Source of the DNA: a phage
DNA length: 64,000 nt
Reading direction: 5' to 3' (one strand)
Assembly: GCA_018175075.1 (NCBI GenBank)
Contig: GCA_018175075.1_4100.1
Made by a program: the position numbers and the translations under genes
In this document: one piece after another, positions 1 to 64,000 of the stretch
Layout: every line of letters starts with the position of its first letter
Position numbering within the stretch: position 1 is the first letter of the stretch
The notes under the pieces: generated by a model
What the model was told of the DNA's origin: nothing
Databases searched by the model: none
What the model saw: only the letters and a program-made list of their open reading frames with translations

Positions 1-39
1 ATCAAACGAAATCCACTTTAACAAATGATAGGAAATATT

Positions 40-318
40 ATGTCTTTTTCTAAAGAAGAACGTGACCTTATTAAAAAAGCAATTTGGTTTTATGCTAATG
101 AAGGGAAGTGCGATGAAGAAAAAGCACGTGAACTGTGTAATATTCTTGAGAAGAAACAAGAACTGAAAGTGTATCGTATCCGTGATTTGGATGAAGGGGA
201 TCGTATTGTCCTAGCTGAAACAAAAGAAGAAGCAGAACAAATCTTCACTGATAAAAACGAAAATCCACATTGGATGGAAGAAGTCTGTGATGTTAAAAAA
301 GGTACTTATATCGATTGA
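40..318 (+). CDS. hypothetical protein
   Basis: ORF; ATG 40 has AGGA 6 nt upstream (in-frame ATG 25 also possible). Confidence 0.5.
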   Translation: MSFSKEERDLIKKAIWFYANEGKCDEEKARELCNILEKKQELKVYRIRDLDEGDRIVLAETKEEAEQIFTDKNENPHWMEEVCDVKKGTYID

Positions 319-415
319 CAGTACTGAATAATAGCAGTATTATGTTTTATATAAAAGGGAATGCAGTGAAAGGAAAGACAGCATAATCGTACTCGTCACT
401 GCGTTCCCGCCCTTT
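315..415 (+). promoter_or_regulatory. sigma70-like promoter TTGACA(315-320)/17/TATTAT(338-343) plus leader hairpin 357-408
   Basis: hexamers and spacing read directly; 13-bp inverted repeat GGGAATGCAGTGA/TCACTGCGTTCCC then T-run. Confidence 0.45.
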
Positions 416-437
416 TAAATTAAATGAGGAATTAACT

Positions 438-746
438 ATGTTTCAAACTAACACTCAAGGTTTTGTAATCATCGATTTGAATCAAAACAGCGGTTATTGG
501 ATGAAACCTACTGACGCATGTATGCAGTTTGATTTTTTAGGTTACAGGATTAGTGTAAGTACTGGTGCTTCTGTACTGAGAGGTGGTTGTATCGTTGAAC
601 ATCTGGTAACTGATCCAGAAGGTCGTGAGTATGAAATCGCAGGTTCAGTACAAGATGCCATTATGTTTGTATGTCAGCGTGAAATGAATGGTTCGAATTC
701 AAATGCACTGACTCATGCTCTTTCTCAAGAAGTGGAGGTTCGTTAA
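438..746 (+). CDS. hypothetical protein
   Basis: 102-aa ORF, GAGG RBS. Confidence 0.6.
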   Translation: MFQTNTQGFVIIDLNQNSGYWMKPTDACMQFDFLGYRISVSTGASVLRGGCIVEHLVTDPEGREYEIAGSVQDAIMFVCQREMNGSNSNALTHALSQEVEVR

Positions 747-991
747 TGAAATACATTGTAGCAGTACTCGTCGCATTTCTACTCACTGCATGTGATGCTT
801 CTACCAAAGAACGTACAAGTGATTTTGTTCTACCTGCTGAATTAAAAGAAGCAGGGTGTAAGATTTATCGTATGCAACAAGATGGTGCTGGTGCGACTTT
901 ATACACTGTGTACTGTCCTAATGCAAATACAAGTACTGGATACACTAGCGGTAAAACACGAATCAACACTTCCGTAATTCATGGAGAATAA
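746..991 (+). CDS. putative lipoprotein
   Basis: signal peptide with lipobox LTAC (MKYIVAVLVAFLLTAC); start overlaps upstream stop. Confidence 0.6.
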   Translation: MKYIVAVLVAFLLTACDASTKERTSDFVLPAELKEAGCKIYRMQQDGAGATLYTVYCPNANTSTGYTSGKTRINTSVIHGE

Positions 992-993
992 CA

Positions 994-1362
994 ATGAGCC
1001 TTGATACAACACGTGCAGCAGATTTATTAACTCGTCTGAATGATGAAGAATATCTTGCTGAGATAAAGTACAAGCTTGACAAACTTGTTCGAAGTGCTGA
1101 AGTAATTGAAGTTGAAGGTCACTTACCGATGGATCAATACCATAGGTTCAAGGAAGATATGGTTTATTATCCTAATGAAATTTGGATTGAGTGGCAACAT
1201 TGGACTAACAAAACTCTTCGCATTGAAGGGTATTGTGTGAAGTATGAAAGTTCACCTGGTGATGTTACAAAAACTCTATCAATTTGGTGTACAAAAACAC
1301 ATGAACTCGTTGAGGTGAATTTGAATTATATGAATGGCTTCCGTTGGGGTGATGTTCAATGA
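994..1362 (+). CDS. hypothetical protein
   Basis: 122-aa ORF, GGAG RBS. Confidence 0.6.
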   Translation: MSLDTTRAADLLTRLNDEEYLAEIKYKLDKLVRSAEVIEVEGHLPMDQYHRFKEDMVYYPNEIWIEWQHWTNKTLRIEGYCVKYESSPGDVTKTLSIWCTKTHELVEVNLNYMNGFRWGDVQ

Positions 1363-1634
1363 TTAAAAAACTATTGACAGTTGTCTTTGTATTCTGTACA
1401 ATGTTTCTTACAGCATGTAATGATGACGGCAGGTTTAGTGCAAAAGACTTAGTTCGTCAGGATTGTACATTCACAGGTAAGTCTTTTATTAACGAGTATG
1501 AGGTATGTACACAATCAGGTCGTATCTGTGGTGGTTGGGAAAAACGACAGGAGCGATTGTATGTATATGAATGCCCTGGACATCACAACAAAGTACTAAG
1601 CACACACAAACTTGTTTATGATAAGGTTGAATAA
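1359..1634 (+). CDS. putative lipoprotein
   Basis: signal peptide with lipobox LTAC (..CTMFLTAC); ATGA stop/start overlap. Confidence 0.6.
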   Translation: MIKKLLTVVFVFCTMFLTACNDDGRFSAKDLVRQDCTFTGKSFINEYEVCTQSGRICGGWEKRQERLYVYECPGHHNKVLSTHKLVYDKVE

Positions 1635-1849
1635 TGACTACCAATGAAATGATGCAGGTTATTTGGGATAAAGGTTGTGATATTAAAATCACTAGTACTG
1701 ATGTTCGTGTATTCAAAACTGAATATATGGAGTACTTGGACCTTGATACTTATAATAATATTGTATCAATTGAACACAAAGGTGCAGTACTGGAAACGAT
1801 TGATGTAGTACTCAAGAAAGCTACCGACCTATTAGGAGTGGCAGTGTGA
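1634..1849 (+). CDS. hypothetical protein
   Basis: 71-aa ORF contiguous with neighbours. Confidence 0.5.
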   Translation: MTTNEMMQVIWDKGCDIKITSTDVRVFKTEYMEYLDLDTYNNIVSIEHKGAVLETIDVVLKKATDLLGVAV

Positions 1850-1992
1850 ATAACAAAGAGTGGGAAGATTACCGCAAGAAGTGCCGAGAGTTTGATAAAG
1901 AACTCACAGGTGCAGTGAACGGGGTAATGTGGGTATCTGCAATTATTGCAGTACTTGGTTTGGGTGCTATTATTATTAATAAATTATTGTAA
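1846..1992 (+). CDS. small membrane protein (GTG start)
   Basis: 48-aa ORF below track cutoff; GGAG 7 nt upstream of GTG; hydrophobic C-terminus. Confidence 0.3.
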   Translation: MNNKEWEDYRKKCREFDKELTGAVNGVMWVSAIIAVLGLGAIIINKLL

Positions 1993-2000
1993 GGACTAAT

Positions 2001-2201
2001 ATGTTTACTTTATATCTTGCAGTAGTACTAACTAATGGTGAAATCACTCGCACCGTTGGTGAAGGTGTATATAAAACACCTGATCAGTGTTACTCTGTAA
2101 CTCATTGGCCTCGTGATGCTGGTGATGAATCTCGCACTGAATACAAATGTATGAAGGTTAAAGGTGACTTTGTAAATCTAAAGGTTATTGAGACTAAGTA
2201 A
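2001..2201 (+). CDS. hypothetical protein
   Basis: 66-aa ORF, AGGA RBS. Confidence 0.55.
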   Translation: MFTLYLAVVLTNGEITRTVGEGVYKTPDQCYSVTHWPRDAGDESRTEYKCMKVKGDFVNLKVIETK

Positions 2202-2719
2202 TGGATATTAATGAGTTGTTGAAATTAGTGTTTAATCGTGAACGCCGCGATACAAGACCAATTGAATATCAAGATGTGATACGCATTGAAACTGATTTCT
2301 GTTATGGTAAAACAACTCATGACCTTTTGAATCTCTCTGGAAAACGCTATGCTGATGTTTGTTTTTCAGAGAGAAGTGATGGTTCGGAAATAACGAGTAC
2401 TGATATTGTTTGTTACGCACGCAGTGCTGATAAATCTTATGAAATAGAACTTATATATTCCCCTAGTTCTAAAACAAATCATCACCGCCATATTTTATAT
2501 GATGTTTACACACCACCTGGTATTGCTGAATATTTTGTTATTGATTATAGTACTGAAGAAAATGTGTTTCAACAAAGTTTGATTCATAACTTTGAGGTGA
2601 ATGATCCATTAGTACCAAAGTTGTTCAAACTACTTGACACCATAGATGTTGATTTTGAATTTGTTATGTGCATTAGAACTTCTTTATTCAATGAATTCAT
2701 GGAACTTTTTAATATATGA
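2201..2719 (+). CDS. hypothetical protein
   Basis: 172-aa ORF. Confidence 0.6.
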   Translation: MDINELLKLVFNRERRDTRPIEYQDVIRIETDFCYGKTTHDLLNLSGKRYADVCFSERSDGSEITSTDIVCYARSADKSYEIELIYSPSSKTNHHRHILYDVYTPPGIAEYFVIDYSTEENVFQQSLIHNFEVNDPLVPKLFKLLDTIDVDFEFVMCIRTSLFNEFMELFNI

Positions 2720-2937
2720 ATAGATACTATGTTGTGTATGAACACGTCTCTGAATTTAATAACATACGCGGGTTTTCCAGAGTAGTCACCAAGATGGATG
2801 TATTCATTCGTGCTCTTAGTGAAGTAGATGCACTGTTTAAATTGTTTGATGAAATTACAAAGTATAACACACCTAAAACACACCGCTATGTGGAAACTGT
2901 ACATAGCATTATGCTAACTGAAAGTGATGAGGAATGA
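2716..2937 (+). CDS. hypothetical protein
   Basis: 73-aa ORF overlapping upstream stop. Confidence 0.5.
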   Translation: MNRYYVVYEHVSEFNNIRGFSRVVTKMDVFIRALSEVDALFKLFDEITKYNTPKTHRYVETVHSIMLTESDEE

Positions 2938-2940
2938 TAA

Positions 2941-3159
2941 ATGAATTTATATCTAGTTGAAGGTTTAGTACAAGTCTATAAACCAGAAGGTGAAGGTCAA
3001 CGTTTTTCACACGTAGAAGAATTTAAGTACGTTGTACAGGCTGATGGTCAGTACGATGCGGAAATTCAAGTAGATGAATCATTCCGTAAGAAAAATGAAA
3101 TTGGTAAATTTCAATACCAGAACTTACAATATAAAGTATGGCCTAGTATAAATGACTAA
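2941..3159 (+). CDS. hypothetical protein
   Basis: 72-aa ORF. Confidence 0.5.
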   Translation: MNLYLVEGLVQVYKPEGEGQRFSHVEEFKYVVQADGQYDAEIQVDESFRKKNEIGKFQYQNLQYKVWPSIND

Positions 3160-3367
3160 GATGTGGTGGTGTCATGGTGTATATAACGTGTATGTAAATG
3201 GTAGATATAAAATGTCTAGTACCTATGCAAGACGTGTTAATGCGAACAACCAAGTTGATGCTGCTTGTGAGATCATTGAGTGGTATGCTGAGTTCAATGC
3301 ACCTGACTATATGTACGAAATAGTTACAATAAATGTTGTACAAATCGATACATCTTTGATACAATAA
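3152..3367 (+). CDS. hypothetical protein
   Basis: 71-aa ORF. Confidence 0.45.
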   Translation: MTKMWWCHGVYNVYVNGRYKMSSTYARRVNANNQVDAACEIIEWYAEFNAPDYMYEIVTINVVQIDTSLIQ

Positions 3368-3399
3368 CCACATCAAAAAAATTGCATCTGAGGATACTT

Positions 3400-4062
3400 A
3401 TGTTAGTTAATCTTAATTTCATCACTTCACCTGACTGGGCATTACGTGGAGTTTCTTTAAACTTCAAGGAAACTATGTTTGACTACATTGGTGAGTGTAC
3501 ATTGGTAAATGCAACTTTTGATCCAAATCATCCGTTTTGGGCTGAAATTCATGATCCAAATGTAAACAACAATACATCTGTTATGACTATTGTCCAGACT
3601 AAACATGCAGGTATCCTTGCAGGTTATCGACCTGCACATGCAATTGAACACTTCACTGATTACGATGTCGTGGATGAATACCCAATGATCCATGAAGATG
3701 GAAGTCTATACACATCTGAAGACTTCCGTGCTATCTTTAATAGTACTGATGATATTCTACCAAGTGGACGTCCACGTCCTGAGTCTTATCTTATGCATCC
3801 ATCTTATGGTGTAGCAGATACGCTTGAACAGATTATGAATAAGTACAAGAACCTAATTGAAGGTCCAGAAGAAATTGTCCTGTGCTATCACCCAGTACTG
3901 AAGTCTGAACAACCAAAGGATGGTGGATGGCGTTGGCATAAGAATGGTGATTATATTGGTACTAAACGAAGTAAAGAACGTTTTGAGTACTTGTATGATG
4001 AACCAGATGTTGATGTGGTTTTGTGTTATAATTTTATTAAGGTGAAAAAGAAATGTATCTAG
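3400..4062 (+). CDS. hypothetical protein
   Basis: track ORF begins at TTG 3382; ATG 3400 has GAGGA RBS. Confidence 0.6.
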   Translation: MLVNLNFITSPDWALRGVSLNFKETMFDYIGECTLVNATFDPNHPFWAEIHDPNVNNNTSVMTIVQTKHAGILAGYRPAHAIEHFTDYDVVDEYPMIHEDGSLYTSEDFRAIFNSTDDILPSGRPRPESYLMHPSYGVADTLEQIMNKYKNLIEGPEEIVLCYHPVLKSEQPKDGGWRWHKNGDYIGTKRSKERFEYLYDEPDVDVVLCYNFIKVKKKCI

Positions 4063-4292
4063 TACTAAGTTTTGTTGTTGCACTATTGTTTATGTTTTAT
4101 CCTACACTAGTAGCATTAGCCACTAAACGACCGATTGTAGATATCACTACTGTATTCTTGCTAAACGTGGCATTAGTACTGGTTTCTATTATCATTCCCG
4201 TGAGCTTTACTGTTATTGATATTATTTCGGTATTACTCTTCGTAATCAGTTATCTTATGCTTATTGAAGAAAAACCAGTTGACAACCATTAG
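4053..4292 (+). CDS. small membrane protein
   Basis: 79 aa, two hydrophobic segments. Confidence 0.5.
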   Translation: MYLVLSFVVALLFMFYPTLVALATKRPIVDITTVFLLNVALVLVSIIIPVSFTVIDIISVLLFVISYLMLIEEKPVDNH

Positions 4293-4306
4293 TAGTACTG
4301 TATAAT
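4279..4306 (+). promoter_or_regulatory. sigma70-like promoter TTGACA/16/TATAAT
   Basis: TTGACA 4279-4284, TATAAT 4301-4306. Confidence 0.5.
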
Positions 4307-4352
4307 GGTTCCTGTAGTCTGAAACTTAACACTTAAACTTGAGGTAAAAAAT

Positions 4353-4679
4353 ATGCTATCAGTACTAATTTCAATTCCGTCTTTAATTCTGATTTGGCTT
4401 CTGGTTTACGAATGCTTTATTACTGATGATAATGATAAAAAAGAGTTCTCTGAGTTGTTTATGCTTGATTCACCGATTGTGCGTATTTTCTATACAGTCG
4501 TTGTGGTTTCAGTAATTGTATGGGTTTTGAGTTTTATCTTCCCACTCGGTGCAGTAGTTAAAACTTTGGATTTAGTTGAGAACTTTGTTGCAATTATGTG
4601 GCTAATCAAAGCACTATTTGCAGGAAATGTTAAAATTTGGATTGATATTATCAAATTCAAGTTCACGAATAAGATGTAA
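4353..4679 (+). CDS. membrane protein
   Basis: 108 aa, GAGG RBS, hydrophobic. Confidence 0.6.
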   Translation: MLSVLISIPSLILIWLLVYECFITDDNDKKEFSELFMLDSPIVRIFYTVVVVSVIVWVLSFIFPLGAVVKTLDLVENFVAIMWLIKALFAGNVKIWIDIIKFKFTNKM

Positions 4680-4757
4680 CAGTCAAAATACCTCTATAGT
4701 ATTAAATACTTCTGTACATATATATAGTACAGAAGTATTTCTCGTTAGAGGTTTGTT

Positions 4758-5117
4758 ATGAAAAGTTATATAAAATTAATAGCACTTGTGTGTGCATTAT
4801 TTTCATGTTTTAGTTATGGTGCAGCAGCAGAAACATATTGTCGTAGTACTAAGGGAACGTGGCATGTATTGACTAACGACCCTAGAAATGGTAAAAATAT
4901 AGTTGTTGATGGCGTGATTTATCGTTTTAAAGTAGAAAGTATTATTGGTAATAAAAAAATCTCGACTTATAGAGATGATTCTGGTACATTAGCAAACGTA
5001 ATATTAATTGTAGACCCAAGAACTGGTAATGGTGATATCTATATAGTAATTTACTTGGACTCATCGGTACGCCGTGACCTAGATATAGATAAATTGAACT
5101 TACACTGTGAAATATAG
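4758..5117 (+). CDS. secreted protein (signal peptide)
   Basis: N-terminal signal MKSYIKLIALVCALFSCFSYGAAAE. Confidence 0.6.
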   Translation: MKSYIKLIALVCALFSCFSYGAAAETYCRSTKGTWHVLTNDPRNGKNIVVDGVIYRFKVESIIGNKKISTYRDDSGTLANVILIVDPRTGNGDIYIVIYLDSSVRRDLDIDKLNLHCEI

Positions 5118-5128
5118 GACTTAAAAAA

Positions 5129-5506
5129 ATGGTAAACACTATTTTACTTTTGTTGTTGAATATTCCAATTATTCTGTCTTTTTTAATTTCTATTTTTATG
5201 GCAGGATATTGTTTAGTTGCAGTAATTCATTTTATTTTAACAAACAAATATGTCCTAATTTCTAAGCTTGATTCTATTTTTGCTTGCGATTCAATGGCTT
5301 ATAACTTATGGTTAATTTGTTCTTGCATTATGGGAGTAACTTTCCTTCTGCATGTATTTGATGTCCTTGACCAAAAGTTCGTATACATCAGTACTGGATT
5401 GGCTCTTTATCCTGCTACGTGGTACTTGATTTACGTTGGTGATATATGGTATAGTACTTATAAAGAATATCAGTACAAGAAATCACTTAACGTTGGAGGA
5501 AAATAA
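5129..5506 (+). CDS. membrane protein
   Basis: 125 aa, multiple TM segments. Confidence 0.55.
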   Translation: MVNTILLLLLNIPIILSFLISIFMAGYCLVAVIHFILTNKYVLISKLDSIFACDSMAYNLWLICSCIMGVTFLLHVFDVLDQKFVYISTGLALYPATWYLIYVGDIWYSTYKEYQYKKSLNVGGK

Positions 5507-5508
5507 TC

Positions 5509-5859
5509 ATGAAAATTATTTTATTTTTTGTATGTATGTTAATGTGTGGATTGTCATATGCTGAACCATTGGAAGGTTTAGTTTGTACAGATGGTAATAT
5601 TAAACATATCTATCAAGGTGATAGTGACGATCGAGATATTGTATATATTGATGGACAATCATATACGTTTGTTAAAGAGCATACAGTAGGCGACATTAGC
5701 TTCACTGAGTTTTCTAACGACACAGACCCTAACTTCTTAGCGTTTATTGAAGTAGATGTATATGAAGATAGTAATGGCACACAATATGCTAAATTAGTTA
5801 TGATGCGTCGTGGTGCTAAAGAAACTAGTTTTGGTGGCTTGTGTAAATATAAGGATTGA
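5509..5859 (+). CDS. secreted protein (signal peptide)
   Basis: signal MKIILFFVCMLMCGLSYAEP. Confidence 0.6.
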   Translation: MKIILFFVCMLMCGLSYAEPLEGLVCTDGNIKHIYQGDSDDRDIVYIDGQSYTFVKEHTVGDISFTEFSNDTDPNFLAFIEVDVYEDSNGTQYAKLVMMRRGAKETSFGGLCKYKD

Positions 5860-5863
5860 TATT

Positions 5864-6055
5864 ATGTTGATTTATCAAAGTGATAATATTCGTGTTATGC
5901 AGCATCCCTACTTACAAATCTTTGATGTGCAGCAGTATATGGAAGGTGATGACCCAAGAACCTATGGTCGTAAGTATGATTACTTCACTGTAAAGCAGTG
6001 TAATAATATTAACGAAGTACGACAATTAGTTCAAGAACTTCAAAACAAAGGTTGA
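5864..6055 (+). CDS. hypothetical protein
   Basis: track ORF starts at GTG 5810 inside upstream gene; ATG 5864 has AAGGA RBS. Confidence 0.5.
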   Translation: MLIYQSDNIRVMQHPYLQIFDVQQYMEGDDPRTYGRKYDYFTVKQCNNINEVRQLVQELQNKG

Positions 6056-6076
6056 CTTCGGTCAGCCTTTTTTGTT
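6047..6076 (+). terminator. intrinsic terminator, UUCG tetraloop, with embedded TTGACT
   Basis: GGTTGAC-TTCG-GTCAGCC followed by T6. Confidence 0.7.
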
Positions 6077-6109
6077 ATAATTCTCTTAATAAATTAGAGG
6101 ATTTTAATT

Positions 6110-6550
6110 ATGTATGTATATCGTTTTGAACTTAAATTTAGTTACATTGAACCTAACTTAGATCCTGCACGAACTGTAGGTCCGTTTGCACGGTATTCAA
6201 CCAGATACAGTACTAAAAATGGATTTGACCGTTTGCTCATGACTACACCTTCTCAATTCCAACCTGAACCAACTGAGGATGGGATCTATTCAATCAAAAG
6301 TGGATGGGTATTTGGCTGTCAAAGTTTGAAAGATTTGTTCAGATTCTTCACTATGGACTTAGGTAAATTGCATCGTGCTGGGTTTGCTATATCTGTATAT
6401 GAAGTTCCAGACCACCATGTAGACATTGGTCGTAATCAGGTTCAGTACTATTGCGGTAGTGCTAAATTAGTTCGTATCATGTCAGTTAAGGAAGCAAAGG
6501 ATGAGTTCCGACAAAGTAAAAGAGAAACACATGAGGTAATATATGGATAA
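6110..6550 (+). CDS. hypothetical protein
   Basis: 146-aa ORF, GAGG RBS. Confidence 0.6.
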   Translation: MYVYRFELKFSYIEPNLDPARTVGPFARYSTRYSTKNGFDRLLMTTPSQFQPEPTEDGIYSIKSGWVFGCQSLKDLFRFFTMDLGKLHRAGFAISVYEVPDHHVDIGRNQVQYYCGSAKLVRIMSVKEAKDEFRQSKRETHEVIYG

Positions 6551-6887
6551 AACTCAAATAGAATTAAAGAAATTTGTTTCATTCTATCTTCCTGATGACC
6601 CACGTAATTCACAAAAAGATATTGAATATTATAATATCCTATCTAAACAGTTAATGAGAAAGTTTCAACAGTGTTTAACTATATTCAATACAGATGGAAG
6701 ACGTAGATACCGAATCGTTTCAATGAATGATGAAAACGCAAATTTCTTTGATTACGATGTGGTTTTTAGAGCATATAATGATGATCGTATAAAATTAAAT
6801 TATGATCAAATTATACTTGACCTGAATGTTATATGTGTTATAATCACTCACGTAGCCGAACTTAATGGTTTTAAAGAATGGTATTGA
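6543..6887 (+). CDS. hypothetical protein
   Basis: 114-aa ORF. Confidence 0.55.
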   Translation: MDKTQIELKKFVSFYLPDDPRNSQKDIEYYNILSKQLMRKFQQCLTIFNTDGRRRYRIVSMNDENANFFDYDVVFRAYNDDRIKLNYDQIILDLNVICVIITHVAELNGFKEWY

Positions 6888-6901
6888 ATAGAGGATAACA
6901 T

Positions 6902-7168
6902 ATGAAGCTTAAATTACAATATAATGGATTTACTTTACGTAATGATACTGAATTTATTAATCGTTCTCCTGGTGCTGAACTGTTTTTACGAGAGATGAAC
7001 ATTCCTTTCATCATTACTACAGTGGGCGACCGTGAAGTTCTACAATACGCAGAGCATCCGATCATTGATGTTCCTTGGTACTCTGAGCATATGTACATGG
7101 ATATGGCACGTCGCTACAACTGTAAGTTCGTAGTTGAAGGTGATAAAATTACAGTCGAATTTAAATAA
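6902..7168 (+). CDS. hypothetical protein
   Basis: 88 aa, GAGGA RBS. Confidence 0.6.
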   Translation: MKLKLQYNGFTLRNDTEFINRSPGAELFLREMNIPFIITTVGDREVLQYAEHPIIDVPWYSEHMYMDMARRYNCKFVVEGDKITVEFK

Positions 7169-7179
7169 GGTAAATTAAA

Positions 7180-7473
7180 ATGATCAGTACTTCAGTTAAT
7201 GAAAGCATCGTCGCTGACGTAGAAATGGTTAAAGAATGTGCAGATGAAACTCTTCGTGATATGTACATTAATGATTTAATTACTGAATACGGTAGTCGTG
7301 GTGTACACGAATTTATTCGTTTAAGTGGAGAGTTGATGAAAAATCGAATTCGTATGAAGCTTAACGTACATCCAAAAGCATGGGCATTTACATTAAAATA
7401 CGCAGAAGATATTGTTAATTTGCGTCGAACTGAAGTATATGAACGTTTGCACAATGGTATGTTAGATAAATGA
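7180..7473 (+). CDS. hypothetical protein
   Basis: 97-aa ORF. Confidence 0.55.
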   Translation: MISTSVNESIVADVEMVKECADETLRDMYINDLITEYGSRGVHEFIRLSGELMKNRIRMKLNVHPKAWAFTLKYAEDIVNLRRTEVYERLHNGMLDK

Positions 7474-7483
7474 TTGTAAAATA

Positions 7484-7513
7484 GGAATTCTTAAATGAAT
7501 TCCTTTTTGTTTA
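7484..7513 (+). terminator. intrinsic terminator
   Basis: hairpin AGGAATTC..GAATTCCT followed by TTTTTGTTT. Confidence 0.65.
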
Positions 7514-7525
7514 TAAGGTATAGTA

Positions 7526-7747
7526 ATGAAATATATAGTACTTGTACTGATATTATTCAGTACTGTTGTAAGTGCTAAACAAAAAGAATATGTTAAATGT
7601 ATAAATTATGAAGAGAAATATGTTGAAACATATAAAAAAAGTATAATTAAAAACGTTTCGATTACTAACAGAGCAACAATCATTGTACTTAAAAATGGGT
7701 TAATTATGCTATATAAACCACACGTTAAATGTGAAATTATTAATTGA
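7526..7747 (+). CDS. secreted small protein
   Basis: signal MKYIVLVLILFSTVVSA. Confidence 0.55.
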   Translation: MKYIVLVLILFSTVVSAKQKEYVKCINYEEKYVETYKKSIIKNVSITNRATIIVLKNGLIMLYKPHVKCEIIN

Positions 7748-7754
7748 GGAAATT

Positions 7755-8327
7755 ATGAATCGTAAAGGTCGTTTTAAAGTATCAAAAAAGAACAAAAGTT
7801 CTAGGTTTAAACCTATTGTTTTAACAGTTAAATCTAACAAAGATTTAACTGCACTTAGTAAAAAGATAATTTCATCTAAGATTGAAGTATCATACGTAAA
7901 TTCATTAAAATATATGAATGTCAAACCACTGGACCAACTCATTTCACTTATATTTGAACGTAATGATTTTGAGATATCAGTAGATGATTATAGAGCCTAT
8001 AATGCTGGTTTCATTAATGTTACTTGTAATAAAAAACTAACTGAGTTGGAAAATTTGTCATGTATAATAAATCTAGATAAAGGTGTTGTGAAGTACCATT
8101 TTGTACATTTCACTAATATCAATAATGGAATGGGTGTACAATCCAGACCTATAGTGCCTACGTGTGATGTTACTAAATTAGCAAAGCTCAATGATGAAGA
8201 ATATTTTCAAGAAAGCATTGTAACTGAGCATTTAGATGATATAATAGCTACTTACAAAGAATGCATATGGGTGTTGAATGCTATAAAACCTAAATTGTGT
8301 TTAATGAATATTGTTCGTGATTTATGA
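7755..8327 (+). CDS. hypothetical protein
   Basis: ATG 7755 with GAGGA RBS (in frame with track ORF 7731). Confidence 0.6.
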   Translation: MNRKGRFKVSKKNKSSRFKPIVLTVKSNKDLTALSKKIISSKIEVSYVNSLKYMNVKPLDQLISLIFERNDFEISVDDYRAYNAGFINVTCNKKLTELENLSCIINLDKGVVKYHFVHFTNINNGMGVQSRPIVPTCDVTKLAKLNDEEYFQESIVTEHLDDIIATYKECIWVLNAIKPKLCLMNIVRDL

Positions 8328-8340
8328 ATGGGGAATCGTA

Positions 8341-8784
8341 ATGAGTTGGGTAAATGTTAATAGTATTGAACTTAACGAACAAGATATTTTTGCATTTGTA
8401 AATTTAACTAATAACACAGTACTAAAAGGGCGTTTGTTCAGTGCTAGTGATGGGTACAAATGGATCTCTTTGATGGATGATAGTGGTGTGATTTATAATG
8501 TAATGCAATTACCCCAATGGGTATATAGTAACACTGCTGACGATGTTCTTACCGCAGTTATGCGTGAGTTTGAAAAACTCCCAGGTGGTGATATCAAAAA
8601 CAAAGTTTTTAATGCAGAACGTAAAAATTATACAGCACAGCAATTGGAATCCCTTGCCATTGCTGCTTATCAAGCTGCTATTAAGAAGCCAGAGTGCGTT
8701 ATTCTTAAGTATGTACCAGACTTAAAACTTACGTTGGAAAACATGGATGCATTCATTTTTACATCTGAACTTGATCAGTACTAA
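8341..8784 (+). CDS. hypothetical protein
   Basis: ATG 8341 follows upstream stop; in frame with track ORF 8311. Confidence 0.55.
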   Translation: MSWVNVNSIELNEQDIFAFVNLTNNTVLKGRLFSASDGYKWISLMDDSGVIYNVMQLPQWVYSNTADDVLTAVMREFEKLPGGDIKNKVFNAERKNYTAQQLESLAIAAYQAAIKKPECVILKYVPDLKLTLENMDAFIFTSELDQY

Positions 8785-8899
8785 TTTAACTTTGGGACAA
8801 CCATTCTTATTATGATATAATGTTTTATGTCATTCGATATAAATGACAACGGAACTATAAATATTATAGTAAAATTTATCTCTTATAGGAGTTATAAAA

Positions 8900-9283
8900 A
8901 TGGTTGATAAATGGAATAAGAAAGATCCATCACATGATGTTGATATTTCTGGTCTAGACAATGCACATAAGCACAAGTATCTAGATTCACTAGGTCTTCT
9001 AAAACCAGACCAAAGTCTTGCACATGATCGTCCATCCCGTGAAAAAGCATTTAGCCTAGAATCACTAGGTCATGAGCTTAATCGTGTGTTTGAGGATCAC
9101 CCAATCTATGTACGTGATATTATCGAGAAACTTAAAGTAACTCCTAAAGAGCACTTTAAAGCAACTGTACACTCTGCATTCCGTGCATTACATGAATCTC
9201 TAAAGAAAACTCACAATCTTCGTAAAATTCATGATGAAATCGTGAATGCAATCGAAAGTGAAAAACATAAGTTCAAGAAGTAA
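8900..9283 (+). CDS. hypothetical protein (shares Y.DSLGLL motif with 10627 gene)
   Basis: 127 aa, AGGAG RBS. Confidence 0.6.
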   Translation: MVDKWNKKDPSHDVDISGLDNAHKHKYLDSLGLLKPDQSLAHDRPSREKAFSLESLGHELNRVFEDHPIYVRDIIEKLKVTPKEHFKATVHSAFRALHESLKKTHNLRKIHDEIVNAIESEKHKFKK

Positions 9284-9286
9284 TAA

Positions 9287-9319
9287 AAGGGTTGACTAAG
9301 GTCAGCCCTTTGTTGTATC
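9287..9319 (+). terminator. intrinsic terminator
   Basis: GGGTTGACTAAGGTCAGCCC followed by T-run. Confidence 0.65.
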
Positions 9320-9350
9320 ATAACTTCTCAATATAACTGAGGTATCATAT

Positions 9351-9464
9351 ATGCAAGGTTTGAAATTTGTAGTTGCTGCACTCATCGCTGCTGTTGTAGT
9401 GGGTACAGTATGTTATTCAATTGACACCTATATCAATACACCTAGTGTTGAACAAACCAAATAA
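9351..9464 (+). CDS. small membrane peptide
   Basis: 37-aa ORF below track cutoff; GAGG RBS; one TM segment. Confidence 0.3.
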   Translation: MQGLKFVVAALIAAVVVGTVCYSIDTYINTPSVEQTK

Positions 9465-9472
9465 GGGATATC

Positions 9473-9736
9473 ATGGCTGAAACATTATCACTATATGCGT
9501 TAGTACTGTTATTTGTCGGATTTCTTCCCGCACTCATTACAGCCATTCGTGTTGTTAAACATGAAGCTGCATTGATTGTATGTAGTATTGGGTCGAACAT
9601 TCTATTGTATTTCTTTTTGACAAATACTATTGTACTGTTTGCTTTCTTTATCATGATTCTGTGGGTACTTGTAATTCTCGGATTCTTCATTTGGTCATTG
9701 GTTGATCCTAAGAAAAAATCAGGAGAAGTGAAATGA
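9473..9736 (+). CDS. membrane protein
   Basis: 87 aa, AAGGGA RBS, two or three TM segments. Confidence 0.55.
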   Translation: MAETLSLYALVLLFVGFLPALITAIRVVKHEAALIVCSIGSNILLYFFLTNTIVLFAFFIMILWVLVILGFFIWSLVDPKKKSGEVK

Positions 9737-10029
9737 AATTAATTATAGCAATGATAATGTGTTTGGCTTTCCCTGTACTGGCTACTCCTAATCTGGACTG
9801 CACACTGTTGCGTTCAGATGGTGACACACTTGAAATCAACACATATGAACTCTTTGGTCCAAGTGTAGTGGAGAATGAAACCACCTACAATTTCAAAGCT
9901 ATTGACTTTGAAGGTAATGTTCCAGTACTAACTACAATGACTATTGACAAAACTACTTTACTCGGACGAATCACCACACAACGCGGAGAAAGTAAAACAT
10001 TCACAGCGAAAGCTGACTGTAACTACTAA
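9733..10029 (+). CDS. secreted protein (signal peptide)
   Basis: signal MKLIIAMIMCLAFPVLATP. Confidence 0.55.
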   Translation: MKLIIAMIMCLAFPVLATPNLDCTLLRSDGDTLEINTYELFGPSVVENETTYNFKAIDFEGNVPVLTTMTIDKTTLLGRITTQRGESKTFTAKADCNY

Positions 10030-10049
10030 TGGTATAGTACAGTGAAAAT

Positions 10050-10073
10050 AGGGTTGACTTCGGTCAACCTTTA
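10050..10073 (+). terminator. intrinsic terminator (UUCG loop)
   Basis: GGGTTGAC-TTCG-GTCAACCTTT. Confidence 0.55.
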
Positions 10074-10079
10074 TATATA

Positions 10080-10622
10080 ATGGAAGAAATAAACATGGAA
10101 CGTTGGAAATTAATTCCTGATTATGACTATTCAATTTCTGATCATGGAAGAGTAAGAAACGAACAAACTGGATATATAAGTTGTGGATTTAAAAATAAAG
10201 ATGGGTATGTGAAGGTCGATTTGTATCGCAATTCTGTGAAAAATAGAAAGGCGATTCATCGACTAGTAGCTGAAGCATTTTTACCACCACCCACACAGAA
10301 ACAGTTACAGTGGGCGAGTAGAACAAAGAAAAAAGTTGTTCACATAAACCATAAAGATTGTAATAGAAGTAACAATCACTATTTGAATTTGGAATGGAAC
10401 ACAGCATCTGAAAACGTACTATATTCTTATTCACATGGTAACGCAACAACTAATCGTGGTGCTGCTGTGTTGACATGGGAAATTGTAAGAGAAATAAGAA
10501 AAGATTATAATGATAATTATAATGATGTGATAGAATATGCACGAGAAAATTGTAATAAATACCGTGTATGTAAAAAAACAATACGTCGTATTTTATACAA
10601 TCAAACATGGATAGAGGATTAA
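10080..10622 (+). CDS. HNH homing endonuclease (NUMOD4 + HNH_3 type)
   Basis: N-terminal WKLIPDYDYSISDHGRVRN, AIHRLVAEAF, and HINHKDCNRSNNHYLNLEW HNH motif. Confidence 0.85.
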   Translation: MEEINMERWKLIPDYDYSISDHGRVRNEQTGYISCGFKNKDGYVKVDLYRNSVKNRKAIHRLVAEAFLPPPTQKQLQWASRTKKKVVHINHKDCNRSNNHYLNLEWNTASENVLYSYSHGNATTNRGAAVLTWEIVREIRKDYNDNYNDVIEYARENCNKYRVCKKTIRRILYNQTWIED

Positions 10623-10626
10623 AAAT

Positions 10627-11886
10627 ATGCCACAAGATAATGGGGATATGAAACATCGTAATGGTGGACTAGTACAACACTCGGATAAATGGGCCGACCG
10701 AAATCGTCGCAAAAATAGTTATCAAGCAGGACAAGGTTCACGTGGTTCCAGAAACCAAGGAACGGGACTTGCTGGTAAGGCAAACGCAGAAGCAGGTGAA
10801 GTTAAGAGTACTGAGAACATGACTGAGCTAGAAAAGCTACGTTATGTTAATTCATTGGGACTTCTTAATGCTACACAAAAACAACGTCTAGCTGATATGG
10901 AACGTGAAGAAAAAGAAAAGTCTGCTCCTGCGAAAGAAGAACCAAAACAAGAAGCACCAAAGGCGGTTAACCCTGTCAAAGAACTGTCTGATAAGTTAGG
11001 TAAGATTTTTGCTAATAAACCACAACTTATCCAAGGTATTGTGAAAGAATTGCAATCTGTACCTAAAGAAGAATTAAAAGTCAAAGCACAAGCTGTACTT
11101 GATGCAATGAGTGGAAATACCAGTACTGAACCAACTGAAGTATTCAGTACTATAATGCGTGCACTTGAAGGTACGCAACAAGGTGATGTGCCTGCACAAG
11201 AGGAAGTAAGTCTTGAAAGCGTACTTAAAACATTTGATAGTATTGGTAAAGAAGACCGTGCTAATGCTCAACAAGTTAAGAATGTACTAGCTAAGTTAGA
11301 AAACCGTCTGGAAGGTAAAGACGATAAGATTAAATTAGTATCTGATGCAGTTAACGATGCACTTAAATCTTATGTACAAGGTGAAAAGAGTCGTTTTGTA
11401 ACTGCAATGGATGCTGCATTCAATACTATGAAAAAGTATGAAGCTGATCATGGTGAGAAGGTTACACGAGATGGTTATCTGATGCGTGATGATGAAGAAG
11501 GTGCAGTAGAACAGAATGATGTTCATTCAGACGAAGAAATTGATGACATGGAAGCTGAACTGTCACAAGACCGCCAAATGACTGAAAAATCCCATAACGA
11601 ACTACAGAAATTAATGCAATGGGTTGCAGATGTTGGTGAAAAAGCTGGTGCTGATAAGAAGAGTATAAACCGAAATCTTAGTTGGATTAAAGATAAAGTT
11701 GGTAACAACGCTCGTAAACTACAAAAAGCGTGGACTGATGTAGTGAATGGTGCTGTTGACATTGATGTTGAATCCGGTGAGGCATATGATTATGCATTGA
11801 CTACACTTGATGACTCTTTCCGTGATTACGAAAATGGAAATGTAACTCCTTGGGAAAAGGATATCATGAGCAAATACGGTAAATGA
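10627..11886 (+). CDS. hypothetical acidic, Lys/Glu-rich protein
   Basis: 419-aa ORF; likely helical/coiled; shares SLGLL motif with 8900 gene. Confidence 0.75.
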   Translation: MPQDNGDMKHRNGGLVQHSDKWADRNRRKNSYQAGQGSRGSRNQGTGLAGKANAEAGEVKSTENMTELEKLRYVNSLGLLNATQKQRLADMEREEKEKSAPAKEEPKQEAPKAVNPVKELSDKLGKIFANKPQLIQGIVKELQSVPKEELKVKAQAVLDAMSGNTSTEPTEVFSTIMRALEGTQQGDVPAQEEVSLESVLKTFDSIGKEDRANAQQVKNVLAKLENRLEGKDDKIKLVSDAVNDALKSYVQGEKSRFVTAMDAAFNTMKKYEADHGEKVTRDGYLMRDDEEGAVEQNDVHSDEEIDDMEAELSQDRQMTEKSHNELQKLMQWVADVGEKAGADKKSINRNLSWIKDKVGNNARKLQKAWTDVVNGAVDIDVESGEAYDYALTTLDDSFRDYENGNVTPWEKDIMSKYGK

Positions 11887-11895
11887 TAAAACAAA

Positions 11896-11924
11896 AGGTT
11901 GACTTCGGTCAGCCTTTTTTTTGT
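11896..11924 (+). terminator. intrinsic terminator (UUCG loop)
   Basis: GGTTGAC-TTCG-GTCAGCC followed by T8. Confidence 0.7.
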
Positions 11925-11958
11925 AAATACAAAAGAGGAATTAAGAAGAGGGATTACA

Positions 11959-12210
11959 ATGAAAAAATATATTATATTTGGAATTGTATTATTTTCCAGT
12001 ACTGCTTATGGTGCAGATTATCATTGCTCCGTAGCAAGGCAGGATTTCAGAAATGGGGAGTTCTATACTACCTCATACACAAAAGGAATAATACACGACA
12101 CCGACAGAACTATTGGATTTAATGTGTTTGACAACAAAGATTCATATACTTCAGGTATACTATCTGAGCATAAGACTGATGTAATGGGAATAGAAAAAGA
12201 GTTCCGGTGA
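11959..12210 (+). CDS. secreted protein (signal peptide)
   Basis: ATG 11959 gives MKKYIIFGIVLFSSTAYGADY; track start 11899 lies in the terminator. Confidence 0.55.
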   Translation: MKKYIIFGIVLFSSTAYGADYHCSVARQDFRNGEFYTTSYTKGIIHDTDRTIGFNVFDNKDSYTSGILSEHKTDVMGIEKEFR

Positions 12211-12220
12211 TTCAGTAGTA

Positions 12221-12544
12221 ATGTGCAATGACATTGAAAGTACTAAAACAATTTATTATAATAATGAACGTAACTATCGTTTTCATAATTTAACCACAAA
12301 TAAAAGTTTACTATTTTACAATTGTAAAGAAGTAATACTCCCATCAGACAATAGCTGTACTCCAACTAATCAACCCCCAGCACAATGTAATACTCCCTCT
12401 GAACCTGATAAAAATAAAAAAGACAAAGATAAAGATAAAAAAGAAGACAAAAAACCTTTAAAAGATAAAAAGAAAGATAAAAAACCTAATCCGTTTAAAA
12501 ATAATAAACCAGCACAACCCGATATGACATGTAAAATAAAATAA
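12221..12544 (+). CDS. hypothetical protein with Lys/Asp-rich low-complexity tail
   Basis: 107 aa; KDKDKDKKEDKK repeat. Confidence 0.45.
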   Translation: MCNDIESTKTIYYNNERNYRFHNLTTNKSLLFYNCKEVILPSDNSCTPTNQPPAQCNTPSEPDKNKKDKDKDKKEDKKPLKDKKKDKKPNPFKNNKPAQPDMTCKIK

Positions 12545-12553
12545 GGATATATA

Positions 12554-12973
12554 ATGAAAAAGATTTTTTTAAGTATTATTTTAGTACTTTTTAGTTTTAA
12601 TGTATATGCAGCAGATGCTAAACAGGTTGCAAATACAGTAAAAGATGTTATAGTAGATAATGCTCCTACATTAGAGGAAATTGGGGTAAAAACTTGTGAT
12701 ATAGTAATATATAATTTAGTTAATGATGAACGAGTTATGTTGAATACGTATGAACAAGTAGTCCCATTGGTTGAATCTGGTGATGCTTTTAGCTTTACAT
12801 ATAAAGTTAAATTAACAGGAGGGGTTGAAGTTAATCTTGACATTGATACCGCTTCAGTACTAAAAGATAAACTAGGATATGTGTTCAATCGTATTCGTGA
12901 AGAAGGTCATCTTAAGTATGTTTATGAAAGTAAAATACTAAAACGTGCAATAGTTATAGAAAACTGTAAATGA
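12554..12973 (+). CDS. secreted protein (signal peptide)
   Basis: signal MKKIFLSIILVLFSFNVYAADA; AAGGA RBS. Confidence 0.6.
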   Translation: MKKIFLSIILVLFSFNVYAADAKQVANTVKDVIVDNAPTLEEIGVKTCDIVIYNLVNDERVMLNTYEQVVPLVESGDAFSFTYKVKLTGGVEVNLDIDTASVLKDKLGYVFNRIREEGHLKYVYESKILKRAIVIENCK

Positions 12974-12979
12974 TAATAA

Positions 12980-13007
12980 AAGGGTTGACTTCGGTCAGCC
13001 TTTTTTG
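12980..13007 (+). terminator. intrinsic terminator (UUCG loop)
   Basis: GGGTTGAC-TTCG-GTCAGCC followed by T6. Confidence 0.7.
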
Positions 13008-13042
13008 TTATGATGTTGGTATTAACTACAGAGGATAAAGTA

Positions 13043-13684
13043 ATGACTAAGCAAGACATATTCAAAACTTTAATTGACATTTTGCGTCCATCAAAAACTC
13101 GTTGTGCGATGGAGTTTGATATTCCTTATGCTGAACGCGTAATCTTTCCACAAGTTAAAGCTGCTGGACTTACTTTGCTTGGAATGGGGATGTACTCTGT
13201 AGTAGTTGAACATAAAAACTATCATGGACGTGCATTTAAAGTAACCACTTCACGCTGGGATGGTTTTCGTGCTTATGCAAAGTACTGCATTGAAAACGCA
13301 GGAACCAAGTTTCTTCCAGTGATCTACAGTGCCAACGAACAAGGAAACTTTGGATGGTATGAGATGGACAAGTACTATCCTATAATTAAACAAAAAAATA
13401 ATTATGATGACTTTGTTAGTACTAAAATTGGAGATTTATATTCTTATGCACATGCTGGTCAGTACGCTACTTCAGTGAATGATATGCGTGGAAATTCTGA
13501 AGAGATTGCTATTGCAACGGTCGCTGCTAACATCATGAAAGAGTTTCACGGGCGTTTTGTACCAGACATTCATTCAAGTAATGTGATGATGGATAAAGAT
13601 GGCAATGTATTCATTACTGATCCTCTTTCGTGTGATGTACGTAGAGAAATACCAGTTACTGAAGAAGATCCAGTTTTTTATTGA
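13043..13684 (+). CDS. putative atypical protein-kinase-like protein
   Basis: GMGMYSVV Gly loop, AFK lysine, DIHSSNVMM catalytic-loop-like, ITDP; GAGGA RBS at ATG 13043. Confidence 0.4.
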   Translation: MTKQDIFKTLIDILRPSKTRCAMEFDIPYAERVIFPQVKAAGLTLLGMGMYSVVVEHKNYHGRAFKVTTSRWDGFRAYAKYCIENAGTKFLPVIYSANEQGNFGWYEMDKYYPIIKQKNNYDDFVSTKIGDLYSYAHAGQYATSVNDMRGNSEEIAIATVAANIMKEFHGRFVPDIHSSNVMMDKDGNVFITDPLSCDVRREIPVTEEDPVFY

Positions 13685-13745
13685 CAGAACTGATGTTCTG
13701 GTGTATTCTTAATAAACCATAAAAATTGCGGTAAAGGATAAAATC

Positions 13746-14027
13746 ATGCGTTCATTTGAAAACTTAATAGGTAAGCATCTTTTATCTGAAATTGATGCAG
13801 ACGTTAAAGAATTATCCAAATCAAAAAGTTACATTCATTTGGATGAACTGTTTATTAAGTACGGTGAGATTGGTTTTAAGTCATTATTTGTTTTTACTAT
13901 GAAAGTACATAGTTTAAAGTACTTCGATTTGAGTTCTAAAGATGGTGAACCGAATCTATATTACATGTATTACCTTAAGAACAAAGATGAAGCTAATACA
14001 TTACTCTCTGAATATATATTGGGGTAA
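13746..14027 (+). CDS. hypothetical protein
   Basis: 93-aa ORF. Confidence 0.55.
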   Translation: MRSFENLIGKHLLSEIDADVKELSKSKSYIHLDELFIKYGEIGFKSLFVFTMKVHSLKYFDLSSKDGEPNLYYMYYLKNKDEANTLLSEYILG

Positions 14028-14029
14028 AA

Positions 14030-14368
14030 ATGGAACAATATTTTGAATTAATAAACAAAGTATCATTTTATGTAGTATCTTTGGTTTGGGTGTATTATAT
14101 GTTTTGCTATATTATTGCATTCTTCCGATATACTACTTTATATGAACGTATCTACTATGATGCCCCAATTTCATTCTTGATGTTTTGTGCATGTACGTGG
14201 GGAATATTAGAAGTACTGATATGTGGGTATAGTACTGATGAATTAAATCTGGTATCGGTGTTGACTGGGTTTTCATTTGTTGTTATGATAGCTGCCGTTC
14301 CAGTATGGTTGTTCTTTGGACTAGTTCATCGCATTGATATATGGCGTTCTAATATCCCTGAAAAGTAA
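14030..14368 (+). CDS. small multi-TM membrane protein (paralog family M)
   Basis: hydrophobic; C-terminal RSNIPEK tail. Confidence 0.55.
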   Translation: MEQYFELINKVSFYVVSLVWVYYMFCYIIAFFRYTTLYERIYYDAPISFLMFCACTWGILEVLICGYSTDELNLVSVLTGFSFVVMIAAVPVWLFFGLVHRIDIWRSNIPEK

Positions 14369-14377
14369 GGATTGGAA

Positions 14378-14719
14378 ATGATTTATTACACTAACATGTT
14401 TGCCTATGCTGTTGCTTGCATTTACATTGTTTACTTCTTATTCGGTGGAGTACTGTGCTTCTTTAAGTACAAAACGTTGTTCAACCGAATGTACCCAAAT
14501 CATCCAATTGTAGTTGTACTTTTGATTCTTTCAGTTTCTCAAATAATCGTTGAAACTACAATGGGTATCAGTAGTGTACATTATAGTTTTGGCACTATAG
14601 TAATTATTACTATGCTTATTGCATACATTTTAGTACTTGGATATGGTATCTTTGGTAATATTGGTATGAAAATGTATCATCGAATTAAAACATTACGTGA
14701 TAATCTACCGGAGCGTTGA
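14378..14719 (+). CDS. small multi-TM membrane protein (family M)
   Basis: ATG 14378 with AAGGA RBS (track used TTG 14372); tail RDNLPER. Confidence 0.55.
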   Translation: MIYYTNMFAYAVACIYIVYFLFGGVLCFFKYKTLFNRMYPNHPIVVVLLILSVSQIIVETTMGISSVHYSFGTIVIITMLIAYILVLGYGIFGNIGMKMYHRIKTLRDNLPER

Positions 14720-14720
14720 T

Positions 14721-15065
14721 ATGTATAATTTGAACCTAATCTCATATATTATAACAACACTGTTTACATTCTATGCCTTTGTTGGTATAATCCTACTGTA
14801 CTTTAAATTTTATAAAGTGTTTAACCGTTTCTATCCTTCAATGGAGAATGAGTTTTTCTTTGTGTTGTACGTAGGTTACACATTAATGGCTACATGTTTC
14901 ACTGTAGCCGATGGTGTCATCGGCATTAAAACTGATTCCCCAAATGGTAGTACGCTGGTTGCATTTATTCTTACTGGATTCCTTGCAACTTATATTGCCT
15001 TCATTACAACATGGTCAGTGGTTGAATTTCTCTTGCGACTACGAAAGAATATGCCGAATCGATAG
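14721..15065 (+). CDS. small multi-TM membrane protein (family M)
   Basis: ATG 14721 after upstream stop; tail RKNMPNR. Confidence 0.55.
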   Translation: MYNLNLISYIITTLFTFYAFVGIILLYFKFYKVFNRFYPSMENEFFFVLYVGYTLMATCFTVADGVIGIKTDSPNGSTLVAFILTGFLATYIAFITTWSVVEFLLRLRKNMPNR

Positions 15066-15074
15066 GAGACATAT

Positions 15075-15329
15075 ATGTTTGCGTTGCGTAATAAAAACAC
15101 TAAAGAATTATTATGTATTGATACCGTATGGGATTGTGCGGGATCAACTACAGTTCTTGAAGAAGGAACTGGATATTGCGTGTTTGTTGTTCATGATAGG
15201 AATGAACTCGAATTATTACTTGCTGAGTTCAATGCTGGTGGTAATCCTAACAGTACTGAATACCCTGAGATTATCAATCCAGCACCACCAGGCTCTTATG
15301 AAATTCTACAACTGTGGGAGTTGAAGTAA
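15075..15329 (+). CDS. hypothetical protein
   Basis: 84 aa, AGGAG RBS. Confidence 0.55.
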   Translation: MFALRNKNTKELLCIDTVWDCAGSTTVLEEGTGYCVFVVHDRNELELLLAEFNAGGNPNSTEYPEIINPAPPGSYEILQLWELK

Positions 15330-15709
15330 TGCGTCAAATGCACAAAGTAACCGAGCTAAACAAGCGTCTGGTTAAACAATCAATGTTCGAGGATAAAGAG
15401 TCTTATTATAACTTTAAACGTGCTGTAGAGGCTGCTATCCACATTCAGAAGCTTAAAGAACGTGGTTGTATTATTCTGGAAAATGGGTCGGAAGTTGTAA
15501 CGGATGACTTTAGTGTAGCGTTTGATGTTTCACCTGACGGGACGCTATCAATGCCCCGCTTAGGAACTGGAAACATGACTGTTTGGGTTGGCTTCACTAT
15601 GGGGAATGTACCTGGTACTGTGTACGTAGATGATGCGGAATTGAAAGACAGTTTCAAAAACTTATCTTATCTTGAACCACAATACGCACATGAAATGAAT
15701 TTATTTTGA
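15329..15709 (+). CDS. hypothetical protein
   Basis: ATG 15329 overlapping upstream TAA; GGGAG RBS. Confidence 0.55.
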   Translation: MRQMHKVTELNKRLVKQSMFEDKESYYNFKRAVEAAIHIQKLKERGCIILENGSEVVTDDFSVAFDVSPDGTLSMPRLGTGNMTVWVGFTMGNVPGTVYVDDAELKDSFKNLSYLEPQYAHEMNLF

Positions 15710-15710
15710 G

Positions 15711-15767
15711 TTGACAAACACATTCAGTACTGTATAATGCTTATCAAGGGGATGAACTTCTCATCCC
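15711..15767 (+). promoter_or_regulatory. promoter TTGACA/16/TATAAT plus GGGATGA..TCATCCC stem-loop
   Basis: TTGACA 15711-15716, TATAAT 15733-15738, hairpin 15749-15767. Confidence 0.5.
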
Positions 15768-15785
15768 TACAATCGAGGAACTACC

Positions 15786-16340
15786 ATGATTACTTTTAAG
15801 AAAACTGCTAACCACATCCATGAAATCTACATTAACGGTCACAAAGCTGGCCTTCTTCGTTTACTCGCCCATCATCCTGATGTTACCGTATCTGATAATG
15901 AACCTAAAGATTGGCGTGTATTTTTCTTTGGAAAGTACAGTGATTTTCAAGTATCAAACCTGAAGAACATTCGTTCAGTATGCACGTTAACTGAAATTAA
16001 AGAAAAGTTAGAAAAAGCATTGAAAACTAATCCAGATGGTGTTCTTCCACCTGATAACTTTGTAGAGAAAGGTTATGCATTAGCTCATTTCAAAGATGGT
16101 ACTATTCAATCTATCAGTACTGAATATGAATATCAATGGACTGAGTACTTCACTTATGGATCGCGTAATACATTGATGGCTTCACGTAGTAAATTGGAAG
16201 AAGTACTGACTCGTATGAATGAACGCGAACGTCAATTTTATGACAAACCAGAAATGTGGAGTTCAACTTACATTGACCGTATTGACTATGTTATTATGAC
16301 TCCAATCTTTGACACTGCTTACTATGATTCTTTGAAATAA
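15786..16340 (+). CDS. hypothetical protein
   Basis: 184 aa, GAGGA RBS. Confidence 0.65.
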   Translation: MITFKKTANHIHEIYINGHKAGLLRLLAHHPDVTVSDNEPKDWRVFFFGKYSDFQVSNLKNIRSVCTLTEIKEKLEKALKTNPDGVLPPDNFVEKGYALAHFKDGTIQSISTEYEYQWTEYFTYGSRNTLMASRSKLEEVLTRMNERERQFYDKPEMWSSTYIDRIDYVIMTPIFDTAYYDSLK

Positions 16341-16351
16341 GGATAACTTAT

Positions 16352-16528
16352 ATGAAACTACGTACTCGTAATCGACTGATGGATGCACTGTACCATGAAC
16401 AGCTTTCACTGAATGAAGTGAAGCGACAGTTAATGTACACATATCTGTTACCCGCTCGCATTGCAAAACAACGTGCTAAAGAATTGCTGAAAGAAGCAAT
16501 CGAGTACTGGGAATCTGATTCGTACTAA
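16352..16528 (+). CDS. small hypothetical protein
   Basis: 58-aa ORF below track cutoff; AAGGA RBS. Confidence 0.4.
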   Translation: MKLRTRNRLMDALYHEQLSLNEVKRQLMYTYLLPARIAKQRAKELLKEAIEYWESDSY

Positions 16529-16556
16529 TTGTCACGTTAATTAAGTGAGGCGATAA

Positions 16557-16808
16557 ATGAAAATTTTATTAGTTCTAATACTACTAATTGTTTTACCATT
16601 TACGTTAGTATCCCCTGAACTTGCATGGAATGTGTTTGTGTACTTACTATGTACTATTGTAGTAAATGGTATCTTGTTCTTAGTTCTATTCATAAATGGA
16701 ATAGGACACGGTGGAGGATGGACCAGTACTGCTGATATTGTACATAAAACCACTATGTCTTTATTTGTAGTGTGGAATTTATTCTGGACTTGGTTTGTGT
16801 TCTTCTAA
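16557..16808 (+). CDS. small membrane protein
   Basis: 83 aa, hydrophobic, GAGG RBS. Confidence 0.55.
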   Translation: MKILLVLILLIVLPFTLVSPELAWNVFVYLLCTIVVNGILFLVLFINGIGHGGGWTSTADIVHKTTMSLFVVWNLFWTWFVFF

Positions 16809-16819
16809 TTAAAAAAAAT

Positions 16820-17191
16820 ATGAATATAGATTTGAAAGGTGCAACACGAACTGTCATACTCATTGGGGAATATGCTATCAAGATTCCAACCTTTAAAAGT
16901 TGGAAGCTATTCTTAACAGGGATGATAGCTAACCTCAATGAATGTTCGTGGATGCAGTACTCCAAGCGTAGTAATAGTGGTATCTGCCCTACGTTGTGGT
17001 CATCATGTACTGGACTAGTAACTGTACAGAAACGTTGTAAGCCAGTACAACATAGGGGTTTATTTTGGGTGGAGTTGTGTGCTTTAGCATTGGATTCAGA
17101 GTTAAGTACTGACTTCTTCTATTCAGATGCGAAGCCAGAAAACTTTGGGTATCTGTGTGGTAAGTTGGTTAAACTTGATTATGGAGATTAA
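16820..17191 (+). CDS. minimal protein-kinase-like protein
   Basis: GEYAIK lysine motif, DAKPENFG catalytic loop, KLDYGD DFG-like; ORF ends right after DYG. Confidence 0.5.
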   Translation: MNIDLKGATRTVILIGEYAIKIPTFKSWKLFLTGMIANLNECSWMQYSKRSNSGICPTLWSSCTGLVTVQKRCKPVQHRGLFWVELCALALDSELSTDFFYSDAKPENFGYLCGKLVKLDYGD

Positions 17192-17192
17192 T

Positions 17193-17462
17193 ATGTACGC
17201 ACTGTATAATAAAGAAAAGAAACGATTTGCTAAGGTTGAAATTTCGATTGATACATTTGACATGTTGGAGTACTGTATTGTAACGGACTTATATGCTAAC
17301 TTGTATTACGTTCTTGATGACGTATCAGTACTGCAACGATTGCTTGAGAATTCCAAAAGTCAATGCCAGGACATCCATGATGGTTCATCTTATGAAACAC
17401 CTGAGTGTCCCCACGGGCAACTCGATGGGTATGAGATTGTTAAGTTGGGAATTGTTGAGTAA
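17193..17462 (+). CDS. hypothetical protein
   Basis: ATG 17193 with GGAG RBS, directly after kinase-like gene. Confidence 0.5.
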   Translation: MYALYNKEKKRFAKVEISIDTFDMLEYCIVTDLYANLYYVLDDVSVLQRLLENSKSQCQDIHDGSSYETPECPHGQLDGYEIVKLGIVE

Positions 17463-17468
17463 AAGGTA

Positions 17469-17497
17469 TTGACACCGTACTCATTTAACTGTATTAT
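17469..17497 (+). promoter_or_regulatory. sigma70-like promoter TTGACA/17/TATTAT
   Basis: hexamers read directly. Confidence 0.45.
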
Positions 17498-17527
17498 GTA
17501 TGTACACCAACTAATGAGGAATCGGAA

Positions 17528-17887
17528 ATGGCATCTTTATCTGAAATCACTGAACTGAATCCACTGGTAATTAGTACTGTTCAACGCACCAAGACGTTTT
17601 ACTTCCGTCCTGCTGATGGATGGAAACGTGGAATGAATGGTGACTATCGAGTACTGGAAGATTCGCTCATCGAGCGTATCAACTCTGAACTACAGAAGTA
17701 TGAAGGTGTTAAAGTTGTCCGTTCAACTTCTCGTTATTTTGAGTACTACATTGAGTCTTCAACTGTAAATGAAAACTCATCATTCTCGGTGGATAACACT
17801 GATATTCTTCGCAATGCAGTTGGTTTGCTATGCAACATTGCAGAAGAAATGGGATTAACTATCACCACAATGAGTGAGTTAGAATAG
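17528..17887 (+). CDS. hypothetical protein
   Basis: 119 aa, GAGGA RBS. Confidence 0.6.
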   Translation: MASLSEITELNPLVISTVQRTKTFYFRPADGWKRGMNGDYRVLEDSLIERINSELQKYEGVKVVRSTSRYFEYYIESSTVNENSSFSVDNTDILRNAVGLLCNIAEEMGLTITTMSELE

Positions 17888-17895
17888 AATAAAAA

Positions 17896-17922
17896 AAGGG
17901 TTGACTTAGGTCGGCCCTTTTG
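17896..17922 (+). terminator. intrinsic terminator
   Basis: GGGTTGACTTAGGTCGGCCC followed by T-run. Confidence 0.65.
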
Positions 17923-17957
17923 CTATTATATCTATATCGAAACGAAGGAGACAAACC

Positions 17958-18731
17958 ATGACCCGTCAAGAGAAAGCAATCCAAATCGAAAAAAACTTCA
18001 ATAGCATGATGGCTGCACTGGAATGCCTTCTTGATACACAAGCTAACTCTATCAACTCTCTGATCGTATCAGGTAAAGGTGGTGTTGGTAAAACTTATAA
18101 CGTTGACCAACGGTTGCAGAAAGCTGATGATAACTTTGAAATCGACTACAAGAAAATCAGTGGTAAAGTAACTACTTTGGGTCTGTACGAAGCACTGTAT
18201 CGTTCACGTCATGCCGCATCAGTACTGTTACTTGATGACGTTGATATCTTCTCTGACGAGACTAACATTGATTTGCTTAAAGCTGTGTTGGATACGTCAG
18301 AGAAGCGTGTAGTTTCTTACGCGACTTCTGCTAAGTACCTGGAACAGCAGGGTATCCCTAAGCAGTTTGAATTCCGTGGTAAAGTAATCTTTCTGACTAA
18401 CAAAAACCTGTCACAGATTGCTAAAGGTAAAAGCAGCTTAGCACCACACATCGATGCACTGATCACTCGTAGTATCTTTGTTGACCTGCAACTGTTCACC
18501 AACGAAGAAGTGATGATTCACATTGAGAACATCATGAACAAAACTAACATCCTTGAAAACAATGGTGTTAACAAAAATGGTTGTAAAGCAATCCTGAATT
18601 GGATGCTGAACAACGAAGAACGTTTGCGTAGTCCATCACTGCGTATGCCAGTACTGATCGCTGGTTTGTATAATAAATTCCCATACGATTGGGAATCAAT
18701 GGCAGAGAATATGTTCCTTGAGAAAATTTAA
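17958..18731 (+). CDS. AAA+/P-loop ATPase
   Basis: Walker A GKGGVGKT, Walker B VLLLDDVD, sensor-1-like IFLTNKN; AAGGAG RBS. Confidence 0.65.
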   Translation: MTRQEKAIQIEKNFNSMMAALECLLDTQANSINSLIVSGKGGVGKTYNVDQRLQKADDNFEIDYKKISGKVTTLGLYEALYRSRHAASVLLLDDVDIFSDETNIDLLKAVLDTSEKRVVSYATSAKYLEQQGIPKQFEFRGKVIFLTNKNLSQIAKGKSSLAPHIDALITRSIFVDLQLFTNEEVMIHIENIMNKTNILENNGVNKNGCKAILNWMLNNEERLRSPSLRMPVLIAGLYNKFPYDWESMAENMFLEKI

Positions 18732-18742
18732 TTACATGTATT

Positions 18743-18770
18743 GACAGTACTACACTATGGTAGTACTATA
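18743..18770 (+). promoter_or_regulatory. sigma70-like promoter TTGACA/16/TACTAT
   Basis: hexamers read directly. Confidence 0.4.
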
Positions 18771-18798
18771 ACTTAATATTCACCACCGGAGATACGAT

Positions 18799-19137
18799 AT
18801 GCTTGAGTTTTTTAATTCAGATACAATGATTAGTATTACTTTGATTTATCTGTTTGGTTTTTTCTTTTATCATGCACTGGTTGTAGTACTGTGGTATTTT
18901 AAAAAGAAAATTGTTTTTAAACTGTATCCAGTAAGGAATTCATCACTAGTTCTTTACACACTAGTTCAAGGTTTGTTTGCAATTGTTGGTCTTATGGCAC
19001 ACTTAATTTATTGTGCCAATCCTCACTTGAACTCAATCTCACAATATATTGTATTCTTTGGGTTGTTCATTTGGTTAGTTGTATACTTAATCCATCTCAT
19101 TATTCATGGTAGAGATAAAATTCGCGGAGACTTCTAA
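18799..19137 (+). CDS. small multi-TM membrane protein (family M)
   Basis: 112 aa, hydrophobic, basic tail. Confidence 0.55.
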   Translation: MLEFFNSDTMISITLIYLFGFFFYHALVVVLWYFKKKIVFKLYPVRNSSLVLYTLVQGLFAIVGLMAHLIYCANPHLNSISQYIVFFGLFIWLVVYLIHLIIHGRDKIRGDF

Positions 19138-19484
19138 TGTTTGAAGCTTATCTTGAGTTTTTAAGGAGTAGTTCAGTTGCACATTCACTTGCAGGGATTA
19201 TTCTAACAACTTATGTATCATTTTGGGTAGTTATGTTTCTAGGATGGTATTTTAAACGACAATTCTATAAACGTAATGGTGAAGATTTTATGAATTCTGC
19301 CATTAATCAATCGTTGTTTGCATCAACATTGATTGCATGTATTGTAGCAACACTCACAGGAAAGGTACTACCAGCTTTTTCCGCAGTTTACGGCACACTT
19401 GGGATGATATGTTTAACTTTTATATTGACCATTAAAATTTGTTGTGTTATGATTGAACTTCGAAATAAGATACCGGAGGAATGA
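19137..19484 (+). CDS. small multi-TM membrane protein (family M)
   Basis: tail LRNKIPEE; start overlaps upstream stop. Confidence 0.55.
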   Translation: MFEAYLEFLRSSSVAHSLAGIILTTYVSFWVVMFLGWYFKRQFYKRNGEDFMNSAINQSLFASTLIACIVATLTGKVLPAFSAVYGTLGMICLTFILTIKICCVMIELRNKIPEE

Positions 19485-30037: not shown

Positions 30038-31228
30038 TTACAATTGTCTAGGTGTATCCAGTACATATCTATTTGTACGAGGACCACCATCATCATGCGT
30101 TCCGGTTGAATATATATTTTTCATATCAGCAGTTAGGAAAGTACGATACGAACCGCGATATATTTTAATTTTATCATACATAGAATATGTTATTCCTGAC
30201 GGCAATGGACATGCAGTAAATTTACCAATGGTAACATTAGAACCAACACCTAATGTACCAGCATAACCACTCGCATTTAAACCAGTTGCATATACACCTG
30301 TACTCGTAACTAGTATACTAGATTGTGATGCATATCCAGTATGGATTGAATAATAAGTTCCTGATGGTAATGTAGTACTATTATTCCCTAATACTGCTAG
30401 TGCTGTACTATTCGTAGTGTTATTACCCCATGCCCCATTATTAGCTAATCCACCAACTAGAAACTGACGTGCTCCTGTATTTGGATTCTCCACTAAAGCA
30501 CTGACAGCACCAAATGAACAAACAGTATATTGTAATGTTTTTGTATATGTGGTACTTGGCTTATACAAAGTATATTCATTAAATGGTGTCCATGTGGTAC
30601 TAGTACTTATGCCAGATGTACTACCACCAATATATAAATTATTTTGTGTATCAAAAAACATTGCACAGTAATTTGTTGACTGTATTTGTGCAATATCTAC
30701 ATCTGGTGTTACCGCTTTAACAAATGAACCATCTGATATTTGATAAGTAGTTCCTGTACCATCTGCGAATTGTCTAGCACTATTCCACCCTGTACTCCAT
30801 ATTGTATTATTATCCATTAAGAAAGTAAACCACGTAGTACCTGCATACATCTGTTTAATTGAAGTACTTGAACTTTGTGTGTACAAATTTTCAATATATT
30901 GGTTATAACTTAAAAATGATGTAGTACTAGTTTCTAAACCAATATGACTACCATATCCACAATAAAAATAATTTAAGTCATTATCTTGTACTAACAAAGT
31001 TCCTTGTGTCATCCAGCAATCTTTGACATTTTCTCTAATTAATGTCCACGACCTTACTGCATTATTATTTCCTCTACCAAACTTCCCATAACTATTACTG
31101 CCTCGTGCGTATAGTTGACCGTCGGTATAAAGTACAACAACCTCAGTATCAGTTGGTATTATTTTCTTAATTTGTAGTGGTACAGGCACAATATTCCCAT
31201 AATTCATCATTCTTGCAAAAGGTAACAT
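30038..31228 (-). CDS. RCC1-like beta-propeller repeat protein G8
   Basis: 396 aa, MLPFARMMNYGNIVP. Confidence 0.75.
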   Translation of the reverse strand: MLPFARMMNYGNIVPVPLQIKKIIPTDTEVVVLYTDGQLYARGSNSYGKFGRGNNNAVRSWTLIRENVKDCWMTQGTLLVQDNDLNYFYCGYGSHIGLETSTTSFLSYNQYIENLYTQSSSTSIKQMYAGTTWFTFLMDNNTIWSTGWNSARQFADGTGTTYQISDGSFVKAVTPDVDIAQIQSTNYCAMFFDTQNNLYIGGSTSGISTSTTWTPFNEYTLYKPSTTYTKTLQYTVCSFGAVSALVENPNTGARQFLVGGLANNGAWGNNTTNSTALAVLGNNSTTLPSGTYYSIHTGYASQSSILVTSTGVYATGLNASGYAGTLGVGSNVTIGKFTACPLPSGITYSMYDKIKIYRGSYRTFLTADMKNIYSTGTHDDGGPRTNRYVLDTPRQL

Positions 31229-31299
31229 AATTCCCCTCCTTATTCATTATACTATATTTAATACAAATAAGAAAGCCAGTATCAAGTACTGGCCTATAT
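31229..31299 (-). promoter_or_regulatory. array cassette: terminator hairpin, -10, SD
   Basis: hairpin 31275-31293. Confidence 0.5.
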
Positions 31300-32469
31300 T
31301 TAAACTGGCGAATCTAATATAAATTCTAAACTACTAATGCCACCATATGTGACATCTGTTCCCGTGCTATATACAAAATTACCATCAGTTATATAAGTTC
31401 GGTTATAACTACCTGCCATCTGTGACTTACTATAATCAAACCCATCAGGTACGATTGCTTTGGTATATACTAATGCATTAGTAGATGTACCAATACCTAA
31501 CATACCAGCTTGTGTAGATTGATTGTAGCCGCAACAATATATACCATCTGTTGTAGCAATAACTTGGTTATAATATGAAGTATTGTTAGCAATGCTTACT
31601 ACATCACCAGGTGGCATTAGTGATGCTGTTTGTACCTCAAATGCTCTATAATCTTTGAGAGAACCATCTTTCCCATCTGCTTGTGCACCAAATATTCTTG
31701 AACCACCATTTGCGATGATAGTTTTACCAGTGGGATCAGTGCCTATTGCCATTGCCATTGAAGTACCATTATTCACATAGTACTTTATATTAATTGTATT
31801 ACTTAAGCTGGTAGGAGCACCATAATATATATTATATAACTTACTTCCTGAACTTGTAACTGCATTGACTCTTCCTGTATAAAATAACCATCCTTGGTTT
31901 GTAACATAACCGTGCATTAAATTACTTGCAAACAATTTAACAGGTAATTGATTTGCTGCGGTAGGAACAGTACTTTTGACGAATCTACCAGAAACATGGT
32001 TAATTGTTGTCCCATCACCCAACTGACCATCCGACCCTACTCCAGTACTCCATATTGTTTGGTCTGATAGTAACACACTTGTAGTCTGATAACTAACGGC
32101 TATATCTAATATTGGTAATGTTAATGTATTGAATATAGGCATAGCAGATGTCCATATTGATACTCCTGACCCTTTCATACCAACAGTTGTTGAACTTCCA
32201 CTGTACCATATTTCATTATTGCTTTTCTTAACAACTATCGACGTGGCACCCATCCAAAAATCTTCAACACCAGAAGTACTAAAAGTCCATGTAGTAACAG
32301 TATTTTTGTGACCTAAACCCAAAATACCATATGCATTATCACCACGCACATATAAATCACCACTGTTTGTTAAAACAGCAACATTATAGTTGTTAGCAAG
32401 TATTTTTTTAATATTTGGTTTATCAGGTGCAATATTCCCGTACTTAAACATCCTCGCAAAAGGTAACAT
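31300..32469 (-). CDS. RCC1-like beta-propeller repeat protein G9
   Basis: 389 aa, MLPFARMFKYGNIAPD; motifs GQLGDG, GMLGIG. Confidence 0.75.
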   Translation of the reverse strand: MLPFARMFKYGNIAPDKPNIKKILANNYNVAVLTNSGDLYVRGDNAYGILGLGHKNTVTTWTFSTSGVEDFWMGATSIVVKKSNNEIWYSGSSTTVGMKGSGVSIWTSAMPIFNTLTLPILDIAVSYQTTSVLLSDQTIWSTGVGSDGQLGDGTTINHVSGRFVKSTVPTAANQLPVKLFASNLMHGYVTNQGWLFYTGRVNAVTSSGSKLYNIYYGAPTSLSNTINIKYYVNNGTSMAMAIGTDPTGKTIIANGGSRIFGAQADGKDGSLKDYRAFEVQTASLMPPGDVVSIANNTSYYNQVIATTDGIYCCGYNQSTQAGMLGIGTSTNALVYTKAIVPDGFDYSKSQMAGSYNRTYITDGNFVYSTGTDVTYGGISSLEFILDSPV

Positions 32470-32538
32470 ATTTCCTCCTTATTCATTATACTATATTTAA
32501 TACAAATAAGAATGCCAGTATCAAGTACTGGCATTATG
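32470..32538 (-). promoter_or_regulatory. array cassette: terminator hairpin, -10, SD
   Basis: hairpin 32514-32532. Confidence 0.5.
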
Positions 32539-33648
32539 TTATTTTGGTAAATCAATTTTAGTAAAGACTGCAACATCTGCACTTGCACCTGGAATGGCGT
32601 AATACGATCCAGTACTATATACATTCCCGTCTTTGGTTAATAATGATGTTAATCCGTCACTAAAAGCAACATCACTAATCTCACTAACTTCTACAGGTAA
32701 TTGTAAATTAGCAGCACTATAGATAGCACCCGTTTGAGAATTGTTTAATCCCAAACCACGGTTTCCCCCAATACCTTTCTGATATGCACTAGTTAATATA
32801 ATTTGCGTAGCCGTGCTTGTTGCCTCTGAATTTGTCATAAACAAAGGTGAATTATTAGGTAAAGTACTTACAGGAACTGCTTTGAATGTAGTTGAATCTG
32901 AACTAAGAAAGTTTGGAGTTGTACCACATGTGAAATATGATGTACCATTATAGTAATTGAGTGTATGTCCACCAATAGCTGCATCTATTACACCAGAACT
33001 ACGCAGTCCCCAAATGTTAACTTGTGTTCTGTTCCCTGTGCCATGTAATCCACGGTCATTCCACCCTGAACTATATAACTTATTATCTATGCTAATATAC
33101 ATACTATCATTAGGAGTAGACATAACTTTACGCACATTAGAAGCACATAGTGTTAATGTATATATTGATGAAGAACCAATCCCCAATACACCACGGTATC
33201 CATTAGCCCCAGCACCATAGAGTACTGAACTTGAACTTAGTACAAATATTACACCACTATTGCATACAATATTAGCAATTTGATTCACTGGTATTGTATT
33301 TGTAAACCACTCGGTTCTATCAACTAATGTAGTACTGTAAGAAGTAGTTGTAGAAGATGTGAACCAGTACGTTTGACCTGATGTCCATATCGTATTATCA
33401 TTTTTAATAATAACAAGTGTTCGTCCTCCAGTGAAAAAATTAGAAACATCTGCACTTACTAATATCCATGAAGATACCGTGTTGGTATTACCATTTCCAG
33501 ATTCACCACCTTGATTTCTGCCTATGTAATACAATTCATGTGAATCAGTCAATACGAATTGACCTTGAGTAGAAGCACCAACTTTAATTATATTTTTAGG
33601 ACCAGAGGTAATATTCCCATAATCAAATAGTCTTACAAAAGGTAACAT
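32539..33648 (-). CDS. RCC1-like beta-propeller repeat protein G10
   Basis: MLPFVRLFDYGNI; RBS only, no cassette (co-transcribed with G11). Confidence 0.7.
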   Translation of the reverse strand: MLPFVRLFDYGNITSGPKNIIKVGASTQGQFVLTDSHELYYIGRNQGGESGNGNTNTVSSWILVSADVSNFFTGGRTLVIIKNDNTIWTSGQTYWFTSSTTTSYSTTLVDRTEWFTNTIPVNQIANIVCNSGVIFVLSSSSVLYGAGANGYRGVLGIGSSSIYTLTLCASNVRKVMSTPNDSMYISIDNKLYSSGWNDRGLHGTGNRTQVNIWGLRSSGVIDAAIGGHTLNYYNGTSYFTCGTTPNFLSSDSTTFKAVPVSTLPNNSPLFMTNSEATSTATQIILTSAYQKGIGGNRGLGLNNSQTGAIYSAANLQLPVEVSEISDVAFSDGLTSLLTKDGNVYSTGSYYAIPGASADVAVFTKIDLPK

Positions 33649-33656
33649 ATTCCCTC

Positions 33657-34859
33657 CTATTGTTGCCATAACTGCGTTGGCATTAATGTTAGTGTAGTAA
33701 TACTATAAGTGCCATCAGGCAATCTACCACCATTACCATTCCAGCCACCACATGCATATAATTTATAATCTTTAGTAATTATTATGGTTCTGCTCCAATC
33801 TTTAGATGCCATAAGAACATTGTCATAACCACCACTTATTGCACTAAGATTAAAAATAGCCCAAGTCTTAACTAATGTATTAGTTCCATTACCTTCTTGA
33901 CCATATGAGTTAGGACCACTACTTCTAACATATGGTGCGTATTGTGCCATAGGTGAACCAATTGATGCATTTCCCATATTACTTGGACAAATAAAATTAC
34001 TGTACTTACTTACATCAACCGTGACCGATGTATTCCTAATTGGTGTTAGCTGATTTACTGATGTAGTCGTACCATTACCAGCTTGTCCAGTATTGTTAGA
34101 CCCACTATAATATACAGGCCCACCAGTAGTAAACCACCAAGTAACATTGTATGTAGTACTAATATGTTCTACATTACTAATCACGAATTTGTTCAAATAT
34201 ACAACAGAACTACCACCACATCCACTTTCACCAAAGTTATCCTTACCACAAAACCATGCATCTTTATTTGATTTAATATAGTGCGTTCCTTGTAATGAAC
34301 ATGCCATATCTATAACTTCACCCATATTAGTCATAACTGTTAGTGTAGGGATTGAATTTTGATTACCCGACCCACATTCACCATTAGTATTTTTTCCACA
34401 CGCAATTACTCTACCATCTGTTAATAATATTCTAGTACTTTCACCTATATATACACTCTTGATCATATTAGCCATTACGCCAATTTTATTAAATGAAGCA
34501 GTAACATCAGTCCATGTTCTCAAATAACCACTAACAGGTGTTGCATCTCCATAATCAGAAAATGCACCCACCGACCCAGTGTAGTATATTTTATTATCCA
34601 AATCAACCATCAATGAACCATGAACACCCAGCCAATAGGCTGCACAGTTACGTGCAAGTACAGTAAATGACGGAACTGCTGCTGAATTCCCAAGACCAAA
34701 TTGAGACATGTTATTACTACCATAACCATATAAAGTATTAGTTGGGCTATGTAGATACATACAGTTTGTATAATGTTGTTGTAAAACATCTGAGAACTCT
34801 ATAGGTTCTGGCCCTGGTGCAATATTACCGTACTTAACCATTCTAGCAAAAGGTAACAT
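33657..34859 (-). CDS. RCC1-like beta-propeller repeat protein G11
   Basis: 400 aa, MLPFARMVKYGNIAPGPEP. Confidence 0.75.
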   Translation of the reverse strand: MLPFARMVKYGNIAPGPEPIEFSDVLQQHYTNCMYLHSPTNTLYGYGSNNMSQFGLGNSAAVPSFTVLARNCAAYWLGVHGSLMVDLDNKIYYTGSVGAFSDYGDATPVSGYLRTWTDVTASFNKIGVMANMIKSVYIGESTRILLTDGRVIACGKNTNGECGSGNQNSIPTLTVMTNMGEVIDMACSLQGTHYIKSNKDAWFCGKDNFGESGCGGSSVVYLNKFVISNVEHISTTYNVTWWFTTGGPVYYSGSNNTGQAGNGTTTSVNQLTPIRNTSVTVDVSKYSNFICPSNMGNASIGSPMAQYAPYVRSSGPNSYGQEGNGTNTLVKTWAIFNLSAISGGYDNVLMASKDWSRTIIITKDYKLYACGGWNGNGGRLPDGTYSITTLTLMPTQLWQQ

Positions 34860-34931
34860 ATTTCCCTCCTTTATTCATTATATTATATTTAATCAAAAAT
34901 AAAAGCCAGTACTTGAGTACTGGCATATCAA
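34860..34931 (-). promoter_or_regulatory. array cassette: terminator hairpin, -10, SD
   Basis: hairpin 34905-34924. Confidence 0.5.
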
Positions 34932-36098
34932 TTACGAAAAACGTGGATCATCAAGAACAAACACGGTACTACTTGGACCACCTTGTGTGGTGACAGCACT
35001 AGTACTGTAAAGAAAGTTACCATCTGTCATATAAGTTCTACGATTCGTACAAATAACTCTTACTTTATTCATATCGATATCAGGATTAGGTAATGGACAT
35101 GAAGTATACACTGATACATCAGTACTTGTTCCTATTCCCAGCGTACCTTCATTTGTGGTTGAACCGCTATTCAACCCACTAGCATATATACCACTGCTTG
35201 TAATAACAAAAGTGGCGTAGAATGGAGAACCTTCACCTATATTTAATTTAGTTCCAGGTGGTTGTCTTGCCGCAGCAACCGCACCATATGCTTTCCCACC
35301 AGATGTGGCAAGATTACCAAGAGCACCATACTGTTGTTGTCCACCATTATACACTGTGTTAGTGCCATCACTGTTAGTGTGGATACCAATAGAATTATAG
35401 TTACTGTTGCTATATACTAAAGCGGCATTAGAAGTAACTGTATTTCGTGTATATACTTTATATTGTTGGGTAAAATTACCACTAGTGGACGTACCCTGTA
35501 CAGTTCCAGTGTAGTATATATATCCGTCTGTACCAATGAATGAGTGCATAACACTACCTGCAAAAATTTTTTCTGGAGTAACACCTGACGGTATTGTTGA
35601 TTGTACAAATCTACCCACTACATTTGTTGTTGTATTATTTCCCAATTGACCGGAGTCACCATAACCACTTGACCATATGGTATTGTTCTCAAGAAGAACA
35701 CTAATTGATAATCTTGATAAAGCTATTTCTTTAACATCACTTTCTAATGTATCAAAAAATGAAGTACAATTTGTCCAAGTGTTCACTACGCTAGAACTAA
35801 CACCAATTTGTTTATTATCACCAGAACTATAATAATTCCCATCATATGTTTGTATAAGTATAACAGAACCACCAACCCATACTTTATCAACTGAACCAAA
35901 CGTTCTTGTCCATGTGGTAACTATATCCCCGCTATTATTACCCAATCCAAAGCAACCACTACTATCTACGCCTCGTACATATAAATCTCCTGAAGTCATC
36001 AGAACTGCACAGAATGATTGTGCACCTTTAACATCTTTAATTGGCTCTGGTTCAGGTGCAACATTTCCATAATCAAACATTCTAACAAAAGGTAACAT
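34932..36098 (-). CDS. RCC1-like beta-propeller repeat protein G12 (first gene of array)
   Basis: MLPFVRMFDYGNVAPEPEP; motif GQLGNN. Confidence 0.75.
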   Translation of the reverse strand: MLPFVRMFDYGNVAPEPEPIKDVKGAQSFCAVLMTSGDLYVRGVDSSGCFGLGNNSGDIVTTWTRTFGSVDKVWVGGSVILIQTYDGNYYSSGDNKQIGVSSSVVNTWTNCTSFFDTLESDVKEIALSRLSISVLLENNTIWSSGYGDSGQLGNNTTTNVVGRFVQSTIPSGVTPEKIFAGSVMHSFIGTDGYIYYTGTVQGTSTSGNFTQQYKVYTRNTVTSNAALVYSNSNYNSIGIHTNSDGTNTVYNGGQQQYGALGNLATSGGKAYGAVAAARQPPGTKLNIGEGSPFYATFVITSSGIYASGLNSGSTTNEGTLGIGTSTDVSVYTSCPLPNPDIDMNKVRVICTNRRTYMTDGNFLYSTSAVTTQGGPSSTVFVLDDPRFS

Positions 36099-36200
36099 AT
36101 TTCCTCCTTTATTCATTATATCATATTTACCCCATAAACAAAACCCTTGACAACCTTCCAGTACTGGTGTACTATAGAAGGAATATAAGGAGAACTACAC
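36099..36200. promoter_or_regulatory. divergent promoter region
   Basis: minus side TATAAT + AAAGGAGG for G12; plus side TTGACA 36147-36152 /17/ TACTAT 36170-36175 ahead of family S. Confidence 0.45.
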
Positions 36201-36428
36201 ATGACAAATACTCTTAAGTACTACATTAATACTCTAAATGAACTAGAGTACGCGAAGTTTCTCGCGGATAGTTCGTGGCTAATTGAGCTAAAAAATTATA
36301 ATAGTCCAGGATGCACCCTTATGATGAACAATGCAATTGATACCCTCATTGTGAGTATTTTACACAGCAACATCTGCGGGGATAGAAACAAACAATTATC
36401 AAAAATCTTAGTACTGCTATCTATATGA
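36201..36428 (+). CDS. small protein, tandem family S (S1)
   Basis: 75 aa, AAGGAG RBS. Confidence 0.5.
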   Translation: MTNTLKYYINTLNELEYAKFLADSSWLIELKNYNSPGCTLMMNNAIDTLIVSILHSNICGDRNKQLSKILVLLSI

Positions 36429-36628
36429 ATATCGAACAGTACTACATCGATGCACTACCAACAAAAGGTCTACGTGAAAGCCTACTGCATACACAAACTA
36501 ATTTCAAACACCTCAAACGTAGCCCTAAACTCCTGAACTCGTACAGGAATAATAACATAAGAAATGCTTTACAAGGGGTAGAATGTATGCAATACTATTA
36601 CATCCTTACCCTATTAATCGAGTACTAA
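36425..36628 (+). CDS. small protein, family S (S2)
   Basis: 67 aa; ATGA overlap. Confidence 0.5.
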   Translation: MNIEQYYIDALPTKGLRESLLHTQTNFKHLKRSPKLLNSYRNNNIRNALQGVECMQYYYILTLLIEY

Positions 36629-36629
36629 T

Positions 36630-36839
36630 ATGAATACTGAACATAAAGAATTCTACACCAAATACCTTAGCAACGAAGAACAATTGTTTCTAAGGAGTGT
36701 ATCACCTGTAAGTACCAATACTCAATTCGGTAGAGATTGCTTTAATAATTGTATACGTAGTACTCTAGAAGCAATCGAATGCAATAACAAAAATATTATG
36801 TACTCAGGTTTAATAGGACTAATATATTTCTATGAATAA
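36630..36839 (+). CDS. small protein, family S (S3)
   Basis: 69 aa; clear paralog of S18. Confidence 0.55.
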   Translation: MNTEHKEFYTKYLSNEEQLFLRSVSPVSTNTQFGRDCFNNCIRSTLEAIECNNKNIMYSGLIGLIYFYE

Positions 36840-37026
36840 TCATAAAGATTTCTATTGTAGTAAACTACCCAAACAAGAACAGCTATCATTCTCTTTAGCA
36901 CCACCTATGAGAAAGGATAATCTGTATTATAATTACGATTTCAGGATGGTGACACGTTATGCAATAGAACATCAGTTCCCTGAAACTAAGTACCGCTCTA
37001 TCCTGAACCTCATCTTTAAGTTCTAA
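36832..37026 (+). CDS. small protein, family S (S4)
   Basis: 64 aa; MNNHKDFY. Confidence 0.5.
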   Translation: MNNHKDFYCSKLPKQEQLSFSLAPPMRKDNLYYNYDFRMVTRYAIEHQFPETKYRSILNLIFKF

Positions 37027-37078
37027 AAGGTACACCAGGGACCGAGTACTTTAATATAGTAAGGCTAATTACATTATA

Positions 37079-37264
37079 ATGAATCATATAAGCTACTACT
37101 ACCAACAACTATCCGACAGAGACAAGTACAGTCACAACTCCCATGTGTGGTACTACAAACGCGGCAGTATAAGAGACAAACAACATTACTTCTGTATTTC
37201 TATTAAAGAAGCACTGACAACTAAGTACACGTACCGAGCAGTACTTAAACTTATTGAAATGTAA
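37079..37264 (+). CDS. small protein, family S (S5)
   Basis: 61 aa; C-terminal VLKLIEM. Confidence 0.5.
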   Translation: MNHISYYYQQLSDRDKYSHNSHVWYYKRGSIRDKQHYFCISIKEALTTKYTYRAVLKLIEM

Positions 37265-37274
37265 AGAGAATACT

Positions 37275-37457
37275 ATGAACATTGAATTGTACTTAAGTAA
37301 ATTACAGCCTGGCGATAGATTCATCTACAATAAGTTCGAATTCAACTACAAGAACGGGAGCAACAAATATCGTCGAGGATACCTATATACAAGCACAAGA
37401 GATGCACAAAACGAAAAGTACACATACAGAGAAGTACTTAAACTAATCTCTATTTGA
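37275..37457 (+). CDS. small protein, family S (S6)
   Basis: ATG 37275; C-terminal VLKLISI. Confidence 0.5.
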   Translation: MNIELYLSKLQPGDRFIYNKFEFNYKNGSNKYRRGYLYTSTRDAQNEKYTYREVLKLISI

Positions 37458-37465
37458 GGTAATAT

Positions 37466-37651
37466 ATGAATACATTTGAGTACTATACCAATAAACTATC
37501 TATGCCTGAAAGATCTCATCTCTATGTGTGGAGAAATGCGTATAAAAGCGGCAATAAACTTATACAAAGAAATTCCCTTACAGTGTGTACAAATTTAATT
37601 AAAGCAGAGTACCGCACATATATTGAAGTACTGAAACTAATCTCTATCTAA
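37466..37651 (+). CDS. small protein, family S (S7)
   Basis: 61 aa; VLKLISI. Confidence 0.5.
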   Translation: MNTFEYYTNKLSMPERSHLYVWRNAYKSGNKLIQRNSLTVCTNLIKAEYRTYIEVLKLISI

Positions 37652-37659
37652 GGTACTCT

Positions 37660-37839
37660 ATGCAAGAATTCTATATCTATAAACTTCAGCACAAAGATAG
37701 ATACAACTATAATAAATTCCAAAGGTACTACACAGTCGGGAACAAAAGAGATAAAAAACGATACTTTCTATCATGTACAGTAGAAGCACAAAACGAAAAG
37801 TACACGTACAGAGAAGTACTGAAACTCATCTCTATGTAA
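37660..37839 (+). CDS. small protein, family S (S8)
   Basis: 59-aa ORF below track cutoff; MQEFYIYKL..VLKLISM. Confidence 0.45.
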   Translation: MQEFYIYKLQHKDRYNYNKFQRYYTVGNKRDKKRYFLSCTVEAQNEKYTYREVLKLISM

Positions 37840-37847
37840 GGAATAAT

Positions 37848-38027
37848 ATGCAAGAATACTATATAGAACACATAAGCATTAAAGACCGTTTCATGTACGA
37901 CACCTTCGTGAAGTACTACAACCTGGCAACTAACAGTACTAAAAATATTAATCTCAATAGCTGCATTCATCACGCACTAACAAAAGATAATCCCTTCAGG
38001 GAAATCCTCGCACTAGCATCTGTATAA
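37848..38027 (+). CDS. small protein, family S (S9)
   Basis: ATG 37848 (MQEYYIEHIS); track start upstream overlaps S8. Confidence 0.5.
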   Translation: MQEYYIEHISIKDRFMYDTFVKYYNLATNSTKNINLNSCIHHALTKDNPFREILALASV

Positions 38028-38037
38028 AGGAAACCAA

Positions 38038-38697
38038 ATGAAACTTAATGCACACAGCAAACAATACCTTAAGCACTTTAAGTACCTCAACAGTATTCAA
38101 GCAGAATCTTTTACACCAGCATATACGTATCACCCAAATGTACTAAAGAAACGAAATAAAAAGAAAAAATCCAGAAATGTTCTCGTATCTAAGAACCTCA
38201 AATCGTACTTGAAGAAAAATAATATAGCTCTTGCTTTTATTAATATCTATAATACTGATTTAAAAGTATTGAGTACTAATACCAGCACAAAAGCACTAAA
38301 GAATGCATCTATCTATATACACATGGATAATATCCCGTGCACTATAATTCTATCTTTCGGGAATGTATACTTCTTCGGGAATTGTAATAGCACCCATGAT
38401 ATCAGTACTGCACAATTCCAAATCGGCGATATGTACTGCATGGGTTCAGAAAAAATACACGATAACATGCACTTCTTCCAAAAGCAACGTACTAACGAAA
38501 CTGATACAGTACTGCAATTCCTCAAAGAACTAGAACACAAAGAATTATCCGAGGAAGAAGAATTCATGTACAGTACTGTAATCGATAATCCAGAACTCTA
38601 TAAAAACGCGTACAAACTAACAAAACATGTACAGGAACTTATCAGTACTGATAAGAAATTTCATCACCTCATTACGTATATTTCAAACTATGTATAA
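38038..38697 (+). CDS. hypothetical protein inside family S array
   Basis: 219 aa, AAGGA RBS; Lys-rich N-terminal part. Confidence 0.55.
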   Translation: MKLNAHSKQYLKHFKYLNSIQAESFTPAYTYHPNVLKKRNKKKKSRNVLVSKNLKSYLKKNNIALAFINIYNTDLKVLSTNTSTKALKNASIYIHMDNIPCTIILSFGNVYFFGNCNSTHDISTAQFQIGDMYCMGSEKIHDNMHFFQKQRTNETDTVLQFLKELEHKELSEEEEFMYSTVIDNPELYKNAYKLTKHVQELISTDKKFHHLITYISNYV

Positions 38698-38872
38698 AGA
38701 ATACTACAAAGATAAAATCCCAATGCATCTACAACACCATATACCAAACGTTGCATTGGGTATCAAAGATCACGCAAAGATAATGTTCCAACAATGTACT
38801 AAGTACACGCTCATATACGATGATAATCCATATATGCTGTACTACGTAGTAATGCTAACATTCAGGTACTAA
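38690..38872 (+). CDS. small protein, family S (S11)
   Basis: MYKEYYKDKIPMHLQ; C-terminal LTFRY. Confidence 0.5.
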   Translation: MYKEYYKDKIPMHLQHHIPNVALGIKDHAKIMFQQCTKYTLIYDDNPYMLYYVVMLTFRY

Positions 38873-38873
38873 T

Positions 38874-39053
38874 ATGAATACTTATAAAGAATTCTACCTC
38901 TCGTACCTTAATTCCGATATAGTAACATCCAATACATTCAGTACTAAAATTATCTATAATGAATTAATGAAAGAATGTATTAAAGGTGCTATTAACCCTA
39001 AAGATACGTATGACTTGTACTATGCAGTACTAACCCTTGTTTTCACGAAATAA
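38874..39053 (+). CDS. small protein, family S (S12)
   Basis: 59-aa ORF below track cutoff; MNTYKEFYLSYL. Confidence 0.45.
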   Translation: MNTYKEFYLSYLNSDIVTSNTFSTKIIYNELMKECIKGAINPKDTYDLYYAVLTLVFTK

Positions 39054-39061
39054 CACATAAT

Positions 39062-39253
39062 ATGAATAACCACAAAGAATACTACATAGAGAAACTCCCA
39101 ATGTATCTCCAACACCTTGTACCAACAGAACCATTGGGTATAGAAAAAAACTACGAAAAAGACTACTTCATTCAGTGCACTAAATCCTCGATATATATTG
39201 AAGACTATAATCGAGTACTGTATCACATCCTTTTACTAATATATAGGTACTAA
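39062..39253 (+). CDS. small protein, family S (S13)
   Basis: MNNHKEYYIEKLPMYLQ..LLIYRY. Confidence 0.5.
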   Translation: MNNHKEYYIEKLPMYLQHLVPTEPLGIEKNYEKDYFIQCTKSSIYIEDYNRVLYHILLLIYRY

Positions 39254-39254
39254 T

Positions 39255-39437
39255 ATGCACAAAGAATACTACACACAATTTCTCCCCAGCATTTTTGAAC
39301 ACTACGCCAGATACAAAGTCCCTATGGATAACGATTTGGCAGTACTGGGATTCAATAACTGCATAGAACGAAGTATAGAAAATAGTAGTAGTTATGACCA
39401 GCTATATAACACTATCCTACTTATATTCAGGTACTAA
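39255..39437 (+). CDS. small protein, family S (S14)
   Basis: MHKEYYTQFLP..LLIFRY. Confidence 0.5.
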   Translation: MHKEYYTQFLPSIFEHYARYKVPMDNDLAVLGFNNCIERSIENSSSYDQLYNTILLIFRY

Positions 39438-39438
39438 T

Positions 39439-39627
39439 ATGCATAAAGAATACTACACAAAATATTTCCCAATGTACCTCAGTACTAATCTATTAGATAA
39501 ACCTCGCGGTATCAATGCACAAAACGATAAAGTGTATTTTACTATGTGTACTAAAGCATGTATACTAGATTTTGACAGCTACCATCGAGTACTGTATCAT
39601 ACCCTGTACCTAGCTTTCGTATTCTAA
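39439..39627 (+). CDS. small protein, family S (S15)
   Basis: ATG 39439 (MHKEYYTKYFPMYL) right after S14 stop. Confidence 0.5.
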   Translation: MHKEYYTKYFPMYLSTNLLDKPRGINAQNDKVYFTMCTKACILDFDSYHRVLYHTLYLAFVF

Positions 39628-39636
39628 AAGAACAAT

Positions 39637-39822
39637 ATGCATAAAGAATTCTACTTAAGCCATCTCGATCTAAACTCCCAAATGCTTATACCACTAATCC
39701 CAATAGATATCAAGGATAAGAAAAATACCGAACAATTCATTTACCATACACAGTGTGCGATCACCCCAAATTACATTCCATATGAATTGTACTACATTAT
39801 CGCCCTAATATATAGGTACTAA
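39637..39822 (+). CDS. small protein, family S (S16)
   Basis: MHKEFYLSHL..LIYRY. Confidence 0.5.
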   Translation: MHKEFYLSHLDLNSQMLIPLIPIDIKDKKNTEQFIYHTQCAITPNYIPYELYYIIALIYRY

Positions 39823-39823
39823 T

Positions 39824-40009
39824 ATGCATAGAGAATACTACACACAATTTGTTAAAGGGAACTACAAACATGCCGTACCCAGAACCCCTTTAAATTCTCA
39901 TGACCCAAGTACTATATTCTTGTTTAATGACGCAATACGTACAGTACTCAATACTAAAGATGAAGATGTGCAGTACGTATTCTTACTATTACTTATATAC
40001 AGACACTAA
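39824..40009 (+). CDS. small protein, family S (S17)
   Basis: MHREYYTQFV..LLIYRH. Confidence 0.5.
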   Translation: MHREYYTQFVKGNYKHAVPRTPLNSHDPSTIFLFNDAIRTVLNTKDEDVQYVFLLLLIYRH

Positions 40010-40014
40010 CTAAT

Positions 40015-40224
40015 ATGAATAAAGAACATAAAGAATTCTACTCCAAATACATAAGCCCCTCAGAACAAATGTTTCTAAGAACTACTCCACCTTTAAGTAC
40101 TAATACATTTTTCGGCAGAGTATGCTACAATAATTGTATTCAAATGACTTTAAACGCAAACGAAGATGGTAACAGTACTAACCTGTACTCAGGTATCATA
40201 GGTATACTATTCCTGTATGAATAA
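40015..40224 (+). CDS. small protein, family S (S18)
   Basis: MNKEHKEFYSKY..; paralog of S3. Confidence 0.55.
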   Translation: MNKEHKEFYSKYISPSEQMFLRTTPPLSTNTFFGRVCYNNCIQMTLNANEDGNSTNLYSGIIGILFLYE

Positions 40225-40408
40225 TTACAAAGACTTCTATTTGAATACACTACCTACTGTACTTTCTCTAAGTGCTCAATGTAAAATCCCGCTGGATAAT
40301 GCTTACGCCAGATATAGCTATTCCATAACTGTTAATCGATGTATAGAGAATCATTGCAGTACTAACACTAGTACTATCATATTAATTAATAGAGAATACT
40401 ATGTATAA
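40217..40408 (+). CDS. small protein, family S (S19)
   Basis: MNNYKDFYLNTLP. Confidence 0.5.
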   Translation: MNNYKDFYLNTLPTVLSLSAQCKIPLDNAYARYSYSITVNRCIENHCSTNTSTIILINREYYV

Positions 40409-40592
40409 AAACTTCTATATAAGTAAACTAAAAGAAAATGAACAAGTATGGATTAGATCTATAATTCCACTGGCATTTAATAGATATGCATTTAACAGAT
40501 GTACCGAGATTGCTATAGACCCTTATAATATTAAAGAGAATGTACAGTATAATCAGTACTACTATATCTTAATGCTTATATATAGAAAGTAA
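40401..40592 (+). CDS. small protein, family S (S20)
   Basis: MYKNFYISKL..LMLIYRK. Confidence 0.5.
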   Translation: MYKNFYISKLKENEQVWIRSIIPLAFNRYAFNRCTEIAIDPYNIKENVQYNQYYYILMLIYRK

Positions 40593-41003
40593 TTAAACAC
40601 ATAGAGACAGGGGAAGCTCCTAGTGAACAACCTTTATGTACAGGCGAATTGTTAAAATTCAGCCTGGACAAATGCGATCACTAGGATTCTCCCCAGGCTA
40701 AACCCCGTAATCATAGGTAGTCATAAGTAATCATATATAAACATTTATATGAGCACCGTAGAATCACAGAATGATTATATATGATTCAGTACTGATTAGT
40801 ATAGACAAGATTGCTCAAGAATGCACGGAAATGTGTGTGAATGATTCAGTACTGATATCCCACTAAGTAGGCAGAGGAAGTCTGCCGTACTTTGTAGTTT
40901 CCAAGCTCCTTTTCCATTTTGCAAATTACATCAAATGTAATCAAAAGTAATCACACAATGATTAGTACTGAATTATTACTTTCACCTTAATTACAATTAC
41001 CCT

Positions 41004-41023
41004 TTTACCCTTCGGGGTAAAAT
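41004..41023 (+). other. perfect 8-bp hairpin with UUCG tetraloop in noncoding island
   Basis: TTTTACCC-TTCG-GGGTAAAA. Confidence 0.4.
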
Positions 41024-41230
41024 TCCATTACCCCTTGAGGCTCCAGCAAAAAGTTGGTTAGTACTCCATCCTAAATCTCGATCCTAAAAATTTTGGAGTA
41101 CCTATGAAATAAAAGTTGGATCTTCGAAAGTTGAAATTTACGTTGGGACGTTTATGATTTGTGGGATATAATGATGTTTGTAGTCGGGTAGTTCTCAAGA
41201 ATATCAGTACTGAATGATGAAAGAAAGCTA

Positions 41231-41385
41231 TTGACTTTATGATTCAGTACTGTATAATGTTTTACATAGAGAGATGAGTTGCCGCAAACAATTCATTCAC
41301 TCTACTTCCTGTCGTGAGACAGTACAGAAAGATAGTTCCTCCTATGGGTGGTACATCTTTTAGAACCTCTTTTTTCGTAATATGA
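41231..41385 (+). ncRNA. candidate small transcript: promoter TTGACT/16/TATAAT, no ORF of 60 aa or more, T-run at 41371-41376
   Basis: TTGACT 41231-41236, TATAAT 41253-41258; only a 29-codon ORF downstream. Confidence 0.25.
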
Positions 41386-41441
41386 ACAGTACTGATATTA
41401 ACAGAATGGTGTCAGTACTGATTTTAATTTAATGCATTATG

Positions 41442-41461
41442 CCACCAGCACAAGCTGGTGG
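41442..41461. repeat. inverted Chi-octamer hairpin
   Basis: CCACCAGC-ACAA-GCTGGTGG. Confidence 0.5.
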
Positions 41462-41587
41462 ATTCCCTCTAACAGTATTCAGTACTACATGATGGTCTTC
41501 ATCCTCCTAGGGTAACATAGTGAGGGCTATGATGGCAGTACTGAATACTCCCTTTCAAAAGATAGATCTATGGTATAGTACTGACGG

Positions 41588-41775
41588 ATTTTGGGCGTAG
41601 TTACCCTGGATGGATTTTGGGCGTAGATATGTCTAGCCCTCCAGAAGTCTGGAAGTAAAGATGGCTATCCATCTAGACGGCTAAACGGCTAGATTTCTGG
41701 ATGGCTGGATGGCTAGACGTTTGGACGGCTAAACGGCTAGATGGTTACACGTCTGGAAGTATAGACGGCTAAATC
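41588..41775. repeat. iteron-like direct repeats
   Basis: ATTTTGGGCGTAG x2; GACGGCTAAACGGCTAGAT x2 (41676-41694, 41724-41742); GTCTGGAAGTA x2; reiterated GGCTA/GATGG units. Confidence 0.5.
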
Positions 41776-41994
41776 AAAATTTTATTTTGTTTTTTCCAAT
41801 AGTTCCCCTACCGCGTGGGGATAGTTTCCCCGCAGTATCTGGTGTTAGATTTTTCTGAATCTGGAATCATTATCTTATAAACTGGGGGCAATGTCAACGG
41901 CCTGGACGGATATTTTTAAAAATTTTTTCAGTACTGAATTTTGGGCGTAACTATGCACCCGGTGGGCTGGAGTCTTTCTCGACTTGATGGAACT

Positions 41995-42022
41995 ATTATA
42001 CAGTACTGGAAAAATAAAGCAA
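41995..42022 (-). promoter_or_regulatory. minus-strand promoter TTGCTT/16/TATAAT
   Basis: read as reverse complement. Confidence 0.35.
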
Positions 42023-42209
42023 TACCCTGGATGAAAAAAGTTTTAATTAATTTGCTTGCCATCCTGGGCCGGACTATGGTACTATAATTCAGTACTGAGA
42101 AAGTGCGTTAACCTGCTAGGGTGCGGGAGTGTATCCTTTTTTTATATCTTGAATTTTGGGCGTAATTCCGCACCCTCTGGGGTTTCCGCTTTCTCGCGTC
42201 TATGTAGTA

Positions 42210-42237
42210 ATTATACGCTTTTTCAGGATCAAGTCAA
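42210..42237 (-). promoter_or_regulatory. minus-strand promoter TTGACT/16/TATAAT
   Basis: read as reverse complement. Confidence 0.35.
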
Positions 42238-42390
42238 TACCTAAAAACAAATAATTGAAAATAATTTAACGCGTTTAAACGGCCCGTAACGCCCTGGAAT
42301 GATTAGAATGGTGCAAATGTATAGCTTAGGTGTATTAATGCGTTAGAATGCGTCTGAGGCCGTTTTATGGGGTGTAGTAGTGATTTGGTT

Positions 42391-42480
42391 GATTCAGTAC
42401 TGAATAATAGTACTCCTATATAGAAAGATAGTTCCCCTGGATTGATTCAGTACTGAATAATAGTACTCCTATATAGAAAG
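42391..42480. repeat. tandem direct repeat, 37-bp unit at 53-bp period
   Basis: GATTCAGTACTGAATAATAGTACTCCTATATAGAAAG at 42391-42427 and 42444-42480. Confidence 0.6.
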
Positions 42481-42512
42481 AAAACTATTTTAAAAGTACA
42501 TGTAGAAAGTAC

Positions 42513-42571
42513 TTGCACCGTACTGATAAAAGCGTATAATGTTTTACATCGAGAGCGGGAACACTTCCCGC
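42513..42571 (+). promoter_or_regulatory. A-type promoter/stem-loop cassette
   Basis: TTGCAC/16/TATAAT + GCGGGAA-CAC-TTCCCGC. Confidence 0.55.
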
Positions 42572-42586
42572 TACACTTTAAAAGAG

Positions 42587-42958
42587 ATGAAAACGATGGC
42601 GACTCAAATCAATAAAATCATGCTTAACCTGGTAAACTTCCGCGATGAGATGAAAGGTCTTCCGGCTGAAACTGTAAAAATTCACATTGCAGCTTATCGG
42701 GAACTTATTGCAATGTTGCCGCTTAAGCGTGAACAATACGCCGCTACTTTGATGCTGGATTCAATGATCCATGTAATGATCTCAAATGATTTAACGATGG
42801 TTTATCAGTACATGGGAGAAAATTTCGCGGTGTGTAGTAAGCCAGTACCAGGGATGGCAACTACTGAGGAATTGCACGGTTTAAATTTAAAGCAAGATGC
42901 ATGGGATAATATGCCTCGTTTCCTGGTATGGGCTGACAGTGGCAAAATTTACAAATAA
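42587..42958 (+). CDS. hypothetical protein
   Basis: ATG 42587 after the stem-loop; track start 42539 is the ATG inside the -10 box. Confidence 0.55.
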   Translation: MKTMATQINKIMLNLVNFRDEMKGLPAETVKIHIAAYRELIAMLPLKREQYAATLMLDSMIHVMISNDLTMVYQYMGENFAVCSKPVPGMATTEELHGLNLKQDAWDNMPRFLVWADSGKIYK

Positions 42959-42972
42959 GTTTAATAAAGTAC

Positions 42973-43031
42973 TTGCAAACTATGTTTAATGGCGTATAAT
43001 GTTTTACATCAGGTGGGGAATAGTTCCCCAC
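42973..43031 (+). promoter_or_regulatory. A-type promoter/stem-loop cassette
   Basis: TTGCAA/16/TATAAT + GGGGAA-TAG-TTCCCC. Confidence 0.55.
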
Positions 43032-43051
43032 TATATAAGAGGATTAAAAAA

Positions 43052-43291
43052 ATGGCTAAATCAAAAATGTTCTTAGGTCACAAAAACAAAACTCATTGGA
43101 ATGTAAGCCTGTGGATTAATAACGATGAGGGATTGTATCGGTTGGCCCTGGATTTTATTAACGACAACACTAATCGCAATGATGCGGCCCGTCATATGAT
43201 GTTATTTTTAGAACAGACTGGACAAGATAAAACACCGGACGGATTCAAATATAGCACTACTGCGATCCGTGCGGCGATGGTTGGAATGTAA
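43052..43291 (+). CDS. hypothetical protein (paralog of 45092 gene)
   Basis: AAGAGGA RBS; shared ..GHKNKTHWNVSLWINN..TPDGFKYSTTAIRAAMVGM. Confidence 0.6.
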   Translation: MAKSKMFLGHKNKTHWNVSLWINNDEGLYRLALDFINDNTNRNDAARHMMLFLEQTGQDKTPDGFKYSTTAIRAAMVGM

Positions 43292-43381
43292 TAGAATAGA
43301 ATTTATTTAAAGTACTATCGCAAAAAATGATAGTACTTTATAATAGTGTTTTATTCATACACCAACGATAAGGGCAACAGC

Positions 43382-43645
43382 ATGAATATTAAGTATTTTG
43401 CGACGCGTGAACAAGCTCGGATCGCTGCACGCCAGGACGGGGCAACGTTTAAAGATATGGGCGTACAATCGGAACGTGGTAAACGTTGGGCCATTGTAAA
43501 GCGTAGTACCGCCAGATCATTACAGTACTGGTTAGCGGCCTTAAAAAGTCCCGATAGTGTATCGCGTCGAGTGGTAGAAATAAAGCTCGACCGAAAGGGC
43601 AACCGCGTGACCGTGTACCGTACTAAAAAGATTGCAGTACTATAA
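43382..43645 (+). CDS. hypothetical protein (paralog of 56658 gene)
   Basis: AAGGG RBS; shared KYFATREQARIAAR..DRKGNRVTVY. Confidence 0.55.
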   Translation: MNIKYFATREQARIAARQDGATFKDMGVQSERGKRWAIVKRSTARSLQYWLAALKSPDSVSRRVVEIKLDRKGNRVTVYRTKKIAVL

Positions 43646-43653
43646 AAAAGTAC

Positions 43654-43711
43654 TTGCAAACTCTGTTTAATGGCGTATAATGTTTTACATCGAGAGCGGG
43701 AACACTTCCCG
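43654..43711 (+). promoter_or_regulatory. A-type promoter/stem-loop cassette
   Basis: TTGCAA/16/TATAAT + GCGGGAACACTTCCCGC. Confidence 0.55.
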
Positions 43712-43733
43712 CCTATAACCTGGAGTAATAAAA

Positions 43734-43964
43734 ATGACTAATATGTATATGACTGAAGTTAAAACCGTAAAAGATACTACCACAAATAAAGTTACTTACT
43801 TACAGCGGATCTGTGGTGTATGGCAACGTATCAGCAAATCAAAGTACTATAAATTAACATCATATGCAAACCGTTCTGATTCATTCAGTACTGAAATAAA
43901 AGGTAATAAAGTACACCAATACGGCACTTATTATTATTACAGCCTGGACGCGATTGCAGTATAA
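43734..43964 (+). CDS. hypothetical protein
   Basis: 76 aa, GGAG RBS. Confidence 0.55.
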   Translation: MTNMYMTEVKTVKDTTTNKVTYLQRICGVWQRISKSKYYKLTSYANRSDSFSTEIKGNKVHQYGTYYYYSLDAIAV

Positions 43965-43994
43965 GCAGTTTACAAATCTTTACAATTGCCGGTA

Positions 43995-44023
43995 TTGACT
44001 TATTTTGTCAGTACTGGCATAAT
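43995..44023 (+). promoter_or_regulatory. sigma70-like promoter TTGACT/17/CATAAT with no ORF downstream
   Basis: faces minus promoter 44139-44167 across an inverted-repeat element. Confidence 0.4.
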
Positions 44024-44039
44024 GTATTCATTGGCAGAT

Positions 44040-44135
44040 AAGCCGTAGCCCATAGGGTGCGGGAGTGTATCTATAGAAAAATTAGTTTAGTATAGTTACA
44101 ATTGTGCACCCGGTGGGTTAGCTGTTGTCATGGGG
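44040..44135. repeat. GGGTGC inverted-repeat element
   Basis: CCCATAGGGTGC .. GCACCCGGTGGG arms about 50 nt apart; related copies at ~41950, 42110-42180, 46520, 51365, 53020, 55365, 58625, 60890. Confidence 0.5.
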
Positions 44136-44138
44136 TAT

Positions 44139-44167
44139 ATTATGCCAGTACTGGATAGTGCTGTCAA
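44139..44167 (-). promoter_or_regulatory. minus-strand promoter TTGACA/17/CATAAT
   Basis: read as reverse complement; convergent with 43995 promoter. Confidence 0.4.
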
Positions 44168-44211
44168 TACTTTTTTAATATTCAGTACTGAAAACTATTT
44201 TTAAAAAGTAC

Positions 44212-44357
44212 TTGCAAACTATGTTTAAAGGCGTATAATGTTTTACATCAGGACGGGGAACGAAATAAGTAACTTCCCGTTAAGTAGCCCAGGAGTAAGG
44301 CACACGAAAAACTCCCCTGATAAAATAGTTTGACAATTGTTTTTAAAAGCGTATAAT
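44212..44357 (+). promoter_or_regulatory. tandem promoters flanking a conserved leader (copy 1)
   Basis: TTGCAA 44212/TATAAT 44234; leader hairpin; second TTGACA 44330/TATAAT 44352; homologous block at 55428-55571. Confidence 0.5.
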
Positions 44358-44389
44358 ACTTACATCAACTACTGAATGAGGGTTACAAA

Positions 44390-45001
44390 ATGAAAACTAT
44401 CACTACTACTACTTTCGTTATGGATTTTTCTGAATTGAACGCAGAACAAAAAACGTCAGCTATCGAACTGGTTCGGGAACGTGAAAAAAACTCAAACGAC
44501 AATTATTTTTCTGAAAGTGAAATTGAATACTATAAAGAAACAGTACTACCGGAATATGGCATTAATGACGCTGAAATACAATTCAGTGGCTTTTGGTCCC
44601 AGGGTGACGGTGCATCAATCAGTACTGACCACGTTGACGCAGTGAAGTTTTTACGCAAGGTAAGAGCATTAACTAAGTATCGCTCAATCCGTCACCTGCT
44701 GAATGAAGATGATTTGGCGATGAGTGTAAAGCGTTCGCACTCCCACTACTCGCATGAGAATACTGTAAGCGGGTACATTGAATCGGCTTACACTGATTTA
44801 ACCGCAAAACAAGAAACGTTAGTTAATGAGCTTGAGGAACTACTCACTGAAACTATTCGTGAATTGTCCCGCAAGTTGTACCGTGATTTAGAGAATGCAT
44901 ATGAGGATCAATTCACCACTGAAAACATTACGGCACTGATTGAGGGTAACGAATATCAATTCAATGTTATTGATGGCGTAGTAGAATCAATCGAATATTA
45001 A
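44390..45001 (+). CDS. hypothetical acidic protein
   Basis: 203 aa, GAGGG RBS. Confidence 0.65.
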   Translation: MKTITTTTFVMDFSELNAEQKTSAIELVREREKNSNDNYFSESEIEYYKETVLPEYGINDAEIQFSGFWSQGDGASISTDHVDAVKFLRKVRALTKYRSIRHLLNEDDLAMSVKRSHSHYSHENTVSGYIESAYTDLTAKQETLVNELEELLTETIRELSRKLYRDLENAYEDQFTTENITALIEGNEYQFNVIDGVVESIEY

Positions 45002-45013
45002 TTTAAAAAGTAC

Positions 45014-45073
45014 TTGCAAACTAAGTTTAAAAGCGTATAATACTTTATATCGAGGCGGGGAATGGTTCCCCGC
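45014..45073 (+). promoter_or_regulatory. A-type promoter/stem-loop cassette
   Basis: TTGCAA/16/TATAAT + GCGGGGAA-TGG-TTCCCCGC. Confidence 0.55.
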
Positions 45074-45091
45074 TCAAACGAGGATTTAAAA

Positions 45092-45331
45092 ATGGCTAGT
45101 ACTAAAACTTACAACGGTCACAAAAACAAAACTCATTGGAATGTAAGCCTTTGGATTAATAACGGTGAGTCATTGTATCGGCTTGCTCAAAGTTGCATCG
45201 CACAAAGTAGAACTAAAGATATTGCTGCGGAATGTATGTACCGCAGATTAAAAGCCAACGGTACTACTACAACGCCGGACGGCTTTAAGTATAGCACTAC
45301 TGCGATCCGTGCTGCAATGGTTGGAATGTAA
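45092..45331 (+). CDS. hypothetical protein (paralog of 43052 gene)
   Basis: 79 aa, GAGGA RBS. Confidence 0.6.
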   Translation: MASTKTYNGHKNKTHWNVSLWINNGESLYRLAQSCIAQSRTKDIAAECMYRRLKANGTTTTPDGFKYSTTAIRAAMVGM

Positions 45332-45350
45332 TATTCAGTACTGAGATAAT

Positions 45351-45370
45351 GGCGGGGAATGGTTCCCGCC
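45351..45370 (+). promoter_or_regulatory. isolated cassette-type stem-loop
   Basis: GGCGGGGAA-TGG-TTCCCGCC with no clear -35. Confidence 0.35.
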
Positions 45371-45388
45371 TTTACTGAGGGTTATCTA

Positions 45389-45676
45389 ATGAGTAAAGTA
45401 ATAAAGTACAATGTGTTAAGTAAATCATTGTCTATCAGTGAATGCACCGATGGTTTTTGGATGTACGATGAAACGCGTGGCATGAATTTAGCTATGCGTG
45501 CAAAAACTGCTGAGGCGGCGTATATTCAAGCACTGGAATACTACCAGGAACGTTTAAAGGAAGTAGAAGAAGATTATAAAAGCCTCAAAGCGAAAGTAGA
45601 TCATTTCGTCGGTCAATTCGTGGAAGACAACGACGAGGACGGGCACTACTGCGACCGTTGCGGATCTTACAGTTAA
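45389..45676 (+). CDS. hypothetical protein
   Basis: ATG 45389 with GAGGG RBS; C-terminal CDRC. Confidence 0.5.
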   Translation: MSKVIKYNVLSKSLSISECTDGFWMYDETRGMNLAMRAKTAEAAYIQALEYYQERLKEVEEDYKSLKAKVDHFVGQFVEDNDEDGHYCDRCGSYS

Positions 45677-45693
45677 GTACTAAGGATTATATA

Positions 45694-45906
45694 ATGAGTG
45701 ATTTAATTGAACGTATCAAAGAGCTTGAAGAAAAAGAATTGCAGTTGATCGGGTTACGGAATAAAGTATTCCATGATTTAGGTGGCTTTATTAATGCCTG
45801 GGATAGTGGCGATCCTGATGCGTTACCTGCTAACCGCCAGGCGATGATCAATGATGTGCGTGGTGTCTTTGAGTATGTTTTAAAAGTACTAGACACTAAG
45901 CAATAA
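45694..45906 (+). CDS. hypothetical protein
   Basis: ATG 45694 with AAGGA RBS. Confidence 0.5.
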   Translation: MSDLIERIKELEEKELQLIGLRNKVFHDLGGFINAWDSGDPDALPANRQAMINDVRGVFEYVLKVLDTKQ

Positions 45907-45967
45907 AGGCGTATAATACTTTATATTGGTACTGACAAACATTATAAGCGATTCAGGAGCTTTAATC

Positions 45968-46153
45968 ATGACAACATTATCTGAGGTTATCCGCGTTCAA
46001 GCTGCAAAGGCTGGAATGACTGTTATCAATGTAGGGATCAAGATTGAGATCTCCCCTAACGAGTTGCAAGGGATTCCCGATCCTACTAGCTGGGATCGTG
46101 CTGGGCGAATGATGCGTAATGCTTCATTACTGGACGGTACAAAATTTAATTAA
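45968..46153 (+). CDS. hypothetical protein
   Basis: 61 aa; CAGGAG RBS. Confidence 0.45.
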   Translation: MTTLSEVIRVQAAKAGMTVINVGIKIEISPNELQGIPDPTSWDRAGRMMRNASLLDGTKFN

Positions 46154-46160
46154 AAAGTAC

Positions 46161-46219
46161 TTGCAATTAGTTTTTAGTACTGTATAATGGTTTACATCAA
46201 AGGGAGAAATGGTTCTCCC
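46161..46219 (+). promoter_or_regulatory. A-type promoter/stem-loop cassette
   Basis: TTGCAA/16/TATAAT + GGGAGAAATGGTTCTCCC. Confidence 0.55.
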
Positions 46220-46238
46220 TGGTAATGAGGAAAATAAA

Positions 46239-46460
46239 ATGGCTAATATCACTACTCTTTCCCAACTGGAAGCACTGGTTAAATCTATGCGGGAACATGC
46301 CGACAAAATCGGCGTACAAGATCCAGCCGTTTGCTTCTGCGACGAAATGAATGATGATACACTGGTAATAGCAGAAGTCCAGGACGTTTCTAACTATTCC
46401 TCGCGTTACACTGGCGGCGTAGCAAATAAAGGTGACTTCTGTTTATACCTTACAAAATAA
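46239..46460 (+). CDS. hypothetical protein
   Basis: 73 aa, GAGGA RBS. Confidence 0.55.
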   Translation: MANITTLSQLEALVKSMREHADKIGVQDPAVCFCDEMNDDTLVIAEVQDVSNYSSRYTGGVANKGDFCLYLTK

Positions 46461-46465
46461 CAACG

Positions 46466-46496
46466 CGGGGAGATAATAACTCCCCGTTACTTTTTC
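46466..46496. terminator. intrinsic terminator hairpin, T-rich on both sides
   Basis: CGGGGAGATAATAACTCCCCG then TTACTTTTTC. Confidence 0.55.
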
Positions 46497-46566
46497 AGTA
46501 CTGAATCATTTAATAGACGGATCTCGGCACCCGGTGGGTTAGTGACTGTTTCGTCTTGATGTAGTA

Positions 46567-46595
46567 ATTATGCCAGTACTGGATGCACTTGTCAA
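46567..46595 (-). promoter_or_regulatory. minus-strand promoter TTGACA/17/CATAAT
   Basis: read as reverse complement; would give a ~90-nt antisense RNA ending at hairpin 46466-46486. Confidence 0.35.
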
Positions 46596-46628
46596 CAACT
46601 ATTTTTCAAATACTTTTTATTAAAATAC

Positions 46629-46682
46629 TTGCAATTAGTTTTTAAACGCGTATAATGTTTTGCATAGGGGGAGCGGTTCCCC
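46629..46682 (+). promoter_or_regulatory. A-type promoter/stem-loop cassette
   Basis: TTGCAA/16/TATAAT + GGGGGAGCGGTTCCCC. Confidence 0.5.
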
Positions 46683-46703
46683 TGGTAACTAAGGAATAAT
46701 AAA

Positions 46704-46940
46704 ATGCTTGAACAAATCAAATCAACGTCTGCGAATGTAACGGGAACGGTAGCACACTTTACTAGTGATGAATCGCGGGGCGTTCCCTATTGTGCTGTAC
46801 ATGTAAACACTGAGGGTAACTACTGGTTTACGGTTTACGGATCATATTCATTTGGACGGCCTGGACATCAAAAAATTCTGGATAAAGTACAGCCAACGGG
46901 TAAAAATATCACTGCTGAAATGTTTTATAAAAAATCATAA
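46704..46940 (+). CDS. hypothetical protein
   Basis: 78 aa, AAGGA RBS. Confidence 0.55.
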   Translation: MLEQIKSTSANVTGTVAHFTSDESRGVPYCAVHVNTEGNYWFTVYGSYSFGRPGHQKILDKVQPTGKNITAEMFYKKS

Positions 46941-46945
46941 AGTAC

Positions 46946-47005
46946 TTGATAATAGTTTTTAGTACTGTATAATATTTTACATCGCAAGGGGGGAGCGGTT
47001 CCCCC
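46946..47005 (+). promoter_or_regulatory. A-type promoter/stem-loop cassette
   Basis: TTGATA/16/TATAAT + GGGGGGAGCGGTTCCCCC. Confidence 0.5.
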
Positions 47006-47025
47006 TGGTAACTAAGGATAATCAA

Positions 47026-47325
47026 ATGAAAATTGCAATCATCGCCCTGGCTTTATCTGTTTCCTCTTTCGCTGTTAATGCGTCGTTAGATGTAAGTAGT
47101 GAAAAATTCATTCAGTGCACTGTAGCGATGACCAATGAAAGTACTGGCGAGATTGTTTTAAAGGATTTAGAGATCCAGCCAGAAGCATTTAAAAACGGGC
47201 CGTTCCATGAAGAAGACGAAAAAGGTAGCACGACAATTTATTACGATGCAAGTACTAAACGCGGTTCGGTCACTGTTATGGATACTGAGAAAGTAACGCA
47301 TTCCGGCGTTATTAATTGCCGTTGA
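47026..47325 (+). CDS. secreted protein (signal peptide)
   Basis: MKIAIIALALSVSSFAVNASLD; AAGGA RBS. Confidence 0.6.
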   Translation: MKIAIIALALSVSSFAVNASLDVSSEKFIQCTVAMTNESTGEIVLKDLEIQPEAFKNGPFHEEDEKGSTTIYYDASTKRGSVTVMDTEKVTHSGVINCR

Positions 47326-47346
47326 TAGATACTACGGGGTAACATC

Positions 47347-47577
47347 ATGACTAAGCGAATTGTTTTACTTAACGAAAGCAGTACTACACAACTACTTAAC
47401 GCCGTGCATTATGATATTGAAACGAGCGTTAATCTTATCAGTACTGTAGTACTGTTGGACACTGGAAAGGTCGCCAATGATAAAGCGATTGCAGGTATAT
47501 TAACGGATCTTGAGCCTGGTAGCAGTGCACCAATAACGTTAAATGGTAAAGTGTTTAATATTTTACTCACTGATTAA
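47347..47577 (+). CDS. hypothetical protein
   Basis: 76 aa, GGGG RBS. Confidence 0.5.
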   Translation: MTKRIVLLNESSTTQLLNAVHYDIETSVNLISTVVLLDTGKVANDKAIAGILTDLEPGSSAPITLNGKVFNILLTD

Positions 47578-47583
47578 GTACAT

Positions 47584-47607
47584 AGCCCACCTGGTGGGCT
47601 TTTTTGT
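47584..47607 (+). terminator. intrinsic terminator
   Basis: AGCCCACC-T-GGTGGGCT + T6. Confidence 0.7.
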
Positions 47608-47659
47608 TTTTGTAGTATCGTAGTACTGAGATACTTTGAAAATAGTTTTAAAAAAATAG

Positions 47660-47687
47660 TTGACATTACCGCAAAAAGGCGTAGAAT
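47660..47687 (+). promoter_or_regulatory. sigma70-like promoter TTGACA/16/TAGAAT with ~120-nt leader
   Basis: hexamers read directly. Confidence 0.45.
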
Positions 47688-47810
47688 ATATTACATCAAG
47701 ACGGGGAGCACTAAGTAGACCGCCAGTAAGTCGAACGAAAAACTGGACACGTCGAGAAAACTTTGATACACTAATAAACGTAAACTAAACTTTAATTGAG
47801 GATTTATAAA

Positions 47811-48293
47811 ATGGCTAATGTAAAATCATTCATCAAAGCACTGGTAGCAAATGAAACTAACGTCGCGGCTGAGATCCTGGCTGAACTGGATAACGATACC
47901 ATGAAAGCGGTACGCAATAATTTTAACATCGCTTACAGTACTGCGAAAGAACTACAAGCAAATAAAGCGGCAGAAATTGAAGCGGCAAAGGCGGCCCGTG
48001 AAGCAGAACTACAAGCAACAATTGAAAGTATTCAGGCGGCAGTAGTTGGATTGGATCTGGAAGTAGTTACAGAGATGGCACAAAAAGCCCTGGCGAAAAA
48101 GTACGGTGAAGATAAGCCAGAAGTAAAAGCTAAAAAATGGATTCAAGAACGTGTAGCGGTAGTACTTGATAACGGGGAAGAATATCTGATTCCGGTGCGT
48201 GGTAACTGCATTGCGGTAGTACTGGATGCGATTAACTCCAGTGGTATGACTCGCGAGGAATGGATCGAAGCTCATCGCAAAGTTGAAGCATAA
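47811..48293 (+). CDS. hypothetical Ala/Glu-rich helical protein
   Basis: ATG 47811 with GAGGA RBS; 160 aa. Confidence 0.6.
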   Translation: MANVKSFIKALVANETNVAAEILAELDNDTMKAVRNNFNIAYSTAKELQANKAAEIEAAKAAREAELQATIESIQAAVVGLDLEVVTEMAQKALAKKYGEDKPEVKAKKWIQERVAVVLDNGEEYLIPVRGNCIAVVLDAINSSGMTREEWIEAHRKVEA

Positions 48294-48314
48294 CAATTAA
48301 AGTACTGAATCATT

Positions 48315-48341
48315 AGCCCACTTATACAGTGGGCTTTTTTG
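48315..48341 (+). terminator. intrinsic terminator
   Basis: AGCCCAC-TTATACA-GTGGGCT + T6. Confidence 0.7.
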
Positions 48342-48494
48342 TGTTTATCGTTTACCAGGCCACCAGCACCGCCTAGAAACGATTCTAACGTATTAAACTG
48401 TTTATCTGATGCATTGCCCTAGCTGGTGGCGTTAAAGTCGTTAGAATGCGATTGAGTGCGTTTAAAGTATTTTGCAAAAAGTAATAAAAAGTAC

Positions 48495-48555
48495 TTGCAC
48501 GATTAAGAGATTAGCGTATAATGTTTTACATCGAGAGGGGGAAACGGTTCTCCTT
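48495..48555 (+). promoter_or_regulatory. A-type promoter/stem-loop cassette
   Basis: TTGCAC/16/TATAAT + degenerate GGGGGAAAC..stem. Confidence 0.5.
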
Positions 48556-48577
48556 CCAAATCAAAGGAATCAAAACA

Positions 48578-48805
48578 ATGGCTATTATCATTACTCGCGT
48601 ATCTGGTACTACTGGCAACGAACAAGTAGTTGCAGTCATTACCAACAAGGAAGGTGCGGAATTGCAAAATGCAATGAATACCTGGGCCGTTAATGAGTTC
48701 GGTCAGTGGGCAAGTGTAGCATACATTGAAACCTATCAAGTGCCGTCGATTAGTTTAACTGATTTGGGCGTTGAGCGTATCCTTTGCCTTGATGAATTAA
48801 ATTAA
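48578..48805 (+). CDS. hypothetical protein
   Basis: ATG 48578 after cassette; 75 aa. Confidence 0.55.
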   Translation: MAIIITRVSGTTGNEQVVAVITNKEGAELQNAMNTWAVNEFGQWASVAYIETYQVPSISLTDLGVERILCLDELN

Positions 48806-48813
48806 AAAAGTAC

Positions 48814-48874
48814 TTGCAAAGTAAATCGAATAAAGTATAATACATTACATCAAGGGGAGAAAATGGTTCTCCCC
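48814..48874 (+). promoter_or_regulatory. A-type promoter/stem-loop cassette
   Basis: TTGCAA/16/TATAAT + GGGGAGA..TCTCCCC. Confidence 0.55.
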
Positions 48875-48891
48875 ACTACAAGGAAACTAAA

Positions 48892-49035
48892 ATGAAAACT
48901 TGTCAATGTGGTCAGAAATCTATTACTGGTTTAAAGCGGGGCGTTGCTCTTTGCCAGTACCATTATAATTTACAAGTATGGGGTAAAGAATGGGCCGACC
49001 AGGTGGAAGCAGCAAAGAAAGCAAAAAGTAAGTAA
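48892..49035 (+). CDS. small Cys-containing protein
   Basis: 47-aa ORF below track cutoff; AAGGAAA RBS; CQCG..CQYH. Confidence 0.4.
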   Translation: MKTCQCGQKSITGLKRGVALCQYHYNLQVWGKEWADQVEAAKKAKSK

Positions 49036-49054
49036 AAATATTATCACAGTACTA

Positions 49055-49083
49055 TTGACATAGTTTGATAGTACTGGCATAAT
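49055..49083 (+). promoter_or_regulatory. B-type promoter cassette
   Basis: TTGACA/17/CATAAT inside a ~60-bp block near-identical at 49347, 52182, 60212. Confidence 0.55.
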
Positions 49084-49114
49084 AGATTTTATCAAAACAA
49101 CTGAGGAAAATAAA

Positions 49115-49327
49115 ATGGCTATCATCACTAAAATCAAAGTTAACAAGACTATCGTTAAACTGGCAGAAGTGAAAGAAGGTTATAAAGTATCTTGGTGCGG
49201 TATGTATCGGACGTTCGCAGATATAGATGATGCAATCAATTACTACACTGACACGGTTAAAAACTTTGTTCGTGCTGATGTGGTTATGGCAGTGGCAACA
49301 TATAAAGCAGCGAAAGAAAGTAAGTAA
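49115..49327 (+). CDS. hypothetical protein (paralog of 52246 gene)
   Basis: 70 aa, GAGGA RBS. Confidence 0.55.
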   Translation: MAIITKIKVNKTIVKLAEVKEGYKVSWCGMYRTFADIDDAINYYTDTVKNFVRADVVMAVATYKAAKESK

Positions 49328-49346
49328 AAATATTATCACAGTACTA

Positions 49347-49375
49347 TTGACATAGTTTGATAGTACTGGCATAAT
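49347..49375 (+). promoter_or_regulatory. B-type promoter cassette
   Basis: TTGACA/17/CATAAT. Confidence 0.55.
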
Positions 49376-49416
49376 AGATTTTATCAAGACAACATATTAA
49401 TTTAAGGAATACAAAA

Positions 49417-49740
49417 ATGGCTAAAACTATCATTAACACCGTTTCCCTGGCTGCAATCCGTGCAATCAATGTTGACGGTAAACGTTGGACTGATTCATAT
49501 GGCAATACTTATCATTCTTGTCATGTAAGCGTTGAACTGGATAACGGTTTGAATGATCTGGCGGTTGAATCATTTACTTATGGCTATGAAGATGCATATC
49601 AACAAACGGCGTTATCTCTCTTAAAGGAATCAGTAGACGGGCTTAATACTGATGAAACCTCCCTTACTCGTTTGTGTAATGATTTGTCTATCCCGTTGCA
49701 TTGTACTGTACAGAATGTTAAACGCAAAAAAGATCTTTAA
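49417..49740 (+). CDS. hypothetical protein (paralog of 56239 gene)
   Basis: AAGGAA RBS; shared ..RWTDSxGNTYHSCxVS..VKRKKD. Confidence 0.6.
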   Translation: MAKTIINTVSLAAIRAINVDGKRWTDSYGNTYHSCHVSVELDNGLNDLAVESFTYGYEDAYQQTALSLLKESVDGLNTDETSLTRLCNDLSIPLHCTVQNVKRKKDL

Positions 49741-49820
49741 TTAGCTTTACTTTATGCAGATACTTTGATATAGTGTCTGCATAGGGGAAAGAAATTAAAT
49801 TAACTTAAGAGGATCGTATA

Positions 49821-50090
49821 ATGAAAAATATCAGTACTTTAATCGACGCAGGTACACATGTTCGGCGGTCTATGGTTGCAACCAGTACTACAAAACAAGT
49901 AGCGAGCGGTTATCTTGTATTTGTGCACGATGGTAAACTCCTGGAACGTTCAATCAATTTTGATGTTAAAAACAATTGCCGTTTTATTATCTTTAAGCGT
50001 GAACAATATAAAATCGATTTGCCAGCAAAGCCCATTAGCGGGGCGTACAACGTGCAATCATTGTTTGAGCGTCAACCTTACACCTATTAA
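49821..50090 (+). CDS. hypothetical protein
   Basis: 89 aa, AAGAGGA RBS. Confidence 0.55.
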   Translation: MKNISTLIDAGTHVRRSMVATSTTKQVASGYLVFVHDGKLLERSINFDVKNNCRFIIFKREQYKIDLPAKPISGAYNVQSLFERQPYTY

Positions 50091-50141
50091 TCAAAACATC
50101 GTTAGCGGTCGTTTTAGGCCGCTTATATTGGGGATTATACC

Positions 50142-50414
50142 ATGAACGTTAATCAAGTACTGAATGAGATCGAAAGCATCATTAAACCGATGAAGCGTAC
50201 TGATGCTATGTTAACACCGGAAGAATGCCGCCTTTATGAGCGTTACAGCGTCGAACAAGTCCAGGCAATGGCTATGGCTACCCCAGCCGTTAAACCGCCT
50301 GAGAATGCGTTACAGGACGTTACAGGGGATTATATCATCAATCCAGTACTAGGGAAGATGGCTGCAATCACCGAAGATCAACAAGACTACTTAAGCCAGT
50401 ACTTAAAAGGTTAA
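50142..50414 (+). CDS. hypothetical protein
   Basis: 90 aa. Confidence 0.5.
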   Translation: MNVNQVLNEIESIIKPMKRTDAMLTPEECRLYERYSVEQVQAMAMATPAVKPPENALQDVTGDYIINPVLGKMAAITEDQQDYLSQYLKG

Positions 50415-50419
50415 TTAAT

Positions 50420-50629
50420 ATGCTTACTGTACAGGATAAGATCGACATCTTAAAGGTTAATATGTATGTGATTGATGCAGTACCTGGTAAAGTATTTGCA
50501 TACGATGACACCACTGTAAGCGATTTCTACTATAGCCAGGCCGTGGGGGATCTTTCTGTACAGTCGGTTATTGAAAACGTAGTTAATGCAGCGTATGAGC
50601 ATTTACTTTCAAATAGTACTTGCAATTAG
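50420..50629 (+). CDS. hypothetical protein
   Basis: 69 aa; last codons lie inside the next cassette -35 region. Confidence 0.5.
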   Translation: MLTVQDKIDILKVNMYVIDAVPGKVFAYDDTTVSDFYYSQAVGDLSVQSVIENVVNAAYEHLLSNSTCN

Positions 50630-50679
50630 TTTTTAAACGCGTATAATGTTTTACATGAAGGGGAGAAATGATTCTCCCC
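50620..50679 (+). promoter_or_regulatory. A-type promoter/stem-loop cassette
   Basis: TTGCAA/16/TATAAT + GGGGAGAAATGATTCTCCCC. Confidence 0.55.
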
Positions 50680-50698
50680 ACTAATTAAGGAATATGAA

Positions 50699-50845
50699 AT
50701 GAAAGCATCAAAAAAGAGTACTAACAAGAAAGCACGTTCAACCTTAGATGGGGTATTCCCTTTACGTTTCGTTGATGAAGTGGTTTCCTACCCGCCTGGC
50801 CTTACTCCTGAGATGGTAGAAAGTTTGCGTAAATCTAAAAAATAG
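50699..50845 (+). CDS. small basic protein
   Basis: 48-aa ORF below track cutoff; AAGGAA RBS. Confidence 0.4.
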   Translation: MKASKKSTNKKARSTLDGVFPLRFVDEVVSYPPGLTPEMVESLRKSKK

Positions 50846-50848
50846 TAC

Positions 50849-50908
50849 TTGCAATTAGTTTTTAGTACTGTATAATGTTTTACATGAAGGGGAGAAATGA
50901 TTCTCCCC
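50849..50908 (+). promoter_or_regulatory. A-type promoter/stem-loop cassette
   Basis: TTGCAA/16/TATAAT + GGGGAGAAATGATTCTCCCC. Confidence 0.55.
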
Positions 50909-50926
50909 AATAACAGGAGAAACAAA

Positions 50927-51079
50927 ATGAAACAATACAACGCTCGGTTTGATGTTACTATCGGTAACGGCAAAGGTCAATTCTCTTTCAGTACTCGCCG
51001 CAGTTATACAGAAAACTTCCTGCGTAATTGTGCACTGACCGCCGCACAAATTAAACATTACTTTCAGGCTAAAAAATGA
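50927..51079 (+). CDS. small hypothetical protein
   Basis: 50 aa from ATG 50927 with CAGGAG RBS. Confidence 0.45.
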   Translation: MKQYNARFDVTIGNGKGQFSFSTRRSYTENFLRNCALTAAQIKHYFQAKK

Positions 51080-51165
51080 AATCATTAGCTTATTACAGTT
51101 CGGCCCTGGTCGGTGCATTGATCGCGGCATTGTTAGTAACCTATCTATTCTTTATGGTGATTTAA
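51076..51165 (+). CDS. possible 29-aa membrane peptide
   Basis: ATGA overlap with upstream stop; one TM segment. Confidence 0.25.
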   Translation: MKSLAYYSSALVGALIAALLVTYLFFMVI

Positions 51166-51300
51166 ATGAATCCTAACGGTATAATTTACAGTACTCCTAA
51201 AACGAAAGCAGACAAGGTAAACGCTAAAAAAGCGAAAGTAAAGGAGTACATCAAGCAAGGCATGACGCGAAAGGCCGCAGTACTTAAAGCTAAAAAATAA
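51166..51300 (+). CDS. possible 44-aa Lys-rich peptide
   Basis: starts right after previous stop; ends before the terminator. Confidence 0.25.
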   Translation: MNPNGIIYSTPKTKADKVNAKKAKVKEYIKQGMTRKAAVLKAKK

Positions 51301-51310
51301 ATGAAAAAAG

Positions 51311-51336
51311 TGGTTGACTTCGGTCAGCCATTTTGC
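51311..51336 (+). terminator. intrinsic terminator (UUCG loop)
   Basis: GGTTGAC-TTCG-GTCAGCC + TTTT. Confidence 0.65.
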
Positions 51337-51435
51337 TATTATATATTCATTGAGAGATAGCTCACTAGCCCACAGGGTGCGGAAGTGTATCTATTATATA
51401 AGTATTGAGTACTGAAAACTATTTTTAAAAAGTAC

Positions 51436-51495
51436 TTGCAAACTATCTCAATAGGCGTATAATGTTTTACATCGAAAGGGGAAACGGTTTCCCCT
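51436..51495 (+). promoter_or_regulatory. A-type promoter/stem-loop cassette
   Basis: TTGCAA/16/TATAAT + AGGGGAAAC-G-GTTTCCCCT. Confidence 0.55.
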
Positions 51496-51514
51496 GGTAA
51501 TAAGGAAACAAATC

Positions 51515-51856
51515 ATGACTATTGCAATTGCTCAATCTAACTTTGAAAATGAAATCATCGCTCAGACACTGCGTTTAAGTGATGGTCGGGCCGAAATTAA
51601 TTACGGTTTCAATTCAGGCGGTTGTGAAAAATATCAGTACTTTGTAACGGCTGATGGCGGTGTCCTGGGTATCAATACAGTTATTGTAAACATACAGAAA
51701 ATTAATTTCAATGATCCAGACGATAGCCAGTTTTACATCACAGGCGTAGACGTGAACTATGAGGATGACTCACTAACTGATGATCACACTGGCGAGCGGT
51801 TAGAAAGTGCATACGGTGAAGATGATTATCAGTCCGGTCCAGAAGATTTCGAATAA
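51515..51856 (+). CDS. hypothetical acidic protein
   Basis: 113 aa, AAGGAAA RBS. Confidence 0.6.
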   Translation: MTIAIAQSNFENEIIAQTLRLSDGRAEINYGFNSGGCEKYQYFVTADGGVLGINTVIVNIQKINFNDPDDSQFYITGVDVNYEDDSLTDDHTGERLESAYGEDDYQSGPEDFE

Positions 51857-51869
51857 TATAAAAAATAGT

Positions 51870-51929
51870 TTGACAATAGATTATAGTACTGTATAATAGT
51901 TTACATCAAGGGGAGAAATGATTCTCCCC
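51870..51929 (+). promoter_or_regulatory. C-type promoter/stem-loop cassette
   Basis: TTGACA/16/TATAAT + GGGGAGAAATGATTCTCCCC. Confidence 0.55.
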
Positions 51930-51949
51930 ACTAACAGAGAGAAAACAAA

Positions 51950-52162
51950 ATGGCTAATATCTGCACTGTACTGAAAAATGCAAAACAAGTTTTATTTTCT
52001 GATCACGATCATTTAAACAAGGATATTACTGGCGTTCGGAATATCAAAGATGTAAAAAGTGTTATGGGTATCTATTGCAATATGAAACGTGTTGGAACGT
52101 TCGGCGACAAAGTACTATACCAGGCAGGGGATTACAATTTTACACTGACTATCATTAACTAA
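51950..52162 (+). CDS. hypothetical protein
   Basis: 70 aa. Confidence 0.55.
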   Translation: MANICTVLKNAKQVLFSDHDHLNKDITGVRNIKDVKSVMGIYCNMKRVGTFGDKVLYQAGDYNFTLTIIN

Positions 52163-52181
52163 AAATATTATCACAGTACTA

Positions 52182-52210
52182 TTGACATAGTTTGATAGTA
52201 CTGACATAAT
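52182..52210 (+). promoter_or_regulatory. B-type promoter cassette
   Basis: TTGACA/17/CATAAT. Confidence 0.55.
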
Positions 52211-52245
52211 AACTTTTATCAACTACACTACTAAGGAATTAAAAA

Positions 52246-52425
52246 ATGGCTATCATCGCAAAAACTGAAATCGTTGGTCTGGATTCTATCATCATGACGT
52301 TTGAAGATCAAAAAGGTATGTATGTAGTTTCATATGGTGATTATGTTCGGGAGTATGAAACGGTAGACGAAGCCTTTGAAAGTTATATTCGCCAGGTGAA
52401 TAAAGCATACGACGACTACCGCTAA
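52246..52425 (+). CDS. small protein (paralog of 49115 gene)
   Basis: 59-aa ORF below track cutoff; AAGGAA RBS. Confidence 0.45.
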   Translation: MAIIAKTEIVGLDSIIMTFEDQKGMYVVSYGDYVREYETVDEAFESYIRQVNKAYDDYR

Positions 52426-52443
52426 AATATATTACCAGTACTA

Positions 52444-52471
52444 TTGACAACGTTTGATAGTACTGTATAAT
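52444..52471 (+). promoter_or_regulatory. B-type promoter cassette variant
   Basis: TTGACA/16/TATAAT. Confidence 0.5.
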
Positions 52472-52515
52472 AAGTTTTATAAACAGTAGTTAACTTAACC
52501 TAAGAGAGAAATAAA

Positions 52516-52659
52516 ATGATCGCACTGGATTCATTCATCGACGCAGTACTGGCAAAAACTGGCGAGGATCTGACCGCAGAACAATACGCAATGATCGAGC
52601 AATGCCAGCAAGACGGTAAATCGGTGAAAGATACTGTTAAGATTATCCGCAAGATGTAA
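52516..52659 (+). CDS. small hypothetical protein
   Basis: 47-aa ORF below track cutoff; AAGAGAG RBS. Confidence 0.4.
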   Translation: MIALDSFIDAVLAKTGEDLTAEQYAMIEQCQQDGKSVKDTVKIIRKM

Positions 52660-52666
52660 TATTATA

Positions 52667-52695
52667 GCCCACTGGTTAACGCTGGTGGGCTTTAA
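52667..52695 (+). terminator. terminator-like hairpin containing Chi octamer
   Basis: AGCCCACTGG..CTGGTGGGCT then TTTAATT. Confidence 0.5.
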
Positions 52696-52764
52696 TTCAT
52701 TACCCTATACAATGCCAGTACTAAACCGTTTATCTCGTTAGAATGCATTACAGGACGTTTGACA

Positions 52765-52962
52765 ATGATTAGCATGAAATCAGTACAAAAACAAATAGAA
52801 ACATTATCAAAAATTAAACGTAAACAGTACTCGTTAGAATATACAATCAATGGTAACTATCATCTAATGAAAGAAAATAATTTTATAGTCATTGATGAAT
52901 CATTGCAAATCATTAGTATAGTACTGAAAGCATTAATTAATGATAGAAAAAAATTAAAATAA
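52765..52962 (+). CDS. hypothetical AT-rich small protein
   Basis: ATG 52765 (track used TTG 52759); weak RBS. Confidence 0.35.
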   Translation: MISMKSVQKQIETLSKIKRKQYSLEYTINGNYHLMKENNFIVIDESLQIISIVLKALINDRKKLK

Positions 52963-52966
52963 TCTA

Positions 52967-52995
52967 TTGACAATATCCTCCAGTACTGGCATAAT
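52967..52995 (+). promoter_or_regulatory. sigma70-like promoter TTGACA/17/CATAAT
   Basis: hexamers read directly. Confidence 0.45.
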
Positions 52996-53057
52996 ACTTA
53001 CATCAAGACGAGAACGTCACTAACCCATAGGGTGCACAAATGTAACTATATAACATC

Positions 53058-53130
53058 GATCAATAAATGATCAAAAAAGTACTGGATCAATTTAGCATAA
53101 GGCGTATAATTCTGATCAATTCTTGATCAA
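53058..53130. promoter_or_regulatory. cluster of five co-oriented GATCAA sites around a -10 box
   Basis: GATC at 53058, 53069, 53085, 53114, 53125; TATAAT 53104-53109. Confidence 0.4.
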
Positions 53131-53291
53131 AGGCAATATACGCAGTTGAATTTATATAGACAGTACAAAGGCGTTACTATCCGTGGTAATGCTGGTGGAT
53201 ATGTAGTATCATGTGGTTTGAATAAGATTAGCACTAGTAGTATTATTGTAGCATTACAGTACTATAGTATTTTTATAATGAGGTTAAAATA

Positions 53292-53549
53292 ATGGCAGTA
53301 GGATACGCGAAAGACGGGGCCGAACAAGACGAGATTAACGCAGTGATTCAGGCCGCCGTTAACCACGCTAGAAAGCAAATTAACGCACAAAGAGAATCAC
53401 TAGTACATTGCCTCGACTGCGGCGATAAAATCCCTGAGAATCGACGCCAGGCCGTTATAGGGTGCATGTATTGTATTACTTGCCAGGCGGATCATGATAG
53501 TACTTTTAAAAGAGATCCGCGTAATTGTTGGCATAGATCTATGAGATAA
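53292..53549 (+). CDS. DksA/TraR-family C4 zinc-finger protein
   Basis: CLDCGDKIPENRRQAVIGCMYC matches the TraR-type CxxC-IPE-RR-CxxC finger. Confidence 0.7.
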   Translation: MAVGYAKDGAEQDEINAVIQAAVNHARKQINAQRESLVHCLDCGDKIPENRRQAVIGCMYCITCQADHDSTFKRDPRNCWHRSMR

Positions 53550-53556
53550 AAAGTAA

Positions 53557-53584
53557 TTGACAGTACTGAAAGATAGTGTATAAT
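53557..53584 (+). promoter_or_regulatory. sigma70-like promoter TTGACA/16/TATAAT
   Basis: hexamers read directly. Confidence 0.5.
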
Positions 53585-53613
53585 GTTTTATATCTTAAAT
53601 GAGGATAGAAATC

Positions 53614-53970
53614 ATGGGAATACAACATATCACGCGTACTACTGACAATGGCGAGATCACTGGTTATCAGGTACAGGGCAAAGTAGCACAATTGCAGTAC
53701 TGGTTTGTTAAACGTGGAATCATTGCACCGGATCTTGATTATGACCGTGTTGCTTTCATTGATTCTCTTTATGTTGATCCTGATAGTCGGGGCAATGGTG
53801 AAGGTAACGAATTAATGAATGCCTTTATCGATGCCGCCGATGATTCAGATTGTATCATCTTAGAATGCGATACGGGAGAAGATAACGCCTTTAATCTTAA
53901 AGAATGGTACGAAGGTTTCGGATTCGAGGTATTGATAGATAGTGAATATCCTATCATGATTTTATCATAG
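53614..53970 (+). CDS. putative GNAT-family acetyltransferase
   Basis: IDSLYVDPDSRGNGEGNELMNAF matches the acetyl-CoA-binding R..G.G motif; ATG 53614 with GAGGA RBS. Confidence 0.5.
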   Translation: MGIQHITRTTDNGEITGYQVQGKVAQLQYWFVKRGIIAPDLDYDRVAFIDSLYVDPDSRGNGEGNELMNAFIDAADDSDCIILECDTGEDNAFNLKEWYEGFGFEVLIDSEYPIMILS

Positions 53971-53973
53971 TAC

Positions 53974-54030
53974 TTGCATTTAGTTTTCAGTACTGTTATA
54001 GTACTTACATCAAGGGGAAACATCTTCCCC
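53974..54030 (+). promoter_or_regulatory. A-type promoter/stem-loop cassette
   Basis: TTGCAT/17/TATAGT + GGGGAA-ACATC-TTCCCC. Confidence 0.5.
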
Positions 54031-54048
54031 TACTAAGAGGAAATGAAA

Positions 54049-54237
54049 ATGGAAAACTTATCAAGTATTTTAGTACAAGATGATTTCGGTAATCCTGGAA
54101 GTGCTATCATAGTTCGGGGCAATAAAGCAACGTTTGTTATTGCTGGTGGACCCGTACAGCGTAGCATTAAAAATAATGCTGTTACCATTAATAATGTACG
54201 CTATCGCTTAGATAAAGAATTAATTCATAAACTGTAA
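54049..54237 (+). CDS. hypothetical protein
   Basis: ATG 54049 is 9 nt after GAGG (54043 also possible). Confidence 0.5.
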   Translation: MENLSSILVQDDFGNPGSAIIVRGNKATFVIAGGPVQRSIKNNAVTINNVRYRLDKELIHKL

Positions 54238-54264
54238 TATTAATTTAATAGAGGATAACAATAA

Positions 54265-54588
54265 ATGTACATTCATACTACTATCACAAAGGAAGTCCGT
54301 TGCCAGTTCGAAAGTATTCCGGGCGTATGTTTCATCACTGGTACGTTTTCCCCTGGTGATCGTGATAATCCAGTACTGTTACAATTACGCCATCCATCAT
54401 GGGATAAAGCATTTGATCTACCGTTGAATGAATTCGCAACTACTGCTGAAAAGTACATTAAAAATATTCGCGAGAATGATCGACTATTCATTAATGCTTT
54501 TAGTGATTCCGCGTTAAGCGAGATCCACGGTGTATTGGTTGCAATCATGGAATCAATGGAGAAAACTAAATTCAAACAAGGTGAATAA
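54265..54588 (+). CDS. hypothetical protein
   Basis: 107 aa, GAGGA RBS. Confidence 0.6.
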   Translation: MYIHTTITKEVRCQFESIPGVCFITGTFSPGDRDNPVLLQLRHPSWDKAFDLPLNEFATTAEKYIKNIRENDRLFINAFSDSALSEIHGVLVAIMESMEKTKFKQGE

Positions 54589-54594
54589 AAACTA

Positions 54595-54654
54595 TTGACA
54601 AGATAATCTAGTACTGTATAATAAGTTACATGAAGGGGAGAAATGATTCTCCCC
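54595..54654 (+). promoter_or_regulatory. C-type promoter/stem-loop cassette
   Basis: TTGACA/16/TATAAT + GGGGAGAAATGATTCTCCCC. Confidence 0.55.
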
Positions 54655-54671
54655 ACTGAGAGGAAAGAAAA

Positions 54672-54884
54672 ATGCAAGGTCAACTAATCGTTCGTAAATG
54701 GTCTGATACTAACGCTAAACCGTGGGATGTACAATACATCGGCCCCAATGGTGAATCCAGATATCAACCAGGTGTAACGCATAGTACTGAGCAATTCGCC
54801 GCCGCTCATCGTGAACGTCTGTTACAATCAATGCAGCAAGGTTCCGGTGAAAAATTCATTCAGGATCATTGGCTGAAAGATTAA
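54672..54884 (+). CDS. hypothetical protein
   Basis: 70 aa, GAGAGG RBS. Confidence 0.55.
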   Translation: MQGQLIVRKWSDTNAKPWDVQYIGPNGESRYQPGVTHSTEQFAAAHRERLLQSMQQGSGEKFIQDHWLKD

Positions 54885-54891
54885 AAAGTAC

Positions 54892-54949
54892 TTGCACAGT
54901 ACTGAATAAAGTGTATAATGTTTTATATCGGAAGGGGAATAGTTCCCCT
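54892..54949 (+). promoter_or_regulatory. A-type promoter/stem-loop cassette
   Basis: TTGCAC/16/TATAAT + AGGGGAATAGTTCCCCT. Confidence 0.55.
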
Positions 54950-54970
54950 CCCAACAAAGAGGAAAGTATA

Positions 54971-55144
54971 ATGATCCAAGTAGAATTATCAGTACTGAAA
55001 GATCTGTTTTATCGGTTAGGTACTAATGGCGAGTATCCTAAAAGTGATACCGCAAAACTTTTTGTATCACTCGACTTATGGCAACGCGAACAATTAGTAA
55101 TGTCCTGGCGTAAAGGTAAAGCAGATCGCGAGGTGAAAGCATGA
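54971..55144 (+). CDS. small hypothetical protein
   Basis: 57 aa from ATG 54971 with AAGAGGA RBS. Confidence 0.45.
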   Translation: MIQVELSVLKDLFYRLGTNGEYPKSDTAKLFVSLDLWQREQLVMSWRKGKADREVKA

Positions 55145-55290
55145 AAGAATTCTTATTCGAAGTAGTGTTTCAAGGTGTCGGTAGTAACCAACTGATTCGA
55201 TCAAGTGGTTACAATGTCAACCAGGCATGGAATAACATTAAACAAATGTACCCGAACGCTATCACCTATCGCAACCCGAAAGAAGTTTAA
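55141..55290 (+). CDS. small hypothetical protein
   Basis: 49-aa ORF, ATGA-coupled to upstream gene. Confidence 0.4.
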   Translation: MKEFLFEVVFQGVGSNQLIRSSGYNVNQAWNNIKQMYPNAITYRNPKEV

Positions 55291-55301
55291 AAATAATTGA
55301 A

Positions 55302-55338
55302 AAAGGGATTGACTCCGGTCAGTCCCTTTGCTATTATA
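55302..55338 (+). terminator. intrinsic terminator with embedded promoter hexamers
   Basis: GGGATTGAC-TCCG-GTCAGTCCC + TTTG; TTGACT 55309 / TATTAT 55333. Confidence 0.6.
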
Positions 55339-55427
55339 TACGCATAGAAACAAATCAGCCCACCGGGTGCATAAATGTATCTATTGTTTGCTGGTGGCTA
55401 GTACTGAAAACTATTTTAAAAAAGTAC

Positions 55428-55571
55428 TTGCATTGTACTTAGAATAAAGTATAATGTTTTACATCAGGACGGGGAACGAAACAAGTAACCCCGTTAAGTA
55501 GTCCAGGAGTAAGACATACGAAAAACTCCCCTGATAAAATAGTTTGACAATAGAAAGTAAACGAGTATAAT
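55428..55571 (+). promoter_or_regulatory. tandem promoters flanking a conserved leader (copy 2)
   Basis: TTGCAT 55428/TATAAT 55450; hairpin ACGGGG..CCCCGT; second TTGACA 55544/TATAAT 55566. Confidence 0.5.
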
Positions 55572-55604
55572 ACTCACATCAACCACTGATAAGGAAACAT
55601 AAAA

Positions 55605-55880
55605 ATGCGGATTCTACTGACAGCTAACGAAATCGAACAAGTACTGACTACTAACCTGGAAGACTGGAAACGTGAAGCAGATATCCAGGCGGTTCAACAG
55701 CTTAACGATGAGTTAACGCCGGATGACTTAAGCAAGATTGTAGATCCTCAATTCTACGAAGATATCCACGACACCGCGTTAAGCGTCGAGGATGTACTAG
55801 ATAAGCACTACATTGATATTGATTTGCAGGTTTACGGTCGTAAAAACTTTATCACTATTCACGACATTTACAATAATTAA
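55605..55880 (+). CDS. hypothetical acidic protein
   Basis: 91 aa, AAGGAAA RBS. Confidence 0.6.
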   Translation: MRILLTANEIEQVLTTNLEDWKREADIQAVQQLNDELTPDDLSKIVDPQFYEDIHDTALSVEDVLDKHYIDIDLQVYGRKNFITIHDIYNN

Positions 55881-55883
55881 GTA

Positions 55884-55945
55884 TTGACAAAGTATCTTAG
55901 TACTGTATAATAGTTTACATCGAGTGAGGGGAAACGGTTCCCCTC
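55884..55945 (+). promoter_or_regulatory. C-type promoter/stem-loop cassette
   Basis: TTGACA/16/TATAAT + GAGGGGAAACGGTTCCCCTC. Confidence 0.55.
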
Positions 55946-55968
55946 CTAACAAAGAGAGAGAAATAAAA

Positions 55969-56151
55969 ATGGCTAAGTGCACTATCTGCAAGAAAGAAAT
56001 AGTATTAGTTCCAAGTGCCCGTGAACGTGCCGCTCGGTTCGGTGGCAAAGCGTCAGACTATACAAAAATGTTTACTACCCATGCAGCTTGCCAGGTAGCA
56101 AAACGTTCACAAGAAAGCGTAGAATTAATGCGTAAACTTTCCAAAAAATAA
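55969..56151 (+). CDS. small Cys-containing protein
   Basis: 60 aa from ATG 55969; CTIC..HAAC. Confidence 0.5.
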   Translation: MAKCTICKKEIVLVPSARERAARFGGKASDYTKMFTTHAACQVAKRSQESVELMRKLSKK

Positions 56152-56154
56152 GTA

Positions 56155-56215
56155 TTGACAAAGTATCTTAGTACTGTATAATAGTTTACATCAAGTGAGG
56201 GGAATGGTTCCCCTC
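56155..56215 (+). promoter_or_regulatory. C-type promoter/stem-loop cassette
   Basis: near-identical to 55884 cassette. Confidence 0.55.
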
Positions 56216-56238
56216 CTAACTAAAAGAGAGAAATAAAA

Positions 56239-56562
56239 ATGGCTATGATCCTTGCCCAGAAAGTAGAATTGAAAATTGTAACCTCATTTGACATTAACGT
56301 TAATCGGTGGACTGATTCACACGGCAATACTTACCACTCTTGCTACGTGTCTGCGTTAATTGGCGACCGCTGGGAAGACCTGGGACATGAAACCTTTACA
56401 TACGGTTACGGCACACAAGGCGAATACACGGGCTTGGAGATCATTAAAGAAACCGTTATAGGTTTCAACCCGAAAGAAAAAGTTATTCACCAAATCGAAA
56501 AAGAGATTAACAAAGAAATAACAGTTCGATACAACGATGTAAAACGTAAGAAAGACATGTAA
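56239..56562 (+). CDS. hypothetical protein (paralog of 49417 gene)
   Basis: 107 aa. Confidence 0.6.
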   Translation: MAMILAQKVELKIVTSFDINVNRWTDSHGNTYHSCYVSALIGDRWEDLGHETFTYGYGTQGEYTGLEIIKETVIGFNPKEKVIHQIEKEINKEITVRYNDVKRKKDM

Positions 56563-56584
56563 TAGAATCCATTTAAAGTACTAT

Positions 56585-56613
56585 TTGACATTGCCCAGAT
56601 AGTACTTTATAAT
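56585..56613 (+). promoter_or_regulatory. sigma70-like promoter TTGACA/17/TATAAT
   Basis: hexamers read directly. Confidence 0.5.
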
Positions 56614-56657
56614 AGACTCTAACTTGTAGTACTAACTTAACTAATAGGATGTATACC

Positions 56658-57053
56658 ATGATTACTAAATTCTACGCTACCCGTGAAGCTGCCCGTATTG
56701 TTGCACGCGAGGAAGGAGCAGCATTTAAAGACATGGGCAAAGATGCACCGAAAGGCCAACGCTGGGCCGTACAGTTCAAAGAGATCTCTGATATTGTGAA
56801 TTCACCTGAGCCAGTACTAACAGCAGCAGAACTAAAACGAGCGGATATGCTGGCGGCAATACTTGACGCACAAGATGAGTTTATCGCTGGTTCTGATATC
56901 AAAGTACAGGTAAACCACACCGCATGGACTCACGCGGATCACCTGGCAAACCTTAAGCGTCCAAGTGAACTGATTCGCAACCAGAAAGAGATCCGACATG
57001 ATCGTAAGGGTAATCGTGTAACAGTATACAGTAAACGCCGCCAGGTTATCTAA
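56658..57053 (+). CDS. hypothetical protein (paralog of 43382 gene)
   Basis: ATG 56658 with AGGA RBS (56649 also possible). Confidence 0.55.
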   Translation: MITKFYATREAARIVAREEGAAFKDMGKDAPKGQRWAVQFKEISDIVNSPEPVLTAAELKRADMLAAILDAQDEFIAGSDIKVQVNHTAWTHADHLANLKRPSELIRNQKEIRHDRKGNRVTVYSKRRQVI

Positions 57054-57076
57054 TAACTTGCAGTACTAACAACACG

Positions 57077-57100
57077 GCGGGATCAGTTCCCGCCTTTTTT
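57077..57100 (+). terminator. intrinsic terminator
   Basis: GGCGGGA-TCAG-TTCCCGCC + T6. Confidence 0.7.
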
Positions 57101-57114
57101 ATAGGACAAACAAA

Positions 57115-57369
57115 ATGATTAAGGTTCAACTATATAAAGATAACATCTTACGGGTACACTATAAAGCACCTCAGAGAATCATCACAAAGGCCGTACAGCT
57201 TGCTAATGAGTTTATTAATGGTAACCTATTACCTAGGAAGTTAAGCAACGGGAAACTGCGTGTAATCGACGTGGACACTAACAACAGGATAGTAATCGAG
57301 AACACAGGAAAGATAAACCTTTATGAGCATCAACAATACAATAAGAAAATAAAACTAATATCACGTTGA
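57115..57369 (+). CDS. hypothetical protein
   Basis: 84 aa, AGGA RBS. Confidence 0.55.
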   Translation: MIKVQLYKDNILRVHYKAPQRIITKAVQLANEFINGNLLPRKLSNGKLRVIDVDTNNRIVIENTGKINLYEHQQYNKKIKLISR

Positions 57370-57394
57370 CAGTACTCAAATGTTTTAGTACTAT
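57366..57394 (+). promoter_or_regulatory. sigma70-like promoter TTGACA/17/TACTAT (duplicated at 57643)
   Basis: ~55-bp block repeated before two adjacent genes. Confidence 0.45.
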
Positions 57395-57422
57395 GTACAC
57401 ATACCAACACGGGAGAAACAAA

Positions 57423-57641
57423 ATGAAATTATCTAAAATCGAAAAGAAAACTATTGATGAAGCAGTTAAGCACGGTTATACCTTTCGTAATGATTCACAT
57501 TTTACCAATTTTCAACAAGGGTATCGTACTATTAAAAAACTAATTGACAAAGGTTTATTAGTTGAAGTCAATAACGGTAACGGTATCGAGTATCAACCAA
57601 CACAAGACGCATTTTATTTTAAGAAATATAATATTATCTAA
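57423..57641 (+). CDS. hypothetical protein
   Basis: 72 aa from ATG 57423 with GGGAGA RBS. Confidence 0.55.
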   Translation: MKLSKIEKKTIDEAVKHGYTFRNDSHFTNFQQGYRTIKKLIDKGLLVEVNNGNGIEYQPTQDAFYFKKYNII

Positions 57642-57642
57642 T

Positions 57643-57670
57643 TGACAGTACTCAAATGTTTTAGTACTAT
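57643..57670 (+). promoter_or_regulatory. sigma70-like promoter TTGACA/16/TACTAT
   Basis: duplicate of 57366 block. Confidence 0.45.
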
Positions 57671-57699
57671 ATGTACATACCAACACGGGGAGAAACAAA

Positions 57700-57942
57700 A
57701 TGATTACTTTAGAAAAACGTATCAAAGAAACTACATCGCTGGTGGAACTGTTAACAGTACTGAAATGTAAAACAACACCATTCAGCACGCCGGACTTTAT
57801 TAATATGGTTGATGTTAATGGTCGCTATCGTATCACGGTCGTGAATGGTGCGGCGAAAGTATTCAGTACTAAAAACACTAAGGAAGTGATCCACGCCGTT
57901 AATGTTAAAAAAGTAGTTGCCATTGATAGTAAAGTACTGTAA
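57700..57942 (+). CDS. hypothetical protein
   Basis: 80 aa, GGGGAGA RBS. Confidence 0.55.
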   Translation: MITLEKRIKETTSLVELLTVLKCKTTPFSTPDFINMVDVNGRYRITVVNGAAKVFSTKNTKEVIHAVNVKKVVAIDSKVL

Positions 57943-57973
57943 GATAGTTTCATTAACTCAAGGAGTAAATGCA

Positions 57974-58558
57974 ATGCGTAATTATACTAAATTCATCCGT
58001 ACACTGTCAGAAATGGAAACCAACAAAGAGATCCTTTCAGCTTGTCGGTTAGCTGGCCTGGAGATCATCGGGGCGGGATCTTCCCGTATAGTTTTCGCTT
58101 TAAATGATCGGTTAGTGATTAAGGTCGCGAATTGTGATGCGGGTGTAGAACAAAATGAAACTGAATGTAAGGTATGGAATTTTTTAGACTATGACCGCCC
58201 TCAGTTGAAACAGTACTTTGCAAAGGTGCATATGCATTTATGCGATCCTGATAATATGTTTATCGTTATGGATCGGTTGAGTACTGCAAGCAAAGGCAGT
58301 GTGAAGCACGTTAACGCGTGCAATGAATTAAAGTACAATATTAAACGTAATGCAATCGAACGCCAGCACCGCTTTGCTGATGCACTACAACACGTTGATG
58401 ATACATTATCAACACTAACGATAAGAGATATCAGAAAACAGAATATCGGCCAGGATCGTAATGGACTTATTAAAGTACTTGATTACGGTTTAACCCGCAA
58501 TATCTGGAATCAGTACTATAAAAAGCGTGATGTAGCAGCAAGTAAGGTAACACGATAA
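57974..58558 (+). CDS. Ser/Thr protein-kinase-like protein
   Basis: IGAGSSRIV Gly loop, VIKVA lysine, IRDIRKQNIG catalytic loop, KVLDYG DFG-like; AAGGAG RBS. Confidence 0.6.
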   Translation: MRNYTKFIRTLSEMETNKEILSACRLAGLEIIGAGSSRIVFALNDRLVIKVANCDAGVEQNETECKVWNFLDYDRPQLKQYFAKVHMHLCDPDNMFIVMDRLSTASKGSVKHVNACNELKYNIKRNAIERQHRFADALQHVDDTLSTLTIRDIRKQNIGQDRNGLIKVLDYGLTRNIWNQYYKKRDVAASKVTR

Positions 58559-58570
58559 AAAAGATTAAAA

Positions 58571-58606
58571 AAGGGATTGACTCCGGTCAGTCCCTTTGCT
58601 ATTATA
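58571..58606 (+). terminator. intrinsic terminator with embedded promoter hexamers
   Basis: GGGATTGAC-TCCG-GTCAGTCCC + TTTG, then TATTAT. Confidence 0.6.
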
Positions 58607-58698
58607 TATTCATTGAGAGATAACTCACTGACCCATAGGGTGCATAAGTGTATCTATTATATAAGTATTCAGTACTGGAAACTATTTTTAAAAAGTAC

Positions 58699-58760
58699 TT
58701 GCATTGTACTTAGAATCAAGTATAATGTTTTATATCGAGAGGGGGAAATGGTTCTCCCTG
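58699..58760 (+). promoter_or_regulatory. A-type promoter/stem-loop cassette
   Basis: TTGCAT/16/TATAAT + GGGGGAAATGGTTCTCCC. Confidence 0.55.
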
Positions 58761-58780
58761 GTACATTAAGGAATAAAATC

Positions 58781-59002
58781 ATGACTACAATGACTTGCAT
58801 TCACGCTTCAAACCTGCTTAATGATGCGGCCTTTAATGTTGATTCAGAATATCAATGTTATCGGGATGAAAATAAAAAAGTTTTTGTAGTTGATAATAAT
58901 GGTTTCCATATTGAATTACAATCCGGCTTCACTGGTGTTGATGGTAAATCAGTATGGGGCGTACAGGATGATAAAGGTACATATCATTTTAAACGTAATT
59001 AA
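58781..59002 (+). CDS. hypothetical protein
   Basis: 73 aa from ATG 58781 with AAGGAA RBS; long track ORF upstream is cassette read-through. Confidence 0.55.
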   Translation: MTTMTCIHASNLLNDAAFNVDSEYQCYRDENKKVFVVDNNGFHIELQSGFTGVDGKSVWGVQDDKGTYHFKRN

Positions 59003-59005
59003 GTA

Positions 59006-59064
59006 TTGACAAAGTATATCAGTACTGTATAATAGTTTACATCAAGGGGAGAATAGTTCTCCCC
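59006..59064 (+). promoter_or_regulatory. C-type promoter/stem-loop cassette
   Basis: TTGACA/16/TATAAT + GGGGAGAATAGTTCTCCCC. Confidence 0.55.
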
Positions 59065-59088
59065 ACACCAATAAAAGGAAACAAAATT

Positions 59089-59361
59089 ATGTCCAGCTAC
59101 TCCGCTACTATGATCATTAAAGATATGAACGGTAATCCTACTTCTGCTGGTGGATCATTTGGAAACATTAATTTAGATGGTCGGTTATCCATGCAATCAG
59201 CCATTGATGCAGCTAAAGAAGTTTTTAAGAATGAATGTACTGTAAGCAAGCTGGATTATATGGGATTCGCTATCGAGAAAACTAATCGTTTTGTGAACTA
59301 CAAAAAGCCTATGATGATTGATACTAACCTGAAAGCTAACGAAGTGGAATACTTATTATGA
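59089..59361 (+). CDS. hypothetical protein
   Basis: 90 aa, AAAGGAA RBS. Confidence 0.6.
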   Translation: MSSYSATMIIKDMNGNPTSAGGSFGNINLDGRLSMQSAIDAAKEVFKNECTVSKLDYMGFAIEKTNRFVNYKKPMMIDTNLKANEVEYLL

Positions 59362-59549
59362 CAGTAGAAGAAGTTAAAAAAGTACTGGCAGTACTACGCT
59401 ATCATAATCATTGTAAGGTGAAGAATGATCCTGATTATCTTGATTCATCCCTGGAGGAAGACACCTTAAACGCGATAAGCTATATGCAAACATTAGCAAA
59501 GCGTATGACCGAAAAGAATAGGCCGGACTATATAGGAAATAAAATTTAA
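59358..59549 (+). CDS. hypothetical protein
   Basis: 63 aa, ATGA-coupled. Confidence 0.5.
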   Translation: MTVEEVKKVLAVLRYHNHCKVKNDPDYLDSSLEEDTLNAISYMQTLAKRMTEKNRPDYIGNKI

Positions 59550-59556
59550 AAAGTAC

Positions 59557-59618
59557 TTGCATTGTAGTTAGATTAACGTATAATGTTTTATATCGAGAGG
59601 GGGAAATGGTTTCCCCTC
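59557..59618 (+). promoter_or_regulatory. A-type promoter/stem-loop cassette
   Basis: TTGCAT/16/TATAAT + GAGGGGGAAA-TGG-TTTCCCCTC. Confidence 0.55.
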
Positions 59619-59636
59619 AAGTCCAGGAGATACACC

Positions 59637-59900
59637 ATGAACACTATCGAAATCACTATCAATGCACACGTATACGACAACGTAGTACTGCAAACTACTA
59701 TGACCGCTAATGATACCAGTACTTTGCGGAATACTGTTATTAGTGCCGTATGTGCTGCAATCGGTGATGTCGCCCTGGAAAATGCAAAACACGTAAACGA
59801 TGGTTTCACTATGTGCAAACGTGATAACGCAAAACATATCATCGTGGAAGGTTACGGCGGTGTAGAATTTAATGTTTATATGAAAAAAGTACTTGCATAA
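59637..59900 (+). CDS. hypothetical protein
   Basis: 87 aa from ATG 59637 with CAGGAG RBS. Confidence 0.55.
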   Translation: MNTIEITINAHVYDNVVLQTTMTANDTSTLRNTVISAVCAAIGDVALENAKHVNDGFTMCKRDNAKHIIVEGYGGVEFNVYMKKVLA

Positions 59901-59949
59901 TAACTAAAACAAAGTATAATGTTTTGCATAGGGGGAGATATCCTCCCCC
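59893..59949 (+). promoter_or_regulatory. A-type promoter/stem-loop cassette
   Basis: TTGCAT/16/TATAAT + GGGGGAGATATCCTCCCCC; -35 overlaps upstream stop. Confidence 0.55.
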
Positions 59950-59967
59950 ACTAAAAGGAGTAATAAA

Positions 59968-60192
59968 ATGGCTAACTTTGATGAACTGATGCGGGAAGTA
60001 GCTACCCTGGCAGAAGAGAAGAAATCATTCGATTCTATCTATAACACCGCTCACCGTGATTCAGTACTGGCATGTACTCAGGATCAAAAAGATGAACTAA
60101 TCGCCACCTATCATGAAGCATGGAAGTACTACCGCCAATGGGAGAAAGAAGAAAGCGAGTCTACCATCAACGGCATCAATAATCTAATCTAA
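59968..60192 (+). CDS. hypothetical protein
   Basis: 74 aa, AAGGAG RBS. Confidence 0.6.
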   Translation: MANFDELMREVATLAEEKKSFDSIYNTAHRDSVLACTQDQKDELIATYHEAWKYYRQWEKEESESTINGINNLI

Positions 60193-60211
60193 AAGTTTTA
60201 TTTCAGTACTA

Positions 60212-60240
60212 TTGACATAGCTTGATAGTACTGATGTAAT
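60212..60240 (+). promoter_or_regulatory. B-type promoter cassette
   Basis: TTGACA/17/TGTAAT. Confidence 0.5.
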
Positions 60241-60268
60241 AACTTTACTAACTACAAGGGGAAACATC

Positions 60269-60526
60269 ATGGAACAATTCACACAATATCGGGTAAATCC
60301 TCAAGCTATGGCCTACGTAGAAGACCATAAAACGTTACCAGTACTGCAACCAGTTAAAGGCCATATCTATCGTGGCCTTGCCTGGGATACGGCCCAGGAT
60401 GGATATAAAACCGTCGCAGTGGGGATGTATTGCGGGAATGGTGAATGGTTTGATCCTAACAATCCGATTGCACTTGACAGTACTGAAAAAATGAAATGGG
60501 CCGACTACATCGAAGATATTTCATAA
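60269..60526 (+). CDS. hypothetical protein
   Basis: 85 aa, AAGGGGAA RBS. Confidence 0.6.
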   Translation: MEQFTQYRVNPQAMAYVEDHKTLPVLQPVKGHIYRGLAWDTAQDGYKTVAVGMYCGNGEWFDPNNPIALDSTEKMKWADYIEDIS

Positions 60527-60533
60527 AAACTAT

Positions 60534-60594
60534 TTGACAGTACTAACCAGTAATGTATAATGTTTTACATAGAGCGGGGGAATAGTTCTCCCGC
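60534..60594 (+). promoter_or_regulatory. C-type promoter/stem-loop cassette
   Basis: TTGACA/16/TATAAT + GCGGGGGAATAGTTCTCCCGC. Confidence 0.55.
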
Positions 60595-60616
60595 CAATAG
60601 TTTGGAGTAAAACATT

Positions 60617-60817
60617 ATGTCTATCGCTATCGCCCTGGTTGAAGTACTGAAAGAAGCTAAAGCCAACCTTATCGATGTACAGATTAAGGAATTGCAAAAC
60701 GGCTTAATCGGCTGTACTTGTACCGCTGGCGGTGCGGCAGACTATCGAGAACACGAATCACTCGAATCACTGGTTCGGTATCTTACCATGATCGTTGATG
60801 ATTGGAGAATCATCTAA
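60617..60817 (+). CDS. hypothetical protein
   Basis: 66 aa, GGAG RBS. Confidence 0.55.
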   Translation: MSIAIALVEVLKEAKANLIDVQIKELQNGLIGCTCTAGGAADYREHESLESLVRYLTMIVDDWRII

Positions 60818-60835
60818 CAAAAAAAGAATAAAAAA

Positions 60836-60870
60836 AGGGATTGACTCCGGTCAGTCCCTTTGCTATTATA
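60836..60870 (+). terminator. intrinsic terminator with embedded promoter hexamers
   Basis: GGGATTGAC-TCCG-GTCAGTCCC + TTTG, then TATTAT. Confidence 0.6.
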
Positions 60871-60983
60871 TACGCATAGACAAAAACTAGCCCACAGGGT
60901 GCATAAGTGTATCCAAAATATATAGTTAATAACGGTGAGTAACTATCTGCTGGTGGAGTGAAAACTATTAATAAAAAAAAGTA

Positions 60984-61045
60984 TTGACAAAGTATATCAG
61001 TACTGCAATAATGTATCTCGTAGGGCGGCAATGGTGCGACGGCCC
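60984..61045 (+). promoter_or_regulatory. C-type promoter variant
   Basis: TTGACA/16/CAATAAT + imperfect GGGCGGC..GACGGCCC hairpin. Confidence 0.4.
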
Positions 61046-61065
61046 ACAAAGTTAGGAGATTCAAA

Positions 61066-61398
61066 ATGACTACTTCAATCGCTATCGTTAAAGCTTTCAT
61101 CCGTACTAATGTTTCCTCTGTATTCATCGACGGCCTCGACCGTAACGTAGAATACTCAATCATTATCGCACAAACGGCAAACGGTTCTCGGTACATCCTG
61201 AATGATAGTGAAGCAAATCACTACTACTTCACTAAAGCCACTGGCTTTAAACGCATCGATGCTGATGTAGTATACGCTAAGATGAATAAGCTGGTAGACA
61301 AGATTAACGCGAAAGGTACTATCGATTTACAGTACTGGACCGAAACCGATCCAGAATATGGATCTCACCGCTACCTGAATCCAGGTATTAAAATGTAA
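61066..61398 (+). CDS. hypothetical protein
   Basis: 110 aa, AGGAG RBS. Confidence 0.6.
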   Translation: MTTSIAIVKAFIRTNVSSVFIDGLDRNVEYSIIIAQTANGSRYILNDSEANHYYFTKATGFKRIDADVVYAKMNKLVDKINAKGTIDLQYWTETDPEYGSHRYLNPGIKM

Positions 61399-61405
61399 AA
61401 AGTAC

Positions 61406-61468
61406 TTGCATAGTACTTAGAATCAAGTATAATGTTTTACATAGAGAGGGGGAAATGGTTCTCCCTCC
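61406..61468 (+). promoter_or_regulatory. A-type promoter/stem-loop cassette
   Basis: TTGCAT/16/TATAAT + GGGGGAAATGGTTCTCCC. Confidence 0.55.
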
Positions 61469-61487
61469 TACTTTAAGGAGTATTATC

Positions 61488-61889
61488 ATGACCTTCACTA
61501 TCACTTCTTACGCTGACGTTTTAGTACTGGCCCGGACTTTTGGTAAAGCTGGCCTTGAACACGCTGTAAGTAATGGTCATATGCACCCTGAATATTGCCG
61601 CATCATTGGAAGCTGTAAACGTTGGGCCGTGTCCCGTAACATTGAGATTGAAAACTTCAATGACGGTAACAACGAATATACAGTTGATGCAGTATTCGAA
61701 TCCGTTGATCTCGGCGGTATCTATAACACTAACCTGAATGATGTGCGTATCGTTCGCACGGGGTTCGGTGCTTATGATGTATCTATCCGTGAAGCTATGG
61801 ACAAGGGATACATTAGCAAGGACCAGTTAGCTTACATCATGCAGCAAACTAAGGAACGTAACGAAGCACGTACTATCTTAGGGCTGTAA
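61488..61889 (+). CDS. hypothetical protein
   Basis: 133 aa from ATG 61488 with AAGGAG RBS. Confidence 0.6.
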   Translation: MTFTITSYADVLVLARTFGKAGLEHAVSNGHMHPEYCRIIGSCKRWAVSRNIEIENFNDGNNEYTVDAVFESVDLGGIYNTNLNDVRIVRTGFGAYDVSIREAMDKGYISKDQLAYIMQQTKERNEARTILGL

Positions 61890-61957
61890 GCAATACACAT
61901 CACCAAACATCATAGGCCGCTCTCTAGCGGCCTTAACTATATCAGGAGGGCATACAT

Positions 61958-62167
61958 ATGTTCTATACAGTATACAGCGTTCTAGGCACTATTGCAGGCG
62001 TACATGATAACGTCAATGATGCTATGCGTACAGTACTGCAACAGGTTCCACTAAAGCCTAAGACCATTAAGCAGATGACAGCACGACTAACCAGGGCGAC
62101 CGATGGCGTGGAAGTATGGCAGGACTACGGGGATACACAGATAATCGTTAGCGTAACGAAGGATTAA
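61958..62167 (+). CDS. hypothetical protein
   Basis: 69 aa, CAGGAGGG RBS; preceded by hairpin AGGCCGCTCTCTAGCGGCCT. Confidence 0.55.
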   Translation: MFYTVYSVLGTIAGVHDNVNDAMRTVLQQVPLKPKTIKQMTARLTRATDGVEVWQDYGDTQIIVSVTKD

Positions 62168-62195
62168 TGCGTAAAGGGATCTAGTACTGATTCAG

Positions 62196-62261
62196 AAAAA
62201 AGTCAAGGCGTTTTTAAAATTATGCGTTAAAAAAATGCATAGGTAATCCCTTGACTTTTTT
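62196..62261. repeat. perfect 13-bp inverted repeat with 40-nt spacer (bidirectional terminator-like)
   Basis: AAAAAAGTCAAGG .. CCTTGACTTTTTT. Confidence 0.5.
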
Positions 62262-62416
62262 GAAATAAAAGGGATTGGACTATGGCAAAATGCGTAGGGG
62301 GCTAAAGGGCGGGTAACCTTAGCGACTTCGATAAAGGGGTATTACGAATAAAATGTTATTGACTTTTTATATGAATCGTATAAAATATGATTGATATTAA
62401 TTTTAAGGGAGTCCCT

Positions 62417-62614
62417 ATGCGTATTTTAACTAAAGAACAGCACCACGAAAGACTTATCAATAACATGGCTATGATAATGTATAAGTCCCATGACCGTGGT
62501 ATTGCCTATAAGCGTGAATTAATTATGGCACTATTCATTGGAACTAACTTTCAGGAAAGGTATGTCAACGATTGGATTTGGTATTTAATTGAAGATATAA
62601 CGAGTAAACTATGA
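62417..62614 (+). CDS. small protein, tandem family Q (Q1)
   Basis: ATG 62417 with AAGGGAG RBS; motif IGTNFQERYV. Confidence 0.5.
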   Translation: MRILTKEQHHERLINNMAMIMYKSHDRGIAYKRELIMALFIGTNFQERYVNDWIWYLIEDITSKL

Positions 62615-62811
62615 AAATGCGTATTTTAAATAAAGAAGAATATCAATCACTGTTACGTAAAAACTACGTAAAGATTTACAACACAGACACACATGTAGAA
62701 CGAATGGAGTTATACCTTTTGATTACATTGGGAACAAACTATCAGGGTAGATGGGTGTGGCAATATATGGATACATTGAAAAATAAAATATTGTCCACGA
62801 GGAAACAATGA
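62611..62811 (+). CDS. small protein, family Q (Q2)
   Basis: 66 aa, ATGA-coupled; LGTNYQGRWV. Confidence 0.5.
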   Translation: MKMRILNKEEYQSLLRKNYVKIYNTDTHVERMELYLLITLGTNYQGRWVWQYMDTLKNKILSTRKQ

Positions 62812-63017
62812 AAACTATAACACGAACCCAATCATACGGTCTTATCTTGAAATACATGGACTTAATGGTGGATATCAGCAAAGACCTGCCTAAAACTGAA
62901 ATTGAAGTTGCAAGAGCAGAGATCCGCATGTTGGCTGTACTGAACACAAACCATCAGGAAGAGTATGTTCAAGATTGGATTCGATTTTTAATAGAAGATA
63001 TTAAGAGTAAACTATGA
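62808..63017 (+). CDS. small protein, family Q (Q3)
   Basis: 69 aa, coupled; LNTNHQEEYV. Confidence 0.5.
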   Translation: MKTITRTQSYGLILKYMDLMVDISKDLPKTEIEVARAEIRMLAVLNTNHQEEYVQDWIRFLIEDIKSKL

Positions 63018-63226
63018 TTATATTAACACCTGAAGAATATAAGAAACGTTTTAAATCTGTCCAGGCTGAAATATTACTTATATACCTTTCAAATGCAGAT
63101 CTTAACTTATCAAGGGTAATGGAGAAGGATTTACTTATGGGTGCATTTTTGGATACAGACTTTCAGGAGTATTATGTAGGAGAATACTTTATTGCACTTC
63201 AGAACCACATTAAGAGTAAACTATGA
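63014..63226 (+). CDS. small protein, family Q (Q4)
   Basis: 70 aa, coupled; LDTDFQEYYV. Confidence 0.5.
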   Translation: MIILTPEEYKKRFKSVQAEILLIYLSNADLNLSRVMEKDLLMGAFLDTDFQEYYVGEYFIALQNHIKSKL

Positions 63227-63438
63227 TTATTCTAGAAAAATCATATCAATATACTGAACGCATCGCTGCCAGACAACTTGAAATCCTCATAATATACGAA
63301 GAGACTTCTGATTTAAACTTAGCCGAGGTATTGGAAAATGAAATACTTTTGGGTGCATTCTTGGGAACAGACTATCAGGAGTATTATGAGGAAAAGTATT
63401 TGTCATCTCTTGAGAAATACGTCAGGAGCAAACTATGA
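63223..63438 (+). CDS. small protein, family Q (Q5)
   Basis: 71 aa, coupled; near-paralog of Q4. Confidence 0.5.
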   Translation: MIILEKSYQYTERIAARQLEILIIYEETSDLNLAEVLENEILLGAFLGTDYQEYYEEKYLSSLEKYVRSKL

Positions 63439-63662
63439 AACATTTAAGTAATATAGAGAAGAATAAAATTATCATTGCTGTAATAAACAAATATTTTACA
63501 CTTCCACAAAAAGAATGTTTATCTATAAGGGAACACAGGATAAACACCACCGAGATTCGCATGTTGGCTGTACTGGGGACTAACTTCCAAGAAGGCTATG
63601 TTCATGAGCACATCGTTGCACTCACTAATTACATAATGGACAAATGTAATGAACATCATTAA
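63435..63662 (+). CDS. small protein, family Q (Q6)
   Basis: 75 aa, coupled; LGTNFQEGYV. Confidence 0.5.
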   Translation: MKHLSNIEKNKIIIAVINKYFTLPQKECLSIREHRINTTEIRMLAVLGTNFQEGYVHEHIVALTNYIMDKCNEHH

Positions 63663-63873
63663 TAACTTTGAATACGAGGCCCGTGCTAAGAGTGCCAGAA
63701 AAAAAGAGAACACCATTTACTTCACTATGATGTACTTACAATGGACTGAAATTGAAGAAAAGGTTGCTGAAGTATGGATGTTGGAATTCATGGGGACGCA
63801 GTATCAGAATAGGTTTGCGGGTGAGTATATCAATGTTCTTATGAAACAAATAGAAAGAAAGGAAAAGAACTAA
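63649..63873 (+). CDS. small protein, family Q (Q7)
   Basis: 74 aa; MGTQYQNRF. Confidence 0.5.
   Translation: MNIINNFEYEARAKSARKKENTIYFTMMYLQWTEIEEKVAEVWMLEFMGTQYQNRFAGEYINVLMKQIERKEKN

Positions 63874-64000: not shown

Follow-up and report, generated by a model that had tools for sequence, protein, structure and literature searches.

Three leader regions of the phage DNA analyzed here (64,000 nucleotides, hereafter the window) very probably give rise to a real, conserved and structured RNA that is homologous to the leader of the bacteriophage T7 A1 transcript. The conserved entity is a transcribed structured RNA, which amounts to more than promoter hexamers. This RNA is the selected part of a composite block that comprises a standard early promoter of the host type, a folded leader of approximately 75 nt and, usually, a second consensus promoter. 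The motif, located at the start of immediate-early transcripts synthesized by host RNA polymerase, is shared by virulent phages of Enterobacterales and Aeromonas that represent at least four unrelated lineages, and the finding is more general than the view taken in a preliminary description of this DNA.

Organization of the leader copies in the window

The preliminary description had proposed that a leader of ~150 nt with two promoters is duplicated in front of two unrelated genes. Both blocks, A (44212-44389) and B (55428-55604), were found, and a three-way alignment combined with segment-by-segment identities revealed a mosaic pattern. Identity between copies A and B was 85% in the UP region plus -35, 47% in the spacer of the upstream promoter, and 100% from the -10 through the transcription start. 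The leader core (44247-44321 versus 55463-55535) showed 92% identity (69/75, with one 2-nt indel), followed by a linker plus second -35 that were 100% identical. Further downstream, identity was 56% in the spacer of the second promoter, 94% in its -10, 59% in the 5'UTR, and 51% at the start of the coding sequence. The intervening sequence therefore aligns, and the similarity extends beyond the promoter hexamers. Chance was excluded by pattern counts, with five matches to ACATCARGACGGGGA against 0.06 expected, and three to AGTAAGNCNNACGAAAAACT against 0.00 expected. The observation is confirmed. The fact that the spacers have been randomized while the core has been kept indicates that selection maintains the core, as opposed to a recent wholesale duplication; moreover, the divergence of the spacers beside the core (47-56%) indicates that gene conversion is not what keeps it similar. 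The two downstream genes are indeed unrelated, since their coding starts are only 51% identical and they belong to different PHROG families. Nevertheless, although a structured RNA is transcribed from the proposed ~150-nt leader, the conserved unit is a motif of 45-75 nt. Likewise, the placement of the leader between two promoters holds only in part: a second promoter is common, but it is missing at a third copy (copy C) and in the leaders of a further variant, the L055 type.

All features of copy A lie on the plus strand. Its upstream sigma-70 promoter (44212..44239; -35 TTGCAA, 16-nt spacer, -10 TATAAT), found in a consensus scan, is preceded by an A/T-rich tract between two AGTACT sites (44184 and 44207). 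Transcription starts in this study were inferred, not mapped; by analogy with T7 A1 (ATCGAG in T7, ATCAGG here), that of copy A would be A44247. The structured leader RNA (44247..44321) adopts a predicted three-way junction, according to its fold, RNAalifold, a covariance model (R1, described below) and covariation. Helix P1 pairs 44247-44252 (AUCAGG) with 44316-44321 (CCUGAU), and is followed by the 5' hairpin P2 (44253-44280), the single-stranded segment J (44281-44291, UAAGUAGCCCA), and helix P3, in which 44292-44296 (GGAGU) pairs with 44311-44315 (ACUCC) around a loop at 44297-44310 (AAGGCACACGAAAA). The minimum-energy fold has a z-score of -2.4, R1 matches 44275-44321 with 55.7 bits, and the permutation p-value of the closing helix is 0.003. 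A second promoter with perfect consensus (44330..44357; TTGACA, 16 nt, TATAAT) yields a transcript that lacks both the motif and the usual 5' hairpin. The gene that follows (44390..45001) encodes a protein of 203 aa that belongs to phrog_5162, a family of no assigned function, and for which no relative was found in PDB.

Copy B, also on the plus strand, has the same layout. Its upstream cassette promoter (55428..55455; -35 TTGCAT, 16-nt spacer, -10 TATAAT) falls below the scan threshold because only 3/6 of the -35 positions match. The structured leader RNA (55463..55535) comprises P1 (55463-55468 with 55530-55535), the P2 hairpin (55469-55494), J (55495-55505, UAAGUAGUCCA), and P3 (55506-55510 with 55525-55529, loop AAGACAUACGAAAA). 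The fold has a z-score of -3.0, R1 matches 55489-55535 with 60.0 bits, and the closing-helix permutation gave p = 0.002. The second promoter (55544..55571) matches the consensus at 12/12 positions, and is followed by a gene (55605..55880) for a 91-aa protein of phrog_14947, another family of no assigned function. This 91-aa gene and the same second promoter are also located 3' of the motif in Justusliebigvirus muut.

The sequence that follows the promoter at 47660 had been regarded as a degenerate version of the leader. This proved not to be the case: the core is complete and scores 51.9 bits with R1, compared with 55.7 and 60.0 bits for the other two, and where its stems differ from those of copies A and B, the changes are compensatory. 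The promoter of this copy C (47660..47687, plus strand; TTGACA, 16 nt, TAGAAT) lies 60 nt past a terminator-like hairpin (47584-47600), and its leader RNA (47695..47767, plus strand) has neither the P2 hairpin nor a second promoter. It contains J (47712-47722, UAAGUAGACCG), P3 (47723-47727, CCAGU, with 47742-47746, ACUGG), and two closing helices, GACG (47700-47703) with CGUC (47750-47753), and AUCAA (47695-47699) with UUGAU (47763-47767). The R1 match spans 47706-47753, with J and the loop kept, and the thermodynamic signal of this copy taken alone is weak (z = -0.2). Copy C is located ~45 nt upstream of a ribosome-binding site, with no promoter in between. Its gene (47811..48293, plus strand) encodes a 160-aa protein of phrog_27871, also of no assigned function, and is followed by a terminator-like hairpin (48315-48335), so that the unit consists of a single gene bounded by terminators. 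Comparison of the three downstream genes with Pfam, PHROGs and PDB sequences returned only families of unknown function, and a search for tRNA and tmRNA found none.

The cassette promoter that the preliminary description included in the block is present, but it is not specific to these loci. It corresponds to a multi-copy early cassette, with ~25 copies at 41-62 kb, in which an AGTACT-flanked A/T tract is followed by TTGCAA or TTGACA, a 16-nt spacer, TATAAT, the start ACAUCRAG, and a GC-rich 5' hairpin. P2 of the motif is this same hairpin, and the locus-specific part is the sequence after it, i.e., the leader core, which is carried by only three of the ~25 early cassettes in the window. The window is of the Asteriusvirus type, this region being 93-98% identical to jumbo coliphages of that genus (PBECO4, 121Q, G17, and others). 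Phage vB_Ec-M-J has an annotated direct terminal repeat of 21.5 kb, and the homologue of copy A is situated 3.7 kb into it, which places the cassettes within the repeat, near a physical end of the genome. They may be the first DNA to enter the cell, by analogy with T5 and T7.

A covarying motif shared with the T7 A1 leader

The motif consists of an unpaired YUAAGUAGNC and, within 2-4 nt, a hairpin of 4-5 bp (P3) with the loop (A)UAAG.C..AYGAAAA(A), whose length across the motif is 14-17 nt. Both segments are enclosed by a closing helix, the 3' strand of which begins 0-3 nt after the hairpin. Copies A and B have AUCAGG/CCUGAU as this helix, copy C has GACG/CGUC together with AUCAA/UUGAU, and its homologue in T7-like phages is the covarying helix S2 described below. 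The motif is always found in the first ~100 nt of the transcript from a strong early sigma-70 promoter, on the coding strand. The three window copies have J and the hairpin loop, the closing helix, and the promoter-proximal position.

Covariance model R1 was built from an alignment of the core (A2, 33 sequences). In the window, it found exactly three matches (51.9-60.0 bits); the next best, a candidate fourth copy at 40858-40896, was rejected, as it reached only 10.9 bits and has a different hairpin. Across 155 fetched loci, leaders of the T7-like and jumbo types scored at least 39 bits, compared with 26 bits or less for all other matches, and each T7-like leader contained one match.

The covariation analysis across related phages that had been suggested in the preliminary description showed that the stems covary while the unpaired residues are invariant. 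In A2, the three central pairs of P3 have no unpaired cells, and 8, 9 and 12 sequences, respectively, show double-sided changes, the pair types being CG/GC, CG/GC/UA, and UA/AU. Overall, 90.9% of the cells are paired, compared with 34-47% in slid controls, and none of 500 shuffles reached the covariation score. Little or no variation is seen in the unpaired columns TAAGTAG.C and TAAG.C..A.GAA.A.C. A second alignment, restricted to 25 T7-like sequences and extended upstream (A5), supports an H-type pseudoknot formed by S1, S2 and P3. S1 is a hairpin that immediately precedes J; in S2, the loop of this hairpin is paired with bases located 1-2 nt after P3, and P3 sits in the third loop of the pseudoknot. 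Here, 93.8% of the cells are paired (15-35% in slid controls; 0/500 shuffles reach the score), with double-sided changes in 10 of the 15 pairs. Seven distinct sequence pairs were counted by eye for S2 (GUCAA/UUGAC, GUGAA/UUCAC, GCUAA/UUAGC, GAUUAG/CUAAUC, GUCAUC/GAUGAC, GUCAGA/UCUGAC and GUCGGU/ACCGAC). The -35 of promoter A2 does not account for the S2 pairing, since several phages (L198, L200 and Kayfunavirus) have an S2 3' strand other than a -35. A closing helix is found in every lineage, with per-lineage permutation p-values of 0.002-0.3. In the jumbo type, the RNAalifold consensus is a three-way junction, in which positions +1 to +6 of the transcript (taking A44247 as the probable +1) pair with the bases immediately 3' of the hairpin. 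P1 is invariant within the jumbo set, and its support therefore comes from the comparison across lineages and from thermodynamics.

The A1-A2 leader of T7 (NC_001604, nt 498-625) is homologous to the window copies. Its core, nt 551-591 (TAAGTAGACAGCCTGATAAGTCGCACGAAAAACAGG), aligns column for column with 44281-44315, 47712-47746 and 55495-55529, and scores 69.6 bits with R1. This core belongs to the A1 transcript, which starts at 498, and extends as far as the promoter A2 -35. Both leaders share the start (AUCGAG in T7, AUCAGG in the window), a 5' GGGA..UCCC hairpin, and a TTGACA promoter that follows. They differ in that the T7 leader owes its pseudoknot to an additional hairpin, the loop of which pairs with downstream bases, whereas the three-way junction of the jumbo leader is closed by the 5' end of the leader itself. 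The sequence of P3 also differs, being CCUG/CAGG in T7, and GGAGU/ACUCC or CCAGU/ACUGG in the window.

Contigs of T7-like phages were first reached by means of a pattern made from the unpaired residues. A blastn search with T7 nt 498-600 retrieved 489 records of T7-like phages, whose hosts include Escherichia, Klebsiella, Salmonella, Yersinia, Enterobacter, Citrobacter, Serratia, Pantoea, Providencia and Kosakonia. The core of the window was found in 45 records of Asteriusvirus, Vequintavirinae and Justusliebigvirus. A single copy of a 79-nt core, ~90% identical, is present in a few coliphages of ~145 kb (Justusliebigvirus outra, muut and EmilieFrey; Vequintavirinae A73, W70, A7_1 and A5-4), where it is always intergenic, on the coding strand, and between two promoters. 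Jumbo phages of Erwinia, including Hallingskeid, also carry the motif. The L055-type variant matches LIMEzero, Entb_48 and Aeromonas phages, the closest database match of L055 itself being Pantoea phage LIMEzero. In metagenomes, approximately half of 60 matches were true, and all the true ones that were inspected were T7-like or jumbo-like. The distance from the motif to the next -35 ranges from 0 to more than 40 nt. In muut, the leader is a chimera with a crossover inside the motif: the 5' half resembles that of Justusliebigvirus, and the 3' half, the second promoter and the 91-aa gene resemble window copy B. Comparison of these sequences indicates that the module moves horizontally between phage families.

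A host origin of the motif, or mimicry of a host sequence, was considered and rejected. No blastn match was found in 5,426 E. coli genomes, a search in which matches of 19 nt or less are not detectable, nor in 72,556 plasmids. A pattern scan of 185,579 species genomes (one per species) gave 19 matches, none of them in Enterobacterales, which is at the chance level (~17 by a hand estimate for random sequence). Several other candidate elements were discarded by eye. CsrA-type GGA sites occur in copies A and B, but copy C and T7 have lost them; stop codons do not cover all three frames, as a small ORF or a three-frame stop barrier would require; RfaH ops or sigma-70 -10-like pause elements on the non-template strand mismatch at key positions; the likeness of the loop to the 3' end of 16S rRNA fails at invariant positions; and a hammerhead core has the wrong junction layout. 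What we take to be a passing resemblance of the motif to the pistol ribozyme was not supported by the Rfam pistol model.

Possible roles of the leader RNA

The presence of invariant unpaired bases together with covarying stems in lineages that share only their hosts points to recognition of the RNA by a conserved host component. In addition, the invariant positions are interspersed with free ones, suggesting recognition by a protein or by RNA polymerase rather than an antisense seed. Our best overall explanation, namely that a composite block carries a selected RNA that is recognized by a host component and acts in a put-like mode, is assigned a probability of about 0.45. As for the mode of action itself, the preference for a put-like co-transcriptional mechanism, drawn by analogy, is tentative, and the odds are against it; a decoy RNA acting in trans is nearly as likely. 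In the put-like mechanism, the motif, while still nascent, would associate with the very elongation complex of host RNA polymerase by which it has just been made, or with a factor on this complex. Immediate-early transcription might then become faster, or resistant to Rho and pausing, as with the HK022 put RNA, and transcripts from the second promoter would stay unmodified.

The promoter-proximal position of the motif, and the boxA located 15 nt downstream in the L055-type leader, speak for a put-like mode. Cutting of the T7 early leader by RNase III, which presumably takes place, would not exclude it, since put works untethered. Several observations speak against it. In T7-like phages, the motif is confined to A1 transcripts, while each of the three promoters has boxA downstream; if antitermination were generally needed, the motif would be expected to follow every promoter as well. 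Within the window, the great majority of the ~25 cassettes do without the motif, which only three contain, and the unit of copy C, a single gene between terminators, has no obvious need for read-through. Finally, the motif shares neither sequence nor architecture with put, and there is no boxA near the window copies.

The fact that a second promoter almost always follows and bypasses the motif can also be explained if the motif is an independent RNA product, with promoter and motif forming a small "RNA gene" upstream of ordinary promoter-gene cassettes. The abundant early leader would be freed through cleavage by RNase III in the case of T7, or through RNase E acting on the AU-rich tail in the jumbo phage. 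It would then work in trans, either as a regulator or, in the manner of a decoy or sponge, by titrating a host RNA-binding protein or a defense sensor. Such a product would account for one copy being sufficient per T7-like genome, for the unrelated nature of the downstream genes (Ocr in T7; three different PHROG families here), and for the sporadic presence of the promoter plus motif module in Vequintavirinae and Justusliebigvirus. Moreover, P1 takes up its 5' end in a helix, a trait typical of stable RNAs, and the interspersed invariant positions fit protein recognition better than a base-pairing seed. However, the motif is followed by neither a terminator nor a defined 3' end, and neither the J segment nor the loop has an antisense target in the window above chance. 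We regard this explanation as rather doubtful. A leader that protects the mRNA or promotes its translation, either by shielding it against RppH and RNase E or by recruiting ribosomes or S1, and thereby raises the yield of the first gene, seems less likely still. It would be consistent with the pairing of the extreme 5' end by P1, with the ~25 ordinary cassettes that begin with the same GC-rich 5' hairpin as P2, and with the location of copy C ~45 nt upstream of a ribosome-binding site with no promoter between them. Nevertheless, simple stabilizers do not need ~20 invariant unpaired bases kept across phage families, and the second promoter yields mRNAs devoid of the motif. In T7, the motif lies ~330 nt upstream of gene 0.3 and is presumably cut away from the gene 0.3 mRNA at the R0.3 RNase III site; with A2, A3 and R0.3 between them, stabilization or translation of that mRNA by the motif is unlikely.

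The multi-copy nature of the upstream promoter and the crossover inside the motif in the muut chimera could likewise suggest that the conserved sequence works as DNA, either as a mobile cassette or recombination linker of the PeSL type, for which a role in gene shuffling is documented (PMC2839356, PMC4122927), or as upstream elements of the second promoter, given that the 3' strand of T7 S2 coincides with the -35 of promoter A2. This reading is already disfavored, and we consider it very unlikely: a site that acts as DNA would not be expected to show compensatory changes in three helices, the spacing between the motif and the following -35 is variable (0 to >40 nt), no -35 coincides with the 3' strand of S2 in L198, L200 and Kayfunavirus, and the diverged spacers (47-56%) argue against gene conversion. 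Least probable of all, and highly improbable in our view, is that the early-leader motif is a riboswitch that senses a ligand, or a ribozyme that cleaves itself. Its compact fold, a pseudoknot or three-way junction in which numerous unpaired nucleotides are invariant, would suit either of them, but no Rfam family matches, neither a terminator nor sequestration of the ribosome-binding site is found between the motif and the gene or second promoter, and the junction layout is unlike that of the hammerhead.

Returning to a host-recognized leader RNA that acts either in a put-like mode or as a decoy, it is possible, though on balance not probable, that the motif represents a previously unrecognized and widespread class of immediate-early leader RNA, built around the invariant UAAGUAG and AAG.C..AYGAAAA segments and exchanged between unrelated virulent phages of Enterobacterales, that directly reprograms the host transcription machinery, or titrates a host (possibly defense) protein, within seconds of the onset of infection. 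The sequence of T7 is itself thoroughly known, and its homology with the jumbo leader had not been recognized in the preliminary description. The A1-A3 region of T7 is among the most-used promoter fragments in molecular biology, and as a rule the segment downstream of A1 is regarded as inert template. In the literature, this segment was found only as a transcription template or an "internalisation signal", with no description of a function or an RNA family; neither was any description found of the fold, the covariation or the presence outside T7-like phages, in the searchable full texts, which include few of the older T7 papers from subscription journals. If a conserved pseudoknotted RNA is present in T7, jumbo phages, Vequintavirinae and Justusliebigvirus, these phages share an unstudied RNA component of immediate-early expression, which would concern host-type promoters in phages of enteric bacteria. 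It could reveal a protein-independent modification of host RNA polymerase beyond put, or an RNA countermeasure against a host factor. The motif is also an annotation marker for the first early transcription units in jumbo coliphages, and an example of a regulatory RNA module that moves horizontally between phage families. Since it sits in T7, it is directly testable there.

Comparison with known RNA elements

Rfam 15 gave no match in the whole window at gathering thresholds. For 44200-44400, a search at E <= 10 returned only noise (Methylobacterium-1, 14.6 bits versus a threshold of 40), and T7-like leaders gave no match at E <= 1. Pseudo-ToxI and type III antitoxin RNAs are phage-borne pseudoknotted RNAs able to neutralize a host defense protein, and thus a precedent for the decoy reading. 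ToxI consists of tandem 36-nt repeats beside a toxin gene, unlike the motif, which is present as a single copy with no repeats, and the Rfam ToxI family did not match the motif.

The PeSL cassettes of T4-type phages are composites of promoters and terminators that mediate gene shuffling and are thought to be recombination substrates (PMC2839356, PMC4122927). The window resembles them in its repeated modules of early promoter plus stem-loop beside small ORFs of unassigned function, within a plastic early region, and in its modular exchange, as illustrated by the muut chimera and by the occurrence of the 91-aa gene cassette in two phage families. The PeSL-type feature of a multi-copy promoter and stem-loop beside small ORFs is found for the promoter plus P2, but not for the J/P3 core, and the motif differs from PeSL in its deep covariation and invariant loops, which point to an RNA function.

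The Nus-factor antitermination sites of lambda nut and the rrn leader (boxA plus boxB) are, like the motif, signals carried by leader RNAs. L055 has a consensus boxA 15 nt downstream of the motif, and in T7-like leaders boxA lies further downstream. boxA (YGCUCUUUAACAA) is absent beside the three window copies, and its five matches in the window compare with 4.3 expected; the only perfect one (5669-5681, minus strand) is antisense inside an ORF. boxB has a GNRA-like pentaloop, in contrast to the conserved 14-17 nt loop of P3.

The HK022 put RNA (putL and putR) is similar to the motif in that it is a nascent structured RNA located just 3' of an early phage promoter used by the host polymerase. 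It works in cis on RNA polymerase by way of the beta-prime zinc-binding domain, whereby pausing and termination are suppressed. putL, of ~70 nt, lies just downstream of PL and needs no phage protein (PMC9378689), and its effect is independent of tethering through the transcript (PMC9378689). Its architecture is a V-shaped pair of stem-loops, ~70 nt in length, with a triplex in stem I (PMC9378689), unlike the motif, in which a three-way junction or pseudoknot encloses a hairpin. A -10-like pause element such as that described for putL was not seen in the motif, and R1 found nothing above 9.5 bits in the HK022 genome, with no sequence similarity to put. The put RNA and the nut/rrn leader signals are the nearest known kinds, analogous to the motif, which lacks the sequence and architecture of put and, in the window, an adjacent boxA, and the PeSL description applies to the promoter module only.

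Mosaic leader of Justusliebigvirus muut

The leader of Justusliebigvirus muut (L002 2496-2700) was found to be a chimera when compared with positions 55461-55700 of the window. Whereas its promoter, the 5' hairpin P2 and the conserved loop of the P3 hairpin resemble those of outra and EmilieFrey, the second promoter, the 5'UTR and the 91-aa gene are nearly identical to those of copy B of the leader motif. This mosaic implies that a jumbo phage and a phage of 146 kb have recombined at a point within the motif.

Early cassettes, terminators and the AGTACT palindrome

About 25 early cassettes of common design were detected on the + strand between approximately 41200 and 61500 of the window. Their promoters consist of TTGCAA or TTGACA, a 16-nt spacer and TATAAT, and the transcripts start with ACAUCRAG. 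Next come a hairpin rich in GC at the 5' end (GGGGAGAAAUGRUUCUCCCC), a Shine-Dalgarno sequence and then a short ORF. On the + strand of the 40-64 kb region, strong terminator-like hairpins number only four (46465-46487, 47584-47600, 48315-48335 and 57076-57094), two of which have the stem AGCCCAC..GTGGGCT in common. Among the motif units, copy C is the only one with terminators on both sides.

In each cassette promoter, the A/T tract and the -35 hexamer are bracketed by two copies of the palindrome AGTACT, whose favoured context in the window is CAGTACTG. This palindrome occurs 292 times in positions 1-64000 (e.g., at 44184, 44207, 40788 and 40848), against 21.8 expected, is about four times commoner than any other 6-mer palindrome in the same stretch, and is distributed window-wide, with 27-68 sites per full 10-kb bin. 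AGTACT may serve as a site for a regulator or for DNA modification, or it may be related to packaging.

Look-alike sites

A perfect boxA-like sequence, TGCTCTTTAACAA, is located at 5669-5681 on the - strand. Since it lies antisense within the + strand ORF 5509-5859 and promoter context is absent around it, its presence is most likely due to chance. On the + strand, CCCACTAAGTAGGCAG followed by the hairpin GGCAGAGGAAGTCTGCC (40858-40896) scored 10.9 bits with R1, the covariance model of the motif; this site has the UAAGUAG segment in common with the motif and lacks the conserved loop. It is found near the position, about 40.5 kb, at which comparison with phage vB_Ec-M-J would place the physical end of the genome and the beginning of the terminal repeat.

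Comparison with known early promoters

The layout of the cassettes is reminiscent of the PeSL cassettes of T4-type phages, and their start and hairpin are similar to the T7 A1 transcript start (AUCGAGAGGGAC..UCCC). Immediately upstream of copy A and directed away from it, there is a leftward promoter close to consensus (44139-44167, - strand; TTGACA, 17 nt, TG-CATAAT) that resembles the leftward A0 promoter located upstream of A1 in T7. The -35 hexamer of T7 promoter A2 (L015, 590-595) coincides with the 3' strand of the pseudoknot helix S2 (UUGAC), so that a single DNA segment plays a dual role as promoter element and RNA helix; in Kayfunavirus, LIMElight, and loci L198 and L200, the S2 3' strand and -35 roles are separate.

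Follow-up and report, generated by a model that had tools for sequence, protein, structure and literature searches.

Gene content and setting of the locus

The window analysed here is a stretch of phage DNA of 64,000 nucleotides which, judged by nucleotide identity, is from an Asteriusvirus, a jumbo coliphage of the 121Q/PBECO4 kind. The 1.4-kb region around the GATC cluster described below is 98% identical to JNE01, Ecwhy_1 and fEgEco12 (Asteriusvirus) and 91% identical to 121Q. These four relatives are jumbo coliphages of ~350 kb. The cluster is surrounded by an array of small early genes with a sigma-70 promoter before each of them. The physical ends of the fEgEco12 genome are known, with direct terminal repeats of 20,993 bp (PMC13070987), and by mapping the locus lies ~11.2 kb from the left end, so that it is placed in the middle of the repeat and not at its end. 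Along the plus strand the locus holds a strong promoter (P1), a conserved leader box, the GATC cluster with a putative weak promoter (P2), a 48-codon gene, a DksA/TraR-family gene and a GNAT gene.

The 48-codon gene (53146-53292, plus strand) corresponds to the annotated gp293 of 121Q and to phrog_38664, which its product matches at 3e-32. It begins with TTG behind a weak Shine-Dalgarno sequence (AAAGG, 53130-53134) and ends on a stop codon that shares bases with the ATG of the DksA-like gene. PBECO4, UB, JP4 and the Salmonella SD phages have a second allele, which keeps the frame at 78% DNA and 62.5% protein identity, with a dN/dS of 0.13-0.30 and 19 of the 36 differences in third positions; judged from this substitution pattern, the frame is a real conserved gene. 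Several of its alleles start with TTG or GTG. The encoded protein is basic, with a net charge of about +6 and no acidic residue in the window copy, and its AF2 model (pLDDT 90) comprises four strands and a helix. A Foldseek search with this model returned nothing significant, and the Pfam search only a match at 0.083 to the wing of Rrf2. The family is narrow (8 clusters in 5.8 billion proteins): homologues with 31-38% identity occur in Erwinia phage Hallingskeid and eight metagenomic relatives, all carrying the same upstream module, and the search for distant homologues in viral and metagenome contigs returned only alleles of the 121Q or PBECO4 type. In JP4 and SD-2_S15 a reverse-strand reading frame is annotated across the cluster; the window allele does not preserve it, and we regard it as spurious.

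Downstream lies the zinc-finger gene (53292-53549, plus strand), whose assignment to the DksA/TraR family by an earlier sequence-only reading is borne out by PF01258 (36.4 bits against a cut-off of 24.9) and by a C4 zinc-finger motif, CLDC...CMYC. That reading had also made this gene the immediate neighbour and target of the cluster, which does not hold: the cluster is indeed regulatory in appearance and overlies a promoter with a weak -35, but the 48-codon gene intervenes. The zinc-finger protein is closest to E. coli YbiI (2kgo, E 1.2e-11), followed by TraR (1.6e-6). DksA and TraR reach the RNA polymerase active site with an acidic DxxDxA tip. Here the N-terminus (KDGAEQDEINA) is acidic without an exact DxxDxA, and the TraR alignment begins only at residue 18; because the exact tip is not seen, binding of RNA polymerase by this protein remains an assumption. 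Given the gene's translational coupling to the 48-codon gene, we predict its expression from both P1 and P2. The GNAT gene next to it, as noted in the earlier reading, is confirmed by PF00583 (Acetyltransf_1, 37.2 bits against a cut-off of 20.7); it forms a cassette of its own (53557-53970, plus strand), in which a promoter, TTGACA-16-TATAAT (53557-53584, scoring 12/12 in our scan), precedes the coding sequence at 53614-53970.

A mobile cassette between short direct repeats

Two copies of a 10-bp direct repeat, TTAAAATAAT, frame the region on the plus strand. The left copy (52954-52963) includes the stop codon of an upstream 67-aa gene and the right copy (53284-53293) marks the cassette end, and between them lie 330 bp that comprise P1, the box, the GATC sites and the small gene. 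Alignment with phage ph0011 shows that this phage lacks exactly 52964-53293 and has one TTAAAATAAT copy at the junction; its DksA-like gene follows directly on the upstream gene, so that the DksA-like and GNAT genes are present and the cluster is absent. The same cassette gap was found by query coverage in UE-S1 and phAPEC6. PBECO4 and the Salmonella SD phages show a different combination, with the cassette and the DksA-like gene (present in PBECO4 though unannotated) but no GNAT gene. In the Erwinia-type phages the module runs in the order promoter, box, GATC-N7-GATC at +34/+45, a promoter TTGAC(T/A)-17-AATAAT and a second 11-bp GATC pair that flanks the -10 of this promoter, and no DksA or GNAT homologue was found within 1.5-2.5 kb on either side, as far as the contigs extend.

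By these comparisons the cassette is mobile and dispensable, and the GATC cluster travels with the 48-codon gene and not with the DksA-like or GNAT genes. The genome comparisons thus make the DksA-like gene, the GNAT gene and the GATC cassette three independent cassettes, and the DksA link is an accident of cassette order. The proposal that DksA and GNAT together form a host-transcription-modulation module is contradicted by their separation in ph0011, PBECO4, the Salmonella SD phages and the Erwinia-type phages, as well as by the GNAT gene's own promoter, and the annotation should be corrected to independent DksA/YbiI-like and GNAT cassettes in place of a repeat-controlled module. We also considered an origin of replication or a pac site at the cluster; we rejected both on account of the dispensability of the cassette and its position in the middle of the terminal repeat.

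Two predicted promoters and a conserved leader box

P1 (52967-52995, plus strand) has the sequence of a strong sigma-70 promoter, TTGACA-17-CATAAT, whose -10 is extended by a TG (11/12 with TG in the scan), and its predicted start is near 53002. Among 8 Asteriusvirus sequences it shows little or no variation, and it lies ~90 bp upstream. No terminator is predicted between P1 and the genes, and with so strong a promoter upstream, transcription of the DksA-like gene should not depend on the weak P2 alone.

The P1 transcript has a 5' leader of 143 nt, which includes a copy of a repeated promoter-proximal element (53007-53044, plus strand). This element consists of a 5' hairpin, GACG-AGAA-CGTC (53007-53018), and a 25-nt box, CTAACCCATAGGGTGCACAAATGTA (53020-53044), that includes a small hairpin, ACCC-ATA-GGGT. 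The box is identical at 24/25 positions between the E. coli-type and Erwinia-type sequences, the adjacent protein being 31-38% identical. With at most 3 mismatches, its 18-nt core occurs 6 times in the window where 0.06 would be expected, and a looser pattern of a 12-nt core brings the number of promoter-proximal copies in the window to ~10; across the copies, the 5' hairpin is built from 8 different stem sequences. Searches against Rfam with the locus, with the entire window and with 41.8-46.7 kb yielded no match above noise, and in IMG/VR the box was found in 121Q itself only. The leader folds better than its shuffles (z -2.5 in the window, -2.1 in Hallingskeid), and a consensus fold of 10 sequences contains only invariant trivial local hairpins, with no covariation.

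P2 (53083-53110, plus strand) combines a -35 of TGGATC, which includes the GATC at 53085-53088, with a 16-nt spacer and TATAAT at 53105-53110, and has a predicted start at ~53117. The earlier reading had recognised this -10 box (one base too far left, at 53104) and had rightly noted that no good -35 accompanies it: the -35 matches consensus at 3/6 positions in the window, 4/6 in PBECO4 and 5-6/6 in the Erwinia-type phages, and our consensus promoter scan did not call P2 in the window. The -10 is perfect and invariant in both alleles. When aligned on the -10, P2 corresponds base for base to the early promoters aaaaagtacTTGCAA-16-TATAAT at 51458, 55450 and 58721; these three read aaaaagtacTTGCA(A/T)-16-TATAAT and the P2 region reads aaaaagtacTGGATC-16-TATAAT, which makes P2 a member of the phage's early promoter family. 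In P2, however, a GATC site replaces the -35, and a pair of GATC sites (O1, below) replaces the upstream AGTACT/UP-like segment. The Erwinia-type equivalent, TTGAC(T/A)-17-AATAAT, is kept across variable spacers.

Paired GATC sites over P2

On the plus strand GATCAA occurs at 53058, 53069, 53085, 53114 and 53125; the one minus-strand copy, at 53123, forms with the last of these the palindrome TTGATCAA (53123-53130). Neither sequence is enriched in the window overall (29 GATCAA against 36 expected, 145 GATC against 157 expected). Their concentration at this locus, which the sequence-only reading had singled out, is nevertheless real and non-random: the cluster is the window's maximum of GATC density (probability of at least 5 GATC in 72 bp ~0.003 under uniform placement), and the expected number of five co-oriented GATCAA within 73 bp is ~4e-8. 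In the complete 121Q genome (348 kb) no place other than the homologous cluster has 4 or more GATC in 80 bp, and 2 of the 4 copies of GATC-N7-GATC lie there. Another GATC cluster of the window, at 46036-46094, is located inside coding sequence.

The sites had been described as direct repeats; repeats they are, but their layout is better captured as pairs 11 bp apart, each site centred on a palindrome. Two 15-bp GATC-N7-GATC near-palindromes, which have no strand, are accompanied by the single GATC at 53085-53088: O1, GATCAATAAATGATC (53058-53072), occupies the UP-element position at -59/-48 of P2, and O2, GATCAATTCTTGATC (53114-53128), lies over the predicted P2 start, from -3 to +12. Repeat analysis and pattern search found O1 and O2 to be the only such units in the 64 kb window. 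Positioned by the P2 -10, the five GATCs fall at -59, -48, -32, -3 and +9. In all sequences, the two members of each pair are 11 bp, or one helical turn, apart.

From 25 distinct site sequences we derived the 10-bp palindromic consensus ATTGATCAAT, in which GATC is preceded by T at -1 (22/25) and followed by A at +1 (22/25) and at +2 (21/25); because the site sequences are related, nominal p-values for these flanking bases are too optimistic. The 15-bp units read tGATCA-N5-TGATCa throughout. A 27-nt direct repeat (53049-53075 and 53105-53131, 74% identity) covers 4 of the 5 sites, and two arms, 53058-53076 and 53110-53128, show 84% complementarity. In the window, no ATTGATCAAT-type site with GATC was found outside the cassette and no paired-GATC site at other early promoters. 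A blastn search with the 124-bp region gave no match in 5,426 E. coli genomes, and none of the 22 IMG/VR loci that fit the two-unit GATC pattern resembles this module, most being collagen-like coding repeats (GSKGDQG) and a few being unrelated GATC arrays. The regulatory architecture of the cluster is real and conserved, and it is unique in the genome.

O1 is the constant part of the cluster

Among the module sequences, O1 is found at +34/+45 from the box in 10/10 that were measured and, by inspection, at the same spacing in four later variants. Its two GATCs and their 11-bp spacing are invariant in all 14 module sequences, which represent two lineages whose small proteins are 31-38% identical, and its position at -59/-48 of the promoter is the same in the E. 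coli-type and Erwinia-type lineages. The seven inner bases vary (AATAAAT, AAGAAAT, AATAAGT, AATTATT, AAAAAAT). The second pair moves, being placed at -3/+9 in the window/121Q type, at -43/-32 in the PBECO4 type and at -17/-6 in the Erwinia type. Erwinia-lineage sequences vary freely between the pairs and are constant in the GATCs, the -35 and the -10. On this comparison O1 is the invariant core of the cluster, and two alleles weaken the rule for the second pair: in L044 one half of O2 has changed from GATC to AATC, and in the recombinant L041 O2 is absent, leaving three GATCs at -59, -48 and -32.

A second GATC pair in the genome and a phage methylase

The hosts of these phages (Escherichia, Salmonella and Erwinia) belong to the group of Enterobacterales that have Dam, SeqA and MutH. 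In 121Q, gp417 is a Dam-family methylase (PF05869, 110.8 bits), and an N6-adenine methylase has been reported for phAPEC6 (PMC7247149). The 121Q genome also contains a second O1-like unit, CATCGATCAAAAAATGATC, which is located upstream of gp467, just before a late-promoter-like CTAAATA. This GATC pair, again 11 bp apart and with a variable centre, is kept in four lineages (121Q, phAPEC6, PBECO4 and fEgEco12), lost in JNE01 and absent from ph0011. phAPEC6 has the gp467 pair and, by query coverage, no small gene, and JNE01 shows the reverse, so the small protein could not be the sole reader of such pairs; as phAPEC6 keeps the gp467 pair without the cassette, the reader should be something that these phages or their hosts share.

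A candidate mechanism and its alternatives

We tentatively propose, as the leading reading though one that we hold to be short of probable, that the cluster is a Dam-methylation-gated, paired-GATC operator of P2. The functional unit would be a GATC pair exactly 11 bp apart, with O1 standing in place of the UP element and further GATCs lying in the -35 and over the start (O2). A reader protein would occupy O1 and O2 in one methylation state only, so that P2 output and read-through from P1 would be tied to the state of Dam methylation of the phage DNA, and the cassette would be switched off or on as that DNA is replicated and re-methylated. SeqA, which binds hemimethylated DNA, is the known example of a paired-GATC reader; a factor that methylation would keep off the DNA is the other candidate. 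Methylation of the sites, their occupancy by a protein and the direction of the effect are points that we infer. Invariant GATCs held one turn apart over variable inner bases are what a methylation-linked mechanism would predict, and the class of control that had been suggested from the sequence (Dam methylation, SeqA-like binding or a bound factor) is a reasonable one given the conserved GATCs and 11-bp spacing. The Dam-family methylase of 121Q, the N6-adenine methylase reported for phAPEC6, the Dam/SeqA hosts, the gp467 pair and the precedent of P22 gtr also speak for it. The mechanism leaves the conserved flanks unexplained: SeqA and Dam have no known requirement for bases beside GATC, and these flanks point to a sequence-specific protein or a Fis-like readout of DNA shape, against gating by SeqA or Dam. 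As the other early promoters of the window have no such sites, the operator would not be a general timing device.

A candidate for a sequence-specific reader is encoded next to the sites, and in an alternative scheme the 48-residue protein would bind ATTGATCAAT as dimers or tandem monomers, repress P2 and block read-through from P1, with GATC as part of its recognition sequence and methylation sensitivity possibly a bonus. Such autoregulation would account for the co-inheritance of sites and gene, the confinement of GATC-bearing ATTGATCAAT-type sites in the window to the cassette, and the conservation of the flanks as a 10-bp palindrome; the charge of about +6 without an acidic residue in the window copy would suit a DNA-binding protein, and a weak -35, a weak Shine-Dalgarno sequence and a TTG or GTG start are signals typical of a low-abundance regulator. 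We nonetheless judge it somewhat unlikely, as 48 residues are very few for a sequence-specific dimeric regulator, the model has a common small topology for which Foldseek and Pfam gave nothing beyond the faint Rrf2-wing match, and the gp467 pair persists in phAPEC6, which by query coverage has no cassette, and is lost in JNE01, which has it. Shape readout by a host protein is the basis of another proposal, that each GATCA-N5-TGATC unit is a high-affinity site for Fis, linking the promoter to the growth state of the host with or without interference from Dam methylation. High-affinity Fis sites have a 15-bp core with G at position -7, C at +7 and Y-R steps at +/-3-4; the centre is rich in A/T, and T/A occupies +/-8 (PMC4784862). 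Compared by eye with these published features, the units match in the G and C, in T/A and in their steps, C-A and T-G, and their centres are A/T-rich. The proposal would explain the T before and the A after GATC and the fixed 11-bp spacing, and O1 stands in place of the UP-element region of P2. Fis, however, does not constrain positions -6/-5, where every site without exception has the A and T of GATC, and the single GATC in the -35 falls outside any 15-bp unit. G/C bases in the centre can strongly lower Fis affinity (PMC3711457), and although the centre of O1 in the window is ATAAA, the centre of O2 includes a C, and roughly half the O1 variants of the Erwinia type have a G there. We therefore regard control by Fis as unlikely.

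The two remaining explanations do without a DNA-binding reader. The cluster might have no dedicated function and be an AT-rich, UP-like region that arose by a local 27-nt duplication and was carried along with a recently exchanged cassette; this duplication would explain 4 of the 5 sites, the cassette is mobile and dispensable, and many of the sequences compared are closely related, so that the site counts overstate independence. Yet O1 and the box are almost invariant where the encoded proteins have drifted apart to 31-38% identity, the inter-pair DNA of the Erwinia lineage varies where its GATCs, -35 and -10 do not, and the second pair has been rebuilt at three positions, always with 11 bp between its GATCs, all of which makes the absence of a function very unlikely. 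In the other explanation, the self-complementary GAUC repeats in the 143-nt P1 leader would fold into a hairpin through which the small-gene mRNA is regulated in its translation or stability, as the 84% complementarity of the two arms and the leader's z-scores might suggest. Palindromic DNA sites fold by construction, however, and the long-range pairing is absent from the PBECO4 allele, which has no O2; with neither covariation in the consensus fold of 10 sequences nor an Rfam match, we consider an RNA element highly improbable.

Returning to the methylation-gated operator, a more far-reaching version would make the cassette a self-contained methylation sensor, in which the 48-residue, putatively AP2-like protein reads paired GATCs in a Dam-dependent manner and switches its own promoter and the second paired site before gp467, a gene of late type. 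We consider this version decidedly unlikely. If true, DNA-binding proteins that read methylation would gain a new class of very small members, and beside the known systems of SeqA and OxyR there would be a further timer, coupled to replication, that follows phage DNA from its parental through its new to its re-methylated state.

Relation to known systems

GATC-decorated, methylation-sensitive promoters are a known theme, of which the cluster would be a variant in a virulent jumbo phage. The Dam/OxyR switches (P22 gtr, agn43, opvAB and Mu mom) likewise have GATC pairs in the promoter region. In P22 gtr, two GATC pairs lie at a phage-borne promoter and their methylation controls binding of OxyR (PMC2909390). 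The similarity extends to the arrangement, with two pairs around and upstream of a phage-borne sigma-70 promoter and one of them at the -35, whereas here one pair is at -59/-48 and another lies over the start site. The dependence of protein occupancy and promoter output on methylation state, established for gtr, is a proposal for the cluster. The gtr pairs are 13 bp apart, within OxyR half-sites (ATAGxTxxxAxCTAT), compared with 11 bp in our cluster, and gtr switches heritably between ON and OFF in a lysogen, whereas the gene here is an early one of a virulent jumbo phage. OxyR itself was rejected as the reader, since the symmetric positions of GATCAAT-N-ATTGATC are unlike its half-site when compared by eye (PMC2909390).

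The phage pairs also resemble SeqA targets in spacing (11 bp) and AT-rich context. SeqA dimers bind hemimethylated DNA at two or more GATCs about one turn apart on the same face, as at oriC, dnaA and lambda pR. SeqA needs only GATC, whereas the phage sites have conserved flanks as well, and a Dam-family methylase of the phage's own would shorten any hemimethylated period. For Fis, Weinreich and Reznikoff (1992) reportedly found that Dam methylation blocks its binding at the IS50 inside end; Fis sites share with the units here the 15-bp core, the Y-R steps and T/A at +/-8, but do not require the A and T of GATC. The pac site of phage P1 consists of two groups of hexamers, TGATCA/G, ~11-12 bp apart, and its function depends on Dam methylation. 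Similar as the sites, spacing and grouping are, P1 pac is a cleavage site, whereas our cluster lies over a promoter ~11 kb inside a 21-kb terminal repeat (PMC13070987). It is also missing from some members of the genus (ph0011). T4-type phages have promoter-early stem-loop cassettes and modular shuffling of small early genes. As in these, a promoter and a small gene are here gained or lost as a unit between short repeats; unlike in these, the boundaries are a 10-bp repeat taken from the 3' ends of two genes, and the unit also has a conserved leader box and another promoter, which bears the GATC sites.

Gene timing in jumbo phages of the Rak2/Asteriusvirus type is almost unstudied, and their hundreds of small early genes are mostly uncharacterised. 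The cassette is compact, conserved and dispensable, and combines a defined cis-element, GATC pairs at set positions of the promoter, with a candidate trans-factor in phages that have their own Dam-family methylase, which makes the question of an adenine-methylation clock directly testable. The early region also stands out by an extreme Chi enrichment and by its AGTACT palindrome and promoter-proximal box elements, and these may be of at least as much interest as the GATC cluster.

A near-invariant element recurs downstream of strong promoters

We found that the box, the conserved leader element downstream of the strong sigma-70 promoter P1, is a near-invariant sequence (CCCAYMGGGTGC) that recurs in promoter-proximal positions, following strong sigma-70 promoters about 22-28 nt past their -10 boxes. 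Its 18-nt core, allowing up to 3 mismatches, matches the window 6 times against 0.06 expected, and a looser 12-nt core pattern retrieves 10 copies, six on the + strand (44049, 51369, 53024, 55359, 58632 and 60891) and four on the - strand (41966, 42181, 44117 and 46538). The box is preceded by a short hairpin with a purine-rich loop, in which the stem varies from copy to copy (TGGC/GCCG, TGAG/CTCA, GACG/CGTC, CGC/GCG, AGTC/GACT, AGCA/TGCT and TAG/CTA). Outside the window, copies occur in the fetched sequences L009, L012, L013, L016 and L017 and at 136.5-153.9 kb of phage 121Q. The 121Q genome has 13 copies, of which 10 fall in the terminal-repeat region. Jumbo phages of both E. coli and Erwinia share the conserved element, and no Rfam family corresponds to it. 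It may act as a 5' leader RNA, with a role in antitermination (nut/put-like), stability or processing, or may instead be a DNA site.

On the - strand, one box unit running from 46570 to 46465 extends from its own promoter through to an intrinsic terminator (GGGGAGTTATTATCTCCCC followed by a T-run). It holds no ORF and looks like the gene of a small RNA, about 100 nt long. At 44021-44145, two convergent box units overlap on opposite strands, each with its own promoter, which suggests a sense/antisense pair at 44.0-44.15 kb.

We also observed that metagenomic contigs of Erwinia-type phages start or stop no more than 15-50 bp from the box or P1 of the module, as seen for L013, L014, L015 (three samples) and L017, which include several independent assemblies. 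These ends probably reflect assembly breaks at the repeated promoter and box sequence, the alternative being that they mark a physical end.

Chi sites are enriched in the window and co-oriented in the terminal repeat

The window carries 15 Chi sites (GCTGGTGG) where 0.66 would be expected, a more than 20-fold enrichment, at positions 15234, 29285, 29543, 29798, 41442, 41454, 48360, 48422, 52681, 53191, 54142, 55390, 57738, 59146 and 60949. In 121Q, + strand sites number 18 and - strand sites 11, with about 1.1 expected per strand. All eight sites of the terminal repeat between 48.4 and 61 kb lie on the + strand (8/8), the orientation that stops RecBCD arriving from the right genome end. Two inverted pairs are present (41442/41454 and 48360/48422), one site falls within the 48-codon gene (53146-53292), and several stand immediately 3' of box elements, an arrangement also found in the Erwinia-type contigs.

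Three - strand sites (29285-29798) lie within an array of about ten paralogous - strand genes (21924-36116), whose products, 250-410 aa long, contain RCC1-like repeats (PF25390/PF00415). This array matches gp234-248 of 121Q, annotated as 'regulator of chromosome condensation'.

A palindrome associated with early promoters

The palindrome CAGTACTG occurs 66 times in the whole window (for example at 52981, 53561 and 53988), against 1.2 expected, and 194 times in the 121Q genome. It usually occupies the spacer just 5' of the -10, or else precedes early promoters by about 57 bp. In the weak promoter P2 (53083-53110), the GATC pair O1 (53058-53072) stands in place of the upstream copy. The palindrome may be the binding site of some factor, or an element of promoter architecture.

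GATC pairs and arrays at other loci

A second conserved 11-bp GATC pair (CATCGATCAAAAAATGATC) lies at 215,904-215,935 of 121Q (L051:15904-15935), in the intergenic region before gp467 and just 5' of a late-promoter-like CTAAATA/GGTAAATA. Homologous positions in the related phages phAPEC6 (L054), PBECO4 (L058) and fEgEco12 (L055) retain this pair with a varying centre; JNE01 has lost the pair, and ph0011 lacks it.

Furthermore, non-coding GATC arrays with 9-11-bp periodicity were seen in unrelated viral contigs from IMG/VR (L019:4023-4091, L021:7624-7772, L023:2817-2871 and L036:1374-1448), one of them consisting of repeated TTGATCAAAAAATGATCAGATTGATC with TATAAT at its end. Their occurrence in these contigs suggests that other phages, too, carry periodic GATC arrays close to promoters or origins.
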